64,000 nt of DNA from a candidate division WOR-3 bacterium (GTDB lineage Bacteria; Hydrothermota; Tepidihabitantia; Tepidihabitantales; Tepidihabitantaceae): NCBI GenBank assembly GCA_965649295.1, contig CBFGKH010000002.1, forward strand, positions 160,001-224,000, written 5' to 3'. Every line of letters starts with the position of its first letter. Position 1 is the stretch's first letter. This document shows, one piece after another, positions 1 through 64,000 of the stretch. The position numbers and the translations under genes were made by a program. The notes below the pieces were generated by a model. The model worked only from the letters and a program-made list of their open reading frames with translations, searched no databases and was not told the DNA's origin.

Positions 1-578
1 CGATTTTGGTGCTGCTCTGTGCCGGGCTCGGTGCGCTGGTGCTTGTCACCCTGACCTTCTTTTCGGACCGGGCGCACAGCCTGGTCAACCGGGTCTTTGG
101 CCGGATTCGGCTGCTGCGTCTGGGCGAGCGGCTGGACCGAGCCTACGACGCGGTGAAGCAATACCGGCATTCGGGCGGTGCCTTGGCAGTGAGCTTTCTT
201 GCTGGCATGGGCGTGCAGACGATGCTGGCCTTCTCGTGGTGGAGCACGGCCCGAGCCATTGGCGGCACCGTGCCGCTCGTCTATTACCTGATATTCATTC
301 CCTTACTCAACATCATCGTCAACATCCCGACCATCGGCGGTATCGGTGTGCGGGAGTGGGCGTTTGTGCTTTTGTTCACCCCGACCTGGCTGACCGGTCG
401 CCTGACCGAGGAGCTGGCCCTGGCCGCAGCACTACTCTTTCTGGCGCTGGACCTGGTTTTTGCCCTGGCCGGTGGTGTGCTTTTTGCCTTTGCGCGGCGG
501 CCAGTTCAGGAGGCCGCGAAGATGACCATGACATCCAAGGAGGACGGAGATGCTGCCCGTTCCCAGACCCTGTCTTGA
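1..578 (+). CDS. Lysylphosphatidylglycerol synthase TM / flippase-like membrane protein (5' partial)
   Basis: Multi-TM ORF running off the left edge, with a P-T-I-G-G-I-G-V-R-E motif typical of the LPG_synthase_TM family. Confidence 0.7.
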   Translation, partial: ILVLLCAGLGALVLVTLTFFSDRAHSLVNRVFGRIRLLRLGERLDRAYDAVKQYRHSGGALAVSFLAGMGVQTMLAFSWWSTARAIGGTVPLVYYLIFIPLLNIIVNIPTIGGIGVREWAFVLLFTPTWLTGRLTEELALAAALLFLALDLVFALAGGVLFAFARRPVQEAAKMTMTSKEDGDAARSQTLS

Positions 579-1650
579 AAGCGTCAAGCCTTACCAGCCG
601 GGCAAGCCGATTGAGCAGCTCCGGCGCGAACTCGGACTGAAAGGGCCGATTATCAAGCTCGCCTCAAACGAGAACCCACTCGGCCCGAGTCCGCGGGCAC
701 TGACTGCTCTGCGCCGGGCCATGCCGGAGTTCAACCGCTATCCGGAGGACGCCTATGTTGACCTGAAAGAGAAGCTGGCGACGTTCTACAAGGTTGACCC
801 GGAATCGGTTATCCTCGGCAACGGCTCGGTTGAGATTATCCTGATGCTCTGCCTCTGCTACCTGCAGCCGGACGATGAGATTATCATGTCAACCCACTCG
901 TTTTTGATGGCGCGCGTTCACGCCGGCATCATGAGCGCCCGCGTGGTCAGCGTGCCGGAGACCGACGATCGGCGGCACGACCTCGAGCAGATGCTGGCCG
1001 CGGTCACGCCCAAGACGAAGTTCATCTACATTGACAATCCCATCAATCCGCTCGGCACGATTGTCACGCGCGACGAGTTCAGCAACTTCATGGAGCGGGT
1101 GCCGGAGCATGTCACGGTCATCTACGACGAGGCCTATGCTGAGTACATCACCAGCCGCGACTATCCGAAGTCCCTCGACTACTACAACCGCAAGAAGAAT
1201 ATCGTCATCCTGCGGACGTTCTCAAAGATACACGGACTGGCCGGGCTGCGCATCGGCTACGGCTTTGCCCAGCCCGAGGTGGTCAGCCACCTAGCCAAGG
1301 TGCGGCTGCCATTTCATATCAGCCGCGCCGGGCAGGCGGCAGCGATTGCTGCCCTTGACGACAAGCGGCACATTCTGCGCAGCCGGAAGGTCAACGAGGC
1401 AGGCAAGGAGTACTTCTACCGCGAGTTCAAGAACATGCCGCGGCTTTTCTATCTCAAAAGCTACGGTAACTTTGTCTTCATCAACTTTGCGGTGGACGCG
1501 AGGGAGATTACCGATCAGCTCGATCGGCGCGGGGTCATCACCCGGCCGCTCCATGCCTACAACCTGAGTACTGCTGTCCGGCTCTCGGTCGGCACGCCGG
1601 CCGAGAACAAGCGGTTCATCAAGGCGCTGCGCGAGGTTCTTGGGCCGTAG
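550..1650 (+). CDS. hisC: Histidinol-phosphate aminotransferase
   Basis: KLASNENP, GNGS, NPxNPxG, DEAYxEY and RTFSKIHGLAGLRIGY PLP-lysine motif. Confidence 0.93.
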   Translation: MLPVPRPCLESVKPYQPGKPIEQLRRELGLKGPIIKLASNENPLGPSPRALTALRRAMPEFNRYPEDAYVDLKEKLATFYKVDPESVILGNGSVEIILMLCLCYLQPDDEIIMSTHSFLMARVHAGIMSARVVSVPETDDRRHDLEQMLAAVTPKTKFIYIDNPINPLGTIVTRDEFSNFMERVPEHVTVIYDEAYAEYITSRDYPKSLDYYNRKKNIVILRTFSKIHGLAGLRIGYGFAQPEVVSHLAKVRLPFHISRAGQAAAIAALDDKRHILRSRKVNEAGKEYFYREFKNMPRLFYLKSYGNFVFINFAVDAREITDQLDRRGVITRPLHAYNLSTAVRLSVGTPAENKRFIKALREVLGP

Positions 1651-1838
1651 CCAGACACGTCCATTTTGACCGCCGGCTCCGCAGGGAAATGCGGGGCCGC
1701 GTGTCTAATAGGCTAGCAGCAACATGGGTAGTTCCGGCGACAACTGACTGACCAGCTTGGCAGGCCTGTCAGTTGGGCTAGCGCCAACCGCGAGGCTGTA
1801 GGCAAGAACGAAAACCGAGAAGAGTTACAGGAGGTAGC

Positions 1839-3833
1839 ATGAGAGGTCTTCTGTGTGAGGGCGCCCAAGGCAACGGTTCCGGGGCGAGCATAGGGCGAGG
1901 CTGGCTTGGGGCGTTGCTACTGGTATGGGCTATTGTCGGTAGCGCTGCGGCCTGGACATGGGACGTGGCAGCGGTGCGGATTATCGCTCCAGCCGGCAAC
2001 GTTGATTCGGGCATGGTGGTTACACCAAGCGCCGTGGTCAGGAATCTTGGCGACAGCACAGCGTCGTTTCCGGTCGTCTTCACAATTGGCACGAGTTACA
2101 CCGACACCCAGGATGTGAGTGAGCTTGGTCCTGGCGACTCACTGGTGGTGGCATTTTCGTCGTGGACAGCGCTGGTGCGGGGCAGCACCCTGGCTGCATG
2201 TTCGACAGCGCTGGCAGTGGATGAGAGCACTGCCAATGACCGGGTGGCCAGCACTTTCACTGTCCGGGTGCGGGACGTAAGCGTTGATCGGATCATTGCT
2301 CCGGTCGGAGTTGTCGAGTCGGGGCGGGTGGTTACACCGCAGGCCCAGGTGACCAACCGTGGCACTAACAATGCCAATTTCCAGGTGACGTTTCGAATCG
2401 GCACGGCCTACAGCCGGAGCACGATGGTGAGTGGATTGGCTCCGGGTGCATTCCGGATCGTAAGCTTCCCAACCTGGGCAGCGGACACGCTCGGCCACTA
2501 CCCGGTCGCCTGCACTGCCGCAATGAACAACGACCAGGTGCCGGAGAACAACATCGTCCACGACTCCTGCACTGTTGCGCTTGTCGTGACCGATGTCGGC
2601 GTGGTGCGCATCGTCGGGCCGCGCGGCAACATTGACTCCGGCGCGGTCATCGCTCCCCAGGCAATGGTGCGCAACTACGGAAGCAGGACTCTCTCTTTTG
2701 CCACCGTCTTTACAATTGGCACAAGCTATGCCGATACCCAGCCGGTGACCGACCTTGGGCCGTTCGATTCGGTGCTCGTCACCTTCAGCGACTGGACAGC
2801 AACCGAGCTCGGCAGATTCCCGACGCGCTGTTCAACAATGCTCGCCGGCGACATGAACCCGGCCAACGATTTCCGCTCTGACTCGGTGGCGGTTATCTTC
2901 CGCACCAATGACGTGGGCGCAGTGCGAATTCTGGCTCCGGCTGATACCGTTGATTCGGGCGCGGTCATCACTCCGGTCGCGGTGGTGCGCAACTACGGCC
3001 TGACCACTGCCTCGTTTCCGGTAACGATGCGGATTGGTTCGAGCTTTGTCAGCACGGTGCAGGTAACCGACCTTGATGCCGGTGACTCGGCAATCGTCAC
3101 CTTTGACGACTGGACAGTCGCCCGCCGCGGCAACACACCCGCAAGCTGCAGCACCGCGCTGGCTGGTGACCAGGTGCCGGCCAACGATGTCGTGCGCAAG
3201 ACTGTGTTCCGCCGGGTGCGCGATGTTGGCGTCACCGCGATTCTGGCTCCGATCGGAATCCTCGACTCCGGCACAGTGGTGCTGCCGCGGGCCAGGCTGC
3301 GCAACTGGGGCAATGTTATCGAGACATTCCCGGTAGTCTTCCGCATCGGCACCTTCTACGCCGACACCCAGTACACGGCTGACACCGCTGTTACCTTCCG
3401 ACCCTGCACGCTCAGCCTTGTCGGCACGTTCTCGACCCAGTGCTCAACAGCTATGACCGGTGACATGGTGCCGACCAACGACCTGCGCACCGACTCAGTC
3501 GTAGTCCAGTATCCGACCGGCATTGCCGGGCCTGGGCCGGTTGACGCCATTCCCAGCCAGCTAGTACTGCGCAGTATCGGCTCGAGCCTGTTCAGTCGCC
3601 AGGTCAGTATCAGCTACGGTCTGCCCAGAGCAGCCGAAGTGAAGCTCGAAGTTTACGATGCTAGCGGCAAGCCGGTCAGCACCATCGAAGCCGGGCCCAA
3701 ACCGGCCGGGTACCACACCGTAGTCTGGGACGGTGCTGACAGCTACGGCACCCAGTTACCGACCGGCGCCTATTTCGTGCGACTGGCTGCTGATGGTCTC
3801 ACTCGAACCGGCAAGATTGTGAAACTCGACTAG
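1839..3833 (+). CDS. Secreted CARDB-like Ig-repeat protein with C-terminal FlgD/T9SS-like sorting domain
   Basis: Signal-like N-terminus, about five DVxVxxIxAP...VxNxG...PAND repeats, tail VYDASGK...WDG...GAYFVRL; RBS ggaggt. Confidence 0.8.
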   Translation: MRGLLCEGAQGNGSGASIGRGWLGALLLVWAIVGSAAAWTWDVAAVRIIAPAGNVDSGMVVTPSAVVRNLGDSTASFPVVFTIGTSYTDTQDVSELGPGDSLVVAFSSWTALVRGSTLAACSTALAVDESTANDRVASTFTVRVRDVSVDRIIAPVGVVESGRVVTPQAQVTNRGTNNANFQVTFRIGTAYSRSTMVSGLAPGAFRIVSFPTWAADTLGHYPVACTAAMNNDQVPENNIVHDSCTVALVVTDVGVVRIVGPRGNIDSGAVIAPQAMVRNYGSRTLSFATVFTIGTSYADTQPVTDLGPFDSVLVTFSDWTATELGRFPTRCSTMLAGDMNPANDFRSDSVAVIFRTNDVGAVRILAPADTVDSGAVITPVAVVRNYGLTTASFPVTMRIGSSFVSTVQVTDLDAGDSAIVTFDDWTVARRGNTPASCSTALAGDQVPANDVVRKTVFRRVRDVGVTAILAPIGILDSGTVVLPRARLRNWGNVIETFPVVFRIGTFYADTQYTADTAVTFRPCTLSLVGTFSTQCSTAMTGDMVPTNDLRTDSVVVQYPTGIAGPGPVDAIPSQLVLRSIGSSLFSRQVSISYGLPRAAEVKLEVYDASGKPVSTIEAGPKPAGYHTVVWDGADSYGTQLPTGAYFVRLAADGLTRTGKIVKLD

Positions 3834-3858
3834 CCAGAGTATCGAGATAGCAAGTCAG

Positions 3859-3893
3859 GGCCGGCAGACAGTAGTTCTGCCGGCCTCCTTCTT
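3859..3893 (+). terminator. Probable intrinsic terminator
   Basis: GGCCGGCAGA-N7-TCTGCCGGCC followed by TCCTTCTT. Confidence 0.6.
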
Positions 3894-3897
3894 GCCG

Positions 3898-4240
3898 GCA
3901 AGAAAAGGCCGGGAAGGACCATCGCTAGCCAAGACCAGAGCACCGGTTCAGGCAGGCGGGTAAAGCTTAGGCCAAACCCGAGCAAGAAGCCCTGCCCCAA
4001 GACCGCCCGAGGCTCAGAACTTAGCCCATACGCCAGCCCAACCGCTGGGCTAATGACAGGCAAGGCGCCAAGCCGGATAGAAGGCTTGTTCGGCAAGACA
4101 TTCGCAAATAGGCCTGATGGCGTGCTCGGAGAGAGCGTTGCCAACCCGTCACCCAAGAGCTTGGGGAACCACTCCCGGGACAGTGGAGGGTGGGTAGGGC
4201 CGAAGTCGGCTATCAGCTTGTAGGGAATAAAGTTATAGCG
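3898..4240 (-). repeat. 12-bp phased array element, copy A (leader + CCCGGG + 23 units)
   Basis: Reading the minus strand from 4173, 23 consecutive 12-mers have a pyrimidine at positions 6 and 7; leader shared with 32916-32976. Confidence 0.85.
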
Positions 4241-4378
4241 AAAACGGCCCGCACGAGCGACCCAAATGCAAGCTGGCCGCTATTTTCTCTGCACAGAACA
4301 GCGGCCCTGCGAGTATAACAGATTGGGGATGGCGAGCAGCACGCTAGCGCCTTGTATCCGGCCGAAAATCCACCCTTG

Positions 4379-4742
4379 GTCATTCCGAGGAACGCCCACT
4401 CCTTGTCATCTCGAGTAACCTTCACCTTCTGTCATTCCGAGGAGCGTTTCCCTTTGTCATTCCGAGGAACGTAGTGACGAGGAATCGCCTCTTCCCTTCC
4501 TCCGTCTCTCTTGGTTTCTCCTTTTCCTCCGCAGTTCTTCCTCCTTGTCTCTTCCTTGCAACTCTTGCCTTTTGGCTCTTGCGTCTTGCCTTTTCTTCTT
4601 TCGGCAATTCCCCTCGGCTCAGCTCGGGGCAGCCCCTCGGGTGCAACCGTCCTCGGAATGATATGGGTCTAGCGTCATCCCGGCCGCGCCACCACCTCCG
4701 TCATTCCGACCGAGCGAGCGGAGCGAGCGAGTGGAGGGATCT
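4379..4742. repeat. Cluster of REP-like GTCATTCCGAG elements plus a pyrimidine-rich tract
   Basis: GTCATTCCGAGG at 4379, 4431, 4456; inverted CCTCGGAATGA at 4651; GTCATTCCGACCGAGCG at 4700. Confidence 0.7.
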
Positions 4743-4777
4743 TCTCCCCCTCCTGCCCTTTCTTCACCTTCGTCTGC

Positions 4778-4805
4778 TTGACTTCAGTCGTTGTCTGCCT
4801 ACAGT
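4778..4805 (+). promoter_or_regulatory. Sigma70-type promoter of the R-M locus
   Basis: TTGACT-N16-TACAGT, ATG 6 nt downstream. Confidence 0.55.
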
Positions 4806-4811
4806 ATGGCC

Positions 4812-5060
4812 ATGTCGAAAGCCAATCAAGGAAAGGCCATGTCCGAGCCAAGCAGCAAAGCCCACAAGAGCCAGGAGCGCTTCTTTAGCGCCCTACGGGA
4901 CCTGTTCGTTGGTGCGAAGGTCGAGGGCGAGTCGGGCTTCATCAACCTGATGCGCATCAAGTCGCGCTACTACACCGACGTTTTCCCTAAACTCCAGTCT
5001 CTCTACCCTCGCGATACCAAAGGCACTCGAAGCTCACCTTGCCAACTAAGACGGTCTTGA
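4812..5060 (+). pseudogene. 5' stub of a type III R-M modification (Mod) gene
   Basis: ERFFSALRDLFVGAKVEGESGFINLMRIKSRYY resembles the N-terminus of a Mod family; similarity stops after about 60 codons. Confidence 0.7.
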
Positions 5061-6007
5061 GCCTCATCGAGGAATTCCTAAGCGTCCCAGCCGAGGACAT
5101 CGAGTTCGACTTGCGCGGCATCGGTTCCGTTCCCTGGAGCGAATTCCTTCTCAATCCGCGCAGGCTTCGGGGTTCGGACTTCCTCATGAGGTGGTCACAG
5201 GGGGTATGGAGCGAACAGCGCCTCATCCAGGCGGTCAACAAAACGAAAGACTTTTACGCCATACCCTACGGTCCGAGCAGTGTCGCACCGTCTGATAACG
5301 TGCGGGCTTTCGAGCTGTACTTCGAGCGCCTGGAAAGGGCAGGCTTGGGGAAAGTCAAACGGCCGGATCTTCTGGTCTTTCCGCGGAGCGCACGCACTAA
5401 GGTGGTCCGGCTCGTCCGGGCGGCTGGGGGCGTCGCCAATTTGCCATTCACAGAGGAAGGTGAATTGACCGAGCTGCTCAGGCTGGCCATTATTGCGGTC
5501 GAATGTGAGAACAGCCTTTGGCGAGCCGAGAAAATGCCTGGCTACGGACTCCCTTTAACGCCACAGAGATGGCTTGGCGGTAGGGCAGGGGTGAGGAGGA
5601 CTGCAGTTCTGCCGACGATCATCCTCAAGGAGGAAGACCGCCCACTACTGCAGAAGTGGCAGAAGCAGAACCGGGTCAGAATCCACATCTGGCATGCGTT
5701 CTATGAACGCGCCTATGGTATCTCGTTTGATGTCGCTCAGAACCTGATTGAAAATGGCTTAATTCTGCCAACGAGACAGGTTTTCCAGGCCCCGGGTGGA
5801 CCGACGACTACAAAGGTTCTGTACAAGATCTTCTATCAGCACGCTTATTCCCTTGCAGTAGCGGTTAAAGAACCATCGCTCGATGCCAAATACATCCAGG
5901 ACAGAAACGGACACATACTGCCTTATGTTCGGTTTCATGGTGGCAGGCTTAAAATGACTGACGAAGCACTGCAGGTGTTATCTACGGCGCGGAGCGGACA
6001 TCGATGA
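5039..6007 (+). CDS. AccI-family type II restriction endonuclease
   Basis: SDFLMRWSQGVWSE...YG...KRPDLLVF...AVECENS pattern (PD-(D/E)xK-like); coupled to an MTase gene. Confidence 0.7.
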   Translation: MPTKTVLSLIEEFLSVPAEDIEFDLRGIGSVPWSEFLLNPRRLRGSDFLMRWSQGVWSEQRLIQAVNKTKDFYAIPYGPSSVAPSDNVRAFELYFERLERAGLGKVKRPDLLVFPRSARTKVVRLVRAAGGVANLPFTEEGELTELLRLAIIAVECENSLWRAEKMPGYGLPLTPQRWLGGRAGVRRTAVLPTIILKEEDRPLLQKWQKQNRVRIHIWHAFYERAYGISFDVAQNLIENGLILPTRQVFQAPGGPTTTKVLYKIFYQHAYSLAVAVKEPSLDAKYIQDRNGHILPYVRFHGGRLKMTDEALQVLSTARSGHR

Positions 6008-7563
6008 CCAGAAGACTATCTTTGCGCCGAGCGGAACGCGAGAGACTCCGTGCGAAAGGCCAGTTCTGGACGCCAGACTGGGTTGCCGAAGCCATGACCG
6101 CATACGTTGCAGCTCACACCTGCACCGTGTTTGACCCAGCGGCGGGTGAAGGCGCTTTCTATCGCGCTTTGCTCAGGGTATGTCGGGGTCGCAGTGAGCC
6201 AATCCGTTTCATAGGCAGCGATCTTGATGGGCAACTGCTGATGAAGGTCAAGGAACAGGACTGGTACGACCCAGCGACCTGCCAACTCGAAACGAGAGAT
6301 TTCCTGCAAACGCCTACCCAGACGACCTATCCGGCCATTGTGGCGAACCCACCGTACATTCGCCACCATCGTCTGACGAGGGAGCTCAAGGACCGTCTAA
6401 GCTATCTTAGCCGTCGGACGCTTGGCCAGAAACTGGATGGTCGGGCCGGATTGCACGTTTACTTCCTCATTCAGGCGCTAACGCTCCTTCAAGACGGAGG
6501 GCGGCTGGCCTTCATCATGCCCGCTGACACCTGCGAAGGAGTGTTCGCACACACGCTATGGGAGTGGATAGCGCGGCGTTTCTGCCTGGACTGCGTGATC
6601 ACATTCGCGCCAGAGGCGTCCCCCTTCCCGGACGTCGACACCAACACCATGATTTTCCTCATCAGACGAGCCGAACCTGGGGATCACGTCTTGTGGGTCA
6701 GGTGTGTTAGGCGGGGCAGCGATCAGGTGCGACGTTTCATAGAGTCGTCGTTCTCGGACTTGGCGCTTGGCGATCTCGAGGTTTACAGGAGATCACTCAA
6801 GGAGGCGTTGAGCACCGGACTCTCCAGGCCGCCCCAGAGCGAAAAGGAACCGGTCTTCCGGCTACGCGATTTTGCACACGTGATGCGCGGTATCGCCACC
6901 GGCGCGAATGACTTCTTTTTCCTTACTGTGGAACAGGCGGCTGATCTGAAGCTACCTGCCGATTTCCTGCGTCCTGCAATAGGCCGGACGCGAGATGTAA
7001 CCGGTAGCGCGGTCACACAAGAAACTATGGCCGCCCTTGCGGCCAGGGGGCGCCCAACACTGCTGTTCTCTCCGAACGGTGACGACCCAGCAAGCTTCCC
7101 GCGGTCAGTGCGCGATTATCTGGAGCGAGGTGTGGAACGCGGATTGCCGAACCGGGCTCTGCTTTCAACTCGCCACCCGTGGTACAGGATGGAACGACGA
7201 GCAGCGCCCCCGTTCCTCTTTGCTTATCTCGGTCGGCGTAATGCACGGTTCATAAAGAACGATGCGCGCGCCGTGCCACTCACAGGGTTCCTGTGCGTAT
7301 ACCCCAATTCTGATGACCCAGTCTACGTTCAGCGACTGTGGCATGTCCTACAACATCAGAAGACGATCGCCAACCTACGCCTAGTGGGAAAGTCCTACGG
7401 TGCTGGCGCGATCAAAGTCGAGCCTCGTGCACTCGAGAATCTTCCTATTCCCAGTTCTGTTGTAGCGGCGGCGGGGCTTGCACCGATTCGAATAGCCTAC
7501 GATAAACCGCCGCAGCTTGATTTCGGCCAGCAGATGGTAGCTGGCGCACATTCTTCAGCGTGA
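6004..7563 (+). CDS. N6-adenine DNA methyltransferase (gamma class, Eco57I/TaqI-like)
   Basis: GQFWTP, FDPAAGEG (motif I), ANPPY (motif IV), RGIATGANDFF; ATGA overlap with the REase. Confidence 0.88.
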   Translation: MTRRLSLRRAERERLRAKGQFWTPDWVAEAMTAYVAAHTCTVFDPAAGEGAFYRALLRVCRGRSEPIRFIGSDLDGQLLMKVKEQDWYDPATCQLETRDFLQTPTQTTYPAIVANPPYIRHHRLTRELKDRLSYLSRRTLGQKLDGRAGLHVYFLIQALTLLQDGGRLAFIMPADTCEGVFAHTLWEWIARRFCLDCVITFAPEASPFPDVDTNTMIFLIRRAEPGDHVLWVRCVRRGSDQVRRFIESSFSDLALGDLEVYRRSLKEALSTGLSRPPQSEKEPVFRLRDFAHVMRGIATGANDFFFLTVEQAADLKLPADFLRPAIGRTRDVTGSAVTQETMAALAARGRPTLLFSPNGDDPASFPRSVRDYLERGVERGLPNRALLSTRHPWYRMERRAAPPFLFAYLGRRNARFIKNDARAVPLTGFLCVYPNSDDPVYVQRLWHVLQHQKTIANLRLVGKSYGAGAIKVEPRALENLPIPSSVVAAAGLAPIRIAYDKPPQLDFGQQMVAGAHSSA

Positions 7564-7602
7564 CGTCAATTGGCTTACAGGGCCAGCAGCAACTCCGTGA
7601 GT

Positions 7603-7827
7603 CTGACCGCCGCAATAAGGGTCAGTGCTGAGAAGGATTCCGCACACATTGACCTGTCCTAGTTACACATGGATGTCGACCTGGGAGAAATCCTCTCCAG
7701 TCTGCTCGGCAAGCGCATCCGCCGCATCAAGCCTGATTCGGTTGAGTTCGAGGACGGCATGGTCATCGACTTGACCAAGCAGGACTTCGAGTTCTTCAAG
7801 CTCACTAAGCCGCTCATCTGGTGGTAG
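7603..7827 (+). pseudogene. 3' remnant of the type III Mod gene
   Basis: Translates ...HIDLS*LHMDVDLGEILSSLLGKRIRRIKPDSVEFEDG...KLTKPLIWW*, matching the KPLIWW C-terminus of that Mod family; internal TAG. Confidence 0.7.
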
Positions 7828-7848
7828 CCAGACTGGGATAGCAGCCAC

Positions 7849-7914
7849 ATGGCCCGCACCTTTCTTCAGGAAATGGTCGAGAGCCGGGCCTACGAGTTCC
7901 TGCGGGCTAGCTAG
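7849..7914 (+). pseudogene. 5' remnant of a type III Res gene
   Basis: MARTFLQEMVESRAYEFLRAS* directly after the Mod remnant, resembling the cognate Res N-terminus. Confidence 0.45.
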
Positions 7915-8152
7915 GCATCGAGATCGAAACGTTTGAGTCGTTCTGCCCTTCTGGGCAGGGACGGCGTAGGCTTTCTTCTTCAGAACAGCAGAATTGAGTC
8001 CAGGGCGCGGTGTTCTGGATAAGGGCTGGTTGAACGGTGGTGCTGTCGTTGCTGAACGAGGGCAGAGTGATGAGGAGGTGGCAGAATGGCGGGTGGCGAA
8101 GGCAGCGGCAATTGCCGGGTGTGACTTTGTGGCTATGATGTGCGTCAGAGTG

Positions 8153-10387
8153 ATGATGCGTCTTTTGCTGGCGGTCTGGTTTTGGGCAGCGGTGGCGGCT
8201 GCGCAGGGGGTGGTGAACGGCGATGTCCACGATGCGACAAATGGTGAGCCGCTGGCTTATGCCAATGTCTATCTCGAAGGCACTGAGTTTGGGGCGGCGA
8301 CGAATCTGCGCGGCTATTTCTTTATCAGTGGGGTGCCGGACGGCGACTATCAGATTGTTGCTTCGTTTGTCGGGTATGAGGAGCAGCGCAAGCCGATTGC
8401 GGTGCGGGGTGGAGTGGTGCGGGTGAGTTTTGAGCTGCGGCCGACAGCGATTCGGGTTGGCGAGGTGAAGGTGACGGCGGACCGGGCCCGGTTTGAGCGG
8501 GAAGTCCAGGTGTCGGCAGTGCGGCTTGATGCGCGGCAGTTGCAGTTTGTGCCGCGGGTCGGTGGTGAGGCAGACCTGTTTCGGACGATTCAGTTGCTGC
8601 CCGGGGTGATTACGACTTCGGATTTCTCGAACAAGCTCTATATCCGCGGCGGGTCGCCGGACCAGAATCTGATTCTTTTGGATGGAGTGACGGTCTATAA
8701 CCCGTCGCATCTTTTTGGGTTGTTCTCGCCGTTTGTTTCTGAGGCGGTTTCGGATGTGACGCTGCTGGCCGGCGGGTTTCCGGCGAAGTATGGTGGCCGG
8801 ATGAGTTCGGTGCTGGATGTGACGACGCGCGAGGGTAACTCGAAGCGGCTGGCCGGTAGTGCTTCGGCTTCGATGATTGCGGCTCAGGGTCTGGTTGAGG
8901 GGCCGATTCCGAAAGGCTCGTTTCTTTTGGCGGGCCGCCGGACCTATGTTGCCGACGCCCTGTTGCGGGCGTTTGGGGTGGATGGGCTGGGTTACTATTT
9001 CTATGACATGATGGGCAAGGTGAACTATGAGCCGGTAGAGGATTCGCGGCTGACGCTGGCGGGGATTCTGGCTGAGGATGTGCTCAGTTTCTATGACCCG
9101 GCCAATCCGGACGGGCTTTCGGGCCGGCTCAGCTGGGGTAATCGTGGCTTTGCTCTGCATCTGAACCGGGTGATGAGTCCGTTGCTCTATGCCGAGTTTG
9201 TTGGTTCCTACAGCAACTTCTTCACCGGCTTGCAGGCAAGGGTGGGAACGCCGGACACTGCCCGTTTTGAGGCAGGGGTGACTGATTGCGTGCTCAAGGG
9301 CGACCTGACCTGGTATCCGGCTGACCGTTTCACGCTCGGATTCGGTGCCGAGGCTCGTTACGTCGAGCCGGGATTCAGGGCTGAGTTCAGTTCCATCGGG
9401 ATTCGACGAACTGACACGCTGGCACCGCTCGTCGGCTATGCTGACGGCAAGTGGGAGGTGATTGCCAAGCGGCTCTTTGTCAAGCCGGGCCTGCGGCTTT
9501 TGTGGGATTTTGCCTTGCGGCGGTTTGAGCCGGAGCCGCGGCTTGGGCTCAAGTACCAGCCTTTCACCAATACTGCGGTCAATCTGGCAGCCGGCCGCTT
9601 TACCCAGCAACTGGTGACGGCCAATTCGACCGAGGCGGTCTTTTCAATCTACGATGCCTGGGCGCCGGTGCAGGAGTTTCAGGCGACACCGACTGCTTGG
9701 CACGGAATTGCCGGGGTGGAGCAGTGGCTGGGGCGGGACGTGGTTCTGTCGGCCGAGACCTACTACAAGCACTATGACAACCTGCTTGAGACAAGATATG
9801 GCACTGCTTTCACCCGGCCAGATTCGCTGTTGCCGGCAGATGGCTATTCGACCGGGTTTGAGCTACTGGCGCGGCGGGCCGAAGGCCGCGTCAACGGCTG
9901 GGTGACCTATTCATACATGTGGACTAGGCGTCAGATTCGGGGTGAGGCCGAAGAGTATGCGCCGCATTATGACCGGCGCCATTCGGTGAATCTCGTCTTG
10001 AACTTCCCGAAGGTGCTGTGGAGGATTGATTTGGCTGCCAAGTGGAGTCTGGGTAGTGGGCTGCCCTATGCCGGTTTTGTCGGCTACTTTCCGCGGTATG
10101 TGGAGCGGCCGTTTGGTGACTACTGGACCCAGCGGGAGTGGGAGTTTCTGCGCTCAAAGCGGGACGGTTTCCGCTATCCGGTCTATCACCGGCTTGACAT
10201 TGGGCTGACGCGGGCTTGGAACCTGCGTTGGGGCGAGCTGAGCGTTTTTGCCGATGTGGTCAATGCCTATAATGCCCGCAATCCGCTCCTCTACTTCTGG
10301 GAAGTGGACAGCCAGGGTCTGCCGCGGCGCGGTCAGATTGGCAACCTGCCAATACTGCCGACAGTCGGGTTGAAGGTGAAGTTCTGA
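8153..10387 (+). CDS. TonB-dependent receptor with carboxypeptidase-regulatory-like N-domain
   Basis: NGEPLAYANVYLEG, plug LYIRGGSPDQNLILLDG, GGFPAKYGGRMSSV, C-terminal Phe; start inferred from TTGCCG-N16-TATGAT at 8112-8139. Confidence 0.88.
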   Translation: MMRLLLAVWFWAAVAAAQGVVNGDVHDATNGEPLAYANVYLEGTEFGAATNLRGYFFISGVPDGDYQIVASFVGYEEQRKPIAVRGGVVRVSFELRPTAIRVGEVKVTADRARFEREVQVSAVRLDARQLQFVPRVGGEADLFRTIQLLPGVITTSDFSNKLYIRGGSPDQNLILLDGVTVYNPSHLFGLFSPFVSEAVSDVTLLAGGFPAKYGGRMSSVLDVTTREGNSKRLAGSASASMIAAQGLVEGPIPKGSFLLAGRRTYVADALLRAFGVDGLGYYFYDMMGKVNYEPVEDSRLTLAGILAEDVLSFYDPANPDGLSGRLSWGNRGFALHLNRVMSPLLYAEFVGSYSNFFTGLQARVGTPDTARFEAGVTDCVLKGDLTWYPADRFTLGFGAEARYVEPGFRAEFSSIGIRRTDTLAPLVGYADGKWEVIAKRLFVKPGLRLLWDFALRRFEPEPRLGLKYQPFTNTAVNLAAGRFTQQLVTANSTEAVFSIYDAWAPVQEFQATPTAWHGIAGVEQWLGRDVVLSAETYYKHYDNLLETRYGTAFTRPDSLLPADGYSTGFELLARRAEGRVNGWVTYSYMWTRRQIRGEAEEYAPHYDRRHSVNLVLNFPKVLWRIDLAAKWSLGSGLPYAGFVGYFPRYVERPFGDYWTQREWEFLRSKRDGFRYPVYHRLDIGLTRAWNLRWGELSVFADVVNAYNARNPLLYFWEVDSQGLPRRGQIGNLPILPTVGLKVKF

Positions 10388-10388
10388 G

Positions 10389-11174
10389 ATGAACCGACGC
10401 GAGCGGCTGCTGAAATTGGGGCTGGCTGCGGTCAGCCTCTTGGTGCTAGGGTGTGATGAGAATCGGGATGGCCAGTTTGTGCCGAAGCTGGCAGTGCACT
10501 GCCAGCTTCGGGTGGGCGCGACCGCGGCAACAGTGCTGGTGAATCGGACTTATGGTTTGGGTGAGCAGTTTGACAGCATTTTCTCCGGTGCTGAGGTCTG
10601 GCTGTTCCGAGCGGCTGACTCTTTTCGGCTGGGCTGGGTTGACCGGGACCGCTATTTCGGGGACTGGACCGACAGCGCGCCGCCGGTTGCCCCGAACGAG
10701 ACCTGGCGACTGCGGGTTAGCTGTGTTGGGTTTGACACGGTGACGGCAATGACGGTTACGCCCTGTGACTTTGCGATTCTCTATCCGGGTGAGGGCGATA
10801 CGGTGACCATCAATGATTCGCTCGGCTGGAGCCGCTGTCCGGGTGCCAAGGGTTATTACCTCTCACGTCGGGTTGAGCAGCAGGGCGAGGAGTTGTTCTT
10901 TGATATCGTCATTCCCAATGACTCGTCTGGCGATAGCTACGACCCGCGCCGGGTGCACATTCCCAGGCTCGTCTTTTTTTATGGCGACACGGCCACTACT
11001 CAGCAGCTCAGCGTCTATGCTGTGGACACGAACTACTACTACTGGGTGAGCGGTGGCGGTGGAATGATGGGCAGCCGCGAGAATGTGAACCGGGTGAACG
11101 GCGGTGTCGGCGTGTTCGGGTCAGCGGTGCGGCGCGACCGGCGGCTCTATCTGCGGCGTGAATCGCTACCCTAG
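10389..11174 (+). CDS. DUF4249-like lipoprotein partner of the TonB receptor
   Basis: Lipobox VLGC; C-terminal AVDTNYYY...NGGVGVFGS motif. Confidence 0.65.
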   Translation: MNRRERLLKLGLAAVSLLVLGCDENRDGQFVPKLAVHCQLRVGATAATVLVNRTYGLGEQFDSIFSGAEVWLFRAADSFRLGWVDRDRYFGDWTDSAPPVAPNETWRLRVSCVGFDTVTAMTVTPCDFAILYPGEGDTVTINDSLGWSRCPGAKGYYLSRRVEQQGEELFFDIVIPNDSSGDSYDPRRVHIPRLVFFYGDTATTQQLSVYAVDTNYYYWVSGGGGMMGSRENVNRVNGGVGVFGSAVRRDRRLYLRRESLP

Positions 11175-12889
11175 CCGGTGCGGCGCGGCCGCAACCAGAC
11201 CAGTAGCGTCTCAATCACCATCCACGCCTCGAGAGCAAGGCAGACGAGCGTGACGACAAACAGTAGCCAGTTGCGGGCCGCGTAGAACGGGCCGAGTTTC
11301 TGGACCAGTGCCCAGGTGGTCATCGTTATCATGAACAGTGCTGGAATCAGAGCCAGCGGGTACCAGCGGCTGCGCGGCCGCAGCCAGACTGAGACCACGA
11401 GCAGGGCAAGACCGGCAAGCATCTGGTTGAGGGCACCGAATACCGGCCAGAGCCGGAGCGCACCAGCACCGCTGGCACCGTTGGCAAAGGCCAGGGCACC
11501 GGCACTGACCACGGCAAGGGTCGTGGCTGGCCAGGGTTTGGCAAGGAAGTCGAGACGGGCGGTGCCGGCAAGCTCGGCAATGACGTAGCGCTGGATGCGG
11601 GCGGCGGTGTCGAGTGTGGTGCCGGCAAATGAGGCGACGAGCACGCCCATCAGGGTGATGCCCAGCCCGACCGGAATGCCGTAGCTGGTCATCATGTTGG
11701 CAGCACCGGTGACAAAGGCGTCAAGGTTGGCGCCCAGGCCTTCGGCTGCGCCCCAGCTCGCATAGTGACGGAACCAGGCGGCCGAGCCGGTGAGTAGCGT
11801 GCCGTCGGCAGCCTTGTAGCCGAGGCCGATGCCGGCACAGCAGGCAGCAATGACCAGCACGGCCAGGGCTGACTCAATGAGCATCGCGCCGTAGCCGACA
11901 AAGAGGGCATCGGGTTCGCGGGCGACCTGCTTGGCCGAGGTGCCTGAGGCGACGAGCGAGTGGAAGCCGGATATTGCGCCGCAAGCAATGGTGATGAAGA
12001 GTACTGGCCAGAGCGAGGGCGCTCCCGGGACCGCAAGGCGCAGGGCTGGGGCGACGAGCGGCAGGCCGCCGCCAAATGACGAGAAGATTACCCCAAGCAG
12101 CAGCAGAACAAAGGCGACACCAAGCTCCCAGGCGTTGATGTAGTCGCGGGGCTGGAGTAGGGTTGTTACTGGCAGGACCGAGGCGATGAAGGCATAGATG
12201 AGCAGGATTGTCGTCCAGACACCGGTCGGCGGTATGCCCAGGACCGTTGGCATCACTAGCGGCAGGCGGAAGCCGATGAAGATAGTGGCATACATCAGCA
12301 GGACTGCGGCGATGTCGAAGAAGATTAGTCTGTTGCCAAGGCCACGACGATAGACGAGCCAGCCGAGCGTGATGGCAATCGGGATTTCTGACCAGATTGG
12401 GATGACGGCGGCCGGATAGCGGCTGAAGATGAGTGCCATCACCAGTCCGAAGATCGCCAGGACGACCCAGAGAATCAGCATCACCACCAAGAAAAAGATT
12501 AGCCGCACCCGCGGGCCAATCAGTTCACCGGTGATGTCGGCAAGCGAGTGGCCCTGACGGCGGAGCGAGACGACCAGCGAGCCGAGGTCGTGGACGCCGC
12601 CCATGACGATTGAGCCGACAAAGACCCAGAGGAAAGCCGGCACCCAGCCCCAGATGACGCCGATGGCCGGGCCGACAATCGGCCCGGTGCCGGCGATCGA
12701 GGTGAAGTGGTGACCAAAGATAATCAGCCGGCGGGTGGGGACGTAGTCATGGTCGTCGCGCAGCTCGACTGCCGGTACGCGGGCCGCCGGGTCAAGCCGA
12801 AAGATGCGACGCGCGAGAAAGCGGCCGTAGGTATTGTAGGCGACGATATAGCCGAAGAAGGCGAGCAGGACGAGTAGTAGCGTGGCCAT
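11171..12889 (-). CDS. cstA: Carbon starvation protein A (peptide/pyruvate transporter)
   Basis: GHHFTSIAGTGPIVGP, LLQPRDY, ITIACGAISGFHSL, TTLDTAARIQRY. Confidence 0.93.
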   Translation of the reverse strand: MATLLLVLLAFFGYIVAYNTYGRFLARRIFRLDPAARVPAVELRDDHDYVPTRRLIIFGHHFTSIAGTGPIVGPAIGVIWGWVPAFLWVFVGSIVMGGVHDLGSLVVSLRRQGHSLADITGELIGPRVRLIFFLVVMLILWVVLAIFGLVMALIFSRYPAAVIPIWSEIPIAITLGWLVYRRGLGNRLIFFDIAAVLLMYATIFIGFRLPLVMPTVLGIPPTGVWTTILLIYAFIASVLPVTTLLQPRDYINAWELGVAFVLLLLGVIFSSFGGGLPLVAPALRLAVPGAPSLWPVLFITIACGAISGFHSLVASGTSAKQVAREPDALFVGYGAMLIESALAVLVIAACCAGIGLGYKAADGTLLTGSAAWFRHYASWGAAEGLGANLDAFVTGAANMMTSYGIPVGLGITLMGVLVASFAGTTLDTAARIQRYVIAELAGTARLDFLAKPWPATTLAVVSAGALAFANGASGAGALRLWPVFGALNQMLAGLALLVVSVWLRPRSRWYPLALIPALFMITMTTWALVQKLGPFYAARNWLLFVVTLVCLALEAWMVIETLLVWLRPRRTG

Positions 12890-12896
12890 GGCTGGT

Positions 12897-12981
12897 AGTA
12901 TAGGGCGCGGCGACGGGCGGTCAAGCTACCAAGATTGGTGCTTGACATCGAATATAGGTAAATTAGTATATACTAGTATAT
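12897..12981. promoter_or_regulatory. Divergent promoters for cstA (-) and the hdr/flx operon (+), with overlapping palindromes
   Basis: Minus: TTGACC-N16-TATACT-N7-ATG. Plus: TTGACA(12942)-N16-TAGTAT. Palindromes TAGTATATACTA and ATATACTAGTATAT. Confidence 0.7.
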
Positions 12982-13423
12982 GTCAGGTTCGACAGCTCTT
13001 GCGCCGGCGAGCGGCCGCCAGGTCGCCGAAGCGACGGTCGCGGCCTTCAGTCAGATGTTTGATCTCGGGCTGACCAAGGAGAAGATGCTGGCAATGATGC
13101 CGGGACTGCTGCTCTATCTGGCGCGGACACCGGCGGCAGTCCAGCCGTGTCTTGATGTCATGCTGCCGATGATGAAACAGATGAACATCGCCATCAACGA
13201 TGACCTACTGGTGGAGATGATGCCGGCGGTGGTGAAGGCAGTGGACCGGGCGCCCGCGCTCGGTGGTAAGGTGTTTGAACGGATGGTGCCGATGATGAAG
13301 GCGTTCGGCCTGAAGATGAACCTTTCCATTATGAGCCGGGTAATGGGGATGATGCTGGGGATGACCCTGCGGCATCCGCGGATTATTCCGGGGATGCTGA
13401 AGGCGATGCCACGGATGCTTTAG
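12980..13423 (+). CDS. Met-rich hypothetical protein, first gene of the hdr/flx operon
   Basis: 147 aa, about 23 Met, three ~41-aa helical repeats. Confidence 0.75.
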   Translation: MSGSTALAPASGRQVAEATVAAFSQMFDLGLTKEKMLAMMPGLLLYLARTPAAVQPCLDVMLPMMKQMNIAINDDLLVEMMPAVVKAVDRAPALGGKVFERMVPMMKAFGLKMNLSIMSRVMGMMLGMTLRHPRIIPGMLKAMPRML

Positions 13424-13438
13424 AGTGATGAACGAGGA

Positions 13439-14185
13439 GTGGTAGTGCGCGAGAGTCCAATGGATTGGCTGCCCGGTTTCGACAAGAAGTTCTCAGAACT
13501 GACGCACCAGATGGTGAAGGACCTGGAGAAGTGCATGCAGTGCGGCAAGTGCACGGCTCAGTGCCCGGCAGCCAAGCTATCGTCGTATAATCCGCGCCAG
13601 ATTATCCGCGACCTGAAGATGGGTAACGTCGAGAAGGTCATCTCGTCGCAGGAGCTTTGGCTCTGCTTCTTCTGCTCGGGCTGCTATGCGGTCTGCCCGC
13701 AGGATATCAACTTCCCGTTTGCGGTGGCGATGCTCCGCTATGCGGCCCTGGCGCAGGGCTACGGCTGGGAAGAGGTGAAGAAGATTAAGGACCCCTATGC
13801 CCAGGACTACTACAATACCGGGCTGTCGGTCAGTCCGGAGGAGAGGAATCTGGGGCTGCGCCGCGAGCTGGCCGAGCACACCGGTACCGACGGTCGGATG
13901 GCGACGATTCGCAAGCGGATGGGGCTGCCGCCGAAACGAGAGGTGTCGGCGAAGGCATTGGCCGAGATTCGTTTCATTGCCGACGCTACCGGGATGACCG
14001 ATTTATTTGGTGAGATTGAGAAAAAGCAAGGGCGGCCGAAGAAGTGGAATTACGGGTCGCCGGCTGACCTGGTCAGAATCAAGCGCGGGCCGCACCAGAA
14101 GTTCATTGATATTGATGATGAGCGGGATGCGGACGAGGACGCGTGTGCGGGGCGAGTAGCCAAGGGTCAGCCAGCCGAAGGGTAG
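13439..14185 (+). CDS. hdrC: Heterodisulfide reductase subunit C-like
   Basis: CMQCGKCTAQCP and LWLCFFCSGCYAVCP [4Fe-4S] motifs; precedes hdrB. Confidence 0.85.
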   Translation: MVVRESPMDWLPGFDKKFSELTHQMVKDLEKCMQCGKCTAQCPAAKLSSYNPRQIIRDLKMGNVEKVISSQELWLCFFCSGCYAVCPQDINFPFAVAMLRYAALAQGYGWEEVKKIKDPYAQDYYNTGLSVSPEERNLGLRRELAEHTGTDGRMATIRKRMGLPPKREVSAKALAEIRFIADATGMTDLFGEIEKKQGRPKKWNYGSPADLVRIKRGPHQKFIDIDDERDADEDACAGRVAKGQPAEG

Positions 14186-14191
14186 GGTGCG

Positions 14192-15148
14192 ATGCCGCGC
14201 AAAGAAGTAGAAAGAGCAATTCGTATCAGTGACCGGATGTTTCTGTTTCAGCCCTGTGTCGGGCACAACAAGTATCCCGGGATCATCGCTGCTGCCCAGG
14301 AGATTCTGCCCCGGCTTGGTATCGAGGCCGTGCTGAGTGACGAGCAGACCTGCTGCGGTGGATTCTTGACGTTTACCAATGTGGCCCAGCCGACCTCGAC
14401 GATGCCGGCAGTGGCGCGCAATCTGACGCTGGCCGAAGAGCAGAACCTCGATGTCATTGCACTCTGCAACGGCTGCCACACGTTCTTGACCGAGTTCTCA
14501 CATTTCATGAACGACCGGCCGCCGGTCAAGGGCGTGGTCAATGTCATTCTCGCAATGATTGGCCGCGAGTATCGGGGCACGGCGAATGTCTATCACGTCA
14601 TCGAGGTGCTATACAAGCTCCGCGACCGGGTCCGCGAGCGGGTCCAGGTGCCGCTGACTGGCTTGCGGTTCGCCACCCACTACGGCTGCCATTACCTGAA
14701 CGGGTTCAAGAAGACAGCAATTGACGATGCGTTCATGCCGACGGTGCTGGAGGAGATTATTGAGGCTTGCGGCGCAACACCGGTCTCCTACGCCGAGAAT
14801 CGGTCGTGTTGTGGCACCGGTCTGACTCAGGTCATTTTGCACAAAGAGGAGCTTTCGCTGCCGCACACCAAGCGGAAGCTGGAGAGCCTGAACGCGGTGC
14901 AGGCCGATGGGGTAGTTGTCCAGTGTCCATATTGCCTGGCCCAGCTTGACCGGATGTCGCAGAAGCTCAATTCGCGCCGGGCCGGCAATTTCCAGACGCC
15001 GGCTCTCCATGTGGTGCAGCTCGTCGGGCTTGCGCTCGGTATCGAGGAGCGAAAGCTCGGGTTTGAGGCGCACGCGATTCCGCACACCCGCATGCTTGCC
15101 AAGTACCGAAAGCTCGAACACCGGCTCGCCGAGCCGGCAGCGGTGTAG
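14192..15148 (+). CDS. hdrB: Heterodisulfide reductase subunit B
   Basis: Two CCG domains (TCCGG..CNGC; HYGCH..SCCG..CPYC). Confidence 0.9.
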   Translation: MPRKEVERAIRISDRMFLFQPCVGHNKYPGIIAAAQEILPRLGIEAVLSDEQTCCGGFLTFTNVAQPTSTMPAVARNLTLAEEQNLDVIALCNGCHTFLTEFSHFMNDRPPVKGVVNVILAMIGREYRGTANVYHVIEVLYKLRDRVRERVQVPLTGLRFATHYGCHYLNGFKKTAIDDAFMPTVLEEIIEACGATPVSYAENRSCCGTGLTQVILHKEELSLPHTKRKLESLNAVQADGVVVQCPYCLAQLDRMSQKLNSRRAGNFQTPALHVVQLVGLALGIEERKLGFEAHAIPHTRMLAKYRKLEHRLAEPAAV

Positions 15149-15151
15149 CTC

Positions 15152-17104
15152 GTGGCCAGAGTTGGTGTCTTTGTCTGTCACTGCGGAGTGAACATCGCGG
15201 CCAAGGTTGATGTCGCCCGGGTGGCCGAGGAGATTGGCCGAATGCCCGAGGTTGCATTCAGCCGCGACTACAAGTTCATGTGCTCATCACCCGGCCAGAA
15301 GCTGGTTGAGGACGCCATCAAGGAGCATGGTCTGAATCGGATCGTTGTTGCGGCCTGCTCGCCCAAGATGCACCTGCCGACCTTCCAAAAGACAGTGGCC
15401 CGGGCCGGACTCAATCCTTACCTTGTGGCGATGGCGAATATCCGTGAGCAGTGCTCCTGGGTGACCCAGGAGCGCGAGGCAGCGACCGACAAGGCGATTG
15501 ACCTCGTGCGTCGACAGGTGAAACGGGTGGCGCACCAGGATGAGCTTGCGGACGTGGCCGTGCCAGTGAACAAGACGGCGGTAGTGATTGGTGGCGGCGT
15601 GGCTGGCATTCAAGCGGCGCTTGACATTGCCGATGGTGGCCGGCGGGTGATTCTCGTTGAGAAATCGCCTTCCATCGGCGGCAAGATGGCCCAGCTTGAC
15701 GAGACGTTCCCGACGCTTGACTGCTCGCAGTGTATCCTGACGCCGAAGATGGTCGAAGCTGCCCAGCACCCCAACATCGAGATTAGGGTGAATACGACCG
15801 TGACCAAGGTTGACGGGTATGTCGGCAACTTCCAGGTCACGCTTGAACGGCGGCGTACCTATGTCGAGGCGGCGAAATGCATCGGCTGTGGTATCTGCAT
15901 TAGCAAGTGCCCGGTGAAGGATGTGCCGGATGAGTTCAATGCTGGCCTCGGCAAGCGGCATGCCATCTACATACCGTTTCCTCAGGCAGTGCCGGCAATA
16001 CCGATGATTGACGCGGCCCACTGCCGGCAGTTGCTTAGCGGCAAGTGTGGGGTTTGTGCCAAGGTCTGCCCGGCCGGGGCCATCAACTACAACGATAGGG
16101 GTGCGACCGAAACGGTCTTGGCTGGTGCCATCGTCGTAGCAACCGGCTACCAGGAGATGGACAGGTCGGTATATACCGAATACGGCGGTGGCGCCTATCC
16201 TGATGTTATCACCGGCCTGCAGTTCGAGCGGCTGGTGAGCTCGACGGGGCCGACTGGCGGACACTTGGTGCGGCCAAGCGATGGCCGCGAGCCGGAGACG
16301 ATTGTCTTTGTCCAATGTGTTGGTTCACGTGACCCGTCCAAGGGACATGAGTATTGCTCGGGTATCTGCTGCATGTACACGGCCAAGCATGCGATGCTGT
16401 ATAAGCATCACAAGCCTGATGGCCAAGCCTATGTTTGCTACATTGATATCCGCAGCCCGGGCAAGGGCTACGAGCAGTTCATCCGGCGAGCGAGCGAGGA
16501 AGAGGACGTGCGCTATATCCGCGGCCGGGTGGGCAAGGTGCAGCGGTTGGAAAACGGCCGCTATCGAGTCTTCACCGAGGACACGCTCGTTGGTCGGCCA
16601 GTGGCAATTGATGCGGACATGGTCGTCTTGTCGAGTGCGGTTGAGCCTCAGGCCGATGCGGCCCAGCTTGCCCAGACACTTGGTATCGCCTACGATGCCG
16701 ACGGGTTCTATAGCGAGGCCCACCCGAAGCTGAAGCCGGTCGAGACCGCGACCGCTGGTGTCTTCTTGGCGGGCGCGTGTCAGGGGCCAAAGGATATTCC
16801 CACGAGCGTCCAGCAGGGCAGTGCGGCTGCCGCCAAGGTGCTGGCGCTTTTCAGTCGCGACGTGCTGGTGAAGTCGCCCCAGATAGCCCGGGTTGATCCG
16901 TTCGCCTGCACCGGCTGTTTGACTTGTGCCTATGTCTGTCACTATTCGGCAATCGAGGAGAAGGAGCACGGTGGCCGACAGGTCGCCAATATAGTCGCGG
17001 GCAAGTGCCAGGGCTGCGGGGCCTGTGTGGCAACCTGCAAGAACAAGGCGGTAACGCTTGCTCAGTTCAGCGACGATGAGGTGTTTGAGGAGATGCTGCG
17101 GTGA
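15152..17104 (+). CDS. hdrA: Heterodisulfide reductase subunit A
   Basis: VFVCHCG, FMCS, AACSP, NIREQC, GGGVAG FAD site, FPTLDCSQC, QCVGSRD, CCMY. Confidence 0.95.
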   Translation: MARVGVFVCHCGVNIAAKVDVARVAEEIGRMPEVAFSRDYKFMCSSPGQKLVEDAIKEHGLNRIVVAACSPKMHLPTFQKTVARAGLNPYLVAMANIREQCSWVTQEREAATDKAIDLVRRQVKRVAHQDELADVAVPVNKTAVVIGGGVAGIQAALDIADGGRRVILVEKSPSIGGKMAQLDETFPTLDCSQCILTPKMVEAAQHPNIEIRVNTTVTKVDGYVGNFQVTLERRRTYVEAAKCIGCGICISKCPVKDVPDEFNAGLGKRHAIYIPFPQAVPAIPMIDAAHCRQLLSGKCGVCAKVCPAGAINYNDRGATETVLAGAIVVATGYQEMDRSVYTEYGGGAYPDVITGLQFERLVSSTGPTGGHLVRPSDGREPETIVFVQCVGSRDPSKGHEYCSGICCMYTAKHAMLYKHHKPDGQAYVCYIDIRSPGKGYEQFIRRASEEEDVRYIRGRVGKVQRLENGRYRVFTEDTLVGRPVAIDADMVVLSSAVEPQADAAQLAQTLGIAYDADGFYSEAHPKLKPVETATAGVFLAGACQGPKDIPTSVQQGSAAAAKVLALFSRDVLVKSPQIARVDPFACTGCLTCAYVCHYSAIEEKEHGGRQVANIVAGKCQGCGACVATCKNKAVTLAQFSDDEVFEEMLR

Positions 17105-17538
17105 GCCAGCCAATTGCGGCCGAGCCGAGAATACTGGCGTTACTCTGTCGCTGGTGTTCGTATGCGGGTGCGGACCTTGCCGGCACCAGCCGCTTCAGCT
17201 ATCCGCCTAACGTGCGGATTGTTCAGGTGCCGTGCTCGGGTCGGGTTGACCCGGTGATGATATTCAAGGCGTTTGTCGAAGGCTATGATGGTGTGCTGGT
17301 CGCCGGCTGCCATCCTGGTGACTGTCACTACGGCACAGGCAACTATTATGCTCGGCGCAAGCTGGCGGTGGCCCGGCGGTTGCTCGAAACGGTCGGCGTC
17401 CATCCGGACCGGATGCACTTCACCTGGGTTTCAGCAGCCGAGGGCAAGCGTTTTGCGCAAGTCTGCACCGACTTTGCCGAGACCTTGAAGAGGCTCGCTG
17501 GCCAGAAGAAGACGTTGGCTCGGGAGGGACTCGGCTGA
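17101..17538 (+). CDS. flxD: MvhD/FlxD [2Fe-2S] subunit
   Basis: CRWCSYAGAD, VPCSGR, GCHPGDCHY, WVSAAEG. Confidence 0.88.
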   Translation: MSQPIAAEPRILALLCRWCSYAGADLAGTSRFSYPPNVRIVQVPCSGRVDPVMIFKAFVEGYDGVLVAGCHPGDCHYGTGNYYARRKLAVARRLLETVGVHPDRMHFTWVSAAEGKRFAQVCTDFAETLKRLAGQKKTLAREGLG

Positions 17539-18380
17539 TGACGGCATTGCAGGAGAAGGCGAACCAGCTGCTGCAGAGTGGCGCGATTGACGTGCTGCTG
17601 GGCTGGCGATTTGACCCAGCCATTGACGACGTCCGGCCCACGCTGTTCAAGAAGAGTGACAATGTCACCGAGCTTGTCTTTGACGACCGCTGCGTTCATA
17701 ACCTTGCCAACTATCTGCCGACGCTGGTGGCGCGGTACAACCGCGTCGGCGTGGTGCTAAAAGGCTGCGACGGCCGTTCGCTTGTGACCTTGCTGGTCGA
17801 ACACCGTATCAACCGTTCCAGCGTACTGGTACTCGCGCCGGACTGTGCTGGGGTCAAGGTCAATGGCGGCCGTGCGCCGAAGTGCGACGACTGTCCGACC
17901 ACGGTCGCGCCGATTGCCGACTATACCTTTGGTGAAGCCCGTAAGAGCGACAAGGCCGAGTTCAAGCAGCTTGAGCGTATTGCGAAGCTGTCACCAGAAG
18001 AGCGCTGGCAATTCTTCGCCGAACAGTTTGCGAAGTGCCGGCGCTGTTATGCCTGCCGTCAAGTTTGTCCGATGTGCTACTGCGAACTCTGTATTGCGGA
18101 CCAGCACGAGCCGAAGTGGATTGAGCCGTCGCGCAAGCTCTCGGCCAACTCGATGTGGCACCTCGTTCGCGCTTGGCATCTGGCCGGTCGTTGTTCGGAC
18201 TGTGGCGAGTGCCAGCGCGTCTGTCCGGAAGGGATTCCTATTCGGCTGCTCAACATTGCGGTCGAGAGGCTCGTGCGCGATGAGTTTGGGGTTAGGCCTG
18301 GCACCAAGCCGGATGAACTACCACCGCTTGTAACGCTGGCCAAGGACGACCCGGACGAAGTTATGGAGAAGCACCTGTGA
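17538..18380 (+). CDS. flxC: FlxC-like 4Fe-4S protein
   Basis: KGCD, CRRCYACRQVCPMCYC, HLAGRCSDCGECQRVCP; position in hdrCBA-flxDCBA order. Confidence 0.75.
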   Translation: MTALQEKANQLLQSGAIDVLLGWRFDPAIDDVRPTLFKKSDNVTELVFDDRCVHNLANYLPTLVARYNRVGVVLKGCDGRSLVTLLVEHRINRSSVLVLAPDCAGVKVNGGRAPKCDDCPTTVAPIADYTFGEARKSDKAEFKQLERIAKLSPEERWQFFAEQFAKCRRCYACRQVCPMCYCELCIADQHEPKWIEPSRKLSANSMWHLVRAWHLAGRCSDCGECQRVCPEGIPIRLLNIAVERLVRDEFGVRPGTKPDELPPLVTLAKDDPDEVMEKHL

Positions 18381-19396
18381 GCGGCAACTGGCAGAAGCTG
18401 CGGCGCGAGGACCTGGGAGCCTTCCTCGATGAGCTTGCCGAGCTGGCCGAGCTCTGGGTGCCGGTCAAGCCTGCGAACCGCTGGGAGTTCGGAAGATACG
18501 AGAGGGGACAACAGGTTCAGTTCCCGGCAAGCATCATTGACACATCGGCCAAGGCGCTGTTCTTTCCGCAGCGGCGGCCGATTGCCCGCTTCAGCCCCAA
18601 GGAGAAGTGGTCGCTTGCACCGGTCGAGCCGGCAACCGCGCCACGGATCGTTATGGGCCTGCATCCGTGTGATGTGGCGGCGCTGGAACGGATGGACCGG
18701 GTGCTCGGCAGCGGTAAGCATGCTGACCGCTGGTATCAGGCTGAGCGCGCGCGCACGACGATCATCGGGATGCGCTGCGCCGCGATGAAGCCAACCTGTC
18801 ACTGTACCGACCGTGGTCTGTCGCCGGACGAGACCGCCGGGATGGATGCGGTGTTTGCTGAGGTTAGCGACGGCTGGCTATTCCGCAGCCTGACTGCCCG
18901 GGGCGCGAAGCTACTCGGGTCGAAGCTGCTACAGCCGACCAGGGAGGAGCCGGTAACCCAAGAGTGGCCGCGCGGCAACTACCCGGTGCCCAGTCCCGAT
19001 GAACTGCTCGCCATCTACGAGGACGACTTCTGGTTGGAGGCGGCAGACATCTGTCTCACCTGTGGTGCCTGTACGTTCGCCTGTCCGACCTGCACCTGTT
19101 ACCTGGTGGCCGATGAGAAGACGGGCGATGAGGGCGAGCGGGTGACGGCGTGGGATTCTTGTCAGTTTCTCGCCTACTCGCGCGAGACTAGCGGCCACAA
19201 CCCGCGCCGGACTAATGCGGCCCGGCTGCGCAATCGGACCCTGGACAAGTTCGCCTATAGCCACTACAAGCATGGTGCCGGTTCGTGCATTGGCTGCGGC
19301 CGCTGCGTCATTATCTGTCCGATACGAAGGTCATTCCCGCAACTCGGAGCAAAGCTGAAGAAGCGGGTTGAGGAAATGAAGGTGGCAGGGAAGTGA
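18377..19396 (+). CDS. flxB: FlxB / AsrA-like 4Fe-4S protein
   Basis: HPCD, CLTCGACTFACPTCTC, WDSC, CIGCGRCVIICP. Confidence 0.75.
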   Translation: MSGNWQKLRREDLGAFLDELAELAELWVPVKPANRWEFGRYERGQQVQFPASIIDTSAKALFFPQRRPIARFSPKEKWSLAPVEPATAPRIVMGLHPCDVAALERMDRVLGSGKHADRWYQAERARTTIIGMRCAAMKPTCHCTDRGLSPDETAGMDAVFAEVSDGWLFRSLTARGAKLLGSKLLQPTREEPVTQEWPRGNYPVPSPDELLAIYEDDFWLEAADICLTCGACTFACPTCTCYLVADEKTGDEGERVTAWDSCQFLAYSRETSGHNPRRTNAARLRNRTLDKFAYSHYKHGAGSCIGCGRCVIICPIRRSFPQLGAKLKKRVEEMKVAGK

Positions 19397-20208
19397 GTCG
19401 CAGCGAGCTCGTCCCGCGGCCGGCACAGCTGGTGCGGGTCGTCAACGAGTCGGCAGATGTGAAGAGCTTTGAGCTTGAGTTTCTTGACGGCGCGAAGCTA
19501 GAAGCGCTGCCCGGTCAGTTTGTCGAGGTGTCGGTGCAGGGCTACGGTGAGGCGACGTTCGCAGTCAGTCGGCTCGCCCCTGACCACAAGCGCTTCTGGG
19601 TCTCGGTTAAGCGGATGGGCCATCTCACCAAGATGCTGCACCGCCTGGCTGCGGGTGAGACAGTGGGCGCGCGCGGGCCTTACGGCAAACCATTCCCGGT
19701 TGCAGACTGGAAGGGTAGGAGCATCTACATCATCGGCGGCGGCATCGGGCTAGCTCCGTTGCGGCCAGTAGTGGACTACGTGCTTCAGCACCGGTCAGAC
19801 TATGCCGGAATCGAGATTCTCTTTGGTGCGCGAACGCCGCAGGACATGCTGTTCAAAGATGACCTTGCGACGTGGCAGGCAGATAGCGCTGTCCGGTTGC
19901 ATACGACGATTGACTACCCGGCTGAAGGCTGGAATGGTCGTGTTGGGTTCGTGCCAGTAGTCACCAAGGACCTTGGGCTCAGACCGGACAACCGGATTGC
20001 GGTAGTCTGCGGCCCGCCGATAATGATTAAGTTGACCGCGGCCGCGCTGCGGGAGCTGGGCTGGCCTGAAGGATCAATCTACACCACACTCGAGATGAAG
20101 ATGCAGTGCGGCATCGGCCAATGCGGCCGTTGCAATATCGGCCCGAAGCTGGTCTGCAAGGACGGGCCGGTCTTCAGACTCGACGAAATCCCCGGCTGGG
20201 CACTCTAG
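19393..20208 (+). CDS. flxA: FlxA / AsrB-like FAD/NAD(P)-binding [2Fe-2S] subunit
   Basis: PGQF, RGPYG, GGGIGLAPLR, CGPPIM, MQCGIGQCGRC...CKDGPVF. Confidence 0.82.
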   Translation: MSRSELVPRPAQLVRVVNESADVKSFELEFLDGAKLEALPGQFVEVSVQGYGEATFAVSRLAPDHKRFWVSVKRMGHLTKMLHRLAAGETVGARGPYGKPFPVADWKGRSIYIIGGGIGLAPLRPVVDYVLQHRSDYAGIEILFGARTPQDMLFKDDLATWQADSAVRLHTTIDYPAEGWNGRVGFVPVVTKDLGLRPDNRIAVVCGPPIMIKLTAAALRELGWPEGSIYTTLEMKMQCGIGQCGRCNIGPKLVCKDGPVFRLDEIPGWAL

Positions 20209-20236
20209 GCCCAGCGGTTATCACGCGATTCGACTC

Positions 20237-20749
20237 TCAGCCGATGGGCCGGACAAGGCGGGTGCTGAGCGGTTTGTACCCGAGCCGTTTGAAGAAGGCG
20301 GCGGCCGGCCGGTTGAACTCATAGACGTTGAGCTGAATCTCGGTTGCGCCTCGCCTTTGTGCCCAATCGGCAACCGCGTTCATCAGGGCAGTGGCGATAC
20401 CGCGGCGGCGATATTCTGGCCGGACAACGATGCCGCGCACGAGAACCGACTTGATGGGCCGCTTCTGCGGGTAGTCGGGCATCGTCGCAATACCGGCATT
20501 GATGATGCCGACTGCTCGGCCGTCAAGCTCAGCGATGCGCAGGAAGGTGTTCGGGTCGGCCATCAGCTTCTCAGTGCTGTCCTGGCGGCGCAGCGGGCCT
20601 TCGGGTTTACGGAACCGCTCGGGCAGGGCCTCGCGGTGGGGCGCATCAAGGTACTCAGCCAGCTCGCAAATCAGCTCGTAGTCAGCCGGTACTGCTGGTC
20701 GGATTGAGAGAGCAGGCGGAGACTTGAAGGCAGAATGAGAAGTGGTCAA
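20237..20749 (-). CDS. GNAT family N-acetyltransferase
   Basis: VRPEYRRRGIATALM acetyl-CoA motif; NVYEFN..A..FF..LGY. Confidence 0.88.
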   Translation of the reverse strand: MTTSHSAFKSPPALSIRPAVPADYELICELAEYLDAPHREALPERFRKPEGPLRRQDSTEKLMADPNTFLRIAELDGRAVGIINAGIATMPDYPQKRPIKSVLVRGIVVRPEYRRRGIATALMNAVADWAQRRGATEIQLNVYEFNRPAAAFFKRLGYKPLSTRLVRPIG

Positions 20750-20778
20750 TCTTCAGTGAAGCGTTGTTGCTACCATCC

Positions 20779-21597
20779 TTAGCTTGGCCAGGCCAGTGAG
20801 AGGCCCATCCCGAGTGTCTGCTTCAACCGAACCGCTTTGATGATGTTCTCATCGTAGAGAAGTTGGAAGAAGAGCTTGCCGGAGAGGGCGCGGTTGAAGC
20901 GGGCCGAAAGTTCGTGCTGCCAGTCAACCTGGGGCACAGGATTGACCGGAGTGCTGGTGAAGGCAATCAGCGGCTCATAGACAGTGAGCTGGGTTGAGTA
21001 GCCGGCGTTCTTTGAGAAGACAATAGTCTTGAAGGCAGTTATCCAGCTCAGGCCAGCATCGGCAACCATCGGCGACGGCGTGGTCCAAAGCTGGCGTGCG
21101 GAGAAGCCGAGCTGGGAGGATAGGAACCGGGTCGAGTCGTCATAGAACTTGCGGCCCGCACCCATCGTTTCGAGGAGCTGAAGTGGATTGAGCCAGCGGG
21201 TCTGAGTTGGATCGGACTGGTCAACAAACTGGGACTTGAGCTGGGCCGAGACAAGCGGGTCAACCCAGGCCCCAAGGGTGAAGCGCAACACCTCGTCGAG
21301 CTGAATCTTATCTTCCGACTTGGAGCGGTCCCAGGTCACCGAATCACGCTGGGTGAGCTGCTGACCGAAGGCCAGGACGCCAGCGTGGTCGAACCGAACC
21401 GGCTTCGCTAACTGGATACCGGCAGCGTGGCCGAGCGTGGCAGTGAGCGAGGCTGAGGTCTTCTCAGTGCCCTGCCAGTTACTTGAGTAGTAGCCCTCGT
21501 TGAAGATGAGGTCAAAGCCTAGCTTCTGGGTCCAGTTCTGGGCAGCGAGCGGCGCGGCCAGCGCTACAGTGGTTGCGAGCACTAACAGTCGTCTCAT
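20779..21597 (-). CDS. DUF3078-like outer-membrane beta-barrel protein
   Basis: Signal peptide, YYSSNWQG, KSEDKI, QLLYD..KQTLGMGL; RBS aaggagg. Confidence 0.6.
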   Translation of the reverse strand: MRRLLVLATTVALAAPLAAQNWTQKLGFDLIFNEGYYSSNWQGTEKTSASLTATLGHAAGIQLAKPVRFDHAGVLAFGQQLTQRDSVTWDRSKSEDKIQLDEVLRFTLGAWVDPLVSAQLKSQFVDQSDPTQTRWLNPLQLLETMGAGRKFYDDSTRFLSSQLGFSARQLWTTPSPMVADAGLSWITAFKTIVFSKNAGYSTQLTVYEPLIAFTSTPVNPVPQVDWQHELSARFNRALSGKLFFQLLYDENIIKAVRLKQTLGMGLSLAWPS

Positions 21598-21755
21598 CGG
21601 CACCTCCTTGGTCATATAGCGAGAGTAGCGGCGGTTGGCGTGAGGTCAAGAAGCGAATGGCTTGGGCTGGGCCAGCGGGATGGGGCTTGACCGGTTCGGG
21701 TTAGTGGCTAGTCTGTGGGTAGGTTGGCAGGGAGACGGGGAAAAGAGAGGAGAAG

Positions 21756-22601
21756 ATGAAACAACAGGTCAGTATCGGGCTGGTGCTTGTCGCCCTTTGG
21801 GCGCAGGCGACTTATCTTATCGGTCGGAGCGGAACAGTAGTGAAACCGTTTCAGGTCTTCTTCTGGGTCAATTCTAGCTATTCTCAGACCAAGTTTGCCT
21901 ACGACTGGGATTACCGGTCTTGGCGGGAGATGGGGGAAGATGACCGGGTGACGACAACCAGCGCCGAAATAACGGCCGCGCTGGGGCTGCCCGGTCGATT
22001 CGAATTGGGACTGACCTTGCCAGTGATATCAAGGCAACTGACCCTGCCCGGTGCAATCAGTCCAAGCGGGCTTGGTGATATGATGGTACACGCCCGCTGG
22101 GGAGCCCTGCCAAGCCGCCTTCTGCCGGTGAAGGCAGCCCTGACTGTGGGCGCGAATCTGCCGACCTCGTCACAGATTCCGGCGCGGATGGTGGGCGACA
22201 GGACAGTTGATGTCGGTGCAGGGCTCGCTTTGGTGACGACCGGTCTTGGCAGACTGGTCCTCCATGGTCGGGCCGGCTACTGGTGGAACGGCAGAACCAA
22301 TGACACGACCAAGCTTGGGAACCTATTTGAGTATGTGGCGGTCGTTGACTACGCGGTGGCCAACTGGCTAGTGCCGGAGATTGCCCTGTCAGGTGCTATT
22401 ACCGGCCCCAAAGAGATTGGAGGCACAGCGGTCACTAGGACGGAGTCGAGGGTTCACAATGTCGGCCTGCTGCTTCTGCTCAAACCGATTCCGCAACTGG
22501 TGGTGCGGCCCAAAGCGTCACTGCCGCTGAGGTCGGTATCGAGCGGCGGCAGGCTACCGCCGTTTGCGGTGGGATTTGATGTCTGGGCCACAATCCTTTG
22601 A
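21756..22601 (+). CDS. Putative outer-membrane beta-barrel ('transporter'/MetA-pathway-like)
   Basis: Signal peptide, ELGLTLP, SGLGD..V..RW, alternating beta strands. Confidence 0.55.
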   Translation: MKQQVSIGLVLVALWAQATYLIGRSGTVVKPFQVFFWVNSSYSQTKFAYDWDYRSWREMGEDDRVTTTSAEITAALGLPGRFELGLTLPVISRQLTLPGAISPSGLGDMMVHARWGALPSRLLPVKAALTVGANLPTSSQIPARMVGDRTVDVGAGLALVTTGLGRLVLHGRAGYWWNGRTNDTTKLGNLFEYVAVVDYAVANWLVPEIALSGAITGPKEIGGTAVTRTESRVHNVGLLLLLKPIPQLVVRPKASLPLRSVSSGGRLPPFAVGFDVWATIL

Positions 22602-22633
22602 AGCGCCCGATAACCGAAAGGAGTCTAACAGGT

Positions 22634-22801
22634 ATGAAACCAGCAAAGACCGGCGATGTGCTGCACTGCTCCAAGTGCGGCGTGGAAGTGACTGTTACGA
22701 AGGACTGCGGCTGTAACGACTGCAACATCATCTGCTGCGGCCAGCCGATGACACCGGTGAAAGATAGTCCCAAGTCCGGCAGTTGTTGCTGCTGCGGTTA
22801 G
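22634..22801 (+). CDS. Small Cys-rich metal-binding protein (desulforedoxin-like N-terminus, CCCC tail)
   Basis: 55 aa with 11 Cys: CSKC...CGCNDC..CCGQPM...CCCC; RBS aggag; hairpin 22820-22844 follows. Confidence 0.7.
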   Translation: MKPAKTGDVLHCSKCGVEVTVTKDCGCNDCNIICCGQPMTPVKDSPKSGSCCCCG

Positions 22802-22891
22802 CCGATAACCATCCTCCGAACCGGCCTGGCTCTGCCGGGCCGGTCTTGCTGTCTTCTTGACTTAGTCGGGGTGGTTTCTAAGCTGGCAAGT

Positions 22892-23377
22892 GTGGCAGAG
22901 TCCCGCATTGCCCGGATAATTGACGTCAATCTCAATCGTCTGACTGAAGGACTGCGGGTGGTTGAAGACGTGGTCCGGCTGGGCTTTGAGGACCGGAGCC
23001 TGCTGACGGCTGTCCGCCGGCTTCGGACCGATGTTGGCACCTGTCTACGGAGGCTGCGACGGCGGGTGATGCGGGAGCGAAAGAGCGAGCAGGACATGGG
23101 GCGTGAGGAGAGGTTTGATCGAACCCGGCGCCGGAGCCTTGAGGATATCTTGTTTGCCAACCTCAAACGGGCTGAGGAAGCCTGCCGGGTACTGGAGGAA
23201 TCGCTGAAGGTGTTTGAGCCGGAACTGGCGCCGCGGGTGAAGGAGTTCCGGTTCCGACTCTACGACCTCGAGGGGGCAGCCGCCCGGCAGCTTGACTTGC
23301 CTAGACCCACTCCTATACTCAGCCGACAATTGCCAAACAACAGGAGGCGGCATGCCGAAAGACGACGAAAAAGCTAA
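22892..23377 (+). CDS. Stand-alone ThiD2-like domain (N-terminal domain of some thiamine-phosphate synthases)
   Basis: [19 protein letters not shown]...[15 protein letters not shown]...RFRLYDLE; start set by TTGACT-N16-TAAGCT-N7-GTG. Confidence 0.75.
23292..23319 (+). promoter_or_regulatory. recA promoter
   Basis: TTGACT-N16-TATACT. Confidence 0.65.
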
Positions 23378-24419
23378 AGCACTTGCCAACGCACTCGGTC
23401 AGATTGAAAAGCAGTTCGGCAAGGGCTCGGTGATGCGAATGGGTGATGAGAATGCCGTCGTGGCGGTGGAAGGAATTCCCACCGGGTCAATTGGGCTCGA
23501 TGCGATTCTGGGTATCGGTGGCGTGCCGCGCGGCCGGTTTGTAGAAATCTTCGGCCCGGAAGCGTCGGGCAAGACGACATTGGTGCTGCACATTATTGCT
23601 GAGTGTCAGAAGCTTGGCGGTACCTGTGCGTTCATTGATGCCGAGAATGCGCTTGACTCGGGTTATGCTGCCAAGTTGGGGGTGGACCTCGATTCGCTCC
23701 TTGTCTCCCAACCCGATTCCGGTGAGCAGGCGCTGGAGATTGCCGAGGTGCTGACCCGCTCTGGTGGGATTGACCTTTTCGTGATTGACTCGGTAGCGGC
23801 GCTGGTGCCCCGGGCCGAGATTGAGGGCGAGATGGGCGATGCGTTTGTCGGCGTTCAGGCCCGGCTGATGTCGCAGGCGATGCGGAAGCTTTCGGGCGTG
23901 GCCGCCCGGACCAAGACCTGCGCTATCTTCACCAACCAGATTCGGCAGAAGATCGGCGTGATGTTTGGGAATCCGGAGACGACGACCGGCGGACTGGCCC
24001 TCAAGTTCTACGCAACGATGCGACTTGACATTCGCCGGATGGCAGCAATCAAGAAGGACGAGACGGTTATCGGTGCCCGCACCCGGGTCAAGGTTGTCAA
24101 GAACAAGGTGGCGCCGCCGTTCCGCGAGACGGAGTTTGACCTTATCTACGGTCAGGGCATCTCGCGGCTGGGCGAGTTGGTTGACCTTGGTGTCGAGCAG
24201 GGCATTTTCACCAAGTCGGGGTCGTGGTATCTCTATGGCGACCTCCGCATCGGTCAGGGCCGGGATGCGGCAATCGAGTTCCTGCGCGAGAACAAGCCGA
24301 CTGCGGCCAAGGCCGAGGCTCAGCTTTATGAGAAGCTGAAGATACCGCGGCCGGCCAGAATCACCTCGCGCGCGGCTGAAGATGAAGATAACCGCGCTCC
24401 AGCCGCAAAAAAGAAATAG
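23352..24419 (+). CDS. recA: Recombinase A
   Basis: [40 protein letters not shown] aggagg. Confidence 0.98.
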
Positions 24420-25005
24420 CCGGCGCGTCGCGGTCTACCTCGACGGAACGTTCCTGTTTGGGCTGTCAGCGCAGACTGTCCGGGCAACGGGTCTGCGGGT
24501 GGGGATGGAGGTTGACCGGGCCGCACTCGACCGGATTGCTCGCGAGGAGCAACTGCTCCAGGCGCGCAACTACGCCTTCCGACTCCTCTCCTACAAGGCA
24601 AGAACTACTGCCGAGCTGAAGCAGCGGCTTGGACGGAGGGGATTCGGGCCGGAGATAGTTGCGGCGACACTTGACCGGCTCCGCGAACTGCGGCTGCTTG
24701 ATGATGAGGGATTCGCCCGACAGTTTGTTGAGGACCGGGTGCGGGTCGGTCACCGTGGTCGGCTGCGGGTTCGTGCTGAGCTGGCCAAACGGGGAATTGA
24801 ACGGCAGCAAATTGAGGCGGCGCTAGCGGATGCGCCGGACGAGGTGGCGGCTGCTCAAGCGGTCGCTGACAAGTACCGCCGCCGCAACCGGCGGCTCGAA
24901 CCGGCGGTATTGCGACGGCGGCTATACGGTTTCTTGGCCCGACGCGGGTTCACGCCCGACACTATCAGCCGCGTGATTGGGTGTGAGGAAGCAGAGGAAC
25001 AGTGA
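24382..25005 (+). CDS. recX: Regulatory protein RecX
   Basis: Follows rec[28 protein letters not shown]. Confidence 0.9.
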
Positions 25006-26408
25006 AACCGTCAGGAGTTTGGGGACTGCTGGCGCTGGTGATTGTCGCGGCTGGGCAGCCGGTTAGCTGGGATAGTATCGTGCCGCTGACGACCAATCCG
25101 GCGATGCAGACACTGGGCAGCGGTGGACAGCGGAGCATTGCGGTTGATGGAAGTGGTAACCTGCACGTTGTCTGGCTGGATAACCGTTCGGTTCCATACC
25201 AGGTCTGGTATCGTCGTTACGATAACTCGACAGGGACTTGGCTGGCCGAGACAGTGCTGTCGGCGCGGACGGCCAACTGTTTTGCACCGGCAGTGGCGTG
25301 CGATGGTGAGAACGGGGTTCACGTTGTCTGGCATGTTGAGGCTGGAAATCAGCCGGGTATCTGGTACAAGCGCTACAGCGCAGCGGCGCGCCGCTGGCAG
25401 GCCGACACCTTGCTGGTACCGGCATCATCACCAGGCATCCTCCTGGCGCCGGCAATCTGCTGCCGGCCGGGTACGCGGGTCGTTCATCTTGCCTGGCACG
25501 GTAACGTTGACACGTTGCTCTACATGCCGGTGTTCCATCGTGAGCTGCTGCCGGATTCAGGCTGGCGGCCAGTAGAAATCGTAAGCGAGTATCCTTGCGG
25601 GCACAGCAACGCGGCAATTGCCTGCGACAGCGCCGGTGACCTCTGCTTGGCGTGGGCTGGTTATGACTTCGGTGCTACCAGCCAGCAGCTATTCTGCCGT
25701 CGCCGCGTCGCCGGTGTCTGGCAGGCAACCGAGCTCGTATCCGGCAATACTGGCATGGGTGCGCAGTATCTGCCCGCGGTTGCGGCTGGCCAGAACGGCT
25801 GGTTTGGTGTTGCCTGGTATGGGGTGCTGAACTCGTGGCAGCGGGTTTTCTACCGGCAGTGGACCGGTAGTCGCTGGCTGGAGATTGAGGAGGTGAGCGG
25901 TGGGGTGCAGCGGCAGCAGCGGCACGTGTCGGTTGCGTGTCGGGGACAGGGTGAGGCTTGGGCAGTCTGGGCCGGGCAGGACTCGGCAGTGCCGCCAAAC
26001 TACCAGTTGCGGTTTGGTCGGCGCAATCCGGCTGGCGGCTGGTTTGTGCCCGAAAGCCTGACCAGTTTTCCGACTGGTGATGTTGGAGCGCCCTGCATTG
26101 CCTATGCTGCGGGCTCGAACCTGCACGTGGTCTGGTGGGATGACCACACTGGGGACAAGGACATCTATTATCGCTGCGGGACTTTGCCGCTCGCTGTTGC
26201 CGAAGAACCGCCGGCCCAGCCCAAGCCAGTAGCCGGTACTCAGGCAATCATCTTTGATGCGACTGGACGGGTAGTGGGGGTCAGAACAGTTCAGGCCGAA
26301 ACTGTCGGCAGTCGGCAGTTCAGTCTGGCCGGGCTTGGTTCGGGTGTTTACTTTGTCCGCTGGGCAGCCGATGCGGGGAGCACGATTCGGGTGGTGCTCT
26401 GTCGCTGA
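25002..26408 (+). CDS. Secreted beta-propeller-like protein with short T9SS-like tail
   Basis: Signal peptide, repeated GNLHVVW..D motifs, tail FDATGR...GVYFVR. Confidence 0.65.
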   Translation: MKPSGVWGLLALVIVAAGQPVSWDSIVPLTTNPAMQTLGSGGQRSIAVDGSGNLHVVWLDNRSVPYQVWYRRYDNSTGTWLAETVLSARTANCFAPAVACDGENGVHVVWHVEAGNQPGIWYKRYSAAARRWQADTLLVPASSPGILLAPAICCRPGTRVVHLAWHGNVDTLLYMPVFHRELLPDSGWRPVEIVSEYPCGHSNAAIACDSAGDLCLAWAGYDFGATSQQLFCRRRVAGVWQATELVSGNTGMGAQYLPAVAAGQNGWFGVAWYGVLNSWQRVFYRQWTGSRWLEIEEVSGGVQRQQRHVSVACRGQGEAWAVWAGQDSAVPPNYQLRFGRRNPAGGWFVPESLTSFPTGDVGAPCIAYAAGSNLHVVWWDDHTGDKDIYYRCGTLPLAVAEEPPAQPKPVAGTQAIIFDATGRVVGVRTVQAETVGSRQFSLAGLGSGVYFVRWAADAGSTIRVVLCR

Positions 26409-26480
26409 GCCGGTGGTGGTCTTGACCGAAACGCGGCCGGCGCGATAATCTGGTTACAAACCTAACCCAAAGGAGTGAGG

Positions 26481-26729
26481 ATGAACTGCTCGACAATCAT
26501 GGCTGTGCGAATTGACAAACGGCTGAAAGAAGCAGTGAAGGTCCAGGAAGTCCTGACCAAGCATGGTTGTATCATCAACCTGCGTATCGGTCTGCACGAG
26601 ACAACGAACGTTTGCGCCGATTCCGGACTAATCCTGCTCAGTCTCTGTGGCACAAAGAAAGAGGTGGCCGCACTCAAGGCTGACCTTGCCCGGATTAAGG
26701 GTATCAAGGTCAAGACGATGAGTGTTTAG
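26481..26729 (+). CDS. TM1266-like ACT-fold protein (putative Fe-only hydrogenase system regulator family)
   Basis: R..EAVKVQEVLTKHGCII..RIGLHE pattern; promoter TTGACC-N16-GATAAT. Confidence 0.6.
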   Translation: MNCSTIMAVRIDKRLKEAVKVQEVLTKHGCIINLRIGLHETTNVCADSGLILLSLCGTKKEVAALKADLARIKGIKVKTMSV

Positions 26730-26745
26730 TCAGACCGCGGGTAGA

Positions 26746-27312
26746 ATGGACGTCATCACTGCTATTGGTGAGCGGCGGGCCTACCGCTCGCTGGCACCGG
26801 TCGAAATCAGTGATGAGCTGATTCGGGACCTGGCCCGTTGTGCCCAGCTTGCACCGACCTGCTTCAACAATCAGCCGGCCCGGTTTGTGTTTGTCCGCTC
26901 GGCAGCGGTGCTGGCGCAGTTGCGGCCGGCTTTCAGCCGGGGCAATGAGTGGTGCCATGCCGCTTCCTTGGTCATTGCCGTCTGTGCTCAGCGTGAGGCA
27001 GATTGCATCATCAAGGACCGTGAGTATTACGGGTTTGACTGCGGACTGCAGACTGCCTTGCTCGTGCTGCGGGCGACTGAACTCGGGCTGGTGGCGCATC
27101 CGATTGCCGGGTTCAGTCCAGAGAAGGTGCGCGCGGTGCTGGGCATTCCGGCAACGTTTGCGGTGCTGACGCTGGTGATTGTGGGACGGCGGGCGGATAC
27201 CATCAGTCCCGTGCTCTCCGAGCAGCAGGTTGCGGCCGAGCGAGAGCGGCCAGCCCGGTTGCCATTGGCCGAGGTGATGTTCATTGACCACTGGCCGGCG
27301 GAGGAGAGATGA
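26746..27312 (+). CDS. Nitroreductase family protein
   Basis: AIGERRAYR, LAPTCFNNQP, DCG...LLVLRATELGLVAHPIAGF. Confidence 0.88.
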   Translation: MDVITAIGERRAYRSLAPVEISDELIRDLARCAQLAPTCFNNQPARFVFVRSAAVLAQLRPAFSRGNEWCHAASLVIAVCAQREADCIIKDREYYGFDCGLQTALLVLRATELGLVAHPIAGFSPEKVRAVLGIPATFAVLTLVIVGRRADTISPVLSEQQVAAERERPARLPLAEVMFIDHWPAEER

Positions 27313-27566
27313 CATTTCTGCGCAAGCTCCATCTCTACCTTGGGTTCACCCTAGTGCCGTTTCTGGTGGTAACTGCCGTGACTGGAGCGCATATCCTTTT
27401 GACCGGCAGCTATCGGACCCTGAAGTGGCATAGCTGGTTTCGCTGGGGCGGGCTGGCGCTGGCCCTGGGGCTGCTCCTGCTGGCGGTGACGGGTTCAATT
27501 CTCTATCTGAACATGCGCATCAACCAGTGGCGACGTCGGGCCCAGCAGTCAGGGGCCAAGGGCTGA
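27309..27566 (+). CDS. Small PepSY-associated-TM-like membrane protein
   Basis: LRKLHLYLG...VTG...KWH...VTG; two TM helices. Confidence 0.55.
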   Translation: MTFLRKLHLYLGFTLVPFLVVTAVTGAHILLTGSYRTLKWHSWFRWGGLALALGLLLLAVTGSILYLNMRINQWRRRAQQSGAKG

Positions 27567-27569
27567 TCT

Positions 27570-28079
27570 TTGCAGGAACGCGGTCGGGTTGTCGAGGCGG
27601 GCAACGGCCGAGCTGTGGTTGAGGTCGCGGCCAGTGGCGGTTGTGGTCACTGTTCAGCCCGTTCGCTCTGTAACTGGACAGGTAGTAGCACCCGCCAGTT
27701 GCTGGCGCGGGACGAAGTTGGTGTCCGGCCTGGCGAGCAGGTATTGCTGGAACACCCGGTCCGGGTCGGGTCGAACTTGCTGGTGTTCGGTGTACCAGCA
27801 CTGGGACTGCTGACCGGTATCCTTCTCGGCGGGCTATTTCTTTCTGACCAGTGGGCAGCGGCGCTGGGCGGTATCGGCCTGCTGGTCGGAGTTGGGGTAG
27901 TAAAGTTTCTTGACCGGGCGGCAAATCGGTCAGGTCGGATTCTGCCGGTTGTCGTTCAGAGAGTCGAATCAGACGGAGGCGAGAACTGTGAGAGTAGTGA
28001 TGACAGTGCTGGCAGTGCTGCTAGTGGCCGGTTGTCGGCAGGCGCCACGGATGCAGCTGACCAATCTGGAGCACAGTGA
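27570..28079 (+). CDS. RseC/MucC-family protein
   Basis: E.G.VV...A.V...GCGHCSARSLC, two TM helices. Confidence 0.75.
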   Translation: MQERGRVVEAGNGRAVVEVAASGGCGHCSARSLCNWTGSSTRQLLARDEVGVRPGEQVLLEHPVRVGSNLLVFGVPALGLLTGILLGGLFLSDQWAAALGGIGLLVGVGVVKFLDRAANRSGRILPVVVQRVESDGGENCESSDDSAGSAASGRLSAGATDAADQSGAQ

Positions 28080-28905
28080 GATGTCTTTCTGGCGAGATGC
28101 GAAGTTTGAGCCGGACACGAGTGACCCGACCGGCAAGCGCGGTCGCTGGTCAGGCTGGTTTCGGCAGGAGAATGTTGATGCGAGCCGACTGGCGGCGGGT
28201 GTGATTCGGGCCCGGGTCGAGGGAAGCTGGCGTGAGTTTCGGGTGGTTGAGCTGCCGCCGGAGTTTCGGGAGTGGAACTTCGGTCGCAGGCTGGAACAAC
28301 TGGCGGTAATCAAGCAGCTAGCGTCTGACCCTAAGGCGATGGTTAGACCGGAAGTGGCCGGTCCGCATAATGCGATTGTGGCCAGCCATGGTCTGCGGCG
28401 CAAGGATTCGGAGTTCACTATCAACAACGCGGTCAAAGGGACTGGCTGGCTCCCGAGGCCCGAACACCTCCCGGCAATGATTGCCCGGCTGCGTGAGACC
28501 CAGGATGCGCCGATGCCGGCTAAGCTTGCCCTGCTCGAAAGTCTGTACAGCCAGGAAACCGACCGGCTCGACTTTACGAAACAGGCATCACTCGAGCTCT
28601 ACTCAACACCGGGATTTGAGACGCACACCTTTCTCAACCAGATGGCTGACCCCGGCGTGGCGGTTGTCTTTCTGGACTTGCCCAAGTCCTATGAGCTGCG
28701 TTGCATCGCCCAGATGCTCCATCCGGCTGACCCCGGGCTGACTGAGTATGAGCGACAGGTGGTTGAGTACGTCAATCTCATTCACGACTATTTCCACGGC
28801 AAGTCGCCTCGTCAGTCAATCGCTGTCATCTACCACGTCGTCCAGGTGTTTGACAACTCGCCGGGCAAGATGCGGGGACAGCGGGTGGTACCGCCACTGC
28901 CCTAG
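27988..28905 (+). CDS. Lipoprotein with putative PNPOx-like FMN-binding split-barrel region
   Basis: Lipobox VAGC after GTG with RBS ggagg; HTFLN..P...SYELR...HDYFH...VFDNS. Confidence 0.5.
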   Translation: MRVVMTVLAVLLVAGCRQAPRMQLTNLEHSEMSFWRDAKFEPDTSDPTGKRGRWSGWFRQENVDASRLAAGVIRARVEGSWREFRVVELPPEFREWNFGRRLEQLAVIKQLASDPKAMVRPEVAGPHNAIVASHGLRRKDSEFTINNAVKGTGWLPRPEHLPAMIARLRETQDAPMPAKLALLESLYSQETDRLDFTKQASLELYSTPGFETHTFLNQMADPGVAVVFLDLPKSYELRCIAQMLHPADPGLTEYERQVVEYVNLIHDYFHGKSPRQSIAVIYHVVQVFDNSPGKMRGQRVVPPLP

Positions 28906-28943
28906 GCGGGTTGACAGCCGCTGCGGCAGGACTATCTTTGGGC

Positions 28944-29549
28944 GTGGCTGAAGGAACTCAGCTTCAGGTAGCGCCAATCGCGCTACCGGTGCCGGACGAC
29001 GAGCTCGTCCGGCGCGTGCAGGCCGGCAACAGTGAGGCGTTTGAGGAGCTGGTCCGGCGCTACGAGCGGAAGATTTACAACGTCACCTTCCGACTGCTCG
29101 GCAATGAGCAGGATGCGAGCGAGGCGCTGCAGGATACCTTCCTGCGGGCCTATCGGTTTATCCACAAGTTCCAGTTCAAGTCGGCATTCTTCACCTGGCT
29201 GTATCGCATCGCCACCAACGTGAGTCTAAGCAAATTGCGGAAGCGGGAGAAGATCGAGACGGTCTCGATTGACGGGCCGACTGGTGAACCGGGCGAGACC
29301 GCCTTCGACATCCCGGACCCGAAGTATGCACCAGAGCGAATGATGCGCGAGCGGGAGCTGCGCAGTGCTCTCAATGCAGCAGTTGAGGCGCTGCCGGCTG
29401 ACTACCGCTCGGTGGTGGTATTGCGTGACCTGGAAGGTCTGAGCAACGAAGAAGTGAGCAAGGTTCTCAACCTGTCGGTAGCGGCAGTCAAGTCGCGCTT
29501 ACATCGCGGCCGCTTGATTCTGCGGAACAAGCTGGCCAAGTATGTGTGA
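28944..29549 (+). CDS. ECF RNA polymerase sigma factor
   Basis: AFEELVRRY, DASEALQDTFLRAY, FFTWLYRIA, LRDLEGLS, VKSRLHRGR. Confidence 0.93.
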   Translation: MAEGTQLQVAPIALPVPDDELVRRVQAGNSEAFEELVRRYERKIYNVTFRLLGNEQDASEALQDTFLRAYRFIHKFQFKSAFFTWLYRIATNVSLSKLRKREKIETVSIDGPTGEPGETAFDIPDPKYAPERMMRERELRSALNAAVEALPADYRSVVVLRDLEGLSNEEVSKVLNLSVAAVKSRLHRGRLILRNKLAKYV

Positions 29550-29558
29550 GGAGTGGTC

Positions 29559-29846
29559 ATGCACGGTGACGACATTCGGAACGATGCCTGTAGTGAGTGC
29601 GAGGAGTTGCTGGAGCTGCTGAACGGTTTTCTTGATGGCGAGCTTGATGATGAGCTGCGGCACGAACTGATGCTGCACGCGCAGAGTTGCCATCACTGCG
29701 CCCGACTGCTCTACAGTCTGCGCCGGCTGGTTGCTCACTGCCGGACCGAGCCTAGCTGTGATATGCCGGCCACGGTCAGACAGCAACTCTGGCTGGCGAT
29801 TCGGCGTGAGATTCATCTTGGGCCTGGTGACCAGGCTGAGGCCTAA
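29559..29846 (+). CDS. Zinc-binding anti-sigma factor (ZAS/zf-HC2)
   Basis: C..LL..FLDGEL...HAQSCHHC; follows the ECF sigma. Confidence 0.85.
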   Translation: MHGDDIRNDACSECEELLELLNGFLDGELDDELRHELMLHAQSCHHCARLLYSLRRLVAHCRTEPSCDMPATVRQQLWLAIRREIHLGPGDQAEA

Positions 29847-29867
29847 GCGCCGACAAGACGAGTGATG

Positions 29868-29891
29868 GCGGCCCGGCAGGTGCCGGGCCGC
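29868..29891 (+). terminator. Stem-loop after the anti-sigma gene
   Basis: GCGGCCCGGCA-GG-TGCCGGGCCGC. Confidence 0.5.
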
Positions 29892-29936
29892 ACCCTTCTG
29901 AGTTGACCGGCGGAAGTGACCAGTTATTCTCAGGCG

Positions 29937-31016
29937 ATGCGCGTCCTTGTGGCGATGAGCGGCGGTGTTGATTCGGCGGTGGCAGCAGCACTGCTGCTCG
30001 AACAGGGCTGGACAGTGGTTGGGGTAACGATGCTGCTGTTCGACGATGACCGGGACCGTGGCGGCGGCCGGAGTTGTTGTGGCAGCGCGGCTGCGCGCGA
30101 CGCAGCCCGGGTGGCGGCAAGGCTGGGATTTCCCCACTATGTTTGGGACCTGCGCGCGGAGTTTGAGGCGGCAGTGGTGGCCGACTTTGTCAACGAATAT
30201 GCGCGCGGCCGAACACCCAATCCGTGTATCCGCTGTAACGAGCGGGTGAAGTTCCGCTTCCTGCTCGAACGGGCAGCGGGGCTCGGGGTCGCGGCGGTGG
30301 CAACCGGACACCACGCGCAGGTGCGTTGCGACCCCAAGACGGGCGAGTGGCAGTTACTGCGAGGAGCAGACCGGCAGAAAGACCAGTCCTACTTTCTCTA
30401 TTCGCTCACCCAGCAGCAGCTCGGTCGGGTAATCCTGCCGATTGGCACCATGCAGAAGGACGAGGTGCGGGCCCGGGCGCGAAAGCTGGGCCTAGCAGTT
30501 GCCGAAAAGCCGGAAAGCCAAGATATCTGCTTTGTGCCGGACGGTGACTATGCCAGGCTGCTGCGGGCGCGCCAGCCAGAACTGTTCCGGCCTGGGCCGG
30601 TGCTGGATAGTGCTGGCAAGGTGCTTGGCACTCATTGCGGCGCGGCTGGGTTCACAGTTGGGCAGCGCAAGGGGTTGGGGCTGGCGTTTGGCGAGCGGCG
30701 TTATGTTGTGAGGATTGATGCGGCGAAGAATGCTGTTGTCCTGGGCAGTGAGCGTGAAGCGCAGCAACGTGTTGTGCTCGCAAGTGGCGTGAACTGGATT
30801 TCCGGCCGGGTTCCGTCCGAACCGGTGCGGGTCCATGCTAGTGTCCGGTATGGGAGCAAGGGCGGCAGTGCGCTCGTTTGGCCCATCGCTCCGGACCGAG
30901 CCGAAGTCCGGTTCGACGAACCGCAGTGGGCACCGACGCCGGGCCAAGCAGTGGTGTTCTGGGACGGCGAGCAGGTGCTGGGCGGCGGGACGATTGAGCA
31001 GGCGAGCCGGGAGTAG
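29937..31016 (+). CDS. mnmA: tRNA 2-thiouridylase
   Basis: [42 protein letters not shown]. Confidence 0.96.
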
Positions 31017-31128
31017 GCCGCGCCCGCGAACCCTGAAGCAAGAGTGGAGAAGGCAGGGGGACAGGGAATGAGGAAGGAACGAGGCCGGTATATGGCAGCA
31101 GGCTAGATTGCATTCCAGCTAAGGAGGA

Positions 31129-32703
31129 ATGGTGATTTCTTTACTACTGGCACTGACCGCGATGACCGTTAGTTCGCGGGTTGATTCGGTGGTGGTCTAT
31201 CCTTATCAGGTGCAGGTTACTAGGACCGCAAGCGTCACGGTGAGCGGCCCGGGTGAGATTGTCCTGCCGGGCCTGCCCGGAGCACTGGTTGACAACACCG
31301 TGCGCATCAAGGCCACCGGCTTGCGCATCGGTGAGGTGCAGGTGAAGCAGGGCTATCTCGCTGAGCCGACGCCGGAAGTGAAGCGGCTCGAACTGCGGGT
31401 GCGGCAGCTTGAGGACGAGCTCAAGGGGCTGGACAATGAGGCGGCAGTGCTGCGGGCGCGGGAGGATTTCCTCAATTCGGTCAAGCTTGGCGCACCAGAG
31501 CTGATAGCCAAGGACCTGGGCCAGGGCCGGATTGCGGTCGAGTCATGGCGAGCTGCCCTCAACTTTGTCGGCGATGAGCTGGGCCGGGTCAAGGCGCGAG
31601 GCATCACCCTCGGCCGTGAGCGCGAGGAGAAACAGCGGCTGCTCGAAGCAGCTCGGCAGGAGTATGCGGCAGCACGGGCAGCGGTCGAGAGCCGCAAGCA
31701 GGTTGTGTTTGACTATGACGGTGCAGCGGGAACGTATCGAATTGAAGTCGCCTATGCGGTGGCGGGGGCGGCAAGCTGGTCACCATACTACGAGCTGCGG
31801 GCCAGACCGGGTGACGGCAAGGTTGAGGTGAGCTACTTTGCCCGGCTGGAGCAGCGGTCAGGCGAGGACTGGGAAGGGGTGAAGGTCGTGCTTTCGACGA
31901 CAACACCGGTGGCAGGAATGGTCGCGCCGGAACCAGTGCCGTGGTTTGTCTCGCTGGCGAGTGATGAGGCTTATGATCGGCGGCTCAAGCGGCCGTTGCC
32001 AGCGCCAGCCGCGAAGGCGGAAAGTTTCGATGGGGCGATGGCAGTCGGCCTGATGCAGGAAGAGATACGAACCGTCGAGACCGGCATCTCGCTGCAGTAT
32101 GTGATACCGGGCCGCGTCAGCTTGAAGAGCGGCGAGGCAGCAAAGAAGCTACCTTTGACCACGGTCAGTCTGCCAGCCGAGTATGAATACCTGGCTGTGC
32201 CGCGGATGCGCGAGCAGGCTTTCCTGACCGGCCAACTGGCCAACACCAGCGACTTTGTGTTCATGGCTGGGCAGGCTAACACCTATGTCGGTGATGAGTA
32301 CACTGGCTCAACCTGGATTGGCACGGTTGCGCCGCAGGAGTCAGTTCGACTGAGCTTTGGCACCGACGATCGAGTCAAGGTAAAGCGCGAGCTAGTCAAG
32401 AGCTTCAAGTCCAAAGGCGGGCTGTTCAGCAAGACCGAGAAACTGAGCTATGTGTATAAGACCACGGTCGAGAACTACCAGCCCAAGCCAATCACCATCA
32501 GCATCATCGAGCAGGTTCCAATTTCGCAGCAGGGCGAGGTGAAGGTGAGCGTGACCAAGGTCGAGCCGAAGCCCTACGAGGAGAGAAAGGACATCGGCGG
32601 CTATGTCTGGAAGCCGACGCTGGAGACGCGCGGCAAGTTCACAATCAACCTTGAGTTCGCGGTCGAATACCCGGCTGGCCGGCGGGTTGACGGGCTCTAC
32701 TAG
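31129..32703 (+). CDS. MuiA-family (DUF4140/DUF4139) protein
   Basis: VDSVVVY..VTR, coiled coil, ASWSPYYELR, QRSGEDW..V..VLST, FGTDD. Confidence 0.85.
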   Translation: MVISLLLALTAMTVSSRVDSVVVYPYQVQVTRTASVTVSGPGEIVLPGLPGALVDNTVRIKATGLRIGEVQVKQGYLAEPTPEVKRLELRVRQLEDELKGLDNEAAVLRAREDFLNSVKLGAPELIAKDLGQGRIAVESWRAALNFVGDELGRVKARGITLGREREEKQRLLEAARQEYAAARAAVESRKQVVFDYDGAAGTYRIEVAYAVAGAASWSPYYELRARPGDGKVEVSYFARLEQRSGEDWEGVKVVLSTTTPVAGMVAPEPVPWFVSLASDEAYDRRLKRPLPAPAAKAESFDGAMAVGLMQEEIRTVETGISLQYVIPGRVSLKSGEAAKKLPLTTVSLPAEYEYLAVPRMREQAFLTGQLANTSDFVFMAGQANTYVGDEYTGSTWIGTVAPQESVRLSFGTDDRVKVKRELVKSFKSKGGLFSKTEKLSYVYKTTVENYQPKPITISIIEQVPISQQGEVKVSVTKVEPKPYEERKDIGGYVWKPTLETRGKFTINLEFAVEYPAGRRVDGLY

Positions 32704-32721
32704 TCTTTAGCAGCCAACATT

Positions 32722-32757
32722 GCAGGGCAGGCCACAAGCCTGCCCTGCCGCTTTCTC
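32722..32757 (+). terminator. Intrinsic terminator
   Basis: GCAGGGCAGGC-N5-GCCTGCCCTGC then CGCTTTCTC. Confidence 0.65.
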
Positions 32758-32915
32758 CTGCGGCTGAACCCGGGCTACCGGGCGGTCCGGTTGAGGCCGC
32801 GGGTAGTCCGTTTCGCTATAACCACCTGAACGGTAGTGGCGCATGTTTCGCCAGCGATTTTACTTGGGCTTTGCACCCTTTTTAGGGTGCAAGGCCAGTT
32901 CAGATGGTTTGGGGC

Positions 32916-33252
32916 TAACGCTTGCTTCTGCAAGCTGATAGCTAACTTCTCCGCAAATACCCTCCCCTGTCCCGGGGATGGCTATCGGCGTTCTTAGTAA
33001 GGGTGTCTTCCGCACTGCGTGTGGAGTTCTGTCCGATTCTCTTAGCGATTGTGTCTTGGGCGGAGCGATGGGGCGAACCTGCTATTGAGCCTCTGGTTGA
33101 GCAACCGGCTGACCTTTCTAGGTTCTTCTCGATGGTCTGCCTGGTTATCTCATCGAATGACTAGTCAGAGCAGCCATTGGAGGGCTCTGGGGAGGAACGG
33201 CTGGACTTCTTGTCCAGGTAGCTGTCAGATGTGTCACTGTTGCCATGGTCCA
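32916..33252 (+). repeat. 12-bp phased array element, copy B
   Basis: Leader closely matching copy A, CCCGGG at 32971-32976, 23 units with Y at position 6. Confidence 0.85.
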
Positions 33253-33497
33253 AATGGGTTTGGACGGTCGAGGTGAACTACGAAGACAACAGGCACAATG
33301 ATGTCAGAATCCAGGATGCGGGTATCGGCTGGCAGAATGGAGCGGGTTCGGCGACATGAGTTCTGGTATCGGCAATCTGCTATCCTTTGTGTCTCAGTAA
33401 CCGTGGTGGTGAATCCAGGACCGGGCCGAATCGGCGTCAGTGGTGCCGGGCGTGCGGGCCGGTGGAAAGATGGCGTGGTCTGCGCTATTCTCTGGCG

Positions 33498-34796
33498 ATG
33501 TTGACGGTGACGGTGATTGGCGCTGGATTGGCCGGCTGCGAGGCGGCGTTGCAGGCGCGCAGACTGGGCGTGGCGGTGCGGCTTATCGAGATGCGGCCCG
33601 GGCGGATGACCGAAGCGCACGAGACCGGCAACGTCGCGGAGCTGGTCTGCTCGAACTCGCTCAAGTCTGATGAGCCGGGTAATGCGCACGGGCTGCTGAA
33701 GGCTGAATTGCGGCGGCTCGGTTCGAAGCTCTTGGCCAGCGCTGAGCAGGCACGGATTCCGGGTGGCAAGGCACTGGTGGTTGACCGGCAGCGGTTCTCG
33801 GCTGCGGTGCAGGCTGAGCTTGATGCGGCAGGTGTGGAGGTCGAGCGGGCTGAGATCGAGGAGTTGCCAGCCGGCGACGGCGTCACGGTCGTTGCAACCG
33901 GGCCGCTGACTTCGGCAGGGCTGGCAGCCACGCTGGGCCGGGTGCTTGGGGCAGAGCATCTGTTCTTCTATGATGCGATTGCACCGGTGGTGCTGGCTGA
34001 GTCGCTGGACCCGAGTGTCGTGTTTTCGGCGTCCCGCTATGGGGCTGGTAGTGATTATCTCAACTGCCCGCTCGATGAGGCTGAGTATGACCGATTCATT
34101 GATGCGTTGCTCACGGCTGAACTGCATCCGTTGCACGATTTCGAGGCCGGTCATTTCTTTGAGGGCTGTTTGCCGATTGAGGAGATGGCGCGTCGCGGCC
34201 GGCTGGTGCCGGCTTTTGGACCGATGAAACCGGTTGGGCTTTGTGACCCGCGCACAGGCCGGCGGCCGTTTGCGGTGGTGCAGCTTCGGCGCGAGAACAC
34301 CGAAGGTACGATGTATAACCTGGTTGGGTTCCAGACCAGATTGCGCCACTCAGAGCAGGAGCGAGTCTTTCGGCTGATTCCAGGTCTGGGCCAGGCCCGG
34401 TTCTGCCGATTTGGTTCGATGCATCGTAACACTTTCCTTGACGCGCCGAAGTGTCTGCGGCCGACATTGCAGACCAGGGTTAGCGAACAGCTACTCGTGG
34501 CCGGGCAACTGACCGGGGTTGAGGGTTATGTTGAGTCAATCGGGGCTGGGCTGGTGGCAGGATTGAACGCAGCGCGGATTGTGCGGGAGGAGGAGCCGCT
34601 GACATTGCCGGCCGAGATGATGCTGGGCGGACTCCTTTCTTACATCACCACCCCGAATCCTGGTTTCCAGCCGATGAATGCGAACTTTGGCCTGCTGCCC
34701 GCGGTTCGGGCACGAGGCCGGGAGCGGAGGTTGGTTCAGGTCGAGCAGGCGCTTGCTGCGGCCAGTCGGTTTGCCGAGCAGTTCGGGATTGCCTGA
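33498..34796 (+). CDS. trmFO: FAD/folate-dependent tRNA m5U54 methyltransferase
   Basis: VIGAGLAGCEAA, ELVCSNSL, FFYDAIAP, FGPMKPVGL, GSMHRNTF, GVEGYVES, FQPMNANFG. Confidence 0.96.
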   Translation: MLTVTVIGAGLAGCEAALQARRLGVAVRLIEMRPGRMTEAHETGNVAELVCSNSLKSDEPGNAHGLLKAELRRLGSKLLASAEQARIPGGKALVVDRQRFSAAVQAELDAAGVEVERAEIEELPAGDGVTVVATGPLTSAGLAATLGRVLGAEHLFFYDAIAPVVLAESLDPSVVFSASRYGAGSDYLNCPLDEAEYDRFIDALLTAELHPLHDFEAGHFFEGCLPIEEMARRGRLVPAFGPMKPVGLCDPRTGRRPFAVVQLRRENTEGTMYNLVGFQTRLRHSEQERVFRLIPGLGQARFCRFGSMHRNTFLDAPKCLRPTLQTRVSEQLLVAGQLTGVEGYVESIGAGLVAGLNAARIVREEEPLTLPAEMMLGGLLSYITTPNPGFQPMNANFGLLPAVRARGRERRLVQVEQALAAASRFAEQFGIA

Positions 34797-34802
34797 AAAA
34801 GG

Positions 34803-34836
34803 ACTGCCGGGCCACAACAGTGTGCGGCCCGGCAGT
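34803..34836. terminator. Hairpin between convergent genes
   Basis: ACTGCCGGGCC-N12-GGCCCGGCAGT. Confidence 0.6.
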
Positions 34837-34850
34837 AGTAGCGCGAGATG

Positions 34851-36773
34851 CTAGTGGGTCAGAATCAGTTTGGCCTCGGTCTGCTTACCGGCGGAGTTAG
34901 CACGGCAGAAGTAGATGCCAGGCGAGACCAACTGGCCGTGGTCGTCTCGGCCATCCCAGATTGCTGTTCCGGGTTCGAGCTGGCGAATCTGGCGACCGAT
35001 TGCATCACAGATGGTGAAGCCGGTGGGATTAGTAGTTGCAAGCCTGACGGTCTGACCGATGCGGCCAGGATTGGGCCAAGCCTGAATCCGGGCCCGCTGC
35101 GGCTGAGCCGGTATTTCGGCAATCCAGGTGAGCGGATCGTCGGTCACGTATTTGATTGCCCGGCCCGGAGCAAGACGGGCTGCGCCACGATGGTAGGTTC
35201 CGTCAAAGAGGCACTGGATGGCAATCGTGGCGGTCGGGTCCTGGATGCCGACTGTGGCTGAGCCGTAGCCGTTGGTGGTCAGGTATTGGGCGATGAGGAC
35301 GTTGTCGCCGGTAGTAGTGTGGACCGTGGTGTCGTAGATGATGAGCTGGAAGGTCTCCCAGGTGGTGCGCGATGCATAGGTGGGGATGCTGTCGTATTCG
35401 ATAATCAGCCGGTGGTTTTCCGGTTCATGGCGATACCAGATACCGCGGCCTTCAGGCGGATAGAGGTCGTCCCAGTTGAGACAGACCATTGGTGGCATAC
35501 CGGCTGCCGGTAGTGCGGCATTGGTGTAGGTGGCGATGCTGGTACTGCCCGGAGCGACAAAACCGTTGCTGCAGATTGAGAACTGGGTGTAGGTCTGACC
35601 GTAGTAACGCCAGACAAAGCCGGCTGGCAATGGGAAAGTCAGGGTCTGGTCGTCGCCCAAGATGACCTGGGTGCTTGGCATGCCGGCAATCTCAACCCAA
35701 CTGAACTGGGGATGGTTGGGATAGAGCGTGTCACATTCGTCGTAGGCCCAGTAGCGGGGCGGCTGGCGCGGGCCGTCAGGAATCGGGTCCTGAGCGCGGA
35801 TTTCGCCAACCACGACGCGCAGCGTGATGGTATCGTTCCAGGTGCCGGAGATGAGGAGCTGAAGCTCGGCGCTGTGCTCCAGCGGGCAGTTCGGCGCCGC
35901 GGCTAGGCGGAAGGGGGTCGCGGCGTTGTTGCGGGTTGAATCGGGCAGGATGGCAGGATAGGTACAGGTCGAGTCGAGTACGCTGACAAACGGGTCACTC
36001 GTGCGCAGCCGAGCATTGACGACTGTTGCCGGCTGGGTGCCGACATTGCGCAGGCCGATAATATAGCTGGCAGTCTCGCCCGGGTCGAGCTTGCGGTCGT
36101 TGTTGCCGCCGGGCGGCGGGTCGTAGATTGTTCGCTCGCTACAGACGAGATACGGGCCGCTAGCAGTTGAGACTAGGGAGATGTCGTCGGCGAAGACCTT
36201 CGCCGTCGGCGTCCCTCAGCCGGAGTAGGTGTAGCTGTAGAGCGCTACCTCAATCTGGGCGATGTCGCCGGGATTGACGCCCGGCAGGTTCTGGCTGACC
36301 TCGTCAACGACGTTGAGGGTGTAGCGCTGCCAGGCCGGATTGGTGATGCGGTAGAGACTGAGGGTTGGGCTCGGCACCCAGTTGGCATAGGTGGAATAGT
36401 AGTACCGGGTCTCGCCGAGCAGGTTTGAGGCTAGGTCGTAGTAGCAGACGCTGAAACAGGCTGCCGGCCAGCAGGTCGAGACCCCGCCGCTTTCGGCAAA
36501 ACTGGCCCAGAACTCAAGCTGAACAAGCGGACCAGGAACCATTACGGTTTGGCCCAGGCGTGCCCAGCCCGGGTTGTCGTATTGTCGGGTCATCGCCTCG
36601 TAGTCTGGGTCAGGGTGATAGGTGGTCGAGCGGTCGGCTGAGGGCGTGCCAGTGCCGCCGTAGGTGAATGTCCAACCGACCGTCAGCGGTTGTTCAAAGT
36701 CGCCATTGGTCAGCAGATTCTGACCGCCGGCAACCGCCAATAGTAGCGGTAGGAGTAGAATAGTCTTCTGCAA
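34851..36773 (-). CDS. Secreted multidomain protein with in-frame UGA (candidate selenoprotein, 640 aa)
   Basis: ORFs 36216-36773 and 34851-35813 are one frame separated only by TGA at 36216-36218; the 134 intervening codons are open; signal peptide, RBS aaggagg, FlgD/T9SS-like tail. Confidence 0.75.
36177..36218 (-). promoter_or_regulatory. Bacterial SECIS-like element
   Basis: UGA-GGGACGCCGA-CGGCGAA-GGUC-UUCGCCG; apical loop begins at nt 18 after UGA. Confidence 0.7.
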
Positions 36774-36860
36774 GGTGCCTCCTTTTTGGCTGAGTAGATT
36801 CTCGCCTGAATCGGCAATCTAGTCAAGCATCCGAGTGCGACGGGCTTTGGCTGGCCTCCG

Positions 36861-37226
36861 TCAGTCTGGTGCTCGCTTTTCTGGCTGGCGGGCGTCGCGA
36901 ATCATCTCCTCGACACGCTCCTGCTGCGGTTTCTCTTCGGCAATCCGCTGGACATGCTCGAACTCAGCAGCGACCATTGCCCCAAACTCTTCAATCTCGG
37001 CCAGGCAGCGCTTGCCCGACCGGTGGGCAAAACCGCGCAGCGACTCGAGCAGTGATTCGTAACCGCGGTCAGAGGTGTAGCGGGAAAGGACATAGCGGGC
37101 AACAAAGGCACCACAGGCCGCGCACTTGACATAGACACAGGTGTCCTGGCCGGTGCGGACATAGACCAGGTTGGTCATCTGGGTGCCGTGGCAGCGGGGG
37201 CAGCATTCAGCCTTGGCCTTTTCCAT
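36861..37226 (-). CDS. Hypothetical zinc-ribbon protein
   Basis: CPRC...CAAC; RBS aggag; co-oriented behind the SLC13 transporter. Confidence 0.65.
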   Translation of the reverse strand: MEKAKAECCPRCHGTQMTNLVYVRTGQDTCVYVKCAACGAFVARYVLSRYTSDRGYESLLESLRGFAHRSGKRCLAEIEEFGAMVAAEFEHVQRIAEEKPQQERVEEMIRDARQPEKRAPD

Positions 37227-37235
37227 AATTGTCTC

Positions 37236-38597
37236 CTACAGATAGCCGAACAGCTTCGACAGGGCCAGGACCACACCGAGCACGACGAACAGGCCAGCGG
37301 CGCAGACGATAGCGCCAGTTAGGGCCATTGTCCGGACCTTGATGAGGCCAGAGCCATAGGCGATAGCGTTGGGTGGTGTTGATATCGGCAGAATCATTGA
37401 CAAGGAGACTGCGATGCCGGCAGCGAGGACAAGCGGGACCGGATGGCCAGAGAGGCCGGCAACGAGCGGCAGCAGCATTGCAGCGGCGGATGTATTGGAG
37501 ATGAAGGTTGTCACGACGATTGCCGCCAGCATTACGACGCCGGCAAGCAGCAGGGGACTGAGGCCGTCGAGGTGGAGCGAGCTGAGCAGCCAATTGGCAA
37601 GGCCGCTACTACGAATTGCAACGCCAAGCGACAGCCCACCGCCCATCAGGATGAGAATATCCCAGCCGATGCGACCGAAGTCCTCGCTATCGAGGAACCC
37701 GAAGCCGGTGAAAATCAGTGCGGGAATGGTGGCAATCACGGCGGACGGAACGTGATGGAGTTCGGTTGTGAGCCAGAGCAGGACAGTGATGGCAAAGACG
37801 GCGATGATTACCTGCTGGTGCCGGTTCAGCGGCTCACGCCGCGACGGGGGCAGGGCCAGTGACCCAGTTCGGGCTGGGAAGCGGCGTAGCAGCAGCCACC
37901 AGATAAACAGAAAAAGCAGCACGGTCACCGGCAATCCGAAGAGCATCCACTGGCTGAAAGAAATGCGGATGCCCTGTCGAGCCAGGATGCCGATGGCGAT
38001 AGCATTGGGTGGTGAGCCGATAGGGGTGGCGATGCCGCCGATGTTGGCGGCGAACGGAATGCCAAGAATTAGGGCGGTGCGGAATGGCTCGTCGTCAGGC
38101 AGGCCGCGGATGATGGTCAGGCCCATGCCGATGAGCAGGGCGGTGGCGGCGGTGTTGGACATCCACATCGAGAGGAACGCGGCGACAAACATCATCCCGA
38201 GCAGGACCCGGCTGGGCCGAGTGCCAGTCCGTTCGAGAATCAGGCCGGCAAGCAGAGTGTCGAGGCCGAACTTACCGAGTGTCTCGGACAGCACAAATCC
38301 GCCGAGGAAGAGCATGATGACGTTGTCGAAGAACGGAGCAATGAAGACCGCCGGTTCGAGTCGCAACGGGCCGGCGAGCAGGAGCACTTCGAGCAGAACG
38401 ACGAGGAATGAGGTCGAGTAGAGCGGAATTGCCTCAGTGACCCAGAGATAGGCAGCCACGCCAATAATGGCGAGACAGCGCCGAGCCGGTTCGGGCAGCC
38501 CAGGCAGCGGCAGGAAGTAGGCAACAACGCCGCAGAGGAGCGCAGCACCGGCGTGCACCAGCCGGCGCCTGAAGGTTGGTTCGGTGGCGTGGGACAT
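37236..38597 (-). CDS. SLC13/DASS family anion transporter
   Basis: WVTEAIP, LSMWMSNTAA, GGIATPIGSPPNAI, FISNTSAA, PISTPPNAIAY. Confidence 0.92.
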   Translation of the reverse strand: MSHATEPTFRRRLVHAGAALLCGVVAYFLPLPGLPEPARRCLAIIGVAAYLWVTEAIPLYSTSFLVVLLEVLLLAGPLRLEPAVFIAPFFDNVIMLFLGGFVLSETLGKFGLDTLLAGLILERTGTRPSRVLLGMMFVAAFLSMWMSNTAATALLIGMGLTIIRGLPDDEPFRTALILGIPFAANIGGIATPIGSPPNAIAIGILARQGIRISFSQWMLFGLPVTVLLFLFIWWLLLRRFPARTGSLALPPSRREPLNRHQQVIIAVFAITVLLWLTTELHHVPSAVIATIPALIFTGFGFLDSEDFGRIGWDILILMGGGLSLGVAIRSSGLANWLLSSLHLDGLSPLLLAGVVMLAAIVVTTFISNTSAAAMLLPLVAGLSGHPVPLVLAAGIAVSLSMILPISTPPNAIAYGSGLIKVRTMALTGAIVCAAGLFVVLGVVLALSKLFGYL

Positions 38598-38699
38598 CGC
38601 GTCTTTGGCGTAGTCTAGCCAAAGAGTAGCGGCAGGCAAGCAGCGGTTGCTAGAGGTTGGCCTGCGGGTTGTTGGGGCCTCTGGCGAGTGGTGTTCGGG

Positions 38700-39926
38700 T
38701 CAGTAGCGCCAGCTCAGTTCGAGGCTGAAGAGAGCAGTCGTGATGTTGTCGGTCGGCTCACTGTGCCATTCGGGACCGAGGTCGAGGGTGCCGGTCATTG
38801 CGAGCGCACCCGAACTGGTCCTGGTGATTGTCCAGTCGAGTAGGAGGGAGAGGTTGTCGAATAGGTAGTTGGTGGCGAGGACAGTGGTCTCGGTGAGGTA
38901 TTGACGTTGGCCCAGCCGGTTTTCCAGGGTGAGAGACGCGCGGTCGGTCTCGACAAAGTCTAGCCCAACGACGAGGGCCGGTTCGTTGAAGTTGTCCTCG
39001 GCGATACCGGAAAGGCTGCGGCTGTGACCGATTTCGAATCCAGCATACCAGTTGAGAGCGGTGTTGGGCTGCATTTTCGCCTCGAACCGGAGACGATTCT
39101 CGGCGGTGCCACCGTAGGCTGGCGATGCCGTATCATACGAGACCAGCAACAGCTCGTCGCTAATAGTCAGAGCCAGGTTGTTGGCAAGGCCAAACTCGAG
39201 GCCGGCATCGGCGGCGAGGTCCCAGCAAGCGGGGGTGGTGCCAACTTGGGTGCGACGGGCAATCTCGGCAGTGGTGAGGTAGTGGGGACCTGGGTCAAAG
39301 TAGTAGTCAACCGCAAGTCGTCCAGACTGCTCAACGTAGCCGAGCCGCGGGCTGAACCGGCGACGATGAGAATAGCCAAGCCCGAAACTGGAGAGTTCAG
39401 TGCGGACGAGTTCGAAGTCAGCATCGAACCGGTTGGTCAGATGGTCCTGATTCAGGCTGTCGGGGTTGAGAAAGTGGCCGTATTCGAGTTCGTCAGTGGT
39501 ACGGATGGTCAAGTTGCTGCTGGGTCGAAACGCAAGACTGAGTCGGCCGGTGTTACCCAGGGTACTCTGCTGCCAGTTAGTGTCAATAAGGCTGGGCAGT
39601 AGCCGGTGAAAGATGCGGGCGTCAGCAGCGCTGGCCAGCTTGAGGTCGAACCAGGTTGCCGGACTGAGCGCGAGTTCAAGCCGGGGCTGTTCGACAACGG
39701 CAGCCGAGCCGACGTCAAGGCTGTTGTCAAAGCTAAGGAGCGGGCCGCTGGCGACTGCATTCCAGAATAGGCGGGCTTCTGTTTCGAGCTTGGCAGTGTC
39801 TTTGCTGAAGAGGCGACGGCGAAGAGTATCTTCCTCGATAGTGACATAGCGCTGATTGGTATAGTCGAAGCCAAGGCCAAAGTCGCCGGTCAACCCGACT
39901 GCTAGCAGTAATAGAAGACCGAACAC
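38700..39926 (-). CDS. Hypothetical outer-membrane beta-barrel protein
   Basis: Signal peptide, alternating strands, C-terminal LELSWRY. Confidence 0.55.
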   Translation of the reverse strand: MFGLLLLLAVGLTGDFGLGFDYTNQRYVTIEEDTLRRRLFSKDTAKLETEARLFWNAVASGPLLSFDNSLDVGSAAVVEQPRLELALSPATWFDLKLASAADARIFHRLLPSLIDTNWQQSTLGNTGRLSLAFRPSSNLTIRTTDELEYGHFLNPDSLNQDHLTNRFDADFELVRTELSSFGLGYSHRRRFSPRLGYVEQSGRLAVDYYFDPGPHYLTTAEIARRTQVGTTPACWDLAADAGLEFGLANNLALTISDELLLVSYDTASPAYGGTAENRLRFEAKMQPNTALNWYAGFEIGHSRSLSGIAEDNFNEPALVVGLDFVETDRASLTLENRLGQRQYLTETTVLATNYLFDNLSLLLDWTITRTSSGALAMTGTLDLGPEWHSEPTDNITTALFSLELSWRY

Positions 39927-39930
39927 CCGG

Positions 39931-40725
39931 CTATGGGTTTTTCGGTTCCTGGACGATTTCGACTGCCCGATTCAACAGGCGTCGTGCCAGGCCAGCGTCA
40001 GCAAGTGCTGCCTGGTATTGGCCCTGAGCAAAGCTGGTCTGGGCGTTGGCGAGATGAGACTTAGCCTGGTTGAGGAGGGCTGTCGCGGCTGGGGTCGCCG
40101 CCTCCTCGATCACTGCCGACCACTCGCTTATCAGGGCGTTCGCCTCGGCGATGGCCTGTTCAGCCAGGTCTGGGCCGCTGCGAACGGTCTCCCAGGCACG
40201 CAGGGCAAGGTCGCGAGCGGCGAAGGTGAGCTTCAGTGCCCGGCCGAACTGGCGGCTGCGGAGATGAGTGCGCGATTGGGACTGCCAGCGGCGAGCACGG
40301 TTGAGCAGGTCGCGGCCCCGGCTGTTCTTGCTTTGGTCTATCGGCACGCTGACCCGTTCGAGCAGGGCGTCGGTGCGGTCAAGCTCGCGGTTGATTCGTT
40401 CTGGGTTCGACTGCTGACGGACGAGCCGCAAGGCCGACTTGCCGTGCTCACGAGCAGCCAATGTGAACCGGGCAGCAAGTCGGTAGCGACCCCGGCCGAA
40501 GTGGGATTCGGCCGTTGCCTGTTCAGACTGGGCGATGCGCCAGAGCTGCTGGGCTTCGGGAATGCCGGAGCTGTTCACAATCGGCGTGAATTGGGCAATC
40601 AGTTCAGCAGTTCGTCTCACCTCGGCGCGAACACGCTCACGGTTCTGCTGTTGGCCCGAAACGAGTCCAACAGTAAGCAGCAGGGAGATGGTCACTAGTC
40701 GGGCCAGTCGCTGGTAGCTCATCAT
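39931..40725 (-). CDS. Secreted alpha-helical repeat protein
   Basis: Signal peptide; three repeats A..Q..A..H...G.(Y/F)..A...T..AR. Confidence 0.65.
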   Translation of the reverse strand: MMSYQRLARLVTISLLLTVGLVSGQQQNRERVRAEVRRTAELIAQFTPIVNSSGIPEAQQLWRIAQSEQATAESHFGRGRYRLAARFTLAAREHGKSALRLVRQQSNPERINRELDRTDALLERVSVPIDQSKNSRGRDLLNRARRWQSQSRTHLRSRQFGRALKLTFAARDLALRAWETVRSGPDLAEQAIAEANALISEWSAVIEEAATPAATALLNQAKSHLANAQTSFAQGQYQAALADAGLARRLLNRAVEIVQEPKNP

Positions 40726-40740
40726 TTCAGCTAGCTCCAT

Positions 40741-40756
40741 TGCACGACCCGTGCCG
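40741..40756 (-). promoter_or_regulatory. Sigma54 -24/-12 promoter
   Basis: CGGCAC-GGGTC-GTGCA (GG-N10-GC). Confidence 0.6.
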
Positions 40757-40853
40757 CACGTAACCGGTTGAAGTTGCTGATGGTCGGCACGGTCAGCGCT
40801 GACCCAATCGGTGCGCGGCTGAACCCGTTAGTCCAGAACTGGCCCACTTCTGG

Positions 40854-42190
<1,337 letters not shown>

Positions 42191-42194
<4 letters not shown>

Positions 42195-43459
42195 AATGGC
42201 AGTCGCACCGTAACAGTTGTACCAGCACCCGGCTGGGAGTCAATTGCCACCTGGCCGCCCAGGCCGGTAATGATGCGACGCACCGAGAAGAGACCAAGAC
42301 CAGACCCCTTCTCTTTGGTGGTAAAGAACGGTTCGAAGACGCGGCGGCGGTGTTCAGGGGGTATGCCGGGACCGTGGTCGTGAACTGTGGCCACGAGCCA
42401 GCGCCGGCGGCCACTGGTCTCAATGCGGGTAGCAATATCAATCGCCCCACCGTCGGGTTGGGCCTGGATTGCATTGAGCAGGATGTTGAGAAACGCCTGG
42501 CGCAGTTCCACCCGACCGGCATTGACCGGCGGTGCTGGCGCAAGGCTGGTTGTCAGGCGGATGGCGTGGTGACTGAGCTCAGAACTGAGGTCGGCGGCAA
42601 GTTCGCCCAGCAGTGCCGGAAGGTCAACCGGTTCAGGGGTACTGGCGCGGGCTGAGCCAAGAGTCAGGTAGTTGCTGATGATTGTATTGAGGCGGTCAAC
42701 TTCCTCGGGGATGTAGTCGAACTGGGGGTCAGGTCCTTGGGCGTAGCGCCGTTTCAGACGCTCGGCCGTTGTCCGGATGATTGCCAATGGATTGCGCAGG
42801 TCATGGGCAACCGCGGCAGATAGCTGCCCGAGCAGGGCCAGGGCATTGGCTCGGCCGGCTGCCTGTTCGAGAGCTATTGCCCGTCGGGTCAGGCCAGCCG
42901 CCACCAGCACCACGGCAACAATTGCCAGCAGACTGAAGAGATTGATGATGAGAACCGTTTGCTGAAAACTGGTCAGCGTGCCAAAGAAGCGAGCGTCGGC
43001 CTCGATGCCGACAACCGCGGCAACGGCACCAAGGGAGTCGGTCAGCGGCGCGTAGGCGGTCTTCAGCCGGGCTCGGCCGGCTGAATAGAGCTGGGATTGG
43101 GCCGGCAGACCGGCAAAGGCAGCAATGATTTCTGCCGCGTCGAGTTCGAGGGTAGCGTCAGTTGAGTCAACGAGATTCGGGTCGCGGGCATTAGCTACGT
43201 AGCGTAGGTCTTCACTCACAATAAAGGCGTTGAACAGTTCGTTCTGGTCGAGCAGTGACTTGAGCAGGTTGGTTACACCGGCCGACTGCCAGTTGGCGCC
43301 GACAGTTGCTGCGAAGGTGACGGCAATAGCCTGCAGTCGGTCACCAAGCTCGGCTTCGAGTGTGGTCCGGGTACGATTGAGCAGCAGCCAGGCCTGGAGA
43401 TTGGCCAGCAGGATGACCACCGCTAGGAGCAGGCCAATCCAGAACAGGGTGCGACGCAT
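42191..43459 (-). CDS. Sensor histidine kinase
   Basis: Two TM helices, AHDLRNPL, NILLNAIQA, DHGPG, FFTTK..GSGLGL. Confidence 0.94.
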
Positions 43460-43552
43460 CAGTCACAAGCCTAGAACCAGGCTGCCGTGGGGTCAAGGCA
43501 GATGGTTGTGCACTGGCTTGACTTGTGCAAGCAAAGAGGCAGGATTGACGGC

Positions 43553-44452
43553 GTGAATGCGGAGGCAGTGGCAATCCTCAATCCGGCTGCTGGCCGCGGC
43601 CGCGGCGAAAAGCTGGAGCCGCGCATTCGGGCCGAGCTGGAGCGCTACTTTCCTGGCCTTGAGATACTGCGAACCGACGGGCCGGGTCACGCGACTGAAC
43701 TAGCCCGGCAGACAGCCGCGGCCGAGGTTGTTATCGCCATTGGCGGCGATGGCACCGTTCGTGAAGTTGCGTCTGGCCTGGTTGGCTCAAAGGCCGAGCT
43801 GGCAGTTGTGCCAGTTGGGTCGGGCAATGATCTTTTGAAGACGTTGGGGTGCAGCAGCAAGCTTGCGGACTCGTGCCGACGGGCACGGTATGGCCGGCCG
43901 CGACTCATTGACGTCAATCGCATCACTGTCAGCGACGACCAGGGCGAGCGACGGCTGCATTCAATCAACGCCGCTGGTTTTGGATTCGACGCGGCAGTCG
44001 TGACCGAGGCGATGAAGCTGCGCTGGCTGCGGGGTCTGCCTTTGTACGCGGTGGCAGTCTATCAGGCGGTGAGGAACCTGACTTGTCCGCTTGTGCGCAT
44101 CACTGCCAACGGCCAGACCTGGGAACAGCCTATCCTGCTCCTGGCGGCAACTAACGGCAAGTTTTACGGTGGCGGGATGAAGATTGCGCCGGCGGCTGAA
44201 ATTGATGACGGAATGATGGATGTCTGCATCATCGAGGCGGTCAGCAAGTTGTTTGTGATGAGAAAGCTGCCCAACTTCATCGCTGGCACTCACGTTACGA
44301 TGAAGCAGACGCGGCTACTGCGGCTGCGCGAGTTCAGGCTTGAGCTGCTAGAACCAGCGCCGTTCCAGCTCGATGGTGATGTGCTCAGTGCTGCTGGTCT
44401 GCCCAAGTTTCAGCTTGAAGTCCTGCCTCGGGCACTGACAATCCGGGCCTAG
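43553..44452 (+). CDS. Diacylglycerol kinase-like lipid kinase (YegS/BmrU family)
   Basis: NPAAG, GGDGTVREV, PVGSGND, NGKFYGGG, QLDGD. Confidence 0.9.
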   Translation: MNAEAVAILNPAAGRGRGEKLEPRIRAELERYFPGLEILRTDGPGHATELARQTAAAEVVIAIGGDGTVREVASGLVGSKAELAVVPVGSGNDLLKTLGCSSKLADSCRRARYGRPRLIDVNRITVSDDQGERRLHSINAAGFGFDAAVVTEAMKLRWLRGLPLYAVAVYQAVRNLTCPLVRITANGQTWEQPILLLAATNGKFYGGGMKIAPAAEIDDGMMDVCIIEAVSKLFVMRKLPNFIAGTHVTMKQTRLLRLREFRLELLEPAPFQLDGDVLSAAGLPKFQLEVLPRALTIRA

Positions 44453-44548
44453 GCCGGTTGAACCGAAGCGAACAACTCTGGTCGGGCCGGTGCAGCCAGC
44501 ACGCACGGTGTTAGCGTCCAACAGGCGCAGCGACAAGGGGTTGGCACC

Positions 44549-44564
44549 TGGCACCATAGTTGCA
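44549..44564 (+). promoter_or_regulatory. Sigma54 -24/-12 promoter
   Basis: TGGCAC-CATAG-TTGCA, consensus match. Confidence 0.8.
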
Positions 44565-44611
44565 AATCGCTGAGTATGGTGAAGTCAGAGCACACTAGAC
44601 CGGAGGTAAGA

Positions 44612-45577
44612 ATGAAGCGTCTGTCTGCAACAGTCTTTGCTGCGCTACTCTTAGTCGGCGCCGGGATGCTCGGCTGTGATACTGCTCGTACGAGTGACGA
44701 GGAGTCGGTCCGCGCCTTGCTCGATGCGTCAGAGTACACCGATGAGGAAAGCTCAGTCCGCTACGGTTCAGCCGATTCCACGCTTGGTGCCGGCAATGGT
44801 GCAGAACTGCCGATACTCGCCGGCTATCAGTATCTCCCATTTGTCAGGTTTCATCGCTACATCCCCAGAACCGGGATTACGAGAACCGTTGAGGTGACGA
44901 TTCCGGCCTACCCTGGTTACGACGATACAACCGCCTTGGCGACGATAACAACCGACATCGTTGGCGAACTACGCGTGACCACCGATACCAGCACCAATCC
45001 GATTCTTGTCTGGCGCAAGCCGTTTCACGATGTCTCAGTGCGTCGTGTCTATCTGACCAAGACTCGGGCTAACCGGCGGACACCACGCGGTGGCTGGCAT
45101 ATCGTCAAGGTATCGCCGGTTCAGATTACGACCCAGAATCCCGACTACAACCTGCGTATCGTCCGGCTGCGGGCAACTGCCCGCCCGTCCGGTGCGAACT
45201 TTGAGCTGGTGACTGCTGACACGCTGCTGGCCAAAGACGAATTGCCAATTTTCCGGCCGAATGATACCGTCACTCTGCAGCTGGAGATGGCGAGCGACGG
45301 TGACTCCTGCTGGGCGTTTCTGCACCCTGGTCGGGTCGGCAACGAACGGCCGCGCTACTGGCGTCAGGCCTACTGGAAGACCGGCACCTTGACGTTCGAG
45401 CGGGTCTGGGTAGTTGGCGAAGAGCAGTATGACCGGCCGCGAGTCAGACCGAGTGTTCACGATGCGATTGGCTGGGGCACGCTCTGGGGTGACACTACTC
45501 AGCGCTATGTGGCTACTGCCTGGGGTATACCTTGCATTGTACGCCAGCCTGGGCAGCGGATTCCCGACGACGAATAG
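44612..45577 (+). CDS. Hypothetical lipoprotein
   Basis: RBS ggaggt; lipobox MLGC. Confidence 0.7.
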   Translation: MKRLSATVFAALLLVGAGMLGCDTARTSDEESVRALLDASEYTDEESSVRYGSADSTLGAGNGAELPILAGYQYLPFVRFHRYIPRTGITRTVEVTIPAYPGYDDTTALATITTDIVGELRVTTDTSTNPILVWRKPFHDVSVRRVYLTKTRANRRTPRGGWHIVKVSPVQITTQNPDYNLRIVRLRATARPSGANFELVTADTLLAKDELPIFRPNDTVTLQLEMASDGDSCWAFLHPGRVGNERPRYWRQAYWKTGTLTFERVWVVGEEQYDRPRVRPSVHDAIGWGTLWGDTTQRYVATAWGIPCIVRQPGQRIPDDE

Positions 45578-45595
45578 CGATAGCGCCAAGAACGA

Positions 45596-45627
45596 GCTAG
45601 GCCGGGGCCAACATGCCCCGGCCTAGC
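45596..45627. terminator. Hairpin between convergent genes
   Basis: GCTAGGCCGGGGC-N6-GCCCCGGCCTAGC. Confidence 0.6.
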
Positions 45628-45640
45628 GTTATGGTCCTGA

Positions 45641-48600
45641 TTAGTGTTCAATAACGAGCTTGCGGGTAATGGTGTTACTACCGGATTCAAGTTGCAGTAG
45701 ATAGACGCCGGACGGCAGCGAACCGAGCGCTAGGTCCCAGTGTCCAGCCGACAGCGCCGAAGCCGGTAGGGAACGGCTGAGTACGCAGCGGCCGAGAGCA
45801 TCGTAGATGGACAGTGTGGTTGAGTTGCCCAGTCGTTCAGTGGCCAAGCGGATGAGGCCAGAGCGGAGAGGATTGGGGCCGCGGATTGAAGATTGAGAAT
45901 CGGAGGTAGCTACCGTGTTCGCGCCACTGCGGCTGGGGCGAAGAGAGTAGGCCATAGGCCAGTCAACCCAGCGCCAGCATTCGAGGGTTTTGTTGCCCTT
46001 GAGCGCAAAGAGGATGCCAGCAGCGTAGCTCGTGATGTCCGCTCCAGACTTCACCTTCTTTTTTCGTTGCGTGTAACCCCATTGTGGTAGCGTGTCGAGT
46101 TCCTGCCAGGAGTCGTGCTGGGGCAGGTAGCGGTAGTACTCTTGGGTGTTGCCGCCCTTGAGAGCATAGATGCAACCGTTAGACCAGGCTGCGCAGCCGC
46201 CATCATTAGACTTCCTGGTTCGGTTGAAGTAGCGGGAGACAAAAGGCATTCCGTGCAGCACGTCGGCGCTCCACGACCGGGTTGGAACATCGTAGCGGTA
46301 GAGTTTGTGGTATTTGGCTTGGTGAGCATAGAGGACGCCCGAGCCATCGCTGACCAAAAATGAGCCCTTGTCGTACTTCGGGCTGGCATCGGCCGGGGCT
46401 GGCCTTTCGGTCTCCCAACGCAGTGTCGTCGTGTTGAAGCGGTAGAACTCGTTTCTGTAGCCTTTGAGCAGATAGACGTAGCCGGTGTCGTGGTGCACGA
46501 CATAGGCAAGGTCGGTGCCGCCCTTGACAGGATGGGTACCGGCCGGGACCGGCTCGAGTTCGTGCCAGGAGTCCTGAACGATATCGTAGCGGTAGAACTC
46601 AAGGGTCTTATTGCCCTTGACCGTGTAGATGTATCGATCGCCGTCGGCTATGCCCGACGCACCTTTGCCGACGGCTCGATTGATGGGGCCGGCGGGAATG
46701 CTCGCTTTGGCGAGCCAGGTGTTGGCAATCGGGTCGAAGGCGTAGAAGTCGCGGGTCTTGTTACCGCGGCTAGCGTAGATTCTCTGATTGGGACTAGTGT
46801 AGGCGAGCCAGCCACCGTCCTGTATCAAGCGTGCTTGGCTGCCGGGCGGTATCGCGGCAACTTCGTGCCAGCCGCCTGGCCAGTTTGGGCCAGCGACGAC
46901 TGTGAATTGTCGGCTGATGGTGTCGTTGGCCGGATTCTGGTCACCAGCCAGCACTAGTGAGCAGCGACCGACATAACTGCCGGTGTCGTGGGGATGCGGC
47001 CACTCGGCGAAGGTGAGAGTTGTGCTAGCACCCGGGCCAAGGTTGGCCACTGATTGCAAACTCGTATAGACCTCGCTGCCGTGGCGCAGGATGCAAAAGA
47101 CCGCATTGAAGCTGGCAGGTAGGTCACCTTCATTGCTTACAATTGCCTGTGGGATGACTCTAACACCAGTATCAATTGTGCCAACTGGAGCGATGATGCT
47201 CGTGACACCGACGTCGAGCCTACCCGCGGCCGTAACGCGGCAGTTGGTGTTAGCCGTGTCGTTGGCCGGCAGCAGGTCATCGGCTGAAACTGTCCAGGCT
47301 ACTACCGAGTAATCGCCAACTGGTGTTGCCAGCCATTCAGGTGGAAGCTCGACATCAGCCAGTCCGCCAAGCGGCACGGTCAAGCCGGTCAGTTCGCGGC
47401 TGGCCACGATTGTGCCGCCGGTGTCGAGAATGGCAAGCCCGAGGCTGCCGACAATAGCAGTGTTACCATAGTTGGCAATATCAACCCGGGGCGTGACCAG
47501 CGTGCTCTCAACGAGAGTGCCATTGGGAATGTCAATACTGGCCACGCCGATGTCGCGCACGGCGACGAATACCGAGCCACTGAGGGTGTCGTTGGCTGGG
47601 ACCATGTCACCGGCGAGGGTGGTGATAAGCTGCAGGGCGTGAGTGCCGCGCTGCGGCTGCCAGGTTGGGCTGCAATCAATGGTGGCAGCAAGGCCTGGGC
47701 CCAGTCCGCTCACGGTCGCGGTGCCGATGTAACCGGTGCCAATCGTCAGTTGGGAAGTGAAGCTAGCGGCGGTGTTGCCATTGTTACGGACTCTGACCCG
47801 AGGCGTAATTGGGCCAGAGGAGTCAATGGCCGCACCGGGAACCTCAATCGCCAGTGGCTGAACATCGCGCAGGCGGACAAACACCGACTCGCGGTGCCAA
47901 TACCGGCCTTCTGGTCCGGCAAAGCCGGTTGCTGGTTCGTATTTGATGTCCTGAATGCGGTCATTGGCCCAACTGCGGAAAAGGATTGGCTGATGTCCGC
48001 TAGCCTTGGGCCTGACCACCAGCCAGTAGTCGAAGGTTGTGCCAACTGCCAGCCGGTTGCCCCAGGTGTAGCCGCCCTGCCATTCGAGAATCCGATACTG
48101 GCCGTTCGTTCGGGTCGTGACCTGGCCGATGCCGGTGCCAGTAGTCTGCCAGTCAACAATGCTAAAGCGAGTCGTGTCACAGGCCACGGTCAGGCCATAG
48201 CGCCAGGGTGAGAAGCCGGCTGTGCAACTGAGCCGCAGCCGGAGCGTCTCAGGCTGCAGCAGATTGACCGAGTCAGGCCAGTTGCGGCGCTGGCTCAGCA
48301 GGCTGATTGGCCCAAGCTCATAGTCCGGATAGTTGACATAGATAGCGTTGGTCAGCAGCTCAGGGTCGTTGACGCTGTTCTCAAGGTAGGCGCGGACAAA
48401 GTCGGTGCTGGTGGCGTTGTAGGTGACAGTCCATTCGTAGGCGTAGTCGTAGGACCCGAACGGATTCCAGAACCAGTGGTTGTGAACCGTGCCGGTCTTG
48501 TTGTAAACCCAGAAGTCGTCCAAGTAGTCGGCGTCCTCGATCTCAGCCCGGAACTTGATGGTCTTGGTGCCGGTAACGCGGATGTGCTGGCCCATTACCA

Positions 48601-49681
48601 AGTCCCATTGATTGTTGTTGTTGGTGTCGGCATAGAGCCAAATCTGGCCGTCATCAAGCTCGTCAATAACCATTGCCCGGCCGAGCTTGGCATATTTCAG
48701 GATTGAGTCAGGATGGTTCGAAGGGGCAAAGACCCGGGTATGGGAAGTCATCACTCCCTCGCCCGGCATATTGCCATGATAGTCGGCATTGCCGACCGCG
48801 GCGATGGTCTTGCCTTGGACCAGCAGGCTGTGCCACCAGCTTACTGCCTCGACGTCGCGGTCGCGGCCGCGGTCCTTGCCGGGCGGAAACCAGGTCGGGC
48901 CGTTGAAGACCTCAATCATATCCACGCTCGAATCGAGCACCGGGTAGTTGTCCCAGCCGAACCCGAGCTCGTCATCGCAGGGATGGTTAATCTGCACCAG
49001 TCCGCCGCGCCAGGAAGCGTCGTCAAGAAGCTGGCGCACCGTGCCGAGGGAGAAGACCTGACTGCCCTCAAATCCAAGCACGTTAGCATGGCCGAGGTCG
49101 CTTGACCATTCGGTGCCGCGAATCGGCTGCAACGTTCCGACCGGATGAAAGGCGGTGTCGTAGCACTGGGCAGTTTGGTCGTGGTCGGTAATGGCATAGG
49201 CGTGGGCGCCGGCACCGAGCGCAAGCTGGAGCAGGTTGTGCACCGAGTTGGTGCCGTCCGAGTAGGTGGTATGGGCATGGAAGTTTGCCTTGTACCAGGC
49301 ATTGTCACTCGTCCACATCCGCAACCAGAACTTTTGGGCCTTGCCGGTACGGAGTTCAATTTCGTTCTGGCCAGAGCGGAGCAGGCCTGAGTAGTCAGAA
49401 AGGTCGAGTCCGCCAATCCGGCTGCGCGGCAGTTCTTTGTGGCCGAAGGCAGCGACAAACTGGCCATTGGCCCAGACTGCCAGAGATTCAACACCCTCAA
49501 TGTTTGCATACCAGCCGGCAATGCGCCGACCAGCCGGTATCGTGGCCTGTAGCCGTAGCCGACCGTCACGGGCCAGGGCATCACCGTCAAATAGGATGCA
49601 GTCTGATTCTAACGGCGAAATGGCGGCTGCGAACGATAGTAGCAGCCCCAACAAAACTAGCAGTCTTCTACCAGAGCACAT
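45641..49681 (-). CDS. Secreted PHP-fold (CehA/McbA-like) metallohydrolase with CARDB, Kelch-like and T9SS-like domains
   Basis: HAHTTYSDG, ITDHD, GTE..GHAN, NHP, GNADYH; KGNKT repeats; YDALGR..GVYLL tail. Confidence 0.8.
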   Translation of the reverse strand: MCSGRRLLVLLGLLLSFAAAISPLESDCILFDGDALARDGRLRLQATIPAGRRIAGWYANIEGVESLAVWANGQFVAAFGHKELPRSRIGGLDLSDYSGLLRSGQNEIELRTGKAQKFWLRMWTSDNAWYKANFHAHTTYSDGTNSVHNLLQLALGAGAHAYAITDHDQTAQCYDTAFHPVGTLQPIRGTEWSSDLGHANVLGFEGSQVFSLGTVRQLLDDASWRGGLVQINHPCDDELGFGWDNYPVLDSSVDMIEVFNGPTWFPPGKDRGRDRDVEAVSWWHSLLVQGKTIAAVGNADYHGNMPGEGVMTSHTRVFAPSNHPDSILKYAKLGRAMVIDELDDGQIWLYADTNNNNQWDLVMGQHIRVTGTKTIKFRAEIEDADYLDDFWVYNKTGTVHNHWFWNPFGSYDYAYEWTVTYNATSTDFVRAYLENSVNDPELLTNAIYVNYPDYELGPISLLSQRRNWPDSVNLLQPETLRLRLSCTAGFSPWRYGLTVACDTTRFSIVDWQTTGTGIGQVTTRTNGQYRILEWQGGYTWGNRLAVGTTFDYWLVVRPKASGHQPILFRSWANDRIQDIKYEPATGFAGPEGRYWHRESVFVRLRDVQPLAIEVPGAAIDSSGPITPRVRVRNNGNTAASFTSQLTIGTGYIGTATVSGLGPGLAATIDCSPTWQPQRGTHALQLITTLAGDMVPANDTLSGSVFVAVRDIGVASIDIPNGTLVESTLVTPRVDIANYGNTAIVGSLGLAILDTGGTIVASRELTGLTVPLGGLADVELPPEWLATPVGDYSVVAWTVSADDLLPANDTANTNCRVTAAGRLDVGVTSIIAPVGTIDTGVRVIPQAIVSNEGDLPASFNAVFCILRHGSEVYTSLQSVANLGPGASTTLTFAEWPHPHDTGSYVGRCSLVLAGDQNPANDTISRQFTVVAGPNWPGGWHEVAAIPPGSQARLIQDGGWLAYTSPNQRIYASRGNKTRDFYAFDPIANTWLAKASIPAGPINRAVGKGASGIADGDRYIYTVKGNKTLEFYRYDIVQDSWHELEPVPAGTHPVKGGTDLAYVVHHDTGYVYLLKGYRNEFYRFNTTTLRWETERPAPADASPKYDKGSFLVSDGSGVLYAHQAKYHKLYRYDVPTRSWSADVLHGMPFVSRYFNRTRKSNDGGCAAWSNGCIYALKGGNTQEYYRYLPQHDSWQELDTLPQWGYTQRKKKVKSGADITSYAAGILFALKGNKTLECWRWVDWPMAYSLRPSRSGANTVATSDSQSSIRGPNPLRSGLIRLATERLGNSTTLSIYDALGRCVLSRSLPASALSAGHWDLALGSLPSGVYLLQLESGSNTITRKLVIEH

Positions 49682-49843
49682 CTGAGCCTCCCAGCTTCTA
49701 TTCCACAGGCTGTGGTCTAGCAAGGCCGATACTTCAGCCTTGAGCCGGCCAATTATACTTCGGCCGCCTATCCTGCTGTCAAATCTAGCGGCAAAGAGCT
49801 GAGGCGGCCAACCGGCCGCCCCAGCAGTGATGCTAGCCGAAGG

Positions 49844-52800
49844 TTAGTGCTCGATAACGAGCTTGCGCGTCAGCACATTGTTACTCGACTCGAGCCGAAC
49901 GAGATAGACGCCTGCCGGCAACTGGCGAAGGTCAAGAGCCATTGGCCCGGAACCGGTACCTACCAGTTGGCGAATGAGGACTCGCCGGCCAAGCGGGTCG
50001 AAGAGCGAAATCGTGGCTGTGCGGCCAGGTAAGCCAGCAGTGATGTTGAGAATGCCGGAACGGAGCGGATTGGGTGCTATTATCAATCGCCACTCGTCGG
50101 CTAGTGGGCCGTGTTGAGTCACGCCGTCGGCCTGGGGCCGGCCGGAGTAGAGGTCGGTAGTCGGCGTGTAGCGCCAGAACTCGCGGGTCTTGTTGCCTTT
50201 GAGGGCGTAGATGATGCCGTCAGCGCGAGCCGCAATCCCGGCTCCACCCTTGACCAGCCGGCGCTTGCGGGTAACCGGGCTGTAGCTGGGCAGAGATTCG
50301 AGTTCGGTCCAGGAGTCCCTGCTGATCCGGTAGCGGAAGAAGTCCTGACTGTTGGCTCCCTTGAGCGAGTAGATGTCGCCGGCGTAGTAGGTGGCGCAGC
50401 CGCCTTCTTTTGACTTCCGCGTCCGGCCGTAGCGGTTCGTGAGCGGCATTCCGGTCAGCATTCGGCTTGTGTCCCAGCGGCCAGTTGCCAGGTCAAACCG
50501 CCAGAGTTCGTGGTAGCGGGCCTTGTGCAAGTAGAGGCTCATCGTACCGTCAAAGACAAGCCAGGAGCCGTACTCAATCTTCGGCCCGCGACCGACGGGA
50601 ATGCCGGGTAATTCTTGCCAAGTGTCAGCGGTGATGTCATAGCGGTAGAACTCAAGGGTACCGCTGCCTTTGGCAAGATAGACCGACTGTTGGCCACCGT
50701 AGTCAACGTAGGCCATGGCAGTGCCGCCCTTCAGTTTGCGGCGCCTCACTCCCAAGGGGATTGATTCGAGCTCAAGCCAGCTATCACCACTGATGCTGTA
50801 GCGATAGAACTTACTCGTGTTGTTACCCTTGGCCGTATAGATGTAGTTGTCACCGTCAGTAGTCGCGCCCGAGCCTTTGGCTGGCGGCCTGTCCTCGCGG
50901 CCACGCTCATACGGGTTGCGCAGAGTCCAGCCGCCGCCGACAGGATCGAAGCAGTAGAAGTCTTCGGTCTTGTTGCCTTTGGCGGCAAAGAACCGGTCGT
51001 GGTTGCGATTATAGACGAGCCAGCCACCATCACCGACTGGTTTGTTGGAGTTGTCGAGCGGGACCGGATTCAGCTCCACCCAGCCGGCTGGTGCCGGCGC
51101 GCGCACAGCGAGCCAGGTTCGGGCAGTATCGTTGCTGCGGCGAGTATCAGTACCCAGCAGCGTTATGCCGACAACACTGTGGAGGCCGGCCGGACCAGCA
51201 GCCCAGGTCGGGAAGACAACCTGCTGATAGCTGCCGGGTGCATGGTTGACCACATCTACCGAGCAGTCATAGACCGTGCCGATGCGTACGAGAGCGCGAT
51301 AGCTCTCAGTCGTGTTGCCGTAGTTATAAAGCGAGCAGACCGGCGCTATCACTCGTCCCAACGGAATGTGGCCCGCCGGCACCAGTACCCGGGTGCAGCC
51401 GACGTCTGGTCGCGGATAGAGGACGCGCACCTCGGTGACCTGACGGTCGTCCTCAGGCGTATTGTCTCCAGCCAACCGAGTCGAGCAGGAGACAACGATT
51501 ACCCCAGTCGGTGACGCAACCCAGTTCGGGAAGGTTACCTCCCAGGTCACGCCGGCCGGATGGTTGCTGACCCATACTGACTCACGGTAGATGAGCGGGC
51601 CACCGATGTCCATCACGACAAAGTAGGATTCGGTGAACGAACCGTAGTTACGAACCGAGCAGGCCGGCGTTATCACCGCGCCGGAGTCAACTGTGCCGGT
51701 AGGTCTGACAATGAACGAGCAGCCGACATCGTGGCCGCCTGGCCGGCGCACGACGCAATGACCGGTGACTGAGTCGTTCGGAACGAGGTCCGGGCTGTAG
51801 ATAGTGCGGGCCTCCAGCGGAGTCACTCCGACAGTGGTGGCGGTCCAGTCGGGGAACGGCCCGACTTCGATTCTGTCACCCGGTCCCAAGTCGCTAACCC
51901 ACAGCGATTCGCGGTAGGCGCCGATTCTCAGTCTGGCCCAGAACGAGGCCGGTACGTTGCCAAAGTTGGCAACCGAGCAGGCCGGCGTTATCACCGTGCC
52001 CGAGTCAATCACCGCGCCGTCAGCGGGAGCGACGAGCGCCGTTGCTCCAACATCCCGTACCCGCACCATCACCGGCTGGGTCAGCGTGTTGTCGTCAGGC
52101 CTCACATCGTTGGGGATGATCGCGCTGGCAGTGGCAGTCCAATCCCCGCGCTGCCACCCGTCGAAGGCGCCGAAGCTGATGGTCAGTCGCTCGCCGGGTA
52201 GGGCCGAGACAGTCTGGGTCGCGTTGTAGTTCGCCAGATCGAATGTGACACCAAACGTCTCGGGTACGTTGCCCTGATTACCCACAGTGACTACCGGCGC
52301 GACAAGCTGGGTCGAGTCAATCGTATCGGTCGGTGCAACAATGTCCTCGACACTCACGTCTCGCACACGAACAAAGACCGAGTCAAGGGCAACGTTGTTC
52401 AGAAGATTGGTGTCACCATCGAGCGTAGTTGTGGCGATGACAAGATGTCGGCCCCGCGGCCAGTCGCTGTAAGCCGGGAAGGTGACGCGGGCACCGGTTC
52501 CTGGGGCCAGGCCGAACACAGTCTCGGTTGCCACATAGAACGGCGGCATGGTCGCGCCGATGCTGATTGTCACCGGAATGTCAATTGGGAAGTTGCCGTG
52601 ATTATGGACCGAGCAGGCCGGGGCAACAGTCTGAGTCGAATCAATCGTGTCGGTCGGTGCAAATATCCGCCAAGAGCCGCCGTCACGGATTTCCGGGCAG
52701 ATGTCAACCCGGCTGACACCAAAGTCGGCAACCGTCATTACCGACATGGCATAGGTTTCGATGACACTGGTGATGACACTGAAACCGGCCCCAATGTTGA

Positions 52801-54091
52801 GGCTAGCCAGGACCAGGGTGTCAATCACGCAGACCGGCCGGTTGCCATTGGTGTCGAGGGTGACAAAGTGGGCGTCGTCCTGGCCGATGGCCCAGGGGCT
52901 ATTAGTGTAACCGGCAATGGCATAACGGATGGTATCGCGGACAATGGCAAAGGCCTTCTCGTCCTGGGCCCCGGGCTGACTGGGATGAACCCGCGACCAG
53001 ACCGGGTTGCCGTTGACTGGTTCAACCTTCAGCGCCAGCATGTTGAAGTTCGGCACCCCTGGCCCGGCGCCGTTGGTCCAGCCGGCAACGGTGTAGCCCC
53101 GGAGCGAATCAACGACAAGACAGCGCTCGCCCATCGCTTTCTCTTCAGACAGGTCCCAGCCATAGACCCTTGCCCAGCTCGTGACGCCAGCCGGCGAAAG
53201 TTTCCAGAGCAGAATGTTGTCGCTGAGCGAGCCACCCGCGCCCCAGTTACCGCTCCAGCCGGCAACGATGATGTCCTTGCCGTCATACGCCACTGACCAA
53301 GCCTCGGTACTGGAAGCAGCGCTGGTGATTACTGGCTGATTGGCAGCCGGCCAGACCAGATTGCCGTTCAGAGCATCAACCTTCATCACAAAGGCGTTGG
53401 TCGTGCCGAGACCGCTGAACGGCTTGAACCGGCCGCAGACCACATAGGACGGATTGAGTGGACTTGGCACCTCGCAGATGCTCAGGCCTTCGGTCCAGTC
53501 GCTGCCCAGCAGATAGTTCCTTGCCCAGATCGGTGTACCAGTTCCGTTCAGCTTCAGCACCACTGCCTGGCGTATACCGCCTAGCTCGGAGTAGCCGGTA
53601 ACCGCATAACCACCGTCAGCAGTCGGGATCACCGCCATCGCCTTGTCATCACCGCCGCGGCCAAAAGTCTGGCCCCACATCAGGTTGCCGTCAGCCGCGA
53701 GCTTGACCACAAAGATATCGGCGCTGGGCGGGTTGAGGTTGCGGGTCCAGCCAGCGATAACGCAGCCGCCGTCAGCAGTCGCGGCGACCGATTGAACAAC
53801 GTCGGCAAAGTTACCCGGCGGTATTGGCCCGGTTGTTCGCGCCCAGGAGACAGCGCCGTTCGGCTTCACCTTGAAGACGAGTAGGTTAGTGTCAGCCGGG
53901 CCGCCAGTCGCCATGGTCGTGTAACCGGCCACAAACCAGCCCGAATCAGCAGCAGCGGCAATACTCAGCGCGCGCTCGCTGAGCTGGGTGCCATAGCAGC
54001 CGCACGGCAGCGGCACCGCAGTAGCAGCAGCCGGCAGCAAGAAACTAAGAAAGACAAGAAGGAGAAGGTGCTGAAGGCAGAAGCGGCTCAT
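49844..54091 (-). CDS. Large secreted beta-propeller + CARDB + Kelch-like protein with T9SS-like tail
   Basis: TADGG..AG.T / W...YG propeller repeats, five Ig-like repeats, KGNKT repeats, FDPLGR..GVYLVRL; RBS ggaggt. Confidence 0.8.
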   Translation of the reverse strand: MSRFCLQHLLLLVFLSFLLPAAATAVPLPCGCYGTQLSERALSIAAAADSGWFVAGYTTMATGGPADTNLLVFKVKPNGAVSWARTTGPIPPGNFADVVQSVAATADGGCVIAGWTRNLNPPSADIFVVKLAADGNLMWGQTFGRGGDDKAMAVIPTADGGYAVTGYSELGGIRQAVVLKLNGTGTPIWARNYLLGSDWTEGLSICEVPSPLNPSYVVCGRFKPFSGLGTTNAFVMKVDALNGNLVWPAANQPVITSAASSTEAWSVAYDGKDIIVAGWSGNWGAGGSLSDNILLWKLSPAGVTSWARVYGWDLSEEKAMGERCLVVDSLRGYTVAGWTNGAGPGVPNFNMLALKVEPVNGNPVWSRVHPSQPGAQDEKAFAIVRDTIRYAIAGYTNSPWAIGQDDAHFVTLDTNGNRPVCVIDTLVLASLNIGAGFSVITSVIETYAMSVMTVADFGVSRVDICPEIRDGGSWRIFAPTDTIDSTQTVAPACSVHNHGNFPIDIPVTISIGATMPPFYVATETVFGLAPGTGARVTFPAYSDWPRGRHLVIATTTLDGDTNLLNNVALDSVFVRVRDVSVEDIVAPTDTIDSTQLVAPVVTVGNQGNVPETFGVTFDLANYNATQTVSALPGERLTISFGAFDGWQRGDWTATASAIIPNDVRPDDNTLTQPVMVRVRDVGATALVAPADGAVIDSGTVITPACSVANFGNVPASFWARLRIGAYRESLWVSDLGPGDRIEVGPFPDWTATTVGVTPLEARTIYSPDLVPNDSVTGHCVVRRPGGHDVGCSFIVRPTGTVDSGAVITPACSVRNYGSFTESYFVVMDIGGPLIYRESVWVSNHPAGVTWEVTFPNWVASPTGVIVVSCSTRLAGDNTPEDDRQVTEVRVLYPRPDVGCTRVLVPAGHIPLGRVIAPVCSLYNYGNTTESYRALVRIGTVYDCSVDVVNHAPGSYQQVVFPTWAAGPAGLHSVVGITLLGTDTRRSNDTARTWLAVRAPAPAGWVELNPVPLDNSNKPVGDGGWLVYNRNHDRFFAAKGNKTEDFYCFDPVGGGWTLRNPYERGREDRPPAKGSGATTDGDNYIYTAKGNNTSKFYRYSISGDSWLELESIPLGVRRRKLKGGTAMAYVDYGGQQSVYLAKGSGTLEFYRYDITADTWQELPGIPVGRGPKIEYGSWLVFDGTMSLYLHKARYHELWRFDLATGRWDTSRMLTGMPLTNRYGRTRKSKEGGCATYYAGDIYSLKGANSQDFFRYRISRDSWTELESLPSYSPVTRKRRLVKGGAGIAARADGIIYALKGNKTREFWRYTPTTDLYSGRPQADGVTQHGPLADEWRLIIAPNPLRSGILNITAGLPGRTATISLFDPLGRRVLIRQLVGTGSGPMALDLRQLPAGVYLVRLESSNNVLTRKLVIEH

Positions 54092-54357
54092 ACAAACCTC
54101 CGGAGAGCTAGAGCTTGGCAGCCAGTCCCGCAGTCGCGCTGCGGGCAACGACGCAACTAAAGTCTAACTTGCCCGCTGGGAGTGTCAATCAGCCCAACCG
54201 CGGCCCGACGACATCACTATACAAACAGACGGTGTTCGAGCAGAAGTCGCTTCCCGGCGTGGTAACGCGTTGGGTTCTGCTGGTGGTCATGCACCTTCGC
54301 TGTCCTTGATGCAGAAGACTGTTGCTGCTATATTCGGGGAAATCGGCCCCAACGGCG

Positions 54358-54516
54358 ATGGCACTTGATGTCTTTCAGCTCCGCAACGAAGTAGTCAACG
54401 AGTACGCCGCTTACGTCCAGGGTTTTCTCAATATCCGTGATGCAAGAATCGGTCAAGCGGTTCAGGCGGCGTTGGCGTCAGGCGCCCTCTGGCCCGAGCC
54501 GCTGACGGGAAGGTGA
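54358..54516 (+). pseudogene. 5' stub of a DEAD/DEAH (DUF1998-type) helicase gene
   Basis: MALDVFQLRNEVVNEYAAYVQGFLNIRDARI...GALWPEPL resembles that family's N-terminus; ends after 52 codons. Confidence 0.65.
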
Positions 54517-54532
54517 GGGTGAGGGTGAAGGT

Positions 54533-55741
54533 GTGAGTACGACATTCACGTGGCTATCTTTCTCTGAGAAGGAACGACGGCGGGCACTTGATATCATTAG
54601 TCAGTTCAGAGAGCAGGAAACGCGCGATGAGTTGGGGATAGGGTCGGTCCGCGATGCCTATGCAGAGATACTCTTCCCCGGCACCGGAACCGTGCAGACC
54701 CGAGCCAAGTACTTTCTGTTCATTCCGTGGATCTACTTGGCGCTGGAGCGCAAGCAGGTGAAGGGCGTTGATTTTGAATCTCGGGCACGGAGGGCAGAGA
54801 TTGCTCTGATTGAGAGTCTCAGAAAGTCCGGCGACCGGGCCGGTCTCATCGGCGTCGATGCGAGGGCATCGCTGAAGCGCCTACCCAGCGAGATTTACTG
54901 GAGCGGGTTACGGACATGGGGCATCAGGCTTTTCCCGGGCGCGCGGTATCAGTACTTCCGGTACATCGACCGTTTCTATGAGCACCAGCGATGTGGTCAA
55001 GCTGACGGCGACGACCAAGAGAGCGGCAGCGCTGTTCGAGGGAACTGGCACAGCGGCCTGCCGGAACCTGACCCTGGTTTTCCGACAAATGCGGAATTCG
55101 CCCTCTCGCGTGACCAGGCCGTCTACCTCAAGGAGCAGGTGATGTTGAGGGCACCAAACTCCATGCTGGCCTTTCTTGTCGACAGGGGTAAGCCGGTTGG
55201 TGAGGAGGTGAGGTTTCCTTGGGAGCACCCTCAATATGCCGAGATGGGTGACGTCATACAAAGTGAACTTGGGCACGCCCGGCGCTTCTCAGACGCTATG
55301 TACGGAGCCACCATGCTCTATAACCTGATGCTTGCGGAGAAGCGAAGAGAAGGCGAGTGGCGGGAGTCTTACCGTGAAGAACTGGATGGTTGGCGCGACG
55401 ACATCAGCAAGAGGCGGCGCGAGTTCAGGGCGTGGGATATGACCGCATTATGGCACATCGCTGGCAAGAGTGGGATCGTGATTCCGCGACTTGCCAAACT
55501 GTTCACCGAGAGCTGGGTTACCCTTGCCATCCAGAGCGGTCTGTCGGAAACGAACTGGGAGCAGCGTGCACGGCAGATGGTCCATGATCGTGAGCGGCAA
55601 GTGAAGGGGGCGGCCGCTCGGCTTGACGACTCGCGAAAGCTGGAAAGATGGTCAGGTGCTTCGGCGGCCTTCCGAATCAACTACCGCTGGCCACAGGCCA
55701 GGAGAATCACAAACGACATCTTGGCGGGGCTCGGAAGATGA
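54533..55741 (+). CDS. DUF6361-like protein (Azaca ZacA-like)
   Basis: TRDELGIGSVRDA...FPG..TVQTRAKYFLFIPW, RLPSEIYWSGL..WGI, YRW. Confidence 0.7.
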   Translation: MSTTFTWLSFSEKERRRALDIISQFREQETRDELGIGSVRDAYAEILFPGTGTVQTRAKYFLFIPWIYLALERKQVKGVDFESRARRAEIALIESLRKSGDRAGLIGVDARASLKRLPSEIYWSGLRTWGIRLFPGARYQYFRYIDRFYEHQRCGQADGDDQESGSAVRGNWHSGLPEPDPGFPTNAEFALSRDQAVYLKEQVMLRAPNSMLAFLVDRGKPVGEEVRFPWEHPQYAEMGDVIQSELGHARRFSDAMYGATMLYNLMLAEKRREGEWRESYREELDGWRDDISKRRREFRAWDMTALWHIAGKSGIVIPRLAKLFTESWVTLAIQSGLSETNWEQRARQMVHDRERQVKGAAARLDDSRKLERWSGASAAFRINYRWPQARRITNDILAGLGR

Positions 55742-57597
55742 ACAGTCTGCTTGCTCCACAGGACCGAACCGGTCTGTTGGAAATGCTGCGGCCGCCCGAT
55801 GGTTACCACATCACCGACGCCATCGGCGCCACCTATTCGCTTGACCTTGCCACCTTGCTTTCGATCCCGGTGGCAATGACATTTCCGTACTGGGAAGATG
55901 ACAGTCATAGCTCAGAGACTTCCTCCTTAGTGGTCTTACAATCACTGCGGCGCCAGGCGGACCGGATTACGGTGTTTTGCCAGGCAGGGGGCATCAAGTT
56001 GCCCACACGCAACAAACTCCTGTTGAGCTACCTCGAGAAATCGGTATACGATGTCACCGCGAGGAGCCGTTTCGGAGTCTTCCACCCAAAAGTATGGGTA
56101 ATCCGGTTCGAAGGGCAGAAGAAGAGCATACGCTATCGGCTGCTCTGTCTTACCAGGAATCTCACGTTTGACCAGTCGTGGGACACGGCGCTGGCGATGG
56201 ACGGCGAACTCACTGGCCGCAGCAAGCCCTACGCGAAAAACCACGGCATATGCGACCTCCTAGGTGCTCTACCAACCCTTGCTCTCGCCCGACCCGTGCC
56301 GCGGGAGCGGGTGTCGGCTATCAGGCGTATTGTGCACGAGCTCCGAGTCGTCGATTTCGAGGTACCGGACGGCTTCGATGATTACGTTACCTGGTCGTCC
56401 GGAATCGGACGGCGCAGTTCGTGGCCATTTGAACGCTGGTGCGACCGCTTCCTAGTAGTGTCGCCATTCCTGTCGGACGTGGTTCTTCGTCGTCTTGTCA
56501 AGAACAGCAGCGAACGGCGGTCATTACTGATTTCGCAGCCTGCCGCCATCGATTCGCTGCCTTCCAGCACCAGGGCGGCGTTCAAGAAGACCTTCGTTCT
56601 CAATCCAGCGGCTGAACTCGATGGCGCGGCAATGGTTGAGTCTGAAGAAGATATTGCCCAAGCCGGCGGTCTCCACGCCAAGCTGTACCTGCAGGAGAAA
56701 GGCTGGTATGCCACAGTCTGGACCGGCTCAGCCAATGCAACCGATGCCGCGTTCGAACAAAACGTTGAGTTCATGGTGGGGCTGAAGGGAATGCGTAGCC
56801 GAGTTGGGATAGACGTTCTCTTGGCCAAGGACAAGAACCAAACCAGTCTGTTCGATATGCTGGAGGAATATTCACCCGAAAGCGACAATCAGCCAGCGGG
56901 TGATGTGCAAGCGCGGCTCGACAGAGCGGCCGCTGACGCCGCACGCTCGCTGGCTGAATCCCGACCGGAGTGCAGGGTCAGCCGCAGGCAGAGAGGGTGC
57001 TTCACGATGCAAGTCAGAACAACGAGGGGCAGGTGGCATCCGTCCGACTCCATTTGTGCCGTCTGCTGGCCGGTCAGTCTACAGGAATCGTCGGCCGTCA
57101 CCCTAGACAGAACTGGCTCCGCTACGTTTGAGAACGTGACGATAGAGGCACTCACTTCGTTCTTTGCCTTTGACGTAACCTTCTCTGAGGGCCCACGCCG
57201 TTCGCTCCATCGCCGGTTTGTCCTGAACCTGCCGCTGGTCGGTGTGCCGGCAGAAAGAGAGGATGTTGTTCTGCGAACGCTCTTATCCTCTCACGGCCAC
57301 GTGCTGCGGTTCCTGTTGCTGCTCCTGGGCAATGACGAAGTAGGTGGTCCTGACCATCACACGGGCTGGTCGTGGTCCCAAGACCCGTGCGGCGTTCGAT
57401 CGGAATCCGTAGTTACTGAGCCAACGTTGTTTGAGTTGCTGGTACGCACGCTGGTGCGAGACCGTGACCGTCTCAAGGAAGTCGCTCGCCTGGTTGATGA
57501 CCTGCGTCGGACTGATGAAGGAACCAAGTTACTACCACCGGGCTTTGACAGCATTTGGGATCCGGTCTGGGAAGCGTATCAGAGGACCCGCCGATGA
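55738..57597 (+). CDS. Phospholipase D-like nuclease-fold protein (ZacB-like)
   Basis: TYSLDL, FHPKVW...TRNLT, VSPF, LHAKLY...TGSANAT..N.EF; ATGA-coupled. Confidence 0.72.
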   Translation: MNSLLAPQDRTGLLEMLRPPDGYHITDAIGATYSLDLATLLSIPVAMTFPYWEDDSHSSETSSLVVLQSLRRQADRITVFCQAGGIKLPTRNKLLLSYLEKSVYDVTARSRFGVFHPKVWVIRFEGQKKSIRYRLLCLTRNLTFDQSWDTALAMDGELTGRSKPYAKNHGICDLLGALPTLALARPVPRERVSAIRRIVHELRVVDFEVPDGFDDYVTWSSGIGRRSSWPFERWCDRFLVVSPFLSDVVLRRLVKNSSERRSLLISQPAAIDSLPSSTRAAFKKTFVLNPAAELDGAAMVESEEDIAQAGGLHAKLYLQEKGWYATVWTGSANATDAAFEQNVEFMVGLKGMRSRVGIDVLLAKDKNQTSLFDMLEEYSPESDNQPAGDVQARLDRAAADAARSLAESRPECRVSRRQRGCFTMQVRTTRGRWHPSDSICAVCWPVSLQESSAVTLDRTGSATFENVTIEALTSFFAFDVTFSEGPRRSLHRRFVLNLPLVGVPAEREDVVLRTLLSSHGHVLRFLLLLLGNDEVGGPDHHTGWSWSQDPCGVRSESVVTEPTLFELLVRTLVRDRDRLKEVARLVDDLRRTDEGTKLLPPGFDSIWDPVWEAYQRTRR

Positions 57598-60500
57598 AAC
57601 GACACTCAGGGCTGGTGGACGTCGAGAAGGTCTTGTCCGTGCTCAAACGCTTTCAGCGCGACACCGTGGACTACGTCTTCGGTCGGATGTATCTTGACAA
57701 CGACAAGACACGGCGGTTTCTGGTAGCCGATGAGGTCGGCCTCGGGAAGACACTCGTGGCACGCGGAGTCATCGCGCGCGTGATAGAGCATCTGGACAAA
57801 GAAGGACTTCCGCGGATAGACATAGTCTATATCTGCTCTAATGCCGATATCGCCCGTCAGAACATCGCGCGACTGAACGTAACCGGCAAGGATGACTTTG
57901 AGTTCACCTCGCGAATCACGATGCTGCCCGATGTCCTGCGCGACCTGAATGCTAACCGCGTTAATCTGGTGTCATTTACCCCGAGTACGTCATTTGACTT
58001 GGAGTCCGGCACCGGCCGAGCCGAGGAGCGAGCACTAATGTGCCGGTTGCTGGGTGGCGCATTCGACCTGCCGAGAACCGGTCTGATGAACGTCCTGCAG
58101 GTGAAAAAGGAGACCGGCGACTTCCGCTGGCTGGTTCGTAAGTACGAAGGCTGCGATTTGAGTAAGGAGATTTCTGATAGCTTCCCCCGCGCCGTAAAAC
58201 GGGCTTCCGACATTCTCCCGCAGCTACGTGAGCTCTGTCGAGCATTTCGCCGGACACGTAAGAACATCCCTCCTGATGAGCGGAACGCGTGCAGGATGAT
58301 AGTTGGCAAGTTGCGTGCGCTGCTGGCAGCTACGTGTCGTGAAGTGCTGAAACCCGCCCTCATTATTCTCGACGAATTCCAGCGGTTCAGGTACCTCCTT
58401 GAAGGTACCAGTGAAGCAGGACTGCTCGCCCGTGAGATGTTCGAGTATTCCAAGGGAGAAACCCAAGCACGGGTTCTACTTCTCTCGGCGACTCCGTACA
58501 AGATGTACACGATCGACGGAGTTGATGACGAGGATCACTACAAGGATTTTCAGCACACGCTCCAATTCCTGGCAGAGGGTTGCGAAGATGCCCCCGACTT
58601 CGAGTTGCTGCTGCGAGAATACCGCAGCGAACTACTAAGGCTGAACCATCCCAGAGGGCGATTCCAGGAGGCCAAAGAGCGACTGGAGAAGGCCCTGCGT
58701 AAGGTGATGGTGCGAACCGAGCGGCTGGCCGTGACTCCGGACCGCAGCGGAATGCTCAACTTCTCGACTGAGCTGCCAGTTCGCCTGCGGGCCTCCGATC
58801 TCTCAGCGTACGTCGCCACACAACGGCTGGCCACAGAACTTCGTTGCGGAGACGTACTGGAACTGTGGAAATCGACACCCTATATGCTGAATTTCATGGA
58901 GGGGTACAAGCTGAAGCAGCTTCTGCGGGAGCGCGTCGAAAAGAACGGAGGCGGGGCAGCGATCGTCCGGGCAATCGAAGGGTTACCCGACTTGCTGGCG
59001 CGTGCTGATATCGAGCGCTACCGGGCAATCGACCCTGGCAACGCCCGGCTTCGGGCGCTGGTGGAAGACATCCTTGACAAGGGACTTTGGAAACTGCTCT
59101 GGGTTCCGCCTGCCCTTCCTTATTACGACTTAGGCGGTCCGTTCTCCGACGAGGCGGCCCAGCGGTTCACAAAGAGGCTTGTATTCTCCACTTGGCGGCT
59201 GGTGCCACGGGTCATCTCGGCCGTGCTCAGCTACGAAGCTGAGCGACGAATGGTCACCTCCTTTTTCCCCCGTGCCGTCAATCCGCAAGGTGAGAGAAGA
59301 CGTCGTCCGCCCCTGCTCAGATTCAGCAAGACCGATGGCAGGTTGACCGGCATGCCAGTCCTTGGCCTGGTCTACCCATGTTTCACTTTGGTGCGCGAGT
59401 GTGATCCACTGCAGTTCTTTATCGAACGAGGCCAACGGCCTTCTCTCCAGCTGCTGATGCACGAAATGGAGCACAGAATCCAGCGGATGTTGGGCAGACT
59501 GAGGGTGCGTAATGTCGAAGATGGTCGCGAAGATGAGACTTGGTACTGGCTTACGCCCTTGCTGCTCGACTACGAGCACAACCCGCGGGCATTCTCGTCC
59601 TGGTTCGATCGCGACGACCTGGCACAACGCTGGAGTCGCGGTCTCACCGACGAGGTGTCAGCATATTGGGAAGATCACGTGAACGAGGCACGTCGCCGTG
59701 TTGACGAGTACCGGGCGGGAAAGCAGGTGCTCGGGCGCCGCCCAGCGGACTTGGCAGAGGTCTTGGCACAGTCGGGGATTGCCGGGTTCGGCACCGTCGT
59801 CCTGCGGGCACTGTGCCGCGTTGCCGGCAGTAGAAGGGCCGCTACTAATGTACTGGTTCGCGACGCGAGCGCAGCGCCGGCGCACTCATTTCTCTCCCTT
59901 TTTAACGCGCAGGACGCCATGCCGATGATCAGAGGGTTGACCAAGAGAGGAAACGCCAAGGGCCAGCCCTACTGGCGACTTGTCATTAAGTATGCCCTTG
60001 AAGGGGGACTGCAAGCGGTGATGGACGAGTACGTTCACTTACTGCATGATTCGCCCGAGTATGTCGACCACGCCCCTGAAAGAGCTGTCGCGGCTGTAGC
60101 TGAAGCAGTGCAAACCGCGATGGCGCTTAGGCCAGCACAGCCAGGTATAGACTGGGTCAGCGTCACCCCCCGCAGCCGTAAGGTCAGAATCGAGGGCGGG
60201 AGACTACGGAACAGGTTCGCAGTGCGGTTCGGCGACGATGAGGCGGATCTGGCACGCGAAGGCGTGCGTGCCGAACAGATTCGCAAGGCCTTCAATTCGC
60301 CGTTCTGGCCATTTGTGCTGGCAACGACTTCGGTCGGCCAGGAAGGCCTTGACTTTCATTGCTATTGCCATGCGGTGGTGCACTGGAACCTGCCAGCTAA
60401 CCCTGTTGACCTGGAGCAACGCGAGGGACGCGTACACCGCTACAAAGGACTCGCGGTTCGCCGCAACCTGGCGGTCCGCTACGGGTCCGGCAGGTTGCTG

Positions 60501-60812
60501 GCGGGCGGAGCCGATCCGTGGGCCACGATGTTCCAACTTGCGGTACGCGACCAACCGCCGGGGCGCGGCGACATTTGGCCCTATTGGGTTTGTACCTGCG
60601 AGAAAGGGGTAATGATTGAGCGCCACGTGCCAATGCTACCACTAAGTCGAGAATCCGATCGGCTAAGCTGGCTCCAACGCTCGCTGGCCGCCTATCGCAT
60701 GGTCTTTGGTCAGGCCCGCCAAGAGGACCTGCTGCAGTACCTCATGGCGAGCGGAGCGGCTGACAACGTTGCAGACTTGACAATGGACCTGAGTCCACCG
60801 GGTCAACGCTAG
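57594..60812 (+). CDS. SF2 helicase (ZacC-like)
   Basis: ADEVGLGKT, DEFQ, LSATP, FNSPFWP, GQEGLDFH, EQREGRVHRY; ATGA-coupled. Confidence 0.88.
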   Translation: MKRHSGLVDVEKVLSVLKRFQRDTVDYVFGRMYLDNDKTRRFLVADEVGLGKTLVARGVIARVIEHLDKEGLPRIDIVYICSNADIARQNIARLNVTGKDDFEFTSRITMLPDVLRDLNANRVNLVSFTPSTSFDLESGTGRAEERALMCRLLGGAFDLPRTGLMNVLQVKKETGDFRWLVRKYEGCDLSKEISDSFPRAVKRASDILPQLRELCRAFRRTRKNIPPDERNACRMIVGKLRALLAATCREVLKPALIILDEFQRFRYLLEGTSEAGLLAREMFEYSKGETQARVLLLSATPYKMYTIDGVDDEDHYKDFQHTLQFLAEGCEDAPDFELLLREYRSELLRLNHPRGRFQEAKERLEKALRKVMVRTERLAVTPDRSGMLNFSTELPVRLRASDLSAYVATQRLATELRCGDVLELWKSTPYMLNFMEGYKLKQLLRERVEKNGGGAAIVRAIEGLPDLLARADIERYRAIDPGNARLRALVEDILDKGLWKLLWVPPALPYYDLGGPFSDEAAQRFTKRLVFSTWRLVPRVISAVLSYEAERRMVTSFFPRAVNPQGERRRRPPLLRFSKTDGRLTGMPVLGLVYPCFTLVRECDPLQFFIERGQRPSLQLLMHEMEHRIQRMLGRLRVRNVEDGREDETWYWLTPLLLDYEHNPRAFSSWFDRDDLAQRWSRGLTDEVSAYWEDHVNEARRRVDEYRAGKQVLGRRPADLAEVLAQSGIAGFGTVVLRALCRVAGSRRAATNVLVRDASAAPAHSFLSLFNAQDAMPMIRGLTKRGNAKGQPYWRLVIKYALEGGLQAVMDEYVHLLHDSPEYVDHAPERAVAAVAEAVQTAMALRPAQPGIDWVSVTPRSRKVRIEGGRLRNRFAVRFGDDEADLAREGVRAEQIRKAFNSPFWPFVLATTSVGQEGLDFHCYCHAVVHWNLPANPVDLEQREGRVHRYKGLAVRRNLAVRYGSGRLLAGGADPWATMFQLAVRDQPPGRGDIWPYWVCTCEKGVMIERHVPMLPLSRESDRLSWLQRSLAAYRMVFGQARQEDLLQYLMASGAADNVADLTMDLSPPGQR

Positions 60813-60813
60813 C

Positions 60814-60981
60814 ATGCTGTCTCGCCCTTTTGAGTACACTCGCGTGGAGCTGCCGTTCATCGAGTAGCTCAAGGGCATGGGCTGGCAGCACGTGGAGGGC
60901 GATACCTAAGTTCCGGGCCTGAGTCCCAGCGGCAAGGAGAGCTTCCGCGAGGTGTTGCTGGTTGACCGGCTGTTTGGCTAA
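60814..60981 (+). pseudogene. hsdR: 5' remnant of type I restriction subunit
   Basis: EYTRVELPFIE*LKGMGWQHVEGDT*...ESFREVLLVDRL, an HsdR N-terminus with two in-frame stops. Confidence 0.65.
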
Positions 60982-61011
60982 AGCCTGACCGGCTGGCAAC
61001 GAGGCCGGCGG

Positions 61012-62820
61012 TTATGCTGGCTGAGCTTGGGATTCGAGGACTTCGGCGCAGGGAACGCCGTCAACGAGGCTGACCCGCACTGCGGTTGCTGTTTCCCATT
61101 CGGGTTTTGTCCGCAGCCGGGCTAGGGCAGTGCCGACGACTTGGTCAAAGGCTCGGTTGAGCGGCCGGGCACCGTATTCCGGGTCAAACCCCTGTTTGCG
61201 AATGAGCTTGCGGACAGCGTCGTCGAGGACGATGCGGCGGCGGGTCAGTTCGCCAAGGCGCAGTAGCTTCTGGTCAATGAAGCGGGTCATCATCTCGCTG
61301 GTGAGCGGTCGGAAGACAAGGACGCCGTCAAGCCGGCCGAGAAACTCGGCCGGAAACTTCAGTTTGGTGGCGGTGAGAAACTGGCGCACGGCCTCGCTGG
61401 TCGGCTCGGGCCCGAAGCCGCGGACTCGGGTCCATTGTTCGCGCTTGTCGAAGCCGACGTTGCAGGTCATCAGCACGATGTAGGACCCAAGGTGAAGGAC
61501 GTTGCCCTGCAGGTCGGTCATCCGGCCATAGTCGAACGCCTGCAGAAATGCTGTCCAGACCTCTTCGTCGGCCTTCTCGAACTCGTCGAGCAGCAGCACG
61601 CCATAGGGATGGCTGCGCAGTCCGAGGGTGAGCGGCGGCAGGTATTCTGGACTTTCCGGGCTGGGGGTTCCGGGTCGGCCGAGGAGCGAATAGAGCTGTT
61701 TGTGGACCGACATGTCAATGCGAATCAGGTGTTCTTCGCTGCCCATATAGACGCTGGCCAGAGCCTTGGCCAGTTCGGTCTTGCCGACGCCGCTCGGCCC
61801 GGTGCACATAAAGACGGCGAGTGGCCGTTCGGGGTTCAGTTGTACCCGGTTGCGCGTGACCTGCAGCCGGCGGCAGATGGCGGCGATGGCCTCTTCCTGG
61901 CCGAGCACGCGCCGGTTGAGCTCGGCTTCGAGGGCGTCGGCGTGTTCGTCACCGGTGACCCGGCCGGCGTCCGGGATGCCGGTCAGCTCGGCCACGGCCG
62001 TGCGCAGCTCCTGTTCGCCGACGGTCGGCTGCCCGGTTGTGCCGGCCAAGACAAACGCGCCTTCGAGCAGGTCAACGGCCTTGTCCGGCTGGCAGCGAAA
62101 CGGCAGGTATTCGTCGGCCAGTCGTATCGCGGTGCGGGCGAGTTGGGGACGGGCCGTGATGCCAAAGTGGCGTTCGAGCACCCGACATTCGGCCTCAACA
62201 ATCCGTTCGAGCACCGGGCCTTCAGGCGGCAGGATATAGACCGGCTGAAAACGGCGCACCAGCGCGTCCTCGCGGCCGAGCAGGCGGTGAAACTCGGCTG
62301 TGGTCGTTGCGCCGATAATCTTCAGTCGGCCGTCGGCGAGATAGGGCTTGATGACGTTGGAGCTGATTTCAAACCAGCGGATGGTATGGAACTCGTCGAA
62401 GAATAGTACGACCGGAGTCTGGACCGCCTCTTTGAGCAGCCGGGAGAGAAGCCGCATGTAGCTGTTGAACTCCCAGGTGCTGCTATCGGCTGCGCCGTGA
62501 ATCTGCTGAAAGCTGGTGCGGATTACTTTTCGACCCTGCAGCCACTTGGGCACCTGGTTCTGGACAATGCGCCAGGCAAGACAGCGGACAAGAGACGACT
62601 TGCCGACACCGGCGTCGCCAAGAATGACCGGGTTGGCCTTGGTGCGGCGGCCAAGAATCCGTATCAACTGGTCCAGCGCTTCCTCGCGGCCAACCACATC
62701 GTCGGCAGTCAGGTCCTTCACCGCCACCGTCAAGTCCTCGCCGCACTTGTAGAAGACCGAATCATCGGGCAAAGGCTGGGTGGGAAAGAAGGCATCGGCG
62801 AATAGCTCACCGGTAACCAT
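61012..62820 (-). CDS. Divergent ClpA/ClpC-like double AAA+ ATPase lacking the N-domain
   Basis: VVGRE..RRTKANPVILGDAGVGKS, FFDEFH, GATT, RRFQ, PDKAVDL, GPSGVGKT, LDEFEKA, YGARPL; RBS agggag. Confidence 0.85.
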   Translation of the reverse strand: MVTGELFADAFFPTQPLPDDSVFYKCGEDLTVAVKDLTADDVVGREEALDQLIRILGRRTKANPVILGDAGVGKSSLVRCLAWRIVQNQVPKWLQGRKVIRTSFQQIHGAADSSTWEFNSYMRLLSRLLKEAVQTPVVLFFDEFHTIRWFEISSNVIKPYLADGRLKIIGATTTAEFHRLLGREDALVRRFQPVYILPPEGPVLERIVEAECRVLERHFGITARPQLARTAIRLADEYLPFRCQPDKAVDLLEGAFVLAGTTGQPTVGEQELRTAVAELTGIPDAGRVTGDEHADALEAELNRRVLGQEEAIAAICRRLQVTRNRVQLNPERPLAVFMCTGPSGVGKTELAKALASVYMGSEEHLIRIDMSVHKQLYSLLGRPGTPSPESPEYLPPLTLGLRSHPYGVLLLDEFEKADEEVWTAFLQAFDYGRMTDLQGNVLHLGSYIVLMTCNVGFDKREQWTRVRGFGPEPTSEAVRQFLTATKLKFPAEFLGRLDGVLVFRPLTSEMMTRFIDQKLLRLGELTRRRIVLDDAVRKLIRKQGFDPEYGARPLNRAFDQVVGTALARLRTKPEWETATAVRVSLVDGVPCAEVLESQAQPA

Positions 62821-63258
62821 CGTCTGCTCCCTTCTGGCGAGCGGCCGGCAGGAGTGGCCGGAAAGCGCTGATGCTGGCATCGGAACCGACTGCGGCCTTG
62901 ACAATAGCAGTAGCCCGGGCCGCTAATAGGCTGGTGACTTTTGGTCTTTGGTGGTCGCGACTACGGTCTGAGCCGTCACCCTGAAAGGGGACAACCTCGC
63001 GGGCAAAGTCCGGTCGTGCGCCCCGTGTTGTAGCCCCAGAAAGGCCAGAATCGGTGAGAATATCCGTGCTCTCCACTGCCGTCTCCAATCTAGCGCGAAG
63101 TTCAGGGCAGGATAGCAACCGTATAGCCAAGGTCAAGAAAATAATGCCCGAAGTCCCATCTTCATCAACTGCACCCGACCACGAAGGCGAAAGTTAACAT
63201 ACCGGCTACCTCCAGAAGTATAAAGTTAGTACCACTGCCAAAGACGGGCCGGAATGGT

Positions 63259-63596
63259 GTAAAGGATTGTATCTTGGAGCCTTAGACCGAATCGGCCAAA
63301 CTACCCTAGGGCGTCCCGGGGGTCACTCCCCCAGTTGTCCCAGTAGCGGCCTCCCGAGCTACTCTGGCCGTTGCTTGACCGGCTGTTGGTGGAGCTATCC
63401 TTCGAGCTACTGGCCGGGCTGCTTTAGGGGTTGTCTGACCCAGGGTTTGGCGCGCTCTTGGGAGGAGAGTCTCGGGCGCTCTTCGGGGCTGGGCTTGGGC
63501 AGTGGCTTGGGCCGCTCTCTGCTCAGGAGCCTGCCCAGCTCTTTAGCGCTCTCTCCCTTCGGCTCTTCTGTGAGCTGCTCGACACGCGCTCTTAGC
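63259..63596 (+). repeat. 12-bp phased array element, copy C
   Basis: ACCCT-N5-GTCCCGGG anchor (CCCGGG 63315-63320), then 23 units with YY at positions 6-7. Confidence 0.82.
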
Positions 63597-63705
63597 AGCC
63601 TACTGTCTTCTAGTGTTCTTGGCGGGTGAGAGAAGGGCGGCCACTGTCCTTGCGGTGCTGATGGTCTCTGCACTAACCCGAGACAGTTGCCACCCGTTTC
63701 GGCAA

Positions 63706-63779
63706 TGGGCCCGGTCCGGGTCGAACGGACGACCGGCTGATTATGAGTCAGCTGCTCTTACCAACTGAGCTACGGGCCC
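63706..63779 (-). tRNA. tRNA-Ile2 (CAU anticodon; elongator Met not fully excluded)
   Basis: GGGCCCG-TAGCTCAGTTGGTAAGAGC-AGCTGA-CTCATAA-TCAGC...GTTCGA...CGGGCCC-A cloverleaf; no encoded CCA; promoter TTGACC-N17-TACCAT. Confidence 0.9.
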
Positions 63780-63812
63780 GCGGGCAAATGGTAATCAAAA
63801 GGGAGCAGCGGG

Positions 63813-64000
63813 TCAAGGCTGGGTTGGCTTCGTTCGTCTGGCGAGGGCGGTGCGGAAGAAGTGGTTGACGGCGAGGATGTAGAGCCGGCGGGGGACGAGG
63901 TCCCGTGTGATGCGGGCTTGGGTCAGTTCGGAGATTTTGCCGGTGCGGACGAACTCGCTGCCGGCGTCAGCGCAGGCGGCAAGAACTTCCTTGACCGGCA
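63813..64000 (-). CDS. C-terminus of a probable flavodoxin-family protein (partial)
   Basis: Open frame EVLAACADAGSEFVRTGKISELTQARITRDLVPRRLY...* running off the right edge. Confidence 0.45.
   Translation of the reverse strand, partial: PVKEVLAACADAGSEFVRTGKISELTQARITRDLVPRRLYILAVNHFFRTALARRTKPTQP

Follow-up and report, generated by a model that had tools for sequence, protein, structure and literature searches.

The window, a stretch of 64,000 nucleotides from a candidate division WOR-3 bacterium, contains on its minus strand a 185-aa open reading frame (ORF; 36773..36216) whose product has the C-terminus ...ALYSYTYSG and which is closed by TGA. After this TGA the frame stays open via GTPTAKVFADDISL up to a TAG codon at 34853-34851 and takes in a 320-aa ORF, giving 640 codons in total. 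An initial annotation of this DNA had described the two ORFs as one frame joined through an in-frame TGA read as selenocysteine (Sec), and this frame is indeed present on the minus strand. The features of the locus are as follows.

34851..36773, minus strand: single 640-codon gene, with a TTG start at 36773-36771 and a TAG stop at 34853-34851
36778..36782, minus strand: Shine-Dalgarno sequence GGAGG, read from the sequence and lying 4 nt before the TTG start
36723..36773, minus strand: probable signal peptide MQKTILLLPLLLAVAGG, residues 1-17, recognised by eye; orthologues also have a hydrophobic N-terminus
36159..36722, minus strand: N-terminal CBM-like β-sandwich with the predicted Sec, residues 18 to ~205, from AlphaFold2 and Foldseek
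36471..36473, minus strand: Cys101 (TCWPA; Cys84 in the domain model), a candidate partner for Sec in a selenylsulfide or as a ligand
36218-36216, minus strand: in-frame UGA, codon 186, motif SG-U-GTP if read as Sec, at the same column in homologues
36188..36205, minus strand: SECIS-type hairpin CGGCGAA-GGTC-TTCGCCG, starting 10 nt after the TGA and encoding A-K-V-F-A
35808..36149, minus strand: Ig-like β-sandwich, residues ~209-322, motif DPGE...RNVG, from a structural model and CARDB-like by eye
35145..35747, minus strand: middle module, residues ~343-542, found again in many other proteins of the same genomes that are probably T9SS cargo
34863..35078, minus strand: probable C-terminal T9SS-type sorting domain, residues 566-637, from a TIGR04183 match and homologous C-terminal fragments

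The neighbouring genes encode a 121-aa Cys-rich protein without a Pfam match, a permease of the CitMHS/Na-sulfate-symporter type and a GIDA-family (TrmFO-like) protein, and have no obvious functional link to the 640-codon gene.

On the comparative sequence evidence, the 185-aa and 320-aa ORFs are a single gene. The reverse complement of 36774-36786 is AAAAGGAGGCACC, which runs directly into the TTG start, and no Shine-Dalgarno sequence was read in front of the downstream GTG start of the 320-aa ORF. In every homologue, the 133 codons between the TGA and the first start of the 320-aa ORF are in the same frame and encode conserved protein sequence, and 34 of the 40 strain differences listed fall on third codon positions of the 640-codon frame, before the TGA as well as after it. 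Also encoded after the TGA are the best-conserved motif of the N-terminal domain, A-K/E-V-F/S-A-D-D-I/V-S-L, and the domain's final β-strand. All of these observations speak against the UGA being a real stop that leaves a secreted 185-aa fragment, with the downstream protein made separately, or that serves a regulated truncation with the hairpin as an attenuator or stability element; a domain cut off at this codon would also miss an edge-to-core strand of its sandwich. A real stop would agree with the public records, in which the gene is split into a 187-aa 'hypothetical protein' and a ~447-aa 'T9SS type A sorting domain-containing protein', and with the use of TGA as a normal stop in this genome. 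A certain amount of termination at the Sec codon is to be expected in selenoprotein genes generally. Overall, we consider it extremely unlikely that codon 186 is a real stop.

The in-frame TGA is conserved wherever homologues could be compared. All 30 listed homologue rows that span residue 186, from 41 related genomes, carry it, down to 35% identity, and all 30 are open frames of ~640 aa or longer with the TGA inside. It occupies one alignment column in 19/19 orthologues (in two, a 6-nt insertion goes with a two-column shift) and is present in 11/11 fetched paralogues. The N-terminal domain was found in 107 of 272 genomes of the phylum; across the phylum, 149 of 150 listed rows have the TGA, and the one exception ends at residue 121, short of the site. 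In a separate contig collection, 51/51 loci from other labelled phyla carry it as well. Owing to the relatedness of the genomes, these counts are not independent. Trp, Arg or Gly in homologues had been named in advance as a result that would argue against Sec; the homologues instead have TGA at the same column, and none of these three residues is encoded there.

In MAG-like assemblies a lone in-frame stop often turns out to be erroneous, and both a sequencing or assembly error and a pseudogene had to be considered. Independent metagenome contigs from two studies cross codon 186 with the TGA unchanged and without an indel, the frame is intact on both sides, and the same codon recurs at this position in over 100 genomes from several labelled phyla. 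The conservation of the TGA and the independent contigs refute the pseudogene or error reading, the probability of which is practically negligible.

The genome has the machinery for Sec that the initial annotation had suggested looking for. A tRNA-Sec scores 72.9 bits and is called by ARAGORN as tRNA-SeC with a TCA anticodon, SelA scores 500 bits and SelB 345 bits, and there are two SelD genes with one in-frame TGA each; all of these matches lie above curated cut-offs. A genome-wide reassignment of UGA, as in table 4 or table 25, would have nothing in its favour beyond the in-frame TGA itself. TGA ends 430 of the 1149 frames of at least 300 codons in the genome, selA, selB and the genes adjoining the window gene have no internal TGA, and two orthologues of the window gene use TGA as their true stop. 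The 430 long frames that end in TGA refute reassignment, which we regard as having a vanishingly small chance of being correct.

The link to Sec extends over the phylum. By manual tally of its 272 genomes, SelA was found in 101 of 107 genomes with the family and in 21 of 165 without it, counts that are not independent since the genomes are related. Four of the six SelA-negative genomes with the family have SelB or tRNA-Sec. Of the other two, G168 (96% complete) yielded neither SelA nor tRNA-Sec, nor a SelB match above the cut-off, and G199 (76% complete) neither SelA nor a SelB match above the cut-off. With these two exceptions, the predicted selenoprotein family occurs in Sec-utilising genomes.

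Ten nucleotides past the UGA, the perfect 7-bp stem CGGCGAA/UUCGCCG closing a GGUC loop, which the initial annotation had singled out, is formed by arms at 36205-36199 and 36194-36188 around the loop at 36198-36195. Its 6-bp core GGCGAA/UUCGCC is conserved, and the MFE fold adds the lower stem, GGGA/UCCC, that had also been claimed. Taken alone, this hairpin is unremarkable for a G+C-rich sequence: folded as a single sequence it has z = -1.06, which 32 of 200 shuffled sequences equal, and the genome contains 230 hairpins with a GGTC tetraloop and a stem of at least 5 bp. Its significance lies in comparative data.

We aligned 81 hairpin sequences, 71 of them distinct. Among the 71, 99.8% of cells are paired; 51 of the 81 had been retrieved by a peptide pattern that overlaps the hairpin, so that part of the sequence was pre-selected, but neither the TGA nor the combination of pairing bases was. 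Compensatory double changes occur in four of the six pairs (pair 5 is AU in 41, GC in 27 and GU in 3 sequences), and none of 500 shuffles matched the observed values. Synonymous double changes were also seen (GCA/UUU, ACA/GCU and UAC/GCG), and the mismatching combination K..S never appeared although the retrieval pattern permitted it. Third codon positions within the hairpin are fixed (G 69/71, GCG 69/71, G 71/71, GTC 71/71, C 69/71 and GCC 69/71), whereas the two Asp codons flanking it are free (GAT/GAC 39/32 and 26/41). The third base can be fixed even where the amino acid varies, as in column 11, which is G in 69/71 sequences through ACG, GCG, GTG, GAG and CTG codons. The loop GGUC is invariant in 71/71 distinct sequences. 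In the full set of 81, the spacing from the UGA to the loop is 17 nt (29 sequences, with the window's gene among them), 20 nt (43), 23 nt (8) or 26 nt (1). These patterns show that the hairpin is under selection at the RNA level, and by this comparison it behaves as a bacterial SECIS. If confirmed, it would be an unusually clean natural SECIS, in which the constraint on the RNA visibly sets two amino acids of the protein (K..F or E..S).

The bSECIS model, attributed to Zhang and Gladyshev in 2005, reportedly places the apical loop ~16-37 nt from the UGA, with G/U in the first loop positions. The model is also mentioned in PMC13188914. The window hairpin agrees with it, as it lies inside the ORF just downstream of the UGA and its GGUC starts 17 nt after that codon. 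A covariance scan of the region with Rfam gave no SECIS match at E up to 10, and two chance-level matches to unrelated families. A GGUC tetraloop with a stem of at least 5 bp was not found at the two selD genes of the genome, so that one SelB must accept different SECIS forms there, as is normal in E. coli.

The closest known parallel to the arrangement is fdhF of E. coli K-12, in which the TGA is followed by 18 nt and GGTC, within GCAGGTCTGC; in the window gene it is followed by 17 nt and GGTC, within GAAGGTCTTC. Both genes have an in-frame UGA and then a stem-loop inside the coding sequence, and the apex A-GGUC-U, which had been likened to that of fdhF, is confirmed by the fdhF sequence at a nearly equal distance (18 nt against 17 nt). 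Decoding of fdhF needs selA, selB, selC and selD, all four of which are present in the WOR-3 genome. The fdhF SECIS carries a bulged U in its upper stem, whereas the window stem is a short perfect helix of 6-7 bp in which no bulged U was seen. The window element also differs in being nearly invariant in sequence across hundreds of family members. Finally, the fdhF product is a cytoplasmic molybdoenzyme (formate dehydrogenase H), whereas the window protein is a predicted exported β-sandwich.

The residues around the site vary between subfamilies. Cys stands directly before the Sec site, giving a predicted Cys-Sec dipeptide, in 81/112 of the cluster representatives that end there (79/111 in the set compared for the TCWPA Cys); the window's subfamily has Gly-Sec and the distant Cys101 of TCWPA instead. 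Among the 111 representatives ending at the site, the TCWPA Cys and a Cys immediately preceding Sec hardly ever occur in the same protein. The motif STCWPAAC, in which a Sec partner had been suspected, is present in the N-terminal domain with its Cys at residue 101, and this Cys is conserved in 17/19 orthologues. On this indirect support, Cys101 is a candidate partner of Sec in the window protein. In a Sec-less paralogue of the same genome, the TGA, Cys101 and the GGUC hairpin are absent together. Eighteen cluster representatives that span the Sec column are Sec-less; four of them (P0006, P0029, P0033 and P0058) have Cys at the Sec column, P0073 has GNGC with Cys one column later, and the other 13 are non-Cys. 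Such scarcity of Cys homologues is atypical for selenoproteins and provides less of the usual Sec/Cys support.

Readthrough can in principle be promoted by a stable hairpin that follows closely on a stop codon, and a standard amino acid such as Trp, Cys, Arg or Gly might accordingly be inserted at UGA 186 by a suppressor or near-cognate tRNA, with no selenium involved. One public full-length protein, P0157, does read Trp at the site. It is near-identical to the product of locus L037, the DNA of which has TGA, and its Trp therefore looks like an automatic translation with an alternative code. Insertion of a standard residue would also leave several observations unaccounted for: the family tracks SelA (101/107 against 21/165 genomes), the loop is invariant in 71/71 sequences and equals the fdhF SECIS apex, Sec-less relatives show Cys at the column and not Trp or Gly, and a Cys before the site in 79/111 representatives fits a chalcogen pair. 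We judge standard-residue readthrough to be very unlikely, and UGA 186 very probably encodes selenocysteine.

The N-terminal domain was modelled by AlphaFold2 with a pLDDT of 94.5 and a pTM of 0.90. In the model, Sec is located in the loop 167-172, between strands 156-166 and 173-185, the latter being the last strand of the domain. Since this final strand is encoded after the UGA, the fold needs post-UGA sequence. Foldseek matched the model to β-sandwiches of the CBM4/11/16/61 type (TM 0.45-0.58, E down to 5e-8), and the overall fold is shared with CBM4, CBM11, CBM16, CBM61 and accessory domains of phage tailspikes. Searches of the domain against Pfam, NCBIfam and PDB sequences gave nothing significant, and none of 30 family members exceeded the Pfam threshold, the best match being CBM_4_9 with E 0.026 in one member. 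The initial description of this domain as CBM- or jelly-roll-like thus holds at the level of fold but is not matched by sequence membership in CBM families. A further difference from these families is that no CBM in the search results is a selenoprotein. In the orthologues, a hydrophobic N-terminal stretch is followed by Q-[NE]-LL-x-NGDFE; we take this NGDFE and the C-terminal ADD[IV]SL strand to be signatures typical of CBM β-sandwich modules.

Behind this head, the protein has a layout that points to export. The Ig-like domain, without a Pfam match, corresponds to residues 10-123 of the model of the C-terminal 441 aa, where blocks reach a pLDDT of ~82-94, and its Foldseek matches are to generic Ig-like folds only. 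The model as a whole is of moderate confidence (pLDDT 68.7), and its generic Ig-like matches assign no function to the middle module. Each genome has dozens of TGA-free frames, 1000-1700 aa long, that match the C-terminal ~430 aa, and in other proteins the middle module also stands behind M14, C25 and subtilisin peptidase domains. At the C-terminus, the window protein scores 17.7 bits against TIGR04183 (Por_Secre_tail; E 0.0025), short of the cut-off of 23 bits; homologous C-terminal fragments carry PF18962 and PF13860, and one of them bears the name 'T9SS type A sorting domain-containing protein'. SprA (TIGR04189) is present in the genome in one frame, with 445.8 bits summed. In its probable signal peptide, head, Ig-like stalk and probable C-terminal sorting domain the protein resembles T9SS cargo of the Bacteroidota/FCB group, as it does in the presence of SprA and in sharing its C-terminal module with M14, C25 and subtilisin peptidase paralogues. 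It differs from such cargo in that the head is a predicted selenoprotein domain and in that its own tail scores under the curated cut-off. T9SS is the probable route by which the protein reaches the cell surface or the medium.

Our preferred reading, to which we assign a probability of about 0.88, is that one gene encodes a modular, probably T9SS-exported protein with Sec186 in a CBM-fold head, and that the GGUC hairpin recruits SelB. SelB with Sec-tRNA(Sec) would be recruited by the hairpin that starts 10 nt past the UGA and consists of a G+C-rich stem of 6-7 bp with the invariant GGUC loop, within the sequence coding for A-K-V-F-A. The UGA would then be read as Sec, with the ribosome moving on through the domain's final β-strand and the 454 codons that are left. 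The product would cross the inner membrane by means of its probable signal peptide and, guided by its probable C-terminal sorting domain, would pass through T9SS to reach the cell surface or medium. There, Sec and Cys may form a selenylsulfide or a selenolate/thiolate site.

Selenoproteins of this kind appear to be new to the catalogues consulted. Table 1 of PMC13188914 (2026) lists 119 prokaryotic selenoprotein families and subfamilies, which by our reading are mostly cytoplasmic or periplasmic redox and metal enzymes, and nearly all of the families listed have abundant Cys homologues (PMC13188914). Nothing like the window family is found among these 119, in agreement with the initial suggestion that exported modular surface proteins fall outside the classical bacterial selenoprotein families. 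In the literature records retrieved for selenoproteins with T9SS, WOR-3 or a carbohydrate-binding module, no description of the family was found, and the matches looked unrelated. The same Table 1 includes families with a Cys-Sec (CU) dipeptide, namely KCU-star, SaoC, SaoL, HgcA, MbdU and the Csac_0668 type, several of which have been proposed to bind metals or organometals (PMC13188914). Most members of the window family resemble these families in ending ...C-U at the site. They are set apart by an N-terminal domain without an NCBIfam or Pfam match, by a CBM-like β-sandwich fold and by probable T9SS export, and the window's own member has G-U and a distant Cys in place of C-U. Taken together, the sequence comparisons strongly support a large, previously unannotated family of predicted exported selenoproteins.

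Two proposals can be made for what the Sec residue may do. It is doubtful, though conceivable, that Sec and Cys form a site, exposed on the head domain, that is redox-active or binds soft metals or chalcogens. A broader proposal, which we put forward tentatively as having somewhat better prospects, is an obligate-Sec extracellular family with a lectin-fold head displayed by T9SS, in which Sec is kept over Cys in almost all members and in several phyla, and an exposed Cys-Sec or Cys...Sec site is used outside the cell for the capture or reduction of chalcogen or soft-metal species, or as a reduction-resistant cross-link. Candidate extracellular targets in the obligate-Sec proposal are sulfur or polysulfide, selenium, arsenic and mercury; a cross-link would have to resist reduction in hot, sulfidic, anoxic water. 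If the obligate-Sec proposal is true, these bacteria spend selenium on their exterior, and the family dominates selenoproteomes of the WOR-3 type while being invisible to searches based on Cys homology.

The family comprises at least 312 clusters at 50% identity and reaches nine copies in a single genome; its members come from candidate division WOR-3 and from MAGs that bear the labels of several neighbouring phyla. Confirmation of the predicted selenoproteins would enlarge the selenoproteome of little-known phyla by these clusters, with several copies in each genome, and correct a systematic split-gene annotation. It would also widen the range of places in which bacterial selenoproteins act, given the probable T9SS secretion, the lectin-like fold and the near lack of Cys forms, and raise the question of useful selenium chemistry outside the cell in anoxic thermal habitats. 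The hosts of the family are uncultured hot-spring and sediment bacteria.

The initial annotation had proposed, from sequence alone, a new secreted selenoprotein with an in-frame UGA followed by a SECIS-like hairpin. The reading frame on which this rested was confirmed: the 185-aa ORF and its same-frame continuation form a single open frame of 640 codons, from 36773 to 34851 of the window, with the following landmarks.

36773..36216, minus strand: 185-aa ORF ending ...ALYSYTYSG-TGA
36218-36216, minus strand: in-frame TGA, codon 186
34853-34851, minus strand: TAG stop of the whole gene, to which the frame is open past the TGA

We consider it highly probable (about 0.88), on comparative sequence grounds, that the gene represents a new and large family of probably exported proteins with canonical SelB/SECIS-dependent selenocysteine (Sec) insertion, in which this decoding would place Sec at UGA codon 186.

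The TGA is retained in relatives, across the phylum and under other phylum labels. When 41 related genomes were searched with the read-through protein, a TGA in an otherwise open frame was present in all 30 listed matches spanning residue 186, at identities from 100% to 35% (one TGA in 29 matches, two in one); matches confined to the C-terminal ~430 aa contained none. In the 19 orthologues extracted and aligned, the TGA falls in one column (19/19; two are offset by two columns with a 6-nt insertion) within the motif SG-U-GTPxA[KE]V[FS]ADD, and 11 of 11 further paralogous copies carry it. The domain occurs at E ≤ 1e-5 in 107 of the 272 species genomes of the phylum (47 of 110 genera). Among the phylum matches listed, 149 of 150 have the TGA (110 further matches exist), and the sole TGA-free one stops at residue 121, short of the site. 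A scan of genome contigs gave 51 loci, all with a TGA 5-8 codons ahead of the hairpin, whose titles name, among others, candidate division WOR-3/Stahlbacteria, Cloacimonadota, Krumholzibacteriota, Eisenbacteria and Thermoanaerobaculales.

An error in the assembled sequence is a barely credible source of the TGA. Hot-spring metagenome contigs from two studies cover this part of the gene and differ from it at 21 and 36 positions over about 600 nt; the TGA is unaltered in them and indels are absent. Of the 40 differences listed, 34 fall at third positions of one reading frame, before and after the TGA alike. The locus is one gene, not an error. Termination at the UGA, leaving the downstream 320-aa ORF as a separate gene, is very unlikely: the TTG start of the whole frame has a GGAGG Shine-Dalgarno sequence 4 nt upstream, and none is seen ahead of the GTG of the 320-aa ORF. 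Furthermore, an AlphaFold2 model of residues 18-209 (pLDDT 94.5, pTM 0.90), an all-β sandwich, puts Sec in loop 167-172 between strands 156-166 and 173-185, and the final predicted strand is therefore encoded past the TGA.

The source genome possesses the machinery for Sec, namely tRNA-Sec (72.9 bits, gathering score 47; called tRNA-SeC with anticodon TCA by ARAGORN), SelA (500 bits), SelB (345 bits against a cut-off of 242 bits) and SelD, the last encoded by two genes that each contain a single in-frame TGA close to the N-terminus.

Contig C1, 318451-319377: first selD, ...AAG-U-AAKV...
Contig C1, 355394-356299: second selD, ...CAG-U-ASKL...

The second selD adjoins selB (C1, 356367-358244), and the GGUC tetraloop hairpin seen in the surface-protein family is absent from both selD genes. 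Read-through of the UGA with no Sec inserted is an improbable alternative. Recoding of UGA is scarcely conceivable, and its genome-wide reassignment was ruled out because TGA is the stop of 430 of 1149 stop-to-stop frames of at least 300 codons and is the terminal stop even in two orthologues of this very gene.

Sec insertion as the preferred reading also accords with the distribution of the family. SelA was found in 122 of the 272 phylum genomes, and per-genome rows of both searches were tallied by hand.

Co-occurrence of the family and SelA in phylum genomes
Family present (107 genomes): SelA present 101, SelA absent 6
Family absent (165 genomes): SelA present 21, SelA absent 144

The association is inflated by kinship: entire families in the phylum, such as f6 (0/11 in each search) and f15 (0/14 in each), are without either feature. 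Among the six family-positive genomes without SelA, SelB and tRNA-Sec both occur in G022, SelB in G173, and tRNA-Sec in G185 and in G223; neither SelA, SelB nor tRNA-Sec was found in G168, and neither SelA nor SelB in G199.

The stem-loop described initially was seen again both in the sequence and in the MFE fold: arms CGGCGAA and TTCGCCG enclosing GGTC begin ten nt 3' of the TGA, and the fold adds a lower helix, GGGA/UCCC. Its proposed likeness to the E. coli K-12 fdhF SECIS holds, with GGTC 18 nt after the TGA in fdhF (inside GCAGGTCTGC) and 17 nt after it here (inside GAAGGTCTTC). The hairpin alone is unremarkable: its single-sequence fold has z = -1.06, with 32 of 200 shuffles equally stable, and the 2.28-Mb genome contains 230 GGTC-tetraloop hairpins with a stem of at least 5 bp. 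When an in-frame TGA 12-30 nt upstream and an open frame to either side were required, this gene and two paralogues ranked as the top three.

Comparison across the family is more informative. Hairpins of 81 sequences, 71 of them distinct, were aligned without gaps around the loop; the sequences are mutually related, and 51 of the 81 were retrieved via a peptide pattern overlapping the hairpin. Pairing occurs in 99.8% of cells of the 6-bp core (71 distinct sequences), with changes on both sides in four of six pairs; no shuffle out of 500 matched the observed pairing, number of compensated pairs or covariation score, and sliding the 3' arm destroyed the pairing. Pair 5 is A-U in 41, G-C in 27 and G-U in 3, with the protein reading K..F, E..S or E..F; the mismatching K..S combination has no cases, though the pattern used for retrieval, A[KE]V[FS]ADD[IV]S, would have admitted it. 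Further compensations, synonymous or amino-acid-changing, are GCA/UUU, ACA/GCU, UAC/GCG and AGG/CUC. Third codon positions are fixed within the element (G 69/71 across five different codons, GCG 69/71, G 71/71, GTC 71/71, C 69/71, GCC 69/71), and the two Asp codons immediately after it vary (GAT/GAC 39/32 and 26/41). The GGUC loop is invariant in the aligned family sequences, at 17, 20, 23 or 26 nt from the UGA. Judged from these substitutions, the hairpin is under selection at the RNA level.

Besides this gene on contig C2, the source genome holds three further TGA-containing copies and one Sec-less paralogue.

Contig C3, ~253654, minus strand: 1669-aa open frame, EDG-U-TNP, hairpin GGCGAG/CUCGCC
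Contig C9, 82075, plus strand: ~650-aa frame, DDC-U-MGR
Contig C11, ~6271, minus strand: stand-alone ~225-aa domain ending ...SGTSAC-U-GLYLAAEVSA, without a T9SS tail
Contig C3, 202189, minus strand: Sec-less paralogue of the same 640-aa architecture

The last of these jointly lacks the TGA, the Cys of the TCWPA motif (Cys101) and the GGUC hairpin, and is a natural negative control. The stand-alone SGTSAC-U type is common among database matches. Two other sites with a TGA and a GGTC-loop hairpin in open frames could be more selenoprotein genes or chance: C1, 283019, minus strand (14 codons upstream, 372 downstream) and C2, 29289, plus strand (91 upstream, 423 downstream). In the compared genomes, family members are often adjacent, either a short form of ~300 aa beside one of ~640 aa, or three successive copies (for example G019:C22:20572-22172, G016:C114:2286-3686, G024:C24:4863-6255 and G186:C5:76739-82884), which suggests local duplication.

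A profile built from 30 N-domains, the β-sandwich heads holding the Sec site, matched 312 clusters at 50% identity (E ≤ 1e-3; 190 at E ≤ 1e-10). Among the best 150 of the 312, 112 gene calls end exactly at the Sec site (last residue Cys in 81, Gly in 22), 20 are fragments and 18 span the site, with Cys in the Sec column in four, GNGC one column later in one and other residues in 13. Cys placement was compared in 111 truncated representatives whose sequence also reaches the Cys101 column: 79 show C-U without a Cys at the TCWPA position, 17 the TCWPA Cys (in 14 of them no Cys lies near Sec), four a CxU/CxxU-type Cys and 11 neither arrangement. This near mutual exclusivity of TCWPA Cys and C-U indirectly supports the earlier suggestion that the Cys of STCWPAAC is a possible Sec partner, in this subfamily. 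Three candidate roles are suggested by a vicinal Cys-Sec, or a Cys...Sec pair, on a loop at the surface of the lectin-like head: the pair could form a redox-active selenylsulfide, bind soft metals or chalcogens, or serve as a cross-link resisting reduction. We lean, tentatively and with considerable doubt, towards a putative site that is exposed and either reactive or binding, rather than a staple with a purely structural role.

Public entries split the family gene in two: cluster members appear as 187-aa entries named 'hypothetical protein [candidate division WOR-3 bacterium]', and C-fragments begin inside or after the hairpin. The full-length database protein P0157 (656 aa) has W at the Sec site, which looks like an automatic call under a TGA=Trp code because a near-identical genome locus, L037, carries TGA at that codon. 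In Table 1 of a 2026 review (PMC13188914), 119 families and subfamilies of prokaryotic selenoproteins are set out, with domain models from Pfam, NCBIfam or CDD; within that table there is no CBM-fold or T9SS protein, and Pfam and NCBIfam scans of this protein returned none of the models given there. According to a passage of the deep-Sep paper, its method may miss selenoproteins without Cys homologues. A full-text literature search found no description of the family; the supplementary tables of these papers or of BSepDB (PMC13326102) could hold unlisted candidates.

Sequence searches of Pfam, NCBIfam and PDB gave no match to the N-domain; the predicted fold of this domain resembles β-sandwich carbohydrate-binding modules (CBM4, 11, 16, 61) and phage tailspike accessory domains. 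The remainder comprises an Ig-like domain modelled confidently, a middle module modelled with moderate confidence and a C-terminal β-sandwich. The tail matches Por_Secre_tail with a score under the cut-off, homologous C-fragments bear PF18962 and PF13860 (one of them annotated as a T9SS sorting-domain protein), SprA was found in the genome, and paralogues carry the C-terminal module after peptidase domains of the M14, C25 and subtilisin types. We infer that the protein is probably displayed by the T9SS and that the Sec domain forms its functional head. The C-terminal ~430 aa (window 34854-36176, minus strand), made up of Ig-like domain, middle module and sorting tail, are found again in dozens of frames of 1000-1700 aa in each genome, and appear to be a common display scaffold for probable T9SS cargo in the phylum.

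The gene has the following neighbours.

36861-37226, minus strand: 121-aa Cys-rich protein (CCPRCHG...CAACG) immediately upstream, with no Pfam match
37236-38639, minus strand: 467-aa CitMHS/Na-sulfate-symporter-type permease, upstream
33387-34796, convergent: GIDA-family (TrmFO-like) gene, downstream
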